Below are positions 1 to 19,945 of a stretch of DNA of 19,945 bases, in pieces. Source of the DNA: a virus (lineage: Duplodnaviria > Heunggongvirae > Uroviricota > Caudoviricetes). The stretch is from the IMG/VR virus record IMGVR_UViG_2671180417_000021; one strand, given 5' to 3'. Numbering within the stretch: position 1 is the stretch's first letter; each line of letters opens with the position of its first letter. The notes under the pieces were generated by a model. The model searched no databases. It was given only the letters and a program-made list of their open reading frames with translations, and was not told the DNA's origin. Both the position numbers and the translations under genes were made by a program.

Positions 1-726
1 GGTGGCGGCGCTCATGTCAAACTCTCCCTGCATCCAGCACACCGCCAGCAACACATTTTTCGGGTTCTTCTGTAATGCAGCTTTAGTGCGCGCAATCAGG
101 TCCTGATATAACGGTTTACCCACACCCCAGCGTGCCGAATCCTGGCTGGCCCCCGTGTCCGCACTGAATGTCCCCTCCGCGCCCTGGGTAAATGCCGAAC
201 CACCACGACAGCATGGTACCAGCAGGATCCCCGCATTATTCGGGATATACGGGAGCAGTTTTTTGGCAATATGAAGTCCCTGCCCCACACAGCCATACTG
301 ACCTTTGCTCAGATCTGCCCTCGGATGATTCAGCGTACTCATATCCTGCACATCATGCAGGCAGTGGTCAGCCGGGATGATGTCGTTATACGTACAACTC
401 TCTCCACCCGGAGTTACCGTGCTGCGGCGCGCCAGCTGTTTAATGCGCGGATCCGGAGCATCGTAAGAATCCGGTAACGGAAGCCCTTCACCGTAGGCCA
501 TGCCGTTGGACTGTCCGGCAAGCACAACCACGTAGAACCAATCCGGCTCAGATGAAGGGCCGACCTGTGGCTCTCCTTCAATAGCCACCGCCTGCATCAG
601 TGTGTACGGCGTAATGGCAACCGGTCCGCCGTATGGCTGCCAGCCCTCTTTCAGTTTGTGTGTCAGCTTTTCCGCAAGGTCTGACGGCGACGCCGCCCTG
701 ACAACATCATAGTGTTTAAATGCCAT
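1..726 (-). CDS. nanS: NanS-p-like sialate O-acetylesterase, N-terminal 242 codons only (gene runs off the window start)
   Basis: Minus-strand frame is open from ATG at 726-724 (GGAGG 4 nt upstream) to position 1. Translation MAFKHYDVVRAASPSDLAEKLTHKLKEGWQPYGGP... then VVVLAGQSNGMAYG, i.e. a GQSN-type SASA esterase motif after a short N-terminal domain. Absent from the ORF track because it is truncated by the window edge. Family assignment from memory of Stx-phage nanS-p genes. Confidence 0.6.
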   Translation of the reverse strand, partial: MAFKHYDVVRAASPSDLAEKLTHKLKEGWQPYGGPVAITPYTLMQAVAIEGEPQVGPSSEPDWFYVVVLAGQSNGMAYGEGLPLPDSYDAPDPRIKQLARRSTVTPGGESCTYNDIIPADHCLHDVQDMSTLNHPRADLSKGQYGCVGQGLHIAKKLLPYIPNNAGILLVPCCRGGSAFTQGAEGTFSADTGASQDSARWGVGKPLYQDLIARTKAALQKNPKNVLLAVCWMQGEFDMSAAT

Positions 727-920
727 GAATCCTCCCGGCCGGGATAATATTGTGAGTAAAATGAGGAGCGGGCTGAAGTCCGGAAGTTACAGGACAATGG
801 CAGAAGAGAGACAACAGCCCGCAATACGAAAAAGGCCGCGCTATTGCGCAGAGTGATTACTGTCGGATATTATTCGCCAGCTGAAATATTACTTCACGTT
901 TTGTTGTTTATTCCTTGCCG

Positions 921-978
921 CCCGCGTCTCCCAGCGCGGGCTTTTTTTGTCCATAAGAAAGCCCCTCCGGAGAGGGGC
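921..978. terminator. Back-to-back terminator-like hairpins: plus-strand CCCGCG-N8-CGCGGG followed by CTTTTTTT (921-948), and minus-strand GCCCCTC-N4-GAGGGGC followed by TTTCTT (951-978)
   Basis: Perfect GC-rich inverted repeats with flanking T-runs read directly from the sequence. Function as terminators is inferred. Confidence 0.4.
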
Positions 979-1175
979 TGGAGAGTGGCGCTATGTGCCA
1001 TTGCATGGTGCCGGGTGCCTCCCGGTGAATTCAGTACCAGCACCTGAATCCGCGATTATCCCATATACCTACTCGCTGATTGCCCCTCCGCACAGGGGGA
1101 TTCACCATGCCAGTTTCTTTTAACAAACTCCCCGCAAAACAGACAACTGTCAACCGTCTGAATTGTGAGACATTT

Positions 1176-1204
1176 AAAAAAAAGGCCCGCAAAAGCGAGC
1201 CGGG
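1176..1204 (-). terminator. Rho-independent terminator downstream of the tRNA cluster
   Basis: Minus strand reads GGCTCGC-TTTT-GCGGGCC (7-bp stem with one G-U pair) followed by TTTTTTTT, immediately 3' of the tRNA-Arg(UCU) CCA end. Confidence 0.5.
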
Positions 1205-1215
1205 AAAAATAAGTC

Positions 1216-1292
1216 TGGCGCGTTGTACTGGATTCGAACCAGTGACCGATTGCTTAGAAGGCAATTGCTCTGTCCGGCTGAGCTAACAACGC
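1216..1292 (-). tRNA. argO: tRNA-Arg (anticodon UCU), 77 nt including CCA
   Basis: Hand-folded cloverleaf: acceptor GCGTTGT/ACAACGC, D-arm GCTC..GAGC, anticodon stem ATTGC/GCAAT with loop CTTCTAA, T-arm ACTGG-TTCGAAT-CCAGT, discriminator G, CCA encoded. Gene symbol inferred from the position in the Stx-phage ileZ-argN-argO order. Confidence 0.85.
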
Positions 1293-1305
1293 AGGGTACA
1301 GATAA

Positions 1306-1382
1306 TGGACCGCCATCGAGGACTCGAACCCCGCGCAACCAGCTTCGAAGGCTGGCGCTCTATCCCGATGAGCTAATGGCGG
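1306..1382 (-). tRNA. argN: tRNA-Arg (anticodon UCG), 77 nt including CCA
   Basis: Hand-folded: acceptor CCGCCAT/ATGGCGG, anticodon stem CCAGC/GCTGG with loop CTTCGAA, T-loop TTCGAGT, CCA encoded. Symbol by position. Confidence 0.8.
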
Positions 1383-1391
1383 TATGTGATA

Positions 1392-1467
1392 TGGTGGCCC
1401 TTGCTGGATTTGAACCAGCGACCTGGCGATTATGAGTCGCTCGCTCTCACCACTGAGCTAAAGGGCC
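1392..1467 (-). tRNA. ileZ: tRNA-Ile2-like (anticodon CAU; would score as tRNA-Met without the lysidine context), 76 nt including CCA
   Basis: Hand-folded: acceptor GGCCCTT/AAGGGCC, D-arm GCTC-AGTGGTGA-GAGC, anticodon loop CTCATAA, T-loop TTCAAAT. Close to my recollection of E. coli ileX. Confidence 0.8.
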
Positions 1468-1516
1468 GCGCGCAGAATAATAACGTTACGGAATTAATAC
1501 TGCAATCTCATCCGTT

Positions 1517-2358
1517 TCAAACGATTAAATCCTGAACTTCCCTGACTGTCTGCTCAAAACGTCCGGTCTCCAGCTCAACACCAATCGCACGACGCCCCAG
1601 TGCCATCGCCGCTTTTACCGTTGAACCCGACCCCATGAAAAAATCCGCAACCAGATCACTAGGACGACTACTTGCGCTGATTATCTGCTGCAGCATTTCT
1701 GCCGGTTTTTCGCACGGATGTTTCCCTGGATAGTACTGCACCGGTTTATACGTCCACACATCGGTGTACGGCACCTGCACCGTCACACCGAAATACCGCC
1801 GCAAATTTTTATATTCACTCAGCAGTTCCGTATACTGCCGGTTCAGCTCACTGTATGTGCTGACCAGCTGGTGGTGTGGCTTTTCCAGTTCACCCCGCTG
1901 ATGTTTCTCTTCTGCCACCCGGGCAAACAGCGACTGTAATTTCAGATAATCGCTTTCGTTCGGTAGCTGCCACTGACTGGCACTGAACCAGTGCGACACC
2001 ATGTTTTTCTTTCCTGTGGCATCTGCAATCTGTTTTGCCGTTATCCCCAGGGCCGCGCGCGCATCACGAAAGTAAGAAATCAGCGGGGCCATCACATGCT
2101 GTTTCAGTGCACTGCCCTTCGCCGCATACCCGGCATCTTTCGGACGATACGGCCCCTGATAATGTTCCGCGAACAGAATGCGCTCTGTGGCGGGGAAATA
2201 CGCCCGCAGGCTTTCCTTGTTGCATCCGTTCCAGCGTCCGGACGGCTTCGCCCAGATAATATGGTTCAGCACACTGAAGCGTTCACGCATCATGATTTCG
2301 ATATCAGATGCCAGGCGATGACCACAGAACAGGTAAAGACTTCCGGCAGGTTTCAGCA
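1517..2358 (-). pseudogene. 5'-truncated duplicate of the DNA methyltransferase gene (lacks the N-terminal region with the DPPY motif; reading frame continues into tRNA-derived sequence)
   Basis: ORF 1517..2467 matches the C-terminal ~280 aa of ORF 2646..3695. Its first ~36 codons are the reverse complement of the copy-2 tRNA region. Junction at 2350/2351 inside the tRNA-Arg T-arm. Confidence 0.6.
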
Positions 2359-2421
2359 GGATTCGAACCAGTGACCGATTGCTTAGAAGGCAATTGCTCT
2401 GTCCGGCTGAGCTAACAACGC
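2359..2421 (-). pseudogene. 3'-truncated copy of tRNA-Arg(UCU); lacks the 3' acceptor strand and CCA, T-stem disrupted
   Basis: Identical to 1230-1292 of the intact copy, but the 3' end is replaced by methyltransferase sequence at the duplication junction. Confidence 0.6.
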
Positions 2422-2434
2422 AGGGTACAGATAA

Positions 2435-2511
2435 TGGACCGCCATCGAGGACTCGAACCCCGCGCAACCAGCTTCGAAGGCTGGCGCTCTATCCCGATGA
2501 GCTAATGGCGG
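2435..2511 (-). tRNA. argN: tRNA-Arg (UCG), second copy
   Basis: Identical to 1306-1382 shifted by 1129 bp. Confidence 0.8.
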
Positions 2512-2520
2512 TATGTGATA

Positions 2521-2596
2521 TGGTGGCCCTTGCTGGATTTGAACCAGCGACCTGGCGATTATGAGTCGCTCGCTCTCACCACTGAGCTAAAGGGCC
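2521..2596 (-). tRNA. ileZ: tRNA-Ile2-like (CAU), second copy
   Basis: Identical to 1392-1467 shifted by 1129 bp. Confidence 0.8.
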
Positions 2597-2645
2597 GCGC
2601 GCAGAATAATAACGTTACGGAATTAATACTGCAATCTCATCCGTT

Positions 2646-3695
2646 TCAAACGATTAAATCCTGAACTTCCCTGACTGTCTGCTCAAAACGTCCGGTCTCC
2701 AGCTCAACACCAATCGCACGACGCCCCAGTGCCATCGCCGCTTTTACCGTTGAACCCGACCCCATGAAAAAATCCGCAACCAGATCACTAGGACGACTAC
2801 TTGCGCTGATTATCTGCTGCAGCATTTCTGCCGGTTTTTCGCACGGATGTTTCCCTGGATAGTACTGCACCGGTTTATACGTCCACACATCGGTGTACGG
2901 CACCTGCACCGTCACACCGAAATACCGCCGCAAATTTTTATATTCACTCAGCAGTTCCGTATACTGCCGGTTCAGCTCACTGTATGTGCTGACCAGCTGG
3001 TGGTGTGGCTTTTCCAGTTCACCCCGCTGATGTTTCTCTTCTGCCACCCGGGCAAACAGCGACTGTAATTTCAGATAATCGCTTTCGTTCGGTAGCTGCC
3101 ACTGACTGGCACTGAACCAGTGCGACACCATGTTTTTCTTTCCTGTGGCATCTGCAATCTGTTTTGCCGTTATCCCCAGAGCAGCACGCGCATCACGAAA
3201 GTAAGAAATCAGCGGGGCCATCACATGCTGTTTCAGTGCACTGCCCTTCGCCTCATCGCCATCATCTTTCGGACGATACGGCCCCTGATAATGTTCCGCG
3301 AACAGAATGCGCTCTGTGGCGGGGAAATACGCCCGCAGGCTTTCCTTGTTGCATCCGTTCCAGCGTCCGGACGGCTTCGCCCAGATAATATGGTTCAGCA
3401 CACTGAAGCGTTCACGCATCATGATTTCGATATCAGATGCCAGGCGATGACCACAGAACAGGTAAAGACTTCCGGCAGGTTTCAGCACCCGCCAGAACTG
3501 CGCCAGACACTGGTCCAGCCACTTCAGGTAATCATCGTCGCCCTTCCACTGGTTATCCCAGCCCTCAGGCTTCACTTTAAAGTACGGCGGGTCCGTGACT
3601 ATCAGGTCAACAGAATTTTCGGGTAACGACCGGATAAATTCCAGGCAGTCGGCGTTGATTAACTCACAACTGGATATTTTTACAGTATTAAGCAT
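2646..3695 (-). CDS. DNA methyltransferase, beta-class N6-adenine/N4-cytosine type (DPPY motif near the N-terminus, FxGxG motif near the C-terminus)
   Basis: 349-aa ORF. LIVTDPPYF (motif IV) precedes ADFFMGSGST (motif I). ATG at 3695-3693. Confidence 0.85.
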   Translation of the reverse strand: MLNTVKISSCELINADCLEFIRSLPENSVDLIVTDPPYFKVKPEGWDNQWKGDDDYLKWLDQCLAQFWRVLKPAGSLYLFCGHRLASDIEIMMRERFSVLNHIIWAKPSGRWNGCNKESLRAYFPATERILFAEHYQGPYRPKDDGDEAKGSALKQHVMAPLISYFRDARAALGITAKQIADATGKKNMVSHWFSASQWQLPNESDYLKLQSLFARVAEEKHQRGELEKPHHQLVSTYSELNRQYTELLSEYKNLRRYFGVTVQVPYTDVWTYKPVQYYPGKHPCEKPAEMLQQIISASSRPSDLVADFFMGSGSTVKAAMALGRRAIGVELETGRFEQTVREVQDLIV

Positions 3696-3787
3696 GGATC
3701 ATTAAGCCTGTCTCTGATAGGCTCATTCTGCTTTTGCGCAAAGCAGTGGGCCTGAGGTTTGCTTGTGAACCCAACGCATGAGCAGAT

Positions 3788-3818
3788 GGCTGGTGGGTGC
3801 CCCTAACACCCACCAGCC
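3788..3818. other. Perfect 12-bp stem / 7-nt loop hairpin (GGCTGGTGGGTG-N7-CACCCACCAGCC) between the upstream terminator and the methyltransferase gene
   Basis: Read directly. No flanking U-tract, so not a canonical terminator. Function unknown. Confidence 0.5.
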
Positions 3819-3833
3819 GCCCATTTACCACAA

Positions 3834-3859
3834 ATAAAAAAGCCTTCACTGCGGAAGGC
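3834..3859 (-). terminator. Rho-independent terminator overlapping the stop codon of the small ORF 3846..4043
   Basis: Minus strand: GCCTTC-CGCAGT-GAAGGC followed by TTTTTTATTTG. Confidence 0.6.
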
Positions 3860-4043
3860 GTCTGTAACAACCGAACTGATAGTCTGCCAGACCCGCCATA
3901 ACCAGCTGGGTCAGTATTAACTGGCAGCGTTCGCGTGAAAGGTAAGTATTCTGCGCAATCTCCCCGACTGTCGCCGGTTCGGTGACGCTCAATTCATTAA
4001 ACACCACTCTGGCGGTTTCGGTCATATCTTGCTGTTTTAGCAT
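3846..4043 (-). CDS. Small hypothetical protein (65 aa), possible winged-helix/HTH fold
   Basis: ORF 3846..4067 trimmed to ATG at 4043 (MLKQQDMTETARVV...), which has AAGGGA 8 nt upstream. The segment ATVGEIAQNTYLSRERCQLILTQLVMAGL is HTH-like. No family recognised. Confidence 0.45.
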   Translation of the reverse strand: MLKQQDMTETARVVFNELSVTEPATVGEIAQNTYLSRERCQLILTQLVMAGLADYQFGCYRRLPQ

Positions 4044-4164
4044 GTCTTTTTCCCTTCTGGTTAACATGACATACCAATAACTCTTGTCTAAAAAGCCAGC
4101 AAGATAAAAAGTCAGTATTCACGACCACCAGCGTGTTTACTGTACTGCACCAAGTTTACAGGTA

Positions 4165-4190
4165 CAAAAAACCCGCTCAGTGGCGGGTTT
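4165..4190 (-). terminator. Strong rho-independent terminator (tR'-like) downstream of the AT-rich ORF
   Basis: Minus strand: ACCCGC-CACTGA-GCGGGT followed by TTTTTTG. Confidence 0.65.
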
Positions 4191-4319
4191 AAGTTGTGTG
4201 GCGAAGTAACCACTCTTAACACACTAATAGCATTTTTGTTATAACACAAGTAGCTCATTCAGTATTTTTAGAATCTTGACTTTCTTAAGCACGGCGAACT
4301 CTGAATACCAAACATAAAA

Positions 4320-4937
4320 TCAATTATCTTCCAGGCCGGATGCTATCAACGAAAGCCTCTCAAAAAACGCTGTAGCAGCCTTGTCCAAAGTTGAATAAGT
4401 ACTGTATTCTCCGTGTTCGGGACCAACCACTACCCATGGTCGTCTTTTTGGGATTCGGGACTTCTCAGAAATCACTGTTCCAGATATACCAATATCAATT
4501 GTTACACCTGTTATTATTTTCTCTTCATCTCTTTCCCTGAACTCAATTGCCATAAATGCCGTTTTTTTTCGTTTCCCGTTTTTAAAAAAATCAAATAAAG
4601 CAAAGCGATGCTCATTAAAATCAACACCCCATCGTCCTTCAGGATAAAGGGCATGAAAGTTGTCATTTACGCTCTGCATCGTCTCATAAGCTTTAACTTC
4701 TAAATCTCCATAGTGCATAGATACCGCGCAGGAGTCACTGGGTAACTGTATTTTCCCAAGATTGAAAACCTTTACTGCTCCAGAACTATGGCATCTTGCC
4801 CGCAATTTATCCCCATTTATACTAATCGGAGAAATATTCCTTAATGTTCCGGGCTGGCTCCCTCCTAAGTAAACGACTGTTAAAGATTGCTTATTTTCAA
4901 TTGCATCAACTAATACATGCTCTACATTTTTATCCAT
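4320..4937 (-). CDS. AT-rich hypothetical protein (205 aa) immediately downstream of Q; cargo (moron) position
   Basis: ORF 4320..4964 trimmed to ATG at 4937 (MDKNVEHVLV...), which has GGGAGG 5 nt upstream; the ATG at 4964 has no SD. Visibly lower GC than neighbours. N-terminal segment VVYLGGSQPGTLRNISPISINGDKLRARCHSSGAVKVFNLGKI is faintly reminiscent of a WYL-type SH3-like barrel (unverified). Confidence 0.6.
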   Translation of the reverse strand: MDKNVEHVLVDAIENKQSLTVVYLGGSQPGTLRNISPISINGDKLRARCHSSGAVKVFNLGKIQLPSDSCAVSMHYGDLEVKAYETMQSVNDNFHALYPEGRWGVDFNEHRFALFDFFKNGKRKKTAFMAIEFRERDEEKIITGVTIDIGISGTVISEKSRIPKRRPWVVVGPEHGEYSTYSTLDKAATAFFERLSLIASGLEDN

Positions 4938-4939
4938 AA

Positions 4940-4974
4940 TAACCTCCCAATGAACAGGTATCATCAGGAGGTTA
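4940..4974 (-). promoter_or_regulatory. SD-sequestering hairpin in the 5' leader of the 4320..4937 ORF
   Basis: mRNA sense reads UAACCUCC-N19-GGAGGUUA-UU-AUG. The 8-nt 3' arm contains the Shine-Dalgarno sequence and is the perfect complement of the 5' arm. Confidence 0.5.
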
Positions 4975-5012
4975 TAATAAAATATGATTATTTACTTTGA
5001 TTGAATTTATTA

Positions 5013-5384
5013 CTATATGTAACAATCAATTTCTAAAGATACCCCCAACATTGCCAGACAACCGTCAATAAACCCTTCAGCTTTCTGCAGTCTGATAACA
5101 ACCTGATTAAGTGATATCCCCAGTTTTACCCCCAACACCCGTAATGTAACCCCATACACATAATACATTTCCAGTAATTCGTATTGATACGGTTCCTTTT
5201 TCTTAAGAACTGTCATCGCAGAGCTAATGATCAGGCCATCGTCATCGCTACATTGCGGGCGGGATTTTACTTTCGAAGGAATTAATCCCTTAAAACCTGC
5301 AGCAACAGATGACCATTCCACATCCTCGTGATTATTTGCCACCCATGCCCCCCAACGTTCAAGAACCATTTGAATATCACGCAT
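5013..5384 (-). CDS. Q: Late-gene antiterminator Q (short, ~125-aa QuuD/phage-82-type family)
   Basis: ORF 5013..5399 starts on TTG; preferred start is ATG at 5384 (MRDIQMVLERWGAW...) with GGAG 7 nt upstream. Size and sequence resemble my recollection of E. coli QuuD. Positioned between the nin-like genes and the late-region cargo. Confidence 0.75.
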   Translation of the reverse strand: MRDIQMVLERWGAWVANNHEDVEWSSVAAGFKGLIPSKVKSRPQCSDDDGLIISSAMTVLKKKEPYQYELLEMYYVYGVTLRVLGVKLGISLNQVVIRLQKAEGFIDGCLAMLGVSLEIDCYI

Positions 5385-5401
5385 CAACTTTCTCCACAAA
5401 A

Positions 5402-6397
5402 TCAGGCCAGCACGCCTATTGCCAGCGCACGATCGATAAAACGAAATATCAGCTCCAGCTGGGAGCCATACTTCTCTTCAAATGCCACGGTATCCGCATG
5501 CAGCTCGTCGTGATGCTTTCTGCACAAAGGCAGCACGAAGAGGTCATGCGCTTTTGTACCCATTCCCCCCTGACCGTGGCCTATCAGGTGGTGGGGATCA
5601 TCAGCAGGCTTTCCACAACATGCACACGGCTGCGTCTTAACCCAGCGCGTGTACTTTTCGTTAACCCAGCGGCGACGTTTTGGGCGTAACATAAAAGACT
5701 CCGGCGACTCCGGATCCACTTTCAGCGCCAGCACCTTTTTCGCTTTATTCTGGATGATGCTGGTGGCCGGAACCGAAGGCACAAGGTCACTCTCCCGGGT
5801 GACAGACGGCACAACAGGCTTCGGTAATCTCAGTGCCTTACGGGCTGCACTTTCCGGTAAGGCATCCGCCAGATCATTACGAACCAGCCACCAGCACAGT
5901 TCCGGCATTGTCACAACGTGACTGTCATCAAAACCGAGATCCCGACGCACAACAGACAACACCCAGCGGGCACAGTTATCCGTTGCCATTGATTCCAGCC
6001 GTTCCGTGAACTGATCGCGCAGCTGGTTATCGCAGTGCCAGCACAGACGGATTGCGCCCGGCGCGTGTCGCATTGTGGTCATGTTCTCGCTGTGCCAGTC
6101 GGAATGAGGCCACTGGCAACCTTTTTCACGAAGTAACCAGCTTTCAAGACATTCCACGCCACCAGCACGACGGATCACTGCCTCATTGCGGAACACGGCC
6201 CGAACGGCAGGATCATCCGCCAGCGGTTGTGATGCTGCCGGAACGGCACCACTGGCAAAAGATGAATAACGTTCCGGCTCAGGCTCCAGCAGGACACGCC
6301 CCTGCATAAACAGGGGCATCAGCTCTGAACCGGGTCTGAACAATACGATCCCCATACGCGGGGCAATTTCAGGGGTCAGTAGTGCTCTCACGGTCAC
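5402..6397 (-). CDS. DUF968-like phage protein with C-terminal HNH-like Cys/His motif
   Basis: 331-aa ORF, GTG start overlapping the upstream stop. C-terminus CACCGKPADDPHHLIGHGQGG...LCRKHHDELH resembles an HNH/zinc-finger nuclease motif. Typical gene just upstream of Q in lambdoid prophages. Confidence 0.55.
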   Translation of the reverse strand: MTVRALLTPEIAPRMGIVLFRPGSELMPLFMQGRVLLEPEPERYSSFASGAVPAASQPLADDPAVRAVFRNEAVIRRAGGVECLESWLLREKGCQWPHSDWHSENMTTMRHAPGAIRLCWHCDNQLRDQFTERLESMATDNCARWVLSVVRRDLGFDDSHVVTMPELCWWLVRNDLADALPESAARKALRLPKPVVPSVTRESDLVPSVPATSIIQNKAKKVLALKVDPESPESFMLRPKRRRWVNEKYTRWVKTQPCACCGKPADDPHHLIGHGQGGMGTKAHDLFVLPLCRKHHDELHADTVAFEEKYGSQLELIFRFIDRALAIGVLA

Positions 6398-6398
6398 C

Positions 6399-7214
6399 TC
6401 AATGAACGGTATCGAGCAGCTTTAACAGCTCAGGGAATCGGGATTCGAAGAAATGCGGCTGCGTCTCGCGCGGATTTGCGGGACTGGTGATGTTCTTGCC
6501 GAACATGCAACCTTTCGCTGTCAGCGACCAGAATTTTTTGATGTTGTTAATCGCGGTACGGCTGTATCGTTCGCGTTGTTCAACGATCCCCAGCTTCGCC
6601 ATCTGGTGATATGCCTGATTAGCCGTCAGGCGGATACCATACTGCTTCAGCAGTGCACTCAGCGACAGCGTAGGGCGGCTTGAACCATCTGGCGCATCAG
6701 CAGGTGCATCAATGGCATAGATCGGCATAAGTTCAGGAAGACCAGCTACCTTTGATAATTTCTGGTATGCACCAAGTTTCGAGGAGTTTGACAGATTTAG
6801 AGTCTTTGCTGCTGATTCAAGCAGAATGACCCCGGATTTAATTTTGTCGGATGTGGTTTCTTCTGGTGATGAATTATGAAGCGCATCAAAAGTACGTATC
6901 ACTTTTAAGCTGAATGCCGGGCTGATCCACATTGCATATGCATAGACCAGCTCTTTACAGACATACGTCCCACCATTGCGCCCCTGAATGGTGATGACAG
7001 GAATACTACGGGAATCTCCCGTAGTTTCTTCTTCCAGTAATTCCACAAGAGCCTTCGTTTCAGGACGACGCATAAACTCGTGAACTTCCAGCGAACGGGA
7101 GGAGCGATTCTCACCAGCGGCAAGAAGAGCAGCTTTCTGAAGGTCGTTAAGACAGTAGTTAGATTCGAAGTACTGGCGCACAGAAACGCCATCAATTACA
7201 AGCAACTGATTCAT
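6399..7214 (-). CDS. KilA-N-like domain protein (Roi/antirepressor-like)
   Basis: ORF 6399..7226 trimmed to ATG at 7214 (MNQLLVIDGVSVRQYF...) with GGAG 6 nt upstream. Family call is tentative. Confidence 0.5.
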   Translation of the reverse strand: MNQLLVIDGVSVRQYFESNYCLNDLQKAALLAAGENRSSRSLEVHEFMRRPETKALVELLEEETTGDSRSIPVITIQGRNGGTYVCKELVYAYAMWISPAFSLKVIRTFDALHNSSPEETTSDKIKSGVILLESAAKTLNLSNSSKLGAYQKLSKVAGLPELMPIYAIDAPADAPDGSSRPTLSLSALLKQYGIRLTANQAYHQMAKLGIVEQRERYSRTAINNIKKFWSLTAKGCMFGKNITSPANPRETQPHFFESRFPELLKLLDTVH

Positions 7215-7376
7215 TGGTTTCTCCACAAATTTTTATCCACGAGCGGGACTGCACTCCCTTTTCGTTGATGCAGGATGAACTTACTGCGATTTTTAATAGT
7301 TATCAAGGATACACTGTTCATAAATACAGTATCTTTAACGAGGTAATACCCAAATTTAGGGTGTTGCTCAATTCCG

Positions 7377-7772
7377 TTACCGAGTTGCTAATTTGCAACT
7401 CGCTTTTTCGTACTTACTGATAGTGATCTCGACCTTCCCCTCCGGGATAACCGGTCCCCACTCCACCAGCATTCTTTTCACCTGTCTGTCGTCTTCCCAC
7501 ACACCCGCGTGGGTCAGGGCGTCAAACAGCGCCTTGTTATAGTTGTCCAGATCGCGGATCCGGTTATCCGGAGGAAACAACACGATCTCCACTGAAGCAG
7601 GTGCCGACGTTGGTTTCGGCAGACGACGTAACTGCTCAACTATTGCTGCACACGCCGCGCTCTGGAATTTTCGCCCCGCCGCGCTTATCAGGCTCTTACC
7701 AGCAAACGCCCCTTTGTTGGGGTGTCGCCAGTACGTGTTCACGCTGGGCGGAAAAGGCAGTATTAGCTTCAT
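7377..7772 (-). CDS. rusA: Holliday-junction resolvase RusA
   Basis: 131 aa. PFPPSVNTYW and RDLDNYNKALFDALTHAGVWEDDRQV match the RusA pattern (E. coli RusA: PWPPSNNRYY...[27 protein letters not shown]). ATG overlaps the upstream stop (ATGA). Confidence 0.85.
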   Translation of the reverse strand: MKLILPFPPSVNTYWRHPNKGAFAGKSLISAAGRKFQSAACAAIVEQLRRLPKPTSAPASVEIVLFPPDNRIRDLDNYNKALFDALTHAGVWEDDRQVKRMLVEWGPVIPEGKVEITISKYEKASCKLATR

Positions 7773-8095
7773 ACTTTCAGGCCCCTCTCATGTAACCAGT
7801 GGGCTGCACGCAGCCTGGCGTTTGCCTCACCGGCAAGCAGGGCGCGGATAATCCCGACCGCCTCGCTGTCGTCGTCCTTCACCGCGGTATGAAGAGTGAT
7901 ACCCCGGGCCACGCCACGCTTTATCGTGATGACACCTTTTTTCTCCAGTGCGCGAAGATGCTCCACCGCTGCATTCACCGAACGGTATCCCAGCATGGTT
8001 GCCACCTCCTGATTGGTTGGCGGGAAGCCACGTTCTTTCTGATAAGAAATCAGCATATCCAGCACCTGCTGCTGGCATTGAGTTAATGTCGTCAT
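7769..8095 (-). CDS. LexA-N-terminal-type winged-helix DNA-binding protein (no peptidase domain)
   Basis: 108 aa. LTQCQQQVLDMLISYQKERGFPPTNQEVATMLGYRSVNAAVEHLRALEKKGVI parallels the LexA N-terminus ([53 protein letters not shown]). Confidence 0.6.
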   Translation of the reverse strand: MTTLTQCQQQVLDMLISYQKERGFPPTNQEVATMLGYRSVNAAVEHLRALEKKGVITIKRGVARGITLHTAVKDDDSEAVGIIRALLAGEANARLRAAHWLHERGLKV

Positions 8096-8745
8096 GCCGC
8101 CATCTCCCTGACCAGTTTTTCCGCCTGCTGGCGAACCTGCGCCAGAAACGCCTCACCACATGCCTCAAGTTCATCGCGCCCGATGTAGCTGATTGCCGCT
8201 CCCTTCCAGGTCTTGTCGAAAACAGCAATAGCACCAGCGAAGAAAGCACCTGTTGGCACCTGCTTTTCGTCTTTCGGGATAAACCAGGCTGGCAGTTCAA
8301 AACCAATACGCCCGCGAATAAAAGCAATATGATCTGCATCTTCCGGCCACCACACTTCGCTGGTGGCCGCTTTGATCAGGAAAACATAGCGCCCGCCCTT
8401 ATCACGCATGGCACTGGCATGTTTCATGATGTAACGCATGCCGGTGATGTATTGCCCCTCATGCTGACTGGCGCGGCTGTATGGGGGATTACCAAAGGCA
8501 GCACCTTTAAGCTCCGCAAGACGTTCTGACCAGTCATGCGCCAGCGCGTTGTCTTCCGCCGTGTAATACGCGGCACATTTGGCGTTATCACCGTCAGTGA
8601 ACAGATCCAGAACAAACGGACCAAACAAGGTGTTAATTCCCCAGAAAATGTTGTCCGGCGTGCGCCACTGATCGCCCACTTCCTTCAGTTCATGGGCTGG
8701 TTTGTTCCGCAGTTCTACCAGCGCCTGGCAATATTTATTACTCAT
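8092..8745 (-). CDS. dam: Phage Dam-like N6-adenine DNA methyltransferase (NPPY motif)
   Basis: ORF 8092..8790 trimmed to ATG at 8745 (MSNKYCQALVEL...). GNPPYS motif present. Start overlaps the stop of a 30-codon upstream mini-ORF (TAATG). Confidence 0.75.
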   Translation of the reverse strand: MSNKYCQALVELRNKPAHELKEVGDQWRTPDNIFWGINTLFGPFVLDLFTDGDNAKCAAYYTAEDNALAHDWSERLAELKGAAFGNPPYSRASQHEGQYITGMRYIMKHASAMRDKGGRYVFLIKAATSEVWWPEDADHIAFIRGRIGFELPAWFIPKDEKQVPTGAFFAGAIAVFDKTWKGAAISYIGRDELEACGEAFLAQVRQQAEKLVREMAA

Positions 8746-8839
8746 TAAGCCCCCACGTAAAAAGCATCCGCAATGTCTCCGGAAGTACACCCCGGATGGG
8801 CTTCAATGAATTTCTGAACTTCATTCAAAAGACTCATGA

Positions 8840-9835
8840 TCACCCCCTGAATCCTTCCGGGATCTGGCTGTAGTCCACGTTGTCGTAACTGGCTTTGAAG
8901 TACGGGTCCTCGCGTCTGGCTGCAGATACCGCAGGAACTTCCCAGGATTCTTCGAAATGACGATCCGGACCAAAGAACGTCGACGCCTGCTTCACGAACT
9001 GGGTACCGGTATTTCCAGAGACACGCACCCAGGCGGCATAGCGTTTCACACCGTCGAGCATGGTTTCGGGTGTCACACCTTCCCTGATTCGGGCTTTCCA
9101 GGCTTTAAAAGCGGCGGATTTTGAATTACCACCAGCACGTTTGGGATATTCCTGCCAGGCCTGTTCAAATTCCGGTGAATATTCCTGTCTGGCAGAACGC
9201 GCTGGTGCAGACGCGTCAGCGGATGCGCCAATAGTGTTTTTAGCCTCCGTTGTAATCTCTGTAGTAATCTCTGTAGTAATCTCTGTATTTGTATCAACAT
9301 TCGGCGTATCCCCTGTTCCGTTATGACGTCGGGGGGTGTTCCGTTTTAACGTAATAGCTGTATCGCTGATTGCATTATTGCTGTTACTTTCTGGCGAAAC
9401 AGAAGAAGGTGTGGTGATGGCCGCAATTGCCTGTGGGTTGATCCCGACAAACAAAATATTGCTGCATTTCACCCCATCGAGCATTTCCACCGTGCGTAAA
9501 TCCAGAGTAATAAACCCTGCATCGCGCAGACGCTTCAGCGCATCTGCGGTTTCCCTTTTCCCGAAACCAAACTGCTCAGCAAACGCCTGGTAGCTTCTTT
9601 GCAGTTTGTCGCCCTGAAAACGCTTGCGATATCCCAGCAACGCTCCGGTGTGCTCATCCCTGACCTCTGTCGGGCGGTACCAGTAAACGATCTCTGAAAG
9701 CAGAGCGATAGCCGTCGCATCCGGACGCCCACTGGGTAGTCGAATATATTTCCACCAGGTCGCAGGTGTAACATTGCCGGAAATATTAATTTGACCAATA
9801 GCCATAACTTCCGGTGTGGGGGCGTAACGGCTCAT
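8840..9835 (-). CDS. Replication initiator / replisome organiser (lambda O-like architecture: N-terminal DNA-binding domain, repeat-encoded linker, C-terminal domain)
   Basis: 331 aa, GGAGG 5 nt upstream of ATG 9835. Internal TEITTEITTEITTE linker is encoded by tandem 12-bp repeats, the arrangement seen for ori-lambda inside gene O. Confidence 0.65.
   Translation of the reverse strand: MSRYAPTPEVMAIGQINISGNVTPATWWKYIRLPSGRPDATAIALLSEIVYWYRPTEVRDEHTGALLGYRKRFQGDKLQRSYQAFAEQFGFGKRETADALKRLRDAGFITLDLRTVEMLDGVKCSNILFVGINPQAIAAITTPSSVSPESNSNNAISDTAITLKRNTPRRHNGTGDTPNVDTNTEITTEITTEITTEAKNTIGASADASAPARSARQEYSPEFEQAWQEYPKRAGGNSKSAAFKAWKARIREGVTPETMLDGVKRYAAWVRVSGNTGTQFVKQASTFFGPDRHFEESWEVPAVSAARREDPYFKASYDNVDYSQIPEGFRG
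9249..9284. repeat. Three tandem 12-bp direct repeats (GTAGTAATCTCT; the first copy is variant) inside the initiator gene: candidate iterons / replication origin
   Basis: Read directly at 9249-9260, 9261-9272 and 9273-9284, with a partial fourth unit following. Confidence 0.55.
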
Positions 9836-10131
9836 ACAACCTCCTTCCGCAGCATGAGAATTGTGTAGCCACGCGCAGGTTGTAGTCTGGCTTTTGCATC
9901 AATAGTAAGCGTTGCAATTTTTCGGATATGAAGATAACCAGCTCTTTCCAGTGCCAGGGTTTCCCTGAATATCGCTTGCTTAGAACAACAGCAGAAATCA
10001 GCAAGCACCTGATGATCAATAACTCTCTCGCCTTCACCGTCTGAAGAACCCGACATCAAAACACGCAACATAATCAGGCGCTGAATCGGGTTATCGAAAG
10101 CACATCCGCACACAAACTGAAAACAGTTCAC
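9832..10131 (-). CDS. Hypothetical protein (99 aa), translationally coupled upstream of the replication initiator
   Basis: GTG start at 10131 with GGAGG 7 nt upstream. Stop overlaps the initiator ATG. No family recognised. Confidence 0.45.
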   Translation of the reverse strand: MNCFQFVCGCAFDNPIQRLIMLRVLMSGSSDGEGERVIDHQVLADFCCCSKQAIFRETLALERAGYLHIRKIATLTIDAKARLQPARGYTILMLRKEVV

Positions 10132-10352
10132 GCCACACCTCCCAGACGCTTAAACATTTTTCCGGAGCAAAAGGCTATAAGCGGCATACTGACGCGGTAA
10201 TTACGGCCCAGCGGTTCACAAACCACCTTCTGACATTCACGGTCAACCAGGCTAACACGTAGAACATGCCCAGCAGGCGTGGTGTACCACTGACCCGGAC
10301 GAGGACAACGGAAAGTATGATTGGTAAACCGTTTGAAAATATTCCGGATCAT
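10128..10352 (-). CDS. Hypothetical protein (74 aa)
   Basis: ATG at 10352 overlaps the Rha stop (ATGA); stop overlaps the next start. No family recognised. Confidence 0.4.
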   Translation of the reverse strand: MIRNIFKRFTNHTFRCPRPGQWYTTPAGHVLRVSLVDRECQKVVCEPLGRNYRVSMPLIAFCSGKMFKRLGGVA

Positions 10353-11317
10353 TTGCGCCCCCTTACCTCTGAAGGGTTCAGCGACAAATTTATGAGACTG
10401 GCCAGCGCCGAAGCATCATTAATATAGTCATATAAGCTAACAGCCAGCGGAGATTCGGCTTTTGCCAACATAGGATAAAGCTGCTGCAGCCAGACCTGAT
10501 GAATTGATGAAATGTAGGAACAGAGAACGCTGGCGTTATGTGCAACGTCGCTCGGTACAGCGGGCTTTGAAAGCTGTTTCTCCATCTGGTTAAAGGCATT
10601 TATGTATGCCTCTTTGAACCGGGCAGCACGTTTACCCGTGAAACCCATAGCAAGAAACGCAAAACCGTCTCGTGTGATTTGATAGCAAGGGAGCTTGCGT
10701 GTACCACCGTTCGGTTGATTTACCGAAATCGATGTCTCCGCAAAATTGCGGGCACAAAACTCTGGGGAACAATCCAGAGTGCGGATCTTTTTCAGCACAT
10801 CGTCGTGACGCTTGGAGAAGAAGTTGGCAACAGCCAAAGAAGTGGTAACGGCCTGGCCGTTGTCAATGGTGATTTCAGGTTGAGTGAGGGCTGGGATCGT
10901 AGCCATGATGGCAGCCTCCGTTGACAGTGAAAAACTTCCACCACCGGAAACGCCAATTTCACTGGTGGTGAACTGGACGGGGTTGGCGTAACCGGCGTCA
11001 ACGGAGACCGGCGCACCTTTCGGTGCCCCCGCCCAGCCCACCATAATCTGGATGTGAGCAAATGCGGACGATAAAAAAGACGCTGGCGCGTCATACATCG
11101 CCGTTGACAATTTCAGGACGCCAATCCCGGCACCCGCTTTATAAGGTGCCTGAGCAGTGTAACGTCCCGGAATTGCAGAATCAATATGCTGGTGGTCCTT
11201 CACACTCAACAAAATCACGCCTGAATTTCCACAAAGGACTAAAGCACTCATGCGGGTAGTCTTTGCGAAGATAGATAACGCGCTGTGTTTCTGGCTCCCA
11301 ACGAATAACATGGACAT
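10349..11317 (-). CDS. rha: Rha-family phage regulatory protein; start uncertain (first ATG 11317, or internal ATG 10906 giving a 185-aa Rha-only product)
   Basis: Rha-type signature in AVTTSLAVANFFSKRHDDVLKKIRTLD...YQITRDGFAFLAMGFTGKRAARFKEAYINAFNQME. Strong GGAGG 8 nt upstream of the internal ATG at 10906. The frame is open a further ~150 codons upstream; the track's start at 11362 is a TTG. Confidence 0.6.
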   Translation of the reverse strand: MSMLFVGSQKHSALSIFAKTTRMSALVLCGNSGVILLSVKDHQHIDSAIPGRYTAQAPYKAGAGIGVLKLSTAMYDAPASFLSSAFAHIQIMVGWAGAPKGAPVSVDAGYANPVQFTTSEIGVSGGGSFSLSTEAAIMATIPALTQPEITIDNGQAVTTSLAVANFFSKRHDDVLKKIRTLDCSPEFCARNFAETSISVNQPNGGTRKLPCYQITRDGFAFLAMGFTGKRAARFKEAYINAFNQMEKQLSKPAVPSDVAHNASVLCSYISSIHQVWLQQLYPMLAKAESPLAVSLYDYINDASALASLINLSLNPSEVRGRK

Positions 11318-11504
11318 AAAGCCCTCTTCCGTCACGAAACCAGCGGTTAAGTTCCTGCACAACTCGCCCCCACAGTCAGGTAAAGTTCTCTGTGGTTACT
11401 TACAGCCAGGTGATTTGGTAATCTGCATTCATGCCGTAACAACAGGTGTTCAGCGACGCTGACCACCAGCTGTTGCGACAAACGGTTATTTGCCGTTAAA
11501 CTAT

Positions 11505-12062
11505 TCATGCGTTAGTTTCTCCACAACCAGAAGCAATCGACGCCACGACGCCCGGAGCTGCACACTCGCGGGCGTTACTATTTTCTGGAGCGCAGAAGAT
11601 TTTGTAGACCAGTGCTGCATGCTCCTGGAGCTTCGAAATTGAAAGATACAGTTCGTCGTTAATTGCTGTCTTCTCATGCGGTTCCACTACACCGTCTTCG
11701 ATTGCTGAACGAATCTGTTTTGAATAACTGCCGATCTGTTCAATGACTTCCAGTAAACGCTGGTTAATATCGGCATTGTCCACATCCTCGACGTCAGGAA
11801 GAGACACAAAGACGCCATTTGCAGACTGCGCCACAGCGTCAGCAATGAAGTGAGTGCCACCAGCACGTTGTAAAATCATTGCCCATCCCAGCGGGAAAAT
11901 CTGATCGCCATCGGCACGAAGGCGGTTAAATAATGCGTTCTCTGTTACATCCAGCCACTCAGCAGCTTCAGCGTAACCCTCCGGCAACGCCGCGATAGTT
12001 TTTCTGACAGCTTTCACGTACCACTCAGGCTGTTTTTCCACTTTCCAGTTATGATTACCCAC
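11505..12062 (-). CDS. cII: CII-type regulatory protein (phage 186 CII / CP76-like)
   Basis: 185 aa, GTG start at 12062 with GGAGG 7 nt upstream, overlapping the cro stop. Sits immediately downstream of cro. AEWLDVTENALFNRLRADGDQIFPLGW resembles my recollection of 186 CII. Tentative. Confidence 0.5.
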   Translation of the reverse strand: MGNHNWKVEKQPEWYVKAVRKTIAALPEGYAEAAEWLDVTENALFNRLRADGDQIFPLGWAMILQRAGGTHFIADAVAQSANGVFVSLPDVEDVDNADINQRLLEVIEQIGSYSKQIRSAIEDGVVEPHEKTAINDELYLSISKLQEHAALVYKIFCAPENSNARECAAPGVVASIASGCGETNA

Positions 12063-12315
12063 GGCTTACCTCCTGTTCCTGTGGTTTAAACCCATTCTGG
12101 TTTTGGCTAGATTGAAAACGTGCCGGATAAAGAATCTGCATTTCGCTGATTTCACCCTTAAAAAAATTGGCCAGACGTTCTGCAAGATCGATAGATGGAA
12201 TTTGTTCCAGTCTTTCAATACGACTCAGCGTCGCTGGATTGACCTGAACGCCAGCAGCAACATGCTGCAAAGCAAATCCGTGCGTCTTACGCACATTCCG
12301 TGATGGTGATTGCAT
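12055..12315 (-). CDS. cro: Cro-like XRE-family HTH repressor
   Basis: ORF 12055..12330 trimmed to ATG at 12315 (GGAGG upstream). HTH segment GVQVNPATLSRIERLEQIPSIDLAERLANFF. Divergent from cI. Confidence 0.7.
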   Translation of the reverse strand: MQSPSRNVRKTHGFALQHVAAGVQVNPATLSRIERLEQIPSIDLAERLANFFKGEISEMQILYPARFQSSQNQNGFKPQEQEVSRG

Positions 12316-12412
12316 ATTACCTCCACACATTGCGTGATGAGCATATTATTTCACGCAAATATTTTGCGCAAGTTGACTTGCTTAACGCGCAATAAAGAAA
12401 TGTAATAAACGC
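12316..12412. promoter_or_regulatory. Divergent cI/cro promoter-operator region (OR-like)
   Basis: Inverted repeat TTGCGTGA-N13-TCACGCAA (12330-12358) and palindrome TTGCGCAA (12364-12371). Candidate PR on the minus strand: -35 TTGCGC, 17-nt spacer, -10 TAATAT. TTGACT at 12373-12378 on the plus strand. Confidence 0.6.
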
Positions 12413-13105
12413 ATGAACATAGGAAACCGAGTCAGACAACTTCGCCAGGCGAAGAACATGAAAATCGCCGATCTCGCTGAAGCAATAGGAGTGGATGCGG
12501 CGAATATCTCACGCCTGGAAACAGGTAAGCAGAAACAATTCACTGAACAAGCCCTGAGTAATATTGCCAGGAGCTTAGGTGTTGATATTGCTGATCTCTT
12601 TACCTCAGACGTCAAAAGTAATACTGTATTTAAAAACAGTATTAGTGAGGATGTTGCGCAGGTGAAGGATGTATTCCGTATTGAAATGCTGGATGTCAGT
12701 GCCAGTGCGGGAAATGGCCTTATCCAGGGCGGTGATGTCATTGATGTGATTCATGCCATTGAATACAGAACTGATAATGCTGTATCGATGTTTGGCGGAC
12801 GGCCAGCCAATCACATTAAAGTTATCAACGTTCGTGGGGACAGTATGTGTTCAACCATTGAGCCAGGAGATCTCATCTTCGTTGATGTCAGTATCAATCA
12901 GTTTGATGGAGATGGTATCTATGTATTTGGTTTTGATGATAAAATTTATGTCAAACGACTGCAAATGATACCTGACAAACTACTGGTGATTTCTGATAAC
13001 CAGATTTACCGTGAATGGGGAATTACCAGCGAAAATGAACACCGGTTTATGGTCTTTGGAAAGGTCTTAATCAGCCAGTCACAAACCCTTAAGCGACACA
13101 ATTAA
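12413..13105 (+). CDS. cI: CI-type prophage repressor (N-terminal HTH plus C-terminal S24 LexA-like autopeptidase domain)
   Basis: 230 aa. N-terminal HTH (VRQLRQAKNMKIADLAEAIGVDAANISRLETG); C-terminal GDSM (catalytic Ser) with downstream KR. Confidence 0.9.
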   Translation: MNIGNRVRQLRQAKNMKIADLAEAIGVDAANISRLETGKQKQFTEQALSNIARSLGVDIADLFTSDVKSNTVFKNSISEDVAQVKDVFRIEMLDVSASAGNGLIQGGDVIDVIHAIEYRTDNAVSMFGGRPANHIKVINVRGDSMCSTIEPGDLIFVDVSINQFDGDGIYVFGFDDKIYVKRLQMIPDKLLVISDNQIYREWGITSENEHRFMVFGKVLISQSQTLKRHN

Positions 13106-13125
13106 CCCTTACCTCCTCATCAATT

Positions 13126-13147
13126 AGCCACCCAAAGGTGGCTTTTC
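13126..13147 (+). terminator. Terminator-like hairpin after cI
   Basis: AGCCACC-CAAA-GGTGGCT followed by TTTC, 20 nt after the cI stop. Confidence 0.45.
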
Positions 13148-13644
13148 ATCACCCTTTAAATTGCATATCTCGCAATAAAAATACTTGCATAATGCACAAC
13201 TTCATTTTATCTTTCTTTCCAGACAAACAAACAAGGTACTAACAAAATTTGGTTGTAACACGGCGTATGGCACATGCGTCGTTAGCGGTCTGGGGACGTT
13301 AAAGGGGACAATCCACTCCTTGCTCGAGCAAACAAACCAGGTAGCCGGAATGTGCAAGTCAATGATGATGCTGATAAGACGCCTAACCAGCGTGGCGGTT
13401 CGGTTTGACACCTGGGAAGAGACCAGGGTGCAACGATGAGGGCATTTATGGAACCGCGACAAAGTGTGGTGCCGTAACTGGCTAAGTGCTCTCAGCGTTG
13501 TGGTGAATGCGCAGGCTGATGCGCGAAAGACATTGCAGCTATTGCGGAAAAGAGCTGTTCGGCGGGGCAATTAAACGCCCGTGAGAGTCTGAAATAACCG
13601 CAAGCCGGAGATCAGCACCGGTCACCACAACAGCCACTGCTTTG

Positions 13645-13690
13645 GCGGTACCAGTTTGTACACTTGCTTCCGGCTGGTACCGCTCTTTTT
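13645..13690 (+). terminator. Rho-independent terminator-like hairpin (10-bp stem) whose U-tract merges into a boxA-like sequence
   Basis: GCGGTACCAG-N19-CTGGTACCGC followed by TCTTTTT. The sequence CGCTCTTTTTACAA at 13681-13694 resembles boxA (GCTCTTTAACAA). Confidence 0.5.
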
Positions 13691-13780
13691 ACAAAACAGA
13701 GAAGAGCATCACCGGACGACGGGCTCATAACCCAATCCACCCGGGCGGCTGCCACCGCAGGTGTTCTTCTCTGTTTTGTG
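13691..13780. other. Long inverted repeat (15-bp arms ACAAAACAGAGAAGA / TCTTCTCTGTTTTGT around a ~60-nt GC-rich spacer), ~35 nt upstream of the rdgC-like start
   Basis: Read directly: arms at 13691-13705 and 13766-13780. Confidence 0.5.
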
Positions 13781-13813
13781 GAGAAACTAATATCTTGTGC
13801 AGAGGAAAATAGA

Positions 13814-14731
13814 ATGAAATTACCAAAATTTCGTAACGCAATTGTGTACCGAGCAACATTACCTAGTATACAGGCTATTGAAGGTCATCTTCTCGAACTC
13901 CCTTATTCTGAAATCGGGGAAACAGAATTTTCACGGTCCTCTTTTGTAGAGAATCCTGTCACTGGTGAACTGGTAACTCCGATATCTGGTGGGTACGCAA
14001 TGGTAATCCGTCATGATCAGAAAATAATTCCCCGACATGTCGTCATGAAAGAAGCTAATTCTCGAATCCAAACAATCGAAAATATGTCCGGGAATAAATT
14101 AAAGCGTGCCGAACGACTGGCCATTATTGATAACGTACGAGTAGATCTATGCAAACAGGCATTTGTTAAGTCTACGCTGATTCTTGCATTGTACAGCACT
14201 GATGAGAAATTATTGGTAATCAACACAACCAATAAAATAATAGCCGGTATGGTATGCGCAATGCTGATTAAGGTTGTCGGTTCAGTGAAAACAGAAACAA
14301 TCAACATCAGTGATATCAAGAATGGACTGACTACACGCCTGAATAACTACATCAATGGTGCAGCCAATGCATTTGAAGGATTCACTGTCGGAAATTATAT
14401 TCAGCTATCACGCTACGCAGATCAAAAGGAAATTATTCGCTACTCAGCTGAGCATGAGTCAATTCAAAGCGAACTGGCCGATAGTCTTAGTAGTAGTTTC
14501 ACTGCTGATAAAATGGAGTTATCCGGTTGCGGTGTGACCTTCATTCTTACCGAAAATTTCCATTTTTCGCGCATCAATACTCAATCTCAGACATTTAATG
14601 ATGAAGATGATAAAGCATTCCAGTGGCGTCATCAGACTGGCGCTGACCTTTTCCAATTCAGCAAGGTAGTTAATTTGATGTGTGACCTTCTTTCTTACAA
14701 AGAAGATAAAAGCCAAAATCCAACAACTTAA
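13814..14731 (+). CDS. rdgC: RdgC-like recombination-associated protein
   Basis: ORF 13664..14731 trimmed to ATG at 13814 (AGAGGA upstream; the upstream part of the ORF overlaps the terminator). N-terminus MKLPKFRNAIVYR parallels RdgC MLWFKNLMVYR, with similar length and later motifs. AT-rich. Confidence 0.55.
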   Translation: MKLPKFRNAIVYRATLPSIQAIEGHLLELPYSEIGETEFSRSSFVENPVTGELVTPISGGYAMVIRHDQKIIPRHVVMKEANSRIQTIENMSGNKLKRAERLAIIDNVRVDLCKQAFVKSTLILALYSTDEKLLVINTTNKIIAGMVCAMLIKVVGSVKTETINISDIKNGLTTRLNNYINGAANAFEGFTVGNYIQLSRYADQKEIIRYSAEHESIQSELADSLSSSFTADKMELSGCGVTFILTENFHFSRINTQSQTFNDEDDKAFQWRHQTGADLFQFSKVVNLMCDLLSYKEDKSQNPTT

Positions 14732-14821
14732 AAAAATTGCAGCAATCATCCCATGTCAAATGGGCTGGATTGCTGCAATCAAAATTCAGAGCGGTGCAGC
14801 GCATATAACGTGGAGAACAAA

Positions 14822-15358
14822 ATGTCATTTATTAAAACTTTTTCCGGGAAGCATTTTTATTATGACAAGATAAATAAAGACGACATCGTGATTAACGATA
14901 TCGCGGTTTCCCTTTCAAATATCTGCCGCTTTGCCGGTCATCTTTCTCACTTCTACAGTGTCGCCCAACATGCGGTGCTTTGCAGCCAGCTGGTGCCGCA
15001 GGAATTTGCTTTTGAAGCGTTAATGCATGATGCAACAGAAGCGTATTGCCAGGATATTCCCGCTCCACTGAAACGCCTTCTTCCTGACTATAAACGGATG
15101 GAAGAAAAAATAGACGCCGTAATCCGTGAGAAATACGGGTTACCCCCGGTTATGAGCACGCCTGTGAAATATGCCGATCTCATCATGCTGGCAACCGAAC
15201 GCCGCGATCTCGGGCTTGATGATGGCTCTTTCTGGCCAGTACTGGAAGGTATCCCGGCAACAGAAATGTTCAAAGTTATTCCACTGGCTCCGAGCCATGC
15301 CTACGGGATGTTTATGGAGCGCTTTAACGAGTTATCGGAGTTACGCACATGCGCATGA
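14822..15358 (+). CDS. HD-domain phosphohydrolase
   Basis: ORF 14753..15358 trimmed to ATG at 14822 (GGAGAA upstream). His...His-Asp signature GHLSHFYSVAQH ... ALMHDATEAYCQDIPAPLK. Confidence 0.65.
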   Translation: MSFIKTFSGKHFYYDKINKDDIVINDIAVSLSNICRFAGHLSHFYSVAQHAVLCSQLVPQEFAFEALMHDATEAYCQDIPAPLKRLLPDYKRMEEKIDAVIREKYGLPPVMSTPVKYADLIMLATERRDLGLDDGSFWPVLEGIPATEMFKVIPLAPSHAYGMFMERFNELSELRTCA

Positions 15359-15960
15359 ATGTTTTCGAAATGGAAGGGTTTCTTCGCGGGAAATGTGTAC
15401 CACGAGATCTGAAAGTGAATGAAACAAATGCTGAATATCTGGTGCGTAAATTTGCTGAAGCGGAGGCCAAGATTTTGGCTCTGTCCGAAGACCAACAGAA
15501 AGCGATTGAGTCAATTAAGCAGGCTGATGCAGCTGTTAAGTTGGCACACGAGAAGTTTTCGGCGCTGGCGGCGGAGAATGCGGGGCTGAAACACGCAATG
15601 GCCGTAACTCTTGAGCATGTGTCGGTCACGGATGCAGGGCAGGCTGGTGTTGCTGCAATGATTATCAACGATGCCCTACACCACAGCGAAACTCCAGCCA
15701 CCGATGCTTTCCTGGCTGAAATTCGTGCGGAAGCACGCAACGAGGGGATTAACTATACCGCAAGCCGTCTTGCTGCTGCTTTCAATCACGGATTTATCAA
15801 TAAGTCTTTACGTGAAGTTTTCGACGTTACACGCATGATTCTGTCAGCGAAAGAAGAGTTGGCTAATGAACCACACCCGATTGATGGCCTGTCCGGTGAA
15901 TATGCGGAGAAATCCCTAGAAGAATGGGCGGAACAGATTCGCAAAGGAGGCAACCAGTGA
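15349..15960 (+). CDS. Hypothetical phage protein (203 aa, Ala-rich, predicted helical)
   Basis: ATG at 15349 with GGAG 9 nt upstream, overlapping the previous stop. No family recognised. Confidence 0.5.
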   Translation: MRMNVFEMEGFLRGKCVPRDLKVNETNAEYLVRKFAEAEAKILALSEDQQKAIESIKQADAAVKLAHEKFSALAAENAGLKHAMAVTLEHVSVTDAGQAGVAAMIINDALHHSETPATDAFLAEIRAEARNEGINYTASRLAAAFNHGFINKSLREVFDVTRMILSAKEELANEPHPIDGLSGEYAEKSLEEWAEQIRKGGNQ

Positions 15961-16181
15961 GCGGAAAAAGAATGACTAACAGAGAGCTTGTTGATGCCGC
16001 GATTAAGCTTGCTGGTGATTTTTATTCAATGATGGGGTACGCGCATCGCCCTGGATTCAAATATTGGGAATCACCGCATCCGCAAGAGCAACTGGTATTT
16101 CAAATGGCCTGCCGTGCTTTTGAGGTTATTCGCGGTTCTGATGTGATGGACGCCGTTGCCGACTTGGAGGATGAAGAGTGA
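15957..16181 (+). CDS. Hypothetical small protein (~74 aa)
   Basis: ORF 15924..16181. Preferred start is GTG at 15957 (GGAGG 6 nt upstream) or ATG at 15972. Confidence 0.4.
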   Translation: MSGKRMTNRELVDAAIKLAGDFYSMMGYAHRPGFKYWESPHPQEQLVFQMACRAFEVIRGSDVMDAVADLEDEE

Positions 16182-16726
16182 CCCAAATTAACTATCAGGC
16201 ACTGCGTGAAAAGGCAGAGAAAGCAACTAAAGGAAGCTACATCGTAGGGCATACATCTGTTAACCAGCACGGCAATTTAACAGGAGTTTTTGTTTGCCAA
16301 AAATGGAAAGGAGAACCCGGTGGCGTGATTGCGGAATGTCATGTTAACTGCCTGATTGAATCAGATGCTCAGGCTTATGCAAACGCTGAATTCATAGCAG
16401 AGGCTAACCCGGCTACCGTGCTGGCACTGCTGGATGAACAGGAAAGAAACCTGCAATACATCAAAAGCCGCGATCAGGAGAACGAGGATATTGCGCTAAC
16501 GGTAGGGAAGCTGCGCGTTGAGCTTGAAGCAGAAAAACAGCGGGCAAAAGTTCTATTTATGGAAAATGCTCGGCTTAAGTCAGGCATAGCCGGTCTGATA
16601 CACCTCGGTATTCGATATGCAGATGTTGAGGTCATGAAAATTGCTGGAGATGCCCAGCTTTCTACCCCATGCACTGACAGCATCATAAACAGCATTGCAA
16701 CAGGCATTCGCATCAAAGGAGAGTGA
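16178..16726 (+). CDS. Ead/Ea22-like hypothetical protein with a coiled-coil segment
   Basis: GTG start at 16178 with GGAGG 7 nt upstream. ANPATVLALLDEQERNLQYIK and the following heptad-like region resemble Ea22-like proteins. Tentative. Confidence 0.4.
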   Translation: MTQINYQALREKAEKATKGSYIVGHTSVNQHGNLTGVFVCQKWKGEPGGVIAECHVNCLIESDAQAYANAEFIAEANPATVLALLDEQERNLQYIKSRDQENEDIALTVGKLRVELEAEKQRAKVLFMENARLKSGIAGLIHLGIRYADVEVMKIAGDAQLSTPCTDSIINSIATGIRIKGE

Positions 16727-16727
16727 T

Positions 16728-17243
16728 ATGGCGTTAACACACCACGAACTCTGTCAGATTGCGTACAAGTTCCTTAAGCGCAACGGGTTCAAGGTTTGCT
16801 TTCATGACCGCTTTGTTGCTGTAACCAGTACCGGAGAACAGCCAGATGCTATGGGATTCAGAAATTCAGCATCATGCCTGATAGAGGCGAAGTGTTCTCG
16901 TGCTGACTTGTTGGCAGATAGAAAAAAGCGTTTCCGTAAAAATCCCTCACTTGGCATGGGCGACTGGCGATTCTTTATTAGTGAGCCGGAAATTATTTCA
17001 GTTGAGGATTTACCTCCCGGCTGGGGATTACTTCACGTTGTTAACGGAAGAGTACGGAAAGTACATGGATGGCCCAGGGGTAATTGCTGTTGGGGTAATC
17101 CTGACGATAAGCCATTTACTGGGAATAAGCAGGTTGAATGCGATTACATGTTATCTGCATTAAGGCGCATGGAGTTGAGAGGGCACCTTAATGAAATATA
17201 TGACGGTGTGATTGTTAATAAGAAAGAAGGAAACGCGGCATGA
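16728..17243 (+). CDS. Hypothetical protein with a possible PD-(D/E)xK nuclease-like motif
   Basis: ORF 16695..17243 trimmed to ATG at 16728 (AAGGAG upstream). Motif ...QPDAMGF...CLIEAK... Inference only. Confidence 0.4.
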   Translation: MALTHHELCQIAYKFLKRNGFKVCFHDRFVAVTSTGEQPDAMGFRNSASCLIEAKCSRADLLADRKKRFRKNPSLGMGDWRFFISEPEIISVEDLPPGWGLLHVVNGRVRKVHGWPRGNCCWGNPDDKPFTGNKQVECDYMLSALRRMELRGHLNEIYDGVIVNKKEGNAA

Positions 17244-17806
17244 TCACTATTACCAAAGGGCGACTGCTGACAATCCAGCAGTGGCGCGAAACATACGGAC
17301 CTGGCAGCAACGTTGTACTGCCAGCAGAAGAAGCGGAAGAACTGGCACGAATTGCACTGGTATCGCTGGAAGCAGAGCCTGTAAGCCAAACTTACAACTT
17401 GCCAGAATTAATCGAAGGCATGGAAGTTTCCATTGATGTAAGCACTTGTGATGTTGATTTAGGTAATCGCTATTTCGGTACCGTCACCGAGGCGTTAGAA
17501 CTTGATACAGCCAAAAATGGTTACATCCTCCTAGTTCAGGACGCAGAGCCAAACTTCGATGTAAATGGCAACTCTCCGGGAACTCCGGATAGTTGGATAA
17601 GCTGTAGTGATCGAATGCCTGAAAAGGGCCAGAACGTGCTTATTTCGGTGAATTTCGATAGCTCTCAGGTTGAACCGCTAATATGCTCCGCACGCTATAC
17701 CGGAAGCACCTTTCGGCGCGGAGATGCAACGATTAAGCCGGGTAATGGTATTGAGCAAGCAACTCACTGGATGCCGCTACCGGAACCGCCGCTGGAGGTG
17801 AAGTGA
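17240..17806 (+). CDS. DUF551 domain protein
   Basis: C-terminal WISCSDRMPEKGQNVLI...ATHWMPLPEPP fits the DUF551 pattern. ATG overlaps the upstream stop. Confidence 0.6.
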   Translation: MITITKGRLLTIQQWRETYGPGSNVVLPAEEAEELARIALVSLEAEPVSQTYNLPELIEGMEVSIDVSTCDVDLGNRYFGTVTEALELDTAKNGYILLVQDAEPNFDVNGNSPGTPDSWISCSDRMPEKGQNVLISVNFDSSQVEPLICSARYTGSTFRRGDATIKPGNGIEQATHWMPLPEPPLEVK

Positions 17807-18378
17807 TGAACAACTTAATGATCGACCTTGAGACGATGGGGAAAAATAAGGATGCACCGATCGTTTCCATTGGCGCGGTGTTCTTCACTCCAGAAATCGG
17901 AGACATCGGACAAGAATTCTATACGGTTGTTAGCCTGGAAAGTGCTATGGAGCAAGGAGCTACACCTGACGGCGATACCATCCTGTGGTGGTTGAAACAA
18001 AGCCCTGAAGCACGAGCTGCAATCTGTATTGATGATACTTTGTCGATCAGCGATGCTCTCTCAGAACTAAATCATTTCATTAACCGGCACGCAGACAATA
18101 CGAAATATTTAAAAGTCTGGGGTAACGGAGCCACCTTCGACAACGTAATTTTACGTGGAGCTTATGAGCGAGCAGGACAAATCTGCCCGTGGGCATACTG
18201 GAATGACCACGATGTACGCACGATCGTTACGCTTGGGCGTTCCATCGGATTCGACCCCAAAATGGACATGCCTTTCGATGGCGAACGGCACAACGCCCTG
18301 GCTGATGCCCGTCATCAGGCAAAATATGTTTCCGCTATCTGGCAGAAATTAATTCCTGCCACCAGCACAGAATTATGA
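17806..18378 (+). CDS. DEDDh-type 3'-5' exonuclease (DnaQ-like fold)
   Basis: ORF 17803..18378 trimmed to ATG at 17806 (GGAGG 7 nt upstream). Motifs MIDLETMG (Exo I), WGNGATFDNVIL (Exo II), HNALADARHQAKY (Exo III, H-x4-D). Confidence 0.75.
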   Translation: MNNLMIDLETMGKNKDAPIVSIGAVFFTPEIGDIGQEFYTVVSLESAMEQGATPDGDTILWWLKQSPEARAAICIDDTLSISDALSELNHFINRHADNTKYLKVWGNGATFDNVILRGAYERAGQICPWAYWNDHDVRTIVTLGRSIGFDPKMDMPFDGERHNALADARHQAKYVSAIWQKLIPATSTEL

Positions 18379-18414
18379 TTTTCCCGGGTGCAGCCGGTTT
18401 TGATGGAGAAAATT

Positions 18415-18696
18415 ATGAACACCTTGTTTTTACTGATGGCTGAATTCAATACCCCAAACATTGAACTCTCAGCAGTTAGCCAAAAGTACTTTGGTATGAG
18501 TCCAGCCACGGCAGAAGCAAAAGCAAACGCTTGTAAGTTGCCCGTTCCAACATATCGCATCGGCACATCACAAAAAGCAAAACGTTGCATCAATATTCAG
18601 GATCTTGCGGAATACATAGACAAAAGGCGAGAAGAAGGACGTATCGAGTGGGAACAGGTCAGAACAGTCAAACAGAAGGGCAAAGAAAATCACTAA
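18415..18696 (+). CDS. PrtN-family / excisionase-like small DNA-binding protein
   Basis: ORF 18388..18696 trimmed to ATG at 18415 (GGAG 6 nt upstream). N-terminus MNTLFLLMAEF and ...QKYFGMSP... resemble PrtN-family proteins. Last gene of the plus-strand operon. Confidence 0.6.
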   Translation: MNTLFLLMAEFNTPNIELSAVSQKYFGMSPATAEAKANACKLPVPTYRIGTSQKAKRCINIQDLAEYIDKRREEGRIEWEQVRTVKQKGKENH

Positions 18697-18727
18697 AGAA
18701 AAAACCCGCCTGAAGGCGGGTTTTCAA
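18697..18727. terminator. Bidirectional rho-independent terminator
   Basis: AAAAAA-ACCCGCC-TGAA-GGCGGGT-TTTT. Separates the plus-strand operon from the convergent minus-strand cassette. Confidence 0.75.
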
Positions 18728-18743
18728 AAAGCACCAGCTATGA

Positions 18744-18917
18744 TCATGCTGCTTTGAGACGACGAAGCTTACCCTGCTGCTCTTTACCAGAGACAGTAGC
18801 GTGAGTGAACGCATTAGGAGCAGCCTTCATCAGAACTTCAACAGCAGCACCCATACCTACGAATGCTTTCATTGTGTCGAACTTAACCTGTGGCTTGGTT
18901 GCTTTTTGATCTTCCAT
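18744..18917 (-). CDS. Small hypothetical protein (57 aa); below the ORF-track size cutoff
   Basis: Hand-translated: MEDQKATKPQVKFDTMKAFVGMGAAVEVLMKAAPNAFTHATVSGKEQQGKLRRLKAA. ATG at 18917 with GGAG 8 nt upstream; stop TGA at 18746-18744; followed by the bidirectional terminator. Confidence 0.45.
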   Translation of the reverse strand: MEDQKATKPQVKFDTMKAFVGMGAAVEVLMKAAPNAFTHATVSGKEQQGKLRRLKAA

Positions 18918-18956
18918 AGAAAACTCCAGAAGTTATACCGAAACAATTCCTGTTGT

Positions 18957-19376
18957 TTACTCATCATCAATAGATGATACGCAATATTTATTTTTAAATT
19001 TAAGGTTCTTTGGCGTAACTTCATCAGAGATATCAAAACCGTCCAGAATTCTATTGAATGTAGCTTCTGGCATATCATCATGAACAGAAATCTCACCCGA
19101 TCGCTGCTTTCTAACCATGTTATCCACTCGCCAAATTATAGCTTCAGCGTAAACAACATAACTTGGATGCTTGATAAAGCGATGATCACCAGAATTCAAG
19201 ACGCAAGACGGATCGTGGGGGACACCATCCTTGATACTAGAAATATTAACAACTAAAACACAATAACAATCGTTAACGGGGTAATAAACAGGATCATTAC
19301 AAATCACATGAAGATGATTGCATGGTCCAGTTGGGGCAAGCACAGTTCCTTTCCTGTATGGCTGATAATCCGTCAT
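18957..19376 (-). CDS. Unrecognised 139-aa Cys/His-rich protein, translationally coupled downstream of the Panacea-domain gene; candidate toxin/effector
   Basis: ATG at 19376 overlaps the upstream stop (ATGA) and has no SD of its own. 7 Cys and several His (CNHLHVICNDP, DCYC, HDPSC). AT-rich. No family recognised. Confidence 0.55.
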   Translation of the reverse strand: MTDYQPYRKGTVLAPTGPCNHLHVICNDPVYYPVNDCYCVLVVNISSIKDGVPHDPSCVLNSGDHRFIKHPSYVVYAEAIIWRVDNMVRKQRSGEISVHDDMPEATFNRILDGFDISDEVTPKNLKFKNKYCVSSIDDE

Positions 19377-19945
19377 GATAATTGCAAAGAAAATTCCTTA
19401 AGTTTCTGAGATTCTTCCATTTTGCCAATTATGCGATTAGCCTCATCCTCGCTTTTACCCTCACTGATCAGCATTTCTTTCAGGTCTATAGGCTTACGAG
19501 AATTGCCAGGATCGTGCCACTCTGGACAAACGCTTTCTAAATGCGTCATATTTGCGAGATCAAATCGGTTCATATGCCCATACCGAGAATAGATTTCATC
19601 TAAAATCCGGATATCTGCACGACTCAATTCATCAAAGACCTCGTCTGCATCCATTTCCCTCGGATCTGAACGCAACGATACATTATGCCCGTTCGTCTCT
19701 ATCAAGTTGTACCAGTAGTCACCAATGCCTTCAGCCTTACCGCGAATCAAGTTCAGCGTATTCGACATGACTGGTCCAAATTTCATAGAGTAAAGGCTAT
19801 CTTCGCCGATCATCCTGCCATGCTTCAAAATCGACTGGCGGTTAGACAGATAGAGCAGCTTCATCAATTTCAGATATGCCATGCGCCCACCTCTCTTAAG
19901 AAGTAGGTATGCAGCCATTTGAGCTACTTTTTCTTCGCAAAACAT
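19373..19945 (-). CDS. Panacea (DUF4065, SocA/GepA-like) domain protein; putative antitoxin; start codon is the last 3 nt of the window, so the N-terminus may be incomplete
   Basis: ...VAQMAAYLLLKRGGRMAYLKLMKLLYLSNRQSILKHGRMIGEDSLYSMKFGPVMSNTLNLI... matches the DUF4065 N-terminal signature (K-L-x-K-LLY ... GPV) as I recall it. 190 aa. Confidence 0.6.
   Translation of the reverse strand: MFCEEKVAQMAAYLLLKRGGRMAYLKLMKLLYLSNRQSILKHGRMIGEDSLYSMKFGPVMSNTLNLIRGKAEGIGDYWYNLIETNGHNVSLRSDPREMDADEVFDELSRADIRILDEIYSRYGHMNRFDLANMTHLESVCPEWHDPGNSRKPIDLKEMLISEGKSEDEANRIIGKMEESQKLKEFSLQLS

Follow-up and report, generated by a model that had tools for sequence, protein, structure and literature searches.

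The spacer between the tRNA genes and nanS-p in a lambdoid prophage late region as the toxin-free form of a cargo site

Late-region gene order around the spacer

The window analysed here, a stretch of 19,945 nucleotides (IMG/VR record IMGVR_UViG_2671180417_000021), contains a lambdoid prophage region in which the minus strand is the late-gene direction. On this single strand, the antiterminator gene Q is followed by a DNA methylase gene, three tRNA genes resembling ileZ, argN and argO, a spacer and finally nanS-p, inside which the window stops. The placement of Q, ileZ-argN-argO and nanS-p on one strand is that of a 933W-type lambdoid late region.

The Q gene (5013-5399, minus strand) encodes a protein of 128 aa that matches the Phage_antitermQ profile PF06530 over its whole length (positions 1-118 of 118, E=1.5e-47). 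A consensus scan for pR' and tR' downstream of Q gave nothing above shuffle expectation, and pR', qut and tR' were not located. The intact copy of the N6/N4 DNA methylase gene (2646-3695, minus strand) was assigned by PF01555 (E=1.5e-43) together with synteny, a methylase being placed between Q and the tRNAs in Stx2_95 and O104:H4 C227-11 as well. Between Q and the methylase gene lies an ORF of 214 aa (4320-4964, minus strand), for which no Pfam or NCBIfam family scored above threshold; Stx2_95 has just a 65-aa ORF there. Its start codon and ribosome-binding site are flanked by an 18-nt inverted repeat (4936-4978, 83% complementary). Elsewhere in the window, a C4 antisense RNA (RF01695, 81 bits, 10961-11048, minus strand) adjoins isrK (RF01394, 62 bits, 11073-11149). 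This pair (10961-11149) is a P1/P7-type c4-ant immunity module, and phage phi296 (L002 88-270) likewise has a C4 and isrK pair, ahead of an anti-repressor Ant gene.

The three tRNA genes were detected by both ARAGORN and Rfam on the minus strand: an ileZ-like tRNA with the anticodon CAT (1392-1467), an argN-like tRNA-Arg(TCG) (1306-1382) and an argO-like tRNA-Arg(TCT) (1216-1292), the latter being the last gene before the cargo slot. The CAT-anticodon tRNA was called tRNA-Met/Ile2 by ARAGORN and scored 72.5 bits with the Rfam tRNA model; it is annotated as tRNA-Ile in the RefSeq entries of matching genomes and as ileZ in 933W. Past argO follows the rho-independent terminator of the tRNA operon (1176-1201, minus strand), with a stem at 1184-1201, a T8 run at 1176-1183 and a fold of -14 kcal/mol (z -2.96), which forms the left border of the cargo slot. 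The same terminator stands upstream of stx in 933W, where the record labels it 'possible rho-independent terminator upstream of the stx genes'.

On the other side of the spacer, the window holds the N-terminal 242 codons of nanS-p (1-726, minus strand), from the ATG at 726-724 to the point where the gene runs off the window. The encoded part contains a DUF1737 domain (E=3.6e-16) and a SASA sialate O-acetylesterase domain (E=8.6e-11) and shares 70.6% amino-acid identity with L0105/nanS-p of 933W. The 5' leader (727-835, minus strand) carries the ribosome-binding site GGGAGG at 731-736 and faces, on the opposite strand, part of the Hfq peak EcOnc21 described below. Enclosed by nanS-p and argO, the spacer (727-1215) measures 489 bp rather than the 490 bp given in the first-pass annotation.

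The sole unusual feature near the spacer is an imperfect tandem duplication, whose two copies of 1129 bp each (1230-2358 and 2359-3487) differ by eight mismatches that cluster at 2051-2057 and 2124-2133. Duplicated are ileZ and argN together with two-thirds of the methylase gene (its 3' part) and the initial ~63 nt of argO, and a second, partial methylase ORF results. The 3'-truncated argO (Rfam tRNA 36.9 bits, 2356-2414) runs into an internal methylase fragment, a fusion that gives a chimeric ORF of 316 aa (1517-2467). None of 5426 complete E. coli genomes contains the duplication junction, and the best genome match is without the duplication, which is either real and private to the strain or an assembly problem.

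The cargo slot and its alleles

Comparison of the minus strand of positions 1-1600 with the Stx2a phage Stx2_95 (L001) and with 933W (L003) by blastn resulted in two collinear blocks. The first (window 1600 to 1175; L001 2244-2668, L003 1988-2412) contains the end of the methylase gene, the three tRNAs and 40 bp past argO, and is 92% identical to its counterparts. The second (window 1172 to 17) corresponds to the sequence starting 41-42 bp past the stxB stop codon (L001 4001 onwards, L003 3745 onwards), and the identity of this right flank is ~74% overall. Where the two phages carry a stx2 cassette of 1332 bp (L001 2669-4000, L003 2413-3744), consisting of the stx promoter region, stxA, stxB and ~41 bp, only the 2 bp 1173-1174 lie between the blastn breakpoints of the window. 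This clean junction against 933W and Stx2_95, together with the gene order, bears out the first-pass annotation, which had described a Stx-phage scaffold of Q, tRNAs and nanS-p with the toxin slot empty; the alignment to Stx-phage genomes that it had proposed gave an empty-site junction and no stx remnant.

Across the whole window, tblastn with Stx2A and Stx2B and word-7 blastn of the 933W stx cassette returned chance-level matches only. The longest ORFs in 727-1215 are TTG-started and 58-77 aa in length, none of them stxA-sized, and the earlier statement that the spacer holds no ORF of stxA or stxB size was correct. The window is thus without the stxA and stxB genes between the tRNAs or pR' and nanS-p that define a Stx-converting phage. 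As to target-site duplications or microhomology at the borders of the stx cassette, inspection by eye of 933W revealed just a 5-bp ATCTG repeat, which is too short to interpret.

The empty junction is widespread. Of 5426 complete E. coli genomes, 1023 gave a contiguous match to a junction-centred query of 161 bp, and in many independent ones the match is 100% identical, for example in O104:H4 outbreak strains. A prophage of O104:H4 C227-11, which is without stx, has Q, the methylase and the tRNAs, then a 490-bp spacer, and past it the genes for the SASA esterase, holin and lysozyme.

Measured in the IMG/VR loci, the argO-to-STnc100-core distance (see below) takes discrete values, each of which marks a class of slot. 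The largest class, with 22 loci, has a distance of ~184-187 nt and is empty like the window. A distance of ~806 nt goes with a 108-aa ORF without family match, ~880, 952 and 1541-1551 nt with a 143-aa TerB-family protein (PF05099), and 1526-1538 nt with stx2. In the 2914-nt class (L030), the 108-aa ORF is accompanied by an apparent IS, as judged from ORF translations. The 108-aa ORF (MVFSALNIYHSYGVG...) serves as alternative cargo in L005, L025, L092 and others, whose flank is 96.6% identical to the window; a search of Pfam and NCBIfam gave no match for it.

Most cargos, namely the stx2 cassette and the TerB classes of ~952 and ~1541-1551 nt, begin past the T-run of the tRNA terminator and stop before (TTTT)AAATGTCTCACAATTCAG. 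The terminator hairpin itself is replaced as well in the ~806-nt class, and in the ~880-nt class the cargo takes the place of the 5' part of STnc100. The motif RTATCYGCG follows the T-run in all cargo-bearing alleles and is lacking in the empty allele, and the near-empty alleles L009 and L116 retain ~40 bp of a TerB-type cargo, from its right end. On the sRNA side, the border of the slot would coincide with the apparent 5' end of the STnc100/EcOnc05 RNA. It is conceivable that the tRNA terminator and the 5' end of the sRNA are fixed recombination borders, which would make the slot a site for swappable cassettes.

A recent loss of stx, in which the toxin operon of a Stx-converting phage was precisely deleted and the scaffold left behind, would account for a gene order equal to that of Stx2 phages and for breakpoints that match the borders of the stx cassette. 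The TerB remnants in L009 and L116 imply that deletions at the slot happen, and the absence of the RTATCYGCG motif from the empty allele was also counted in favour of such a loss. We nevertheless consider this scenario very unlikely. At its right junction, the window has TTTTAAATGTCTCAC, a sequence shared with TerB-cargo alleles and other empty ones, where stx2 phages have TAATCTGTGTCAC; since, in addition, the flanks are just 74-92% identical to 933W and Stx2_95, there is no sign of a recent stx loss. It is further contradicted by the absence of any stx remnant, by the identical empty junction in the 1023 genomes, including the stx-free C227-11 prophage, and by the spacer of Sakai prophage Sp4, which differs at only 7 of 489 positions. 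Because the spacer belongs to a very common stx-free lineage and has a right junction of the TerB/empty type, there is also no sign that the phage ever carried stx. With its 489 bp, the spacer shows the cargo site of E. coli lambda-like prophages in its ordinary state without toxin genes. Of the earlier proposal of a stx-negative relative or an empty cargo site, the empty slot stands, and its own counter-scenario proved partly true in that the spacer is the normal intergenic sequence of a common stx-free lineage.

Small RNAs and hairpins in the spacer

In prophage Sp4 of E. coli O157:H7 Sakai (NC_002695), argO1 ends at 1179668 and the nanS-p-like gene ECs_1088 starts at 1180158, with a spacer of 489 bp in between. 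The window aligns to Sp4 without gaps, with 8 mismatches in 601 columns (99% identity), 7 of which lie inside the spacer. The coordinates given in Table S2 of Tree et al. (2014, PMC4104026), converted to window positions, place EcOnc05 (~222 nt on the Northern blot) at 970-1078 on the minus strand, and EcOnc08 (874-946) and EcOnc21 (783-868) on the plus strand. The published Northern probes are exact matches in the window, at 1047-1081 for EcOnc05 and at 840-874 for EcOnc08/21/42. By its identity to the Hfq-bound regions and to these probes, the spacer contains the EcOnc05/EcOnc08 dyad. According to Tree et al. (2014) and Sy and Tree (2021), eight or more prophages of Sakai have convergent Hfq-sRNA dyads, located between the moron CDS and the downstream ORF: the pair in Sp5 consists of EcOnc27 and AsxR, and similar pairs are present in Sp3, Sp4, Sp9, Sp10, Sp11, Sp15 and Sp17 (Tree et al., 2014).

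Five terminator-like sites were counted between 500 and 1600, compared to 1.3 +/- 1.0 in shuffled sequences. The hairpins lie at 1184-1201 with a T8 run (minus strand), 960-979 (minus strand), 920-941 with a T7 run (plus strand) and 836-851 (minus strand); the tRNA terminator and the back-to-back pair were found at the places where the initial reading had put them. The back-to-back hairpins (920-979) are the terminators of two convergent sRNAs. The palindrome at 836-851, CTGCGCAATAGCGCGG then CCTTTTTCG, is terminator-like on the late strand (minus), overlaps the -35 element of the antisense promoter, and is kept in AsxR-type loci too.

The minus-strand sRNA gene, EcOnc05 (949 to ~1172), belongs to the STnc100 family (RF02076). 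The Rfam match covers 949-1139 on the minus strand and the complete model (1-206 of 206) with 139.2 bits, well above the gathering threshold of 47 (E=4e-31). RF02076 is the STnc100/PasD family (Zhu, Shabalina and Storz, 2026, bioRxiv 10.64898/2026.05.13.724894). The extension of the gene at its 5' end follows from the published Northern band of ~222 nt: for an RNA that ends just past the terminator hairpin at 960-979 (minus strand, with UUUCUUAU; 223 bp upstream of the nanS-p ATG), the 5' end would lie near 1172. A location upstream of the lysis region and a sialate esterase gene, with an intrinsic terminator at the end, is the known prophage context of STnc100 and is shared by 933W, Stx2_95 and phi296. 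In 933W, STnc100 lies 75 nt past stxB (L003 3778-3983, 208 bits), and AsxR (RF02703, 88 bits), at 3985-4037, runs towards it from the opposite strand. A consensus scan of the minus strand revealed no promoter for STnc100/EcOnc05, and inspection of a TTGACA at 1148-1153 gave no acceptable -10 partner; the RNA may owe its 5' end to the processing of transcripts that read through. For EcOnc27/sRNA103, the homologue in Sp5, reports are limited to overexpression effects on fimZ and espA. In several IMG/VR loci (L012, L019, L026, L039, L082 and L111), the STnc100 core motif occurs twice, 484 bp apart (for example L026 7041-7549), and here the sRNA module upstream of nanS-p is tandemly duplicated.

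The plus strand carries a predicted sigma-70 promoter at 844-873 (TTGCGC at 844-849, a spacing of 18 nt and TATTAT at 868-873), followed by a predicted late-antisense sRNA of the EcOnc08/EcOnc42 type (879-948). This RNA of 70 nt would have an open 5' region, the terminator at 920-941 and a U7 tail. Its start at A879 was set by applying to the window the rule of AsxR, for which RACE placed the 5' end 6 nt past the -10 element; the resulting RNA coincides with the EcOnc08 Hfq peak (874-946). The gene is convergent to the STnc100-type sRNA at the moron site, has a promoter of its own, and its terminator abuts that of the partner (948/949).

From 120 IMG/VR loci, we obtained 24 distinct versions of the region downstream of STnc100. 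The promoter hexamers and their 18-nt spacing are invariant across these 24 variants, and the sequence between the hexamers and the body of the RNA vary. The AsxR/AgvB/EcOnc03 type has the same scaffold with TTGCGC, 18 nt and TAAAAT, where the type of the window has TATTAT. In single-sequence folds of nine variants of the antisense sRNA, the stem sequences differ, and every one has a perfect G+C stem and a U-tail; RNAalifold on a MAFFT alignment of the nine gave a poor, misaligned consensus. An assignment of the plus-strand sRNA to AsxR or AgvB was considered and rejected: Rfam at E<=10 gave no match to either over 600-1300, while AsxR of 933W reaches 88 bits, the conserved ~42-nt 3' region of AsxR/AgvB (GTATCTCATGC...GCCCGAACCCAYTCGGGC) is absent, and the body and stem sequences differ.

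For the antisense RNA, the length of 70 nt is a predicted one. The EcOnc08/21/42 probe (840-874) lies upstream of the predicted start, and the published band is ~271 nt; since this band was obtained in Sakai with a probe upstream of A879, a longer antisense transcript that reaches into the nanS-p leader or start must exist. Of 5426 complete E. coli genomes, 990 carry the module 840-960, which RefSeq leaves without annotation in them; it was also found in 54 phage records, of which 30 belong to Stx2 phages, and in Stx2_95 itself. It is conceivable, and we put it forward only tentatively, that the RNA at 879-948 is a third, functionally distinct 'allele' of the AsxR/AgvB locus, which would keep the promoter scaffold and the terminator position but have a different body and a G/U-rich 5' seed (UUUUGUUGUUUAUU). 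It might regulate or sponge other RNAs in trans or, as the ~271-nt form, restrain nanS-p as an antisense RNA in cis. If true, this third allele would be present in ~18% of complete E. coli genomes and in some Stx2 phages.

The first-pass annotation had suggested that the structured spacer may control Q-dependent read-through, and the spacer would then be mainly a cis-acting leader in which stacked terminators gate nanS-p and the lysis genes to Q-modified polymerase. Three terminator-like hairpins (1184-1201, 960-979 and 836-851) indeed face the late direction within 489 bp, the leader 727-860 is more stably folded than shuffled sequences (z -3.2), and the record of 933W labels the homologous elements as terminators upstream of stx. 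Of these three hairpins, however, two mark where transcripts with independent documentation end (those of the tRNA operon and of EcOnc05/STnc100), the third overlaps the antisense -35 element, and the fourth (920-941) points the wrong way for gating. Furthermore, the cis-regulatory families of Rfam gave no match in the spacer. In lambda and 933W, antitermination is set up at qut beside pR', several kb upstream of the spacer. Because this takes place there and not at the spacer, the gating function loses further ground, and we regard it as very improbable. What stands of the suggestion is that Q-modified polymerase must pass the hairpins; as the main role of the spacer it was not upheld, since the hairpins are terminators of the tRNA operon and of sRNAs.

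A model of the spacer and its relation to known systems

Taken together, the spacer is very probably an unoccupied lambdoid moron site that is made up almost entirely of small, already-described transcription units. In this arrangement, the ileZ-argN-argO operon stops at its own intrinsic terminator (1176-1201). Past the T-run, where Stx2 phages hold pStx-stxAB and further phages a TerB-like or another cargo, this phage directly enters the gene of the STnc100-family Hfq-binding sRNA EcOnc05, which would extend on the late strand from ~1172 to 949 and has its end at the hairpin 960-979. The second sRNA, EcOnc08, would run towards it from the promoter at 844-873, as an RNA of ~879-948 with its end hairpin at 920-941. 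By analogy with the Hfq data from Sakai, the tRNAs and both sRNAs would be expressed from their own promoters in the lysogen, including the host of the window, while late transcription is off. Upon induction, Q-modified polymerase starting downstream of Q would read through 1184-1201, 960-979 and possibly 836-851, and would reach nanS-p and the lysis genes, as expected from the biology of lambda, 933W and H-19B. The hairpins would in this case be obstacles overridden by Q, and a dedicated switch does not seem to be the best reading of them.

An assembly artefact, in which a collapsed or chimeric join lost the cargo, might be suspected from the adjoining 1129-bp duplication that is absent from other genomes, but is hardly credible, since the 161 bp around the junction recur without a mismatch in many independent complete genomes and the entire spacer matches Sakai Sp4.

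The feature is real, already known and ordinary: published accounts cover the moron site, its stx-free state and the dyad of convergent Hfq sRNAs (Tree et al., 2014; Sy and Tree, 2021; Zhu et al., 2026). As a discovery, the locus carries little weight, with a near-identical one mapped experimentally in Sakai Sp4. Its use lies in annotation, as RefSeq is without the antisense module and phages annotated with PHANOTATE place spurious small ORFs over the sRNAs. In vB_EcoP_phi296 (L002 4356-4786), three small minus-strand CDSs named 'hypothetical protein' lie over the spacer with STnc100 and the antisense sRNA; these are probably spurious calls over non-coding RNA genes.

Among the closest known systems is Sp4 (Tree et al., 2014), whose spacer has the same length and which agrees with the window in the tRNAs, the unoccupied junction, the sRNA of the STnc100 type, the sRNA convergent to it and the start of nanS-p. 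It differs upstream of the tRNAs, where Sp4 has a gene for an AraC-family regulator and the window the DNA methylase gene with its partial duplicate. The comparison with 933W/Sp5 revealed a shared order, with the tRNA terminator, an STnc100-family sRNA (EcOnc27/sRNA103) and then a short convergent sRNA, the same back-to-back terminators, a TTGCGC -35 element inside the same palindrome, and nanS-p (L0105). In contrast to the window, 933W has the stx2 cassette of 1332 bp past the tRNA terminator and ahead of the sRNA, and its convergent sRNA is AsxR instead of the EcOnc08 type.

With respect to the two sRNAs, the minus-strand RNA matches the STnc100/PasD covariance model over its full length, but its centre (~1040-1075) is shorter and diverged, which is reflected in 139 bits versus 208 bits for the 933W copy. 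The plus-strand sRNA occupies the position that AsxR has in 933W. It shares with AsxR and AgvB (RF02703, RF02702) the convergent position, the TTGCGC-18-TAWWAT scaffold, the small size and an architecture in which a terminator hairpin and U-tail come after an open 5' region, Hfq binding being that of the Sp4 homologue, whereas similarity to AsxR/AgvB in sequence or to their models is lacking, and EcOnc42/21/08 are listed without known target in the 2021 review. Finally, the insertion site for lambdoid 'morons' lies downstream of pR', a position for which Tree et al. (2014) refer to Juhala et al. (2000). Like this site, the slot accepts various cargos between conserved flanks, namely stx2, a TerB-family gene, the 108-aa ORF and an IS-disrupted version, and in the window it is unoccupied.

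Follow-up and report, generated by a model that had tools for sequence, protein, structure and literature searches.

A stand-alone WYL-domain gene as putative hairpin-gated cargo between Q and its candidate late promoter in Q21-type lambdoid prophages

What is encoded by the AT-rich gene that directly follows the antiterminator gene Q in the virus record IMGVR_UViG_2671180417_000021, and from which transcript would it be translated? The window analyzed here is the whole stretch of 19,945 nucleotides, and the features described below lie on its minus strand unless otherwise stated. The reading that we favor, at a probability of roughly 0.5, is that the gene is a stand-alone WYL-domain cargo of phage-host conflict, located in a slot between Q and pR', the promoter on which Q would act, and gated by a hairpin in its leader. 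The functional statements on this WYL gene are predictions.

The gene and the limits of its module

The ORF encodes 205 aa (4320..4937, from the ATG at 4937-4935 to the stop codon, included, at 4320) and, as proposed in a first-pass annotation, it lies between Q and a minus-strand terminator. This CDS is also annotated by RefSeq in E. coli E189, with the product (WP_000360285.1) named a WYL domain-containing protein. A 214-aa version starting from the ATG at 4964 was rejected, as it lacks a Shine-Dalgarno (SD) sequence and its start falls within a hairpin stem. Comparison with a second allele, 78% identical, gave a dN/dS of 0.22 (dS of 0.8), a value indicative of purifying selection that, together with the large size of the family, led us to discard a decaying or spurious ORF. 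The AT-rich gene after Q is a real gene under purifying selection, assigned to a stand-alone WYL-domain protein through its PHROG, a family profile and its RefSeq name.

The lower GC content claimed for this ORF with respect to its neighbors held when quantified: its GC is 0.396 and its GC3 0.32, versus 0.51-0.56 and 0.57-0.63 for the neighboring genes overall (GC/GC3 of 0.563/0.58 for DUF968, 0.519/0.58 for the methylase and 0.545/0.63 for rusA). Across the 19.9-kb window, 6.5% of the 618-nt windows have a GC as low as that of the ORF. The low-GC tract is wider than the gene, as it comprises the 3' 210 nt of Q (5013-5222; GC of 0.39), the leader that separates the ORF from Q (4938..5012; 0.25) and the 3' flank (0.32). 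This leader, previously given as a gap of 76 bp, is 75 nt long (4938-5012).

The Q gene (5013..5384) encodes a 123-aa antiterminator of the Q21 family, as revealed by matches to Pfam PF06530 (Phage_antitermQ; E = 1.3e-47) and to the Q21 structures 6p18 and 6jnx (phmmer; E = 5.6e-10). In other E. coli Q genes the match is limited to the initial 135-162 nt, and the low-GC 3' part of this Q (5013..5250) is allele-specific and marks the start of the mosaic module containing the ORF. At least 80% of this 3' part is present in only 52 of 5,426 genomes, and a copy of the WYL gene at least 99% identical to that of the window is also present in 52/5,426, the gene as such being found in 74 of them. The equality of both counts implies that the acquired module begins inside Q, while at its other end the low-GC tract runs into a block common to about 1,400 E. 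coli genomes, including the DLP12 prophage of K-12. Consequently, the earlier description of an acquired moron inserted directly after Q can be maintained for an AT-rich, mosaic gene in a variable slot adjoining Q, but not for a simple insertion. As in a moron, the gene is sporadic (74/5,426 genomes, with the downstream terminator block in about 1,400 E. coli records) and its composition deviates from that of the backbone, with a deviant tract that takes in the 3' half of Q.

Domains and family of the protein

WYL domains are known as the switches by which regulators of CBASS, BREX, CRISPR and DNA-damage responses sense ssDNA. A faint likeness of the N-terminal residues of the ORF product to a WYL/SH3-like barrel had been pointed out, and fold and profile searches verified it: codons 1-64 (4746..4937) encode a helix and a five-stranded beta-barrel of the Sm/SH3-like WYL type, with the motif Y23-GGS27-PG-x2-R33 (pLDDT of the AF2 model, 86.5). 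The protein itself scores 16.5 bits against Pfam WYL (PF13280), below the cut-off of 21.8 (E = 0.0085), and 39 of 106 family members match this model at E < 0.01, the best at E = 4.8e-8. On the other hand, the family profile matches DriD chains (E = 1.3e-4), with its segment YhGGSqpGavReIaP aligned to YEGGSTPGRTREVTP, the stretch of DriD that holds the ssDNA contacts Y168, S172 and R178 (PMC9186387). Y23, S27 and R33 align with these three residues; across 106 sequences Y23 and R33 never vary and S27 hardly does, and the equivalent of DriD R176 (T31) is not conserved. [quoted passage not shown] The later WYL strands (R48, K56, F58) were mapped onto DriD by eye and not by alignment, and the strand matched to the W-Y-L tripeptide without a residue-level structural alignment reads L-R-A-R-C (residues 45-49), a motif that is also degenerate in DriD (NYL) and CapW (WHV). 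We infer that the barrel would bind single-stranded nucleic acid, most likely ssDNA. No match to the ORF protein was found among PDB sequences by phmmer, nothing at E <= 0.001 among the BFVD viral structures by Foldseek, and nothing relevant in NCBIfam.

The C-terminal domain, encoded by codons 82-205 (4323..4694), is an alpha/beta sandwich with conserved FKNGK and RPW motifs and without detectable relatives, as its profile yielded only chance-level matches against PDB and Pfam and WCX similarity was not detectable. No helix-turn-helix (HTH) was found in Pfam, NCBIfam or the AF2 model, and the WYL domain starts at residue 1. The protein would thus combine the barrel with a new alpha/beta domain, with no HTH and no recognizable enzyme domain.

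In contrast to the initial view that the protein belonged to no recognizable family, it matches PHROG 8498 over its full length (205/205 positions; E = 2.9e-126) and PHROG 31886 (374 aa) partially, both annotated as "unknown function", so that membership provides no mechanism. The family profile recovers 954 cluster representatives (50% identity clusters, E <= 1e-3), mostly of 190-200 aa, and a profile from a 5-sequence alignment found 7 genome loci. Some homologues are fused to transmembrane segments, zinc ribbons or a SWIM finger. The neighbors of the distant homologues vary: four homologues lie in defence islands or restriction-modification neighborhoods, two in prophage immunity regions and one in an integrative element, and no conserved partner gene was found beside them. 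Relatives were found in only 2 of 50,697 isolated phage genomes. PADLOC-DB 2.0 gave no system-specific match, only generic CRISPR-associated WYL models (E = 0.0014-0.0066), and nothing relevant was found in the literature on this gene or on HTH-less phage WYL proteins.

Comparison with known WYL proteins sets this one apart. The regulators DriD, CapW, BrxR and PafBC have an N-terminal winged HTH, whose absence implies that the ORF protein cannot be a classical transcription factor, and they have a C-terminal WCX, whereas its C-terminal domain is not recognizably WCX. It is also shorter (about 200 aa, compared to about 290-330 aa for DriD, CapW and BrxR), and the neighbors of the ORF in E. coli are Q and the late-promoter block, with no operon to regulate, whereas an adjacent defence or damage operon with an inverted-repeat operator would be expected for regulators of this class. 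WYL1, the Cas13d accessory protein, carries an RHH domain and works with Cas13d, and the WYL of bacterial PIF1 helicases is fused to an enzyme, whereas the ORF protein has neither a partner nor a catalytic domain. A widespread WYL version that keeps the sensor without DNA-binding or enzyme output could represent a new principle of defence or counter-defence.

The slot between Q and the late-promoter block

The strong minus-strand terminator proposed downstream of the ORF was confirmed at 4166-4190. It consists of an 8-bp stem with six G-C pairs (4190-4183 with 4176-4169) followed by T6, with a free energy of -13.8 kcal/mol, and relatives show stem-preserving changes. The terminator and its downstream flank (4189-4100) appear in about 1,400 E. 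coli records, and in phage Ayreon a terminator is annotated at this block. Three conserved elements precede it. The 17-mer TTGTGTTATAACAAAAA (4233..4249), a candidate Q-binding and -35 region, is identical at 17/17 positions between the two alleles amid a diverged flank, the Q proteins of both alleles being 85% identical, and phages with other Q C-termini have a different sequence at its position. The hexamer TAGTGT (4221..4226) is a candidate -10, whose T-A-n-n-n-T is shared without exception by six diverged relatives, DLP12 among them. Finally, comparison with relatives revealed an invariant GTTAAGAGTGG (4210..4220), which would comprise the predicted start of transcription and the first nucleotides transcribed. 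Both the 17-mer and the hexamer fit the pattern expected for a Q-specific promoter. The proposed promoter is a poor match to the sigma-70 consensus (about 6/12 positions) and was not called by the promoter scan, and all 47 viral-contig matches of a pattern containing the 17-mer were on contigs that were also among the WYL loci (compared by contig name), so that Q-linked and cargo-linked conservation are not fully separable.

On the basis of these relatives, pR' is most likely located at about 4249-4213, between the ORF stop and the terminator, and not in the Q-to-ORF gap or past the terminator, the two places previously put forward. This location would make 4166-4190 the tR' of a short pR' RNA of about 50 nt and the ORF independent of Q. 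Stx phages are known to make such a short RNA from pR' to tR' (PMC7547250). As with lambda 6S RNA and StxS, the predicted promoter lies between Q and the late genes and is closely followed by a strong intrinsic terminator; the differences are the length of the RNA (about 50 nt, versus 258 nt in the Sakai Stx phages), the whole gene that separates the promoter from Q, and a start that is predicted from sequence comparison. An Rfam search over 3800-5400 yielded nothing but a sub-threshold STnc130 match that overlies the terminator on the other strand. Downstream of the terminator, the putative late transcript would have as its first gene a small conserved ORF (3846..4043) that matches phrog_331 (E = 1.2e-37), shows weak winged-helix matches and is kept in relatives. 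The resulting minus-strand order would be Q, the 75-nt leader, the WYL gene, pR', the short RNA, tR', the small ORF, the methylase, the tRNAs and finally the late genes or, in some relatives, stx2.

In relatives, different cargo is found between Q and the conserved block, often as a reverse cassette of two genes that reaches up to or over the Q stop codon and leaves no space for a promoter there. The order in K-12 DLP12 is quuD, reverse nmpC, the same block and essD, with nmpC occupying the same slot, from a Q21-family Q gene to the conserved promoter-terminator block. Like the WYL gene, moron cargo of this kind varies among relatives and deviates in composition, but nmpC and most of the others in this slot are in reverse orientation, whereas the WYL gene is co-oriented with Q, shares tR' and has an SD-sequestering leader. 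The idea that this Q-proximal position is the one used for toxins did not hold, as in Stx2a prophages with the second allele stx2AB is located further downstream, after the terminator, the small ORF, the methylase and the tRNAs. Unlike stx-like cargo of the late operon, which lies downstream of pR' and tR', the WYL gene would have the promoter block downstream of it; it thus appears to sit between Q and Q's own promoter, in a slot distinct from that of stx, and is probably not Q-dependent. This slot would be present in Q21-type lambdoid prophages, including DLP12 of K-12 and some Stx2a phages, and it matters for predicting whether a prophage cargo is already expressed in lysogens or only upon induction. 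Among other cargos of the slot (O104:H4, cdtI, 569R4 and Ayreon), PADLOC found no known defence and Pfam only NA37 and DUF6731, so the slot cannot be called a defence hotspot.

A different arrangement, with the late promoter in the 75-nt gap, would place the ORF in the pR'-to-tR' leader as a moron expressed constitutively in lysogens, with Q reading through 4166-4190. The close association of pR' with Q in lambda, 21 and Stx phages speaks for it, as does the fact that 4166-4190 is the first terminator after the gap; moreover, the gap contains a -10-like TATTAT (4974..4979), which reads TATAAT in 12 copies on viral contigs and, in the second allele, TACAGT (T-A-n-n-n-T), and AT-rich direct repeats can be read upstream of it. 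However, the gap is not conserved between alleles 5' of the hairpin, yet their Q C-termini are nearly the same and the 17-mer is 17/17 identical, and the relatives with reverse cargo abutting Q, as well as DLP12, share the block and need a promoter after the cargo. We regard this arrangement as rather improbable.

The leader hairpin and the role of the gene

The claim that the SD pairs with a stretch located 19 nt upstream was correct, and the stem proved larger than described. In the leader, UAACCUCC (4974-4967) pairs with GGAGGUUA (4947-4940), 19 nt apart, within an inverted repeat that forms a 15-bp hairpin core (4939..4975; 5' arm 4975-4961, 7-nt loop 4960-4954, 3' arm 4953-4939). The 5' arm contains the anti-SD CCUCC (4971-4967) and the 3' arm the SD GGAGG (4947-4943), and the AUG is covered by five further pairs outside the core (4981-4977 with 4937-4933). 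The free energy of the hairpin is -23.0 kcal/mol (z = -6.1), with 0/200 shuffles folding equally well, whereas leaders shortened to start at 4967 or 4965 reach only about -6 kcal/mol. The hairpin is kept in the 78% allele even though the other leader sequence is unrelated, being unalignable 5' of the hairpin, and four of the five stem substitutions in that allele keep or strengthen the pairing. Paired cells amount to 96.7% across 6 leader variants, and a G.U pair turned into G-C in six viral-contig copies. Covariation was not significant (284/500 shuffles reached the observed value), owing to the low number of leader variants, and no similar hairpin was found in the leaders of the distant homologues. 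As the SD and the start codon are paired in a stable stem kept across alleles, control of translation by this hairpin is plausible from the sequence.

Instead, the hairpin could serve for RNase III processing or mRNA stability, act as a weak terminator that shields the gene from read-through out of Q, or, as an 18-bp inverted repeat in the DNA, be the operator of a protein. Its 20 bp with one bulge fall in the size range of RNase III substrates, UUAUUAU follows the stem, -23 kcal/mol is too stable for a simple thermosensor, and the inverted repeat is near-palindromic in DNA. In contrast, the 3' arm coincides exactly with the SD, opposite a 5' arm that has ACCUCCU, the 16S anti-SD core, which fits ribosome exclusion; the site has a poor U-tract and no call in the terminator scan, and no DNA-binding protein is encoded beside the hairpin. 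Such a function other than a translational switch seems to us unlikely, if worth bearing in mind.

Regarding transcription signals of its own, the gene has a candidate -10 in the TATTAT hexamer, read from the sequence and abutting the 5' arm of the hairpin, with a weak and unconvincing -35 and no call in the promoter scan, and a terminator that it would share with the putative pR' unit. Between Q and the co-oriented ORF the terminator scan gave no call. In our preferred reading of a hairpin-gated cargo between Q and its target promoter, the gene would lie outside the Q-dependent late operon and be reached by read-through from the early operon, possibly also from a weak promoter of its own. On the read-through RNA the 15-bp hairpin would join a copy of the 16S anti-SD (ACCUCCU) to the SD and translation would be low, whereas in an RNA starting at TATTAT the anti-SD arm would be missing and translation possible.

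As for its role, the protein may act in phage-host conflict, its WYL domain sensing or sequestering single-stranded nucleic acid generated by infection or DNA damage, with an output through the C-terminal domain by oligomerization or partner binding. We infer that a lysogen-protecting role, of the defence type, is the most likely. The same domain and contact residues are shared with ssDNA-sensing regulators and the HTH output is missing, which would also suit a counter-defence sponge expressed from the end of the early operon in the lytic cycle, a proposal further favored by the co-orientation of the gene with Q and the lack of a called terminator between them. This sponge would soak up the ssDNA signal by which host WYL-controlled responses (CapW/CBASS, BrxR/BREX, DriD-like) are derepressed or activated, or bind the regulators, blunting immunity. 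We consider it improbable, since several homologues are in bacterial defence islands or restriction-modification neighborhoods, where anti-defence genes are unexpected, relatives are nearly absent from isolated phage genomes (2/50,697), and the SD is sequestered on the very read-through transcript needed for lytic expression. In addition, the C-terminal domain has no detectable WCX similarity, which leaves heterodimerization with the regulators unsupported.

More speculatively, and with little confidence, the HTH-less WYL family of about 950 clusters, with its new C-terminal domain, could be an autonomous single-gene conflict module that directly reads single-stranded nucleic acid and serves as a new defence, or else soaks up the ssDNA alarm by which CapW- and BrxR-controlled immunity is turned on. 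In E. coli the gene would be trapped between the specificity half of Q and the cognate promoter, and would therefore travel with this co-adapted pair, Stx2a phages included, with its translation set by the promoter from which the mRNA starts.

Lastly, the protein might regulate phage development instead, as an Sm/Hfq-like WYL protein that binds RNAs of the phage, such as the short pR' RNA encoded beside it, or senses DNA damage, tuning induction or late expression, including that of Shiga toxin in stx2 prophages. We find this very unlikely, as the likeness to Hfq is that of a generic barrel and homologues occur in many non-lambdoid and non-phage contexts. In its favor, the gene is directly upstream of the pR'-tR' unit, the pR'-derived sRNA StxS is functional in EHEC, and the second allele is found in an Stx2a prophage.

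A WYL-domain gene directly downstream of Q

On the minus strand of the window, a DUF968 gene (5402-6397) is followed by Q (5013-5384; Pfam PF06530, E = 1.3e-47; solved Q21 structures, E = 5.6e-10), which is by sequence a Q21-family antiterminator, and then, after a gap of 75 nt, by an ORF of 205 aa (4937-4320), a spacer of 130 nt, and a strong intrinsic terminator (stem 4190-4183 with 4176-4169, then T6). Downstream of the terminator lie, in order, a small ORF, an N6/N4 DNA methylase gene and tRNA genes. E. coli E189 shows 100% identity to the window over 4100-5100, and the RefSeq CDS annotated there is exactly the 205-aa ORF. The first-pass annotation had described an AT-rich gene after Q, which composition confirmed: the ORF has a GC content of 0.396 (GC3 0.32), versus 0.51-0.56 (GC3 0.57-0.63) in the neighbouring genes. 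As the last 210 nt of Q (GC 0.39, GC3 0.40), the leader of the ORF (GC 0.25) and its 3' flank (GC 0.32) are all low in GC, the low-GC tract reaches past the ORF on both sides.

The small ORF past the terminator (3846-4043, minus strand) matches phrog_331 (E = 1.2e-37) and weakly resembles winged-helix proteins of the TrmB/MarR type; many relatives keep it as the first gene past the terminator, preceding the methylase and, in some prophages, stx2. Further on, a 1,129-bp unit comprising the 3' part of the DNA methylase gene, a tRNA-Met(CAT)/Ile2-like gene and a tRNA-Arg(TCG) gene is tandemly duplicated (window 1230-3487; copies 1230-2358 and 2359-3487, 8 mismatches), so that a second, truncated methylase ORF (1517-2467) is present and the tRNA genes number five. 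The stretch shown of E. coli E189 has one methylase, and tRNA genes are not annotated there; the duplication may be genuine or may stem from the assembly.

The 205-aa protein had been taken for an orphan of no recognizable family, a view that did not survive profile searches: it matches PHROG 8498, a family without assigned function, over all 205 positions (E = 2.9e-126), and newer RefSeq annotations name it a "WYL domain-containing protein". A word-indexed protein search returned few relatives; the family profile, searched against 1.84 billion cluster representatives, retrieved 954 of them at E <= 1e-3, of which 191 reached E <= 1e-30; with few exceptions their length is 190-200 aa. An AlphaFold model based on 106 relatives from this set (mean pLDDT 86.5) has two domains, connected by a disordered linker (residues 69-79). 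Residues 1-64 form a helix and a five-stranded barrel, in agreement with the WYL/SH3-like barrel suspected earlier for the N-terminal ~60 residues. The protein itself scores 16.5 bits against Pfam WYL, below the threshold of 21.8, and 39 of the 106 family members match. The barrel assignment also draws on DriD, which like CapW and BrxR is a wHTH-WYL-WCX regulator that senses ssDNA: the family profile aligns YhGGSqpGavReIaP with its segment YEGGSTPGRTREVTP (E = 1.3e-4), where Y168, S172 and R178 bind the ssDNA backbone (PMC9186387), and in CapW the equivalent serine and arginines are required for signalling (PMC11662680). The corresponding residues here are Y23, S27 and R33. Across the 106 sequences, Y23, R33 and K56 are invariant and S27 and F58 nearly so; judged by eye, K56 and F58 could match DriD R204 and W206. 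No helix-turn-helix was found anywhere in the protein.

In the C-terminal domain (residues 82-205) an antiparallel sheet is preceded and followed by a helix, and FKNGK and RPW motifs are conserved; its conserved residues are of structural or basic type, not catalytic, and a profile of this domain alone found no relative in PDB or Pfam. The gene is a member of a large family in which a known sensor domain is coupled to an apparently new one, which may or may not be a very diverged WCX domain.

Homologue contexts and possible function

No neighbour gene is conserved among the distant homologues (30-35% identity), which lie mostly in variable, conflict-related DNA. One adjoins genes for AAA_15 ATPase, FRG, GmrSD_N, HEPN and NERD proteins (L007), and another follows an AAA_13 ATPase and an Mrr-nSTAND3 protein (L120); others are located between an HD-domain protein, DUF2971 and an OLD-family nuclease (L124), near an XhoI restriction-modification pair (L125), in the immunity region of two related prophages also encoding a PF06530 Q (L119 and L123), in an integrative element (L121), and next to a pRha-family gene and to large genes that match nothing in Pfam, taken as phage structural (L015). 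Some relatives are fused to an N-terminal transmembrane segment and coiled coil, or to C-terminal double zinc ribbons and transmembrane helices, and in a metagenomic one (L013 611-1159) a SWIM zinc finger is fused in front of the WYL domain and the C-terminal domain is missing. Among 50,697 genomes of isolated phages, two encode a relative. Together with the conserved ssDNA-contact residues, these contexts and fusions point to a putative protein that acts by itself, sensing or binding single-stranded nucleic acid in phage-host conflict. We would give a defence-type role in the lysogen a probability of roughly 0.45; a counter-defence sponge appears distinctly less probable, a regulator of phage development less probable again, and something else takes up the remainder.

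The proposed late promoter and the cargo slot

Parts of the terminator and its flanks (~4238-4100) recur in ~1,400 E. coli records and many lambdoid phages, whereas the ORF does not. All relatives compared present the same order in this block: a variable segment, a T-A-n-n-n-T hexamer, fixed at the three positions that matter most in a -10 element, an invariant GTTAAGAGTGG, and the terminator, in whose stem the differences among relatives keep the pairing. The variable segment follows Q type. The two Q alleles linked to the WYL gene are 85% identical, with nearly the same C-terminal part, which in Q21 contains the DNA-binding motif; TTGTGTTATAACAAAAA is identical in both (17/17), despite divergence immediately upstream. 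In phages with a Q of only 47-50% identity, other sequences occupy that position, and short tandem direct repeats, the kind of site bound by Q21, can be read in them. From the block layout and this tracking of Q type we would place pR', the late promoter targeted by Q, at ~4249-4221, with a start near 4215, an RNA of ~50 nt and tR' at 4166-4190. The proposed promoter is a weak match to the sigma-70 consensus and was not called by a promoter scan; its predicted ~50-nt RNA would have counterparts in the short pR'-tR' RNAs of lambda and Stx phages. The first-pass annotation had looked for the late promoter in the Q-to-ORF gap or beyond the terminator; the position favoured here is between the ORF and the terminator, so that the ORF would lie upstream of the late promoter and would not be Q-dependent. 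On the plus strand, 4062-4198 gave a sub-threshold match to the enterobacterial sRNA STnc130 of Rfam (30 bits against a gathering threshold of 55; E = 0.042), probably driven by the stem of the terminator on the opposite strand, whose symmetry is sufficient for it to work in both directions.

If pR' is correctly placed, the WYL gene would sit in a cargo slot between Q and Q's promoter, a cargo site of which we found no description in the searchable literature. Between Q and the block, 569R4 (286-aa and 182-aa proteins; L003 969-2364), cdtI (DUF6731 and a 147-aa protein; L006 1017-2405) and O104:H4 (a 404-aa and an NA37 nucleoid-associated-like protein; L005 39-2431) each carry two reverse-oriented genes, Ayreon, with a different Q type, carries two small forward genes, and K-12 DLP12 carries reverse-oriented nmpC and IS5. 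The three reverse cassettes start 12-23 nt past Q or overlap its stop codon, leaving no room there for a promoter between Q and cargo; none had a PADLOC match, and they are candidates for lysogen-expressed functions. In the Stx2a-converting prophage of strain 2015C-3905, the slot of the WYL gene is not that of stx2AB; the gene, here the 78% allele, lies ~2 kb upstream of stx2AB (L019 4050-7933).

The two E. coli alleles of the WYL gene share 78% DNA and 72% protein identity, and a dN/dS of 0.22 (dS 0.8) indicates purifying selection. Among 5,426 complete E. coli genomes, only 52 hold >80% of this Q gene, the same number as carry the WYL allele at >=99% identity; the 78% allele, found in 22 more, always directly follows its matching Q. 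Other E. coli Q genes match only the first 135-162 nt of this Q (85-92% identity with many, including quuD), and its 3' part occurs only in the 52 genomes with the WYL gene, which argues for a mosaic joint inside Q, at 5223-5250. The acquired low-GC unit runs from the specificity half of Q through the leader and the WYL gene to the putative Q-binding promoter. The parts on either side of the WYL gene need to stay matched, and this may account for its tight linkage.

The leader hairpin

The leader of the ORF had been proposed to sequester its own Shine-Dalgarno (SD), and folding supports this with a larger stem than first noted: a 15-bp core, a 7-nt loop and five outer pairs covering the AUG (-23.0 kcal/mol, z = -6.1; none of 200 shuffles folded as well). 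The 5' arm contains ACCUCCU, the core of the 16S rRNA anti-SD sequence, and the ORF's GGAGG forms the 3' arm. This exact pairing and the very high stability favour control by the hairpin, as does its retention in the 78% allele despite an unalignable leader upstream; there, four of five stem substitutions preserve or improve pairing, and in six viral-contig copies a G.U pair has become G-C. Also in favour, allele 2 of strain 2015C-3905 starts with GTG, the GUG pairing with C in the outer stem. Against such control, an SD mutation in three copies weakens both SD and stem, and no similar leader structure was present in the distant homologues checked; covariation was not significant against shuffling controls, with few variants.

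A -10-like TATTAT with a poor -35 adjoins the 5' arm (TATAAT in 12 copies, TACAGT in allele 2). RNA starting 5-9 nt past it would drop the anti-SD arm, and such leaders fold at ~-6 kcal/mol, which suggests, as a hypothesis only, that translation of the ORF depends on the promoter that made the RNA; RNase III processing at the hairpin is an alternative.

On the plus strand, the palindrome yields a near-consensus sigma-70 promoter (4951-4978; TGAACA-16-TATAAT, 10/12 positions), antisense and directed into the 3' end of Q, recalling lambda paQ; by reading of the sequence it is poorly conserved in allele 2, and promoter-like sites are no more numerous in this region than expected by chance. In one copy (L037, IMGVR_UViG_2563366940_000006; ~130 nt preceding the ORF start), what lies upstream of the hairpin loop has been replaced by what we take to be an IS1 end; this copy, which keeps the SD arm but not the 5' (anti-SD) arm, would be a natural hairpin-disruption mutant.

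Follow-up and report, generated by a model that had tools for sequence, protein, structure and literature searches.

What lies between the cI repressor gene and the first early-left gene of a lambdoid phage without N? We addressed this question in a 19,945-nt stretch of Caudoviricetes DNA (IMG/VR record IMGVR_UViG_2671180417_000021), which we call the window. The cI gene ends at 13105, and an RdgC-family gene (13814..14731, + strand; Pfam PF04381, E = 5e-31) starts at 13814. An earlier, sequence-only reading had recognized this gene as the first early-left gene, which is correct, but had put its start at 13815. That reading had also described GC-rich untranslated sequence here, and the G+C content of 13241-13790 is indeed 53%, compared with 42% for cI and 40% for rdgC. 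There is no N-like ORF among the ORFs and annotated genes, and the cro and CII-like genes overlap, both as it had reported. We estimate a probability of about 0.55 that the interval is an untranslated, promoter-proximal early-left (PL) leader composed of exchangeable structured-RNA modules, which would give rise to a terminated sRNA and to a leader carrying the last module, C2.

The interval is non-coding. A conserved ORF across homologues, which the sequence-only reading had named as evidence against itself, was looked for in 13106-13813 and was not found. No frame is open in all of the P1-type, phiV10-type and lambdoid lineages that we compared, and no Pfam family matches the interval, so the earlier statement that about 650 bp lack a convincing ORF holds. 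Some observations do point to coding capacity. ORFs of 84 and 122 aa are present in the ORF list, depositors have annotated hypothetical proteins here, and a minus-strand frame remains open for 100 to 113 codons in closely related lambdoid copies. The interval might then encode at least one small protein, such as the 122-aa minus-strand ORF annotated in mEp460 or a 25-aa peptide, MRRLMRERHCSYCGKELFGGAIKRP, starting in hairpin 1 of the module B described below. We regard this as extremely improbable. From one phage to the next, the annotated ORFs vary in both location and length, and the ORF that begins at a conserved AUG in module B stops after 6 to 85 codons, a random length. In addition, the helices show a pattern of compensatory substitution. 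The small-ORF readings were therefore rejected, because ORF lengths are random, no frame is common to the lineages and no Pfam match exists.

Next to cI, a terminator-like hairpin with a T-run (AGCCACC-CAAA-GGTGGCT-TTTT; 13126..13146, + strand) was read from the sequence, and a terminator scan gave an overlapping site. It is followed by two operator-like 15-mers of the form TTGC-N7-GCAA, at 13161-13175 and 13185-13199, which span the OL/PL region (13161..13199) and have no assigned strand. An element of the same form, TTGCTTAACGCGCAA, is at 12378-12392, between cro and cI. We found no convincing sigma-70 match for the PL hexamers in the window. In a related phage (L170), PL with overlapping operators lies 11 nt upstream of an identical copy of module B. 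The direction and proximity of PL in the window are deduced from the operators and from this L170 arrangement, which support the view that the interval would be directly downstream of PL, at the position of nutL and N in lambda. Phages with other immunity types are homologous only from 13241 onward.

The first two modules are often found next to tRNA genes. A1 (13247..13342, + strand) is highly conserved and non-coding. Copies that are 78 to 88% identical immediately follow tRNA-Ile on its 3' side in P1 and in plasmid pCUVET20-PYO4.3, whereas those of phiV10-like phages are upstream of tRNA-Arg. Seven A1 variants showed no compensatory changes, because they are too similar to each other. A2 (13343..13484, + strand) is a structured RNA with a 5' domain closed by GCCGGA/UUCGGU, variable hairpins and a hairpin with a GGAAGAG loop; RNAalifold on nine variants found compensatory changes at 7 of 21 pairs. 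In 55 of the 126 loci listed, a tRNA on the same strand lies no more than 300 nt from the A1-A2 junction. (Counts from collection scans throughout are among the loci listed.) This strong association belongs to A1-A2 only.

A conserved slot leader, AGUGCUCUCAGC (13485..13496, + strand), precedes module B. It contains a boxA-like UGCUCU (13487-13492), which is a partial boxA only. Of 213 distinct copies of module B (among those listed), 61 have TGCTCT or TGTTCT in the 22 nt upstream, compared with 29 of 2390 random 22-mers, an approximately 24-fold enrichment. In phiV10-like phages, the same leader precedes a tRNA-Arg(UCU) that starts with GUGG. Other slot contents in related phages include a tRNA-like RNA with canonical D and T arms.

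Module B (13497..13631, + strand) is an RNA that we term the clamp. Its 7-bp closing stem (13499-13505 / 13623-13629) is followed inward by AAU (13506-13508), hairpin 1 (13509-13524), a 79-nt variable insert (13525-13603) and hairpin 2 (13604-13622), which stacks on the closing stem. In an alignment of 126 distinct scaffolds (among those listed), 95.5% of cells were paired and 14 of 22 pairs had double changes. None of 500 shuffles scored as high, and slid controls were 26 to 49% paired. Further closing-stem variants were found among the clamps. The two loops are complementary (GCUGA/UCAGC); this pairing never varies, so the loop-loop contact is predicted from complementarity. Compensatory changes in relatives, a check proposed with the sequence-only reading, were thus found for B and A2, as they were for C2 (below). 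A2, B and C2 are under selection for secondary structure of the + strand RNA, and the suggestion that the interval encodes an RNA can be extended to a conserved, structured one.

The clamp is proportioned like a tRNA's top half. As in the acceptor/T-stem geometry, a 7-bp acceptor-like stem sits directly on a 5-bp arm with no base between them, and both the closing stem (7 pairs) and hairpin 2 (5 pairs) covary. A second arm comes after a short junction, and the hypervariable insert is at the position of the anticodon arm. Engineered tRNA scaffolds carry their cargo at this position too, and tRNAs, like the clamp by its complementarity, have two interacting loops. Moreover, the slot of B holds a real tRNA-Arg in related phages. 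However, the clamp junction is 3 nt rather than 2, and its loops of 6 and 9 nt, with five Watson-Crick pairs, are not a T-loop/D-loop elbow. The clamp lacks a canonical (UUCRA) T-loop and a regular CCA, and tRNA finders miss it: neither a tRNA covariance model nor ARAGORN made a tRNA call on 13000-13900. NCCA follows the clamp stem in 21 of 228 distinct variants (among those listed), which is more often than expected by chance but in a minority of cases, and in the window the stem is followed by ACAG; we therefore rejected a CCA end as the rule. The notion that clamps usually lie beside tRNAs was also rejected, as just 10% of those listed are within 300 nt of one.

More than 90 types of clamp insert, of 12 to 370 nt, were found. 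One type matches 16S rRNA (positions ~243-282) with 85% identity over 40 nt, and one insert scores as a partial tRNA (34 bits); with a single type matching each, we rejected an rRNA or tRNA origin as the general rule for inserts. The Rfam covariance-model search that had been proposed along with the sequence-only reading covered the region, a minimal clamp whose insert is 12 nt long, and 12 related loci. No family was found at the gathering threshold or at E <= 10. The sole hit was a chance partial match to rydB on hairpin 2, and K-12 rydB itself has no clamp.

Downstream of the clamp is an intrinsic terminator (13645..13690, + strand), identified by sequence and folding. A 10-bp G+C-rich stem, GCGGTACCAG / CTGGTACCGC (13645-13654 / 13674-13683), encloses a 19-nt loop and is followed by TCTTTTT to 13690, hence by a U-run (UCUUUUU) on the transcribed strand. 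The terminator and the following hairpin together fold with z = -7.2 (0 of 200 shuffles). The hairpin and U-tract proposed earlier at these positions are thus predicted to be a strong terminator. Homologues keep a hairpin and T-run here, with unrelated stem sequences, and 36 of 117 clamps (among the loci listed) have a terminator-like site in the 130 nt that follow them, compared with 18 of 756 random places. The boxA-like motif CGCTCTTTTTACAA read into the 3' side of this hairpin did not survive, because it is at chance level (7 one-mismatch boxA matches in the window, 8.4 expected) and its CGCTC part is not conserved. Homologues read GTCC-, GACC-, GCCC- or GCACC-TTTTT, and only the T-tract and the following ACAMAAC are conserved. 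Therefore, of the two features whose conservation had been put forward as decisive, the hairpins are kept but the boxA-like motif is not.

The last module, C2 (13691..13790, + strand), follows immediately. A long lower stem (13691-13715 / 13755-13779) leads to a three-way junction, and the 3' tail, GGAGAAAC, is conserved and able to pair with the terminator U-run. The perfect 15-bp inverted repeat noticed earlier is present, although its second arm is at 13765-13779, one position before the 13766-13780 first given; the first arm is 13691-13705, and as RNA the helix reaches 25 pairs. Among 36 pairs predicted by RNAalifold from 24 variants, 8 show compensatory changes, and the G-U pairs are compatible with the + strand RNA only. 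More than 80 distinct versions of C2 occur in viral contigs. Homology stops at 13790 whatever gene comes downstream: other phages have different first early-left genes, and the RdgC-family gene is outside the RNA array.

The apex of C2, CGACGGGCUCAUAACCC (13717..13733, + strand), is a mimic of the anticodon stem-loop of initiator tRNA-fMet. In an alignment with positions 26-42 of E. coli metZ, 16 of 17 bases are identical, flanks included, and none of 2000 shuffles reached the alignment score. Positions 13721-13733 read GGG-CUCAUAA-CCC, so that, as in the initiator anticodon arm, three G-C pairs close a CUCAUAA loop. The apex is exact in 80 of 100 distinct C2 versions (among those listed), which were anchored on the 3' stem only, and most of the others are one base off. 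A few variants carry other loops, CCCACCA or CCCUAAC.

By sequence comparison, the modules are mosaic units common to many other phages. They occur separately in P1, in phiV10-like, T1-like and Ackermannviridae phages and in one plasmid, where a neighbor is the anti-defence gene Tad2. In phage cdtI, an unrelated cassette replaces window positions 13506-13622 between flanks that are ~99% identical. The interval had been treated as a single element; it is instead an array of independent modules, which lytic phages, P1 and plasmids carry as well, in some cases next to tRNA genes. Prophages of 104 representative species from several proteobacterial orders, mainly Gamma- and Betaproteobacteria, share an exact 23-nt clamp motif, and 2690 of 5426 complete E. 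coli genomes contain at least part of the leader. In the literature searched, whose scope excluded most subscription journals, we found no description of these elements, nor of an initiator-tRNA anticodon-arm mimic in a phage mRNA leader.

Among known RNAs, STnc100 and PasD, which are prophage base-pairing sRNAs (bioRxiv 10.64898/2026.05.13.724894), resemble the clamp in layout. Like the clamp, they are prophage-borne and have an outer stem (5' ...UGGUGAAU, 3' CACCA...) around an initial hairpin, then variable hairpins and a final one that abuts the stem; a short spacer and an intrinsic terminator come next. A true STnc100 copy is present in the window at 949-1139 (RF02076, 139 bits; gathering threshold 47 bits), laid out in the Rfam alignment as GCAUGGUGAAU-hairpin...hairpin-CACCAUGC-spacer-terminator. 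RF02076 found nothing on 13000-13900 even at E <= 10. Conversely, the clamp model scored 6.7 bits (E = 3.7) at the STnc100 locus, but the scaffold covariance model (R1) does not span the insert of 79 nt, breaks the element up into two half hits and gives no information on STnc100. With no significant match either way, the relation is architectural only. In contrast to STnc100 and PasD, the clamp has different hairpin sequences and loops, is in the PL leader rather than the late region, and has a scaffold that extends well beyond Enterobacterales.

Two other classes share single traits with the array. In translational operators of the E. coli thrS type, as in C2, an mRNA leader presents a near-exact copy of a tRNA anticodon stem-loop. 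However, C2 mimics the initiator tRNA, and the downstream gene varies between phages, so C2 is not an autoregulatory operator for a synthetase gene. ROOL and GOLLD are likewise non-coding, phage- or prophage-borne and sometimes tRNA-adjacent. Unlike those large RNAs, this array has no Rfam match and consists of separate modules of ~100 to 190 nt that recombine independently.

We suggest the following scenario for the leader. Once cI repression is lifted, PL would transcribe A1-A2-B, and most polymerases would stop at 13690. The released product would be a stable RNA of ~190 nt, comprising the clamp, the terminator hairpin and a U-tail, a layout that may correspond to that of the Hfq-binding prophage sRNAs STnc100 and PasD; the features of an Hfq sRNA are confined to the terminator and U-tail module. 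The clamp may provide a tRNA-like scaffold that resists nucleases, and possibly a processing signal, with the insert carrying specificity. Polymerases that read through would transcribe C2 as a three-way junction with a 25-bp stem and the initiator anticodon-arm mimic. At the 5' end of the early-left mRNA, C2 may act in cis on processing, stability or downstream read-through of any gene that follows. As in lambda, where the leader between PL and N has nutL and an RNase III-sensitive hairpin at this genomic position, a long near-perfect hairpin precedes the first early-left gene, and processing of C2 by RNase III is therefore plausible.

Because the terminator stands ahead of the whole early-left operon, a read-through mechanism is needed, which raises the question of whether the leader itself provides it. 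The UGCUCU leader with the clamp, or C2, might modify RNA polymerase in a put-like or rrn-like manner, with or without Nus factors, so that it ignores the terminator at 13690 and later ones and the missing N protein is replaced. The position right after PL, the lack of an N-like gene and the enriched, conserved UGCUCU ahead of the clamp, reminiscent of the lambda boxA followed by a stem, all agree with this. The very strong conservation of the clamp junction and loops across Proteobacteria also suggests a conserved host partner. Phage mEp460, which carries the leader at 97% identity, presumably belongs to the mEp collection, judging by its name. The phages of that collection are Nus-dependent (PMC11893012). 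Nevertheless, we consider cis-acting antitermination unlikely. HK022 putL and putR are also structured RNAs right after PL in a lambdoid phage without N, but put RNAs are two adjacent stem-loops of ~70 nt without a variable insert, whereas a terminator separates the clamp from C2 here. A blastn-short comparison of the HK022 immunity region with 13200-13830 gave only chance 10- to 15-mers, and the earlier put-like proposal thus finds no backing at the sequence level. Nor is the locus a lambda-type nut site, as boxA YGCUCUUUA, boxB and a downstream N do not occur together: N and boxB are missing, the window leader UGCUCUCAG departs from boxA GCUCUUUA, and the boxA-like matches are no more frequent than chance. 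In addition, clamps occur outside the PL context in lytic phages, in P1 and beside tRNAs, a hypervariable 12- to 370-nt insert is unexpected in a polymerase-binding RNA, and C2 is made only once the first terminator has been passed.

The resemblance to tRNA invites another interpretation, which we likewise hold to be improbable. The clamp, as elbow and acceptor, and C2, as initiator anticodon arm, could be decoys or sponges that titrate or misdirect tRNA-directed host factors, for example anticodon nucleases from defence or toxin-antitoxin systems (VapC-type enzymes among them) or tRNA-processing or initiation factors. Enteric VapC reportedly cleaves initiator tRNA in the anticodon arm. The tRNA-like clamp proportions, the real tRNAs in the same slot, the 16/17 match of the C2 apex, kept in at least 80% of independently anchored variants, the inserts that are cellular RNA fragments (the 16S rRNA type and the 34-bit partial tRNA) and the Tad2 neighbor of the plasmid copy are all consistent with decoys. 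However, a single copy in an mRNA leader implies low stoichiometry, only one insert type matched in the rRNA comparison, and the few C2 variants with CCCACCA or CCCUAAC loops do not fit. The same tRNA neighborhood could also mean that a phage tRNA-gene array has lost its tRNAs and is decaying here, so that only flanks and pseudo-tRNAs without present function remain: in P1, in phiV10-like phages and in a plasmid, homologues of A1, A2 and B border real tRNA genes, and some slots still hold tRNAs or tRNA fragments. We find this highly improbable, since compensatory changes maintain the helices of B, C2 and A2, and neither the exact clamp motif in 104 species nor the presence in about half of the E. 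coli genomes suits decay. A broader proposal, which we offer as a speculation with low odds, is that proteobacterial phages possess an undescribed family of tRNA-top-half clamps with hypervariable cargos, some of them rRNA or tRNA copies. One lambdoid lineage would have joined to it the initiator-anticodon-arm leader hairpin, and together these might form an RNA system that, right where the early-left transcript begins, decoys or reprograms host enzymes directed at tRNA and ribosomes, be they defence nucleases or initiation factors.

The reading that we favor, a PL leader of exchangeable structured-RNA modules, bears on a large group of phages. At least part of this leader is in approximately half of complete E. 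coli genomes, where it is annotated as nothing or as spurious hypothetical proteins. It holds the nutL/N position in a large N-less lambdoid group that includes Stx2-, Stx2c- and Cdt-converting phages and Shigella serotype-converting phages, and the expression of their early-left operon has therefore become a testable question. The clamp, with its strong covariation, very wide host range and lack of an Rfam family, is a natural counterpart of the engineered tRNA scaffold, and RNA functions may be carried in it as cassettes, as the variable insert suggests.

The window is a lambdoid prophage. Its interval between cI and the RdgC-family gene that follows (start at 13814) holds modules of structured RNA, arrayed on the plus strand close to PL. 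The array is non-coding and has a conserved terminator inside it. Downstream of cI (12413 to 13105, plus strand; HTH and S24 peptidase) come a small terminator-like hairpin (13126 to 13146) and two operator-like 15-mers, TTGC-N7-GCAA (13161 to 13175 and 13185 to 13199), that match one between cro and cI. On the minus strand, cro (12055 to 12330) and a CII-family gene (11505 to 12062) overlap. The sequence-only reading had described the interval as GC rich, and the G+C content is indeed 53% in 13241 to 13790, versus 42% and 40% in its neighbours. This block is 97% identical in phage mEp460, which we take, by name only, to belong to the mEp collection, and 87% identical overall in phage cdtI and Stx2c phages. 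Homology sets in just behind the operators specific to the immunity type and breaks off sharply at 13790, independent of the gene that comes next. Part or more of the block is present in 2690 of 5426 complete E. coli genomes.

The proposal that there is no convincing ORF here held up as well. None of the four ORFs within the interval matched Pfam, and the hypothetical ORFs annotated by depositors differ among mEp460, cdtI, and SfIV. No frame is open throughout the divergent lambdoid, P1-type, and phiV10-type copies of the first two modules, A1 (13247 to 13342) and A2 (13343 to 13484), and the accidental open frames differ by lineage. The third module, B, which we call the clamp (13497 to 13631), carries AUG CGC AGG CUG AUG CGC in every copy, and this frame runs to a random stop after 6 to 85 codons. 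In P1 (L005), which has a clamp element and an A1-A2 homologue (796 to 835 and 2001 to 2185), the clamp lies on the strand opposite the annotated plp lipoprotein ORF, which makes that ORF doubtful.

The array is a mosaic. Relative to cdtI, positions 13506 to 13622 are swapped for an unrelated cassette between flanks that are about 99% identical. A1 lies directly 3' of tRNA-Ile in P1 and in one plasmid, and A1-A2 lies directly 5' of tRNA-Arg in phiV10-like phages; at 55 of 126 loci, a tRNA on the same strand is no more than 300 nt from the A1-A2 junction. B is directly 5' of tRNA-Ser in the same plasmid, and T1-like and Ackermannviridae phages have it as well. Shigella SfII/SfIV-type phages have module C (the terminator and the hairpin behind it) by itself. 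In P1, the trnI-ban leader is filled by the A1-A2 homologue. The plasmid, pCUVET20-PYO4.3 (89 kb; L003, 355 to 2319), has a clamp 97% identical to that of the window, with tRNA-Ser starting 5 nt later, and a gene for the Thoeris anti-defence protein Tad2 about 350 nt beyond A1; a phage-type DNA packaging (pacase) subunit is among its other genes. Many leaders upstream of the C hairpin (for example, L358, L201, and L130) carry extra tRNA-like pieces ahead of the slot, the place held by B, such as a T-arm-like hairpin and 3' strand (GGTCCGTTCGATTCGGACACCGGCA). Therefore, the array is often longer than in the window.

Compensatory changes across homologues were found in B (14 of 22 pairs), in C2, the hairpin of module C (8 of 36 pairs), and in A2 (7 of 21 pairs). 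Those in A2 include a conserved GGAAGAG-loop hairpin, whose stem reads CCUGG/CCAGG, CCUCG/CGAGG, or CCGG/CCGG; A1 is too conserved in sequence to show covariation. All copies of the clamp have a closing stem (UGUGGUG/CACCACA), AAU, hairpin 1 (GCGCA-GGCUGA-UGCGC), an insert, and hairpin 2 (GCCGG-AGAUCAGCA-CCGGY), which abuts the 3' strand of the closing stem. Our collection scans were anchored on exact motifs, so the motif positions are conserved by construction, and variant counts from viral contigs, where each scan covered up to 120 loci, are lower bounds. Stem pairing was no criterion in choosing the 126 distinct scaffolds, which were picked by loop and junction anchors only. Of their cells, 95.5% are paired, with both-side changes in 129 cells. 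None of 500 shuffles, a control that ignores phylogeny, reached any of these measures, and sliding the partner by one to three columns left 26 to 49% paired. The closing stem also occurs as GUUGGUG/CACCAAC, GAUGGUG/CACCAUC, and UGCGGUG/CACCGCA, and the stem of hairpin 1 as GCACA/UGUGC, GCGUA/UACGC, and GCGAA/UUCGC. Five nucleotides of one loop are complementary to five of the other (GCUGA/UCAGC); because this pair never varies, it is complementarity from which we infer a loop-loop helix. The cdtI-type cassette has a different complementary loop pair, AUGG/CCAU.

Clamp inserts range from 12 to 370 nt and comprise more than 90 types, a lower bound. One type (L112, L115, L087, and L097) has a 40-nt stretch that is 85% identical, in the sense direction, to the helix 11 region of E. 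coli 16S rRNA (about 243 to 282), and another (L078, 3978 to 4026) has the D arm and T arm of a partial tRNA (34 bits with the tRNA model). Most inserts resemble neither. The exact 23-nt 5' clamp motif is present in representative genomes of 104 species, among Enterobacterales, many Burkholderiales, Pseudomonas, and Oceanospirillales and Xanthomonadales relatives, and also in a few Alphaproteobacteria and assorted metagenome bins. Within the window, an exact hairpin-1 core (GCAGGCTGATGC) at 15519 to 15530, inside an early-left ORF, is probably due to chance (11 bits, E = 0.17).

The clamp resembles the top half of a tRNA. A 7-bp stem runs straight into a 5-bp arm, another arm follows past a short junction, the loops are predicted to interact, and cargo sits where the anticodon arm would be. 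In phiV10-like phages, a real tRNA-Arg(UCU) stands behind the same leader (CUAAGUGCUCUCAGCGUU) and starts with GUGG just where the clamp has it. Elsewhere, the slot contains other clamp types or a tRNA-like RNA whose D and T arms are canonical and whose centre is extended by a long insertion. In two such RNAs upstream of C2 (L295 and L274), the insertion is about 70 nt long and there is a UUCAUAA loop; ARAGORN did not call them. However, tRNA finders do not call B, which lacks the T-loop consensus, NCCA follows the closing stem in only 21 of 228 clamp variants, and only 17 of 162 clamps have a tRNA no more than 300 nt away, in each case on the same strand (4.4% for random positions). Therefore, B is not a tRNA, but is tRNA-like in shape and genomic slot.

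A lambdoid phage of another immunity type (L170; about 5130 to 5330, oriented, of a 5350-nt IMG/VR contig) has cI, a terminator, and then a textbook promoter, TTGACA/18-nt spacer/TACATT. The operators that overlap this promoter are the same as the ones that the phage has between cI and cro. This PL is about 11 nt ahead of the same clamp as in the window, so the clamp is predicted to be the first RNA from PL; A1-A2, interposed in the window, is absent between the two. The clamp with its short spacer, terminator hairpin, and U-tail has the layout of STnc100, which has been grouped with the Hfq-associated prophage sRNA PasD (bioRxiv 10.64898/2026.05.13.724894). The window also has a true STnc100 copy (949 to 1139, minus strand; 139 bits with the Rfam model). 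Because neither covariance model recognises the locus of the other, the likeness is one of design, not family membership. The STnc100 copy adjoins a tRNA-Arg/Arg/Met cluster (tRNA genes at 1216 to 1467 and 2435 to 2596, minus strand). Part of the cluster and some ORFs (for example, 1718 to 1939 and 2847 to 3068) are repeated at an offset of about 1.13 kb, a sign that about 1.1 kb of the late region may have been duplicated.

The hairpin and U-run at 13645 to 13690, noted in the sequence-only reading, are a real and strong terminator behind the clamp. A terminator-like site lies within 130 nt past 36 of 117 clamps, versus 2.4% at random. The inverted repeat that follows does have perfect 15-bp arms, but the second arm had been placed at 13766 to 13780; the arms are 13691 to 13705 and 13765 to 13779. 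As RNA, this helix has 25 pairs, and the stretch with the terminator folds 7 standard deviations better than shuffles. C2 (13691 to 13790) has more than 80 distinct versions, a lower bound, that share a long lower stem, a three-way junction, a conserved apex, and a 3' tail (GUGGAGAAAC or GUAUGGAGAA) able to pair with the terminator U-run. RNAalifold on 24 representatives gave, for example, G-C to C-G and A-U to G-C changes, each in 8 sequences, and the inner stem covaries (CCGG/CCGG, CCAGG/CCUGG, CAUG/CAUG). In RNA from the opposite strand, several of the G-U pairs would turn into A-C mismatches, which indicates selection on the plus-strand RNA. The apex (CGACGGGCUCAUAACCC, 13717 to 13733) equals E. 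coli initiator tRNA metZ 26 to 42 at 16 of 17 positions, a score reached by 0 of 2000 shuffles. The match covers the three G-C pairs and CUCAUAA loop that mark out the initiator tRNA. The apex is exact in 80 of 100 distinct versions from a sample anchored on the 3' stem only; most others are one base off, and different loops occur in a few. No C2 has a tRNA gene within 1 kb. This mimic of the initiator anticodon arm suggests contact with a factor that reads the arm (30S-IF3, MetRS, or an anticodon nuclease).

Polymerase may possibly pass the terminator by an RNA- or Nus-based mechanism, and phages of the mEp collection are described as Nus-dependent (PMC11893012). However, the leader has no similarity to the HK022 put RNAs, which speaks against the earlier put-like reading, the insert is hypervariable, and clamps also occur outside PL contexts. 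The boxA-like motif proposed at the terminator fared no better: one-mismatch boxA matches occur at chance frequency in the window, and homologues read GTCC, GACC, GCCC, or GCACC ahead of the T-run, keeping only the T-run and ACAMAAC after it. A better Nus-related candidate is a partial boxA in the slot leader (13485 to 13496), UGCUCU or UGUUCU, found ahead of 61 of 213 distinct clamps versus 1.2% of random 22-mers; the window leader (UGCUCUCAG) departs from boxA past six bases.

RNA control also appears in the early-right operon, where isrK RNA (62 bits) and C4 antisense RNA (81 bits) adjoin at 10961 to 11149 (minus strand), as they do in cdtI. This pair is a P1/Gifsy-type control of the antirepressor. 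The Rha/Ash antirepressor ORF, as mechanically listed (10349 to 11362), includes both RNAs in its 5' part; its true start is probably downstream of them.

For the modular array, we propose that PL would transcribe A1-A2-B upon derepression. By analogy with STnc100 and PasD, a stop at 13690 would release a stable, scaffolded small RNA, in which the variable insert would provide specificity. In transcripts that read through, C2 would be a cis-acting element at the 5' end of the early-left mRNA; RNase III could plausibly cut its 25-bp stem, as in the leader of lambda N. Rfam, including a search of Rfam 15 for the clamp, even as the copy with a 12-nt insert, RefSeq annotation, and searchable papers gave no description of the clamp, C2, or A1-A2. 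We liken the array to the known structured and tRNA-like small RNAs and leader elements that prophages encode.
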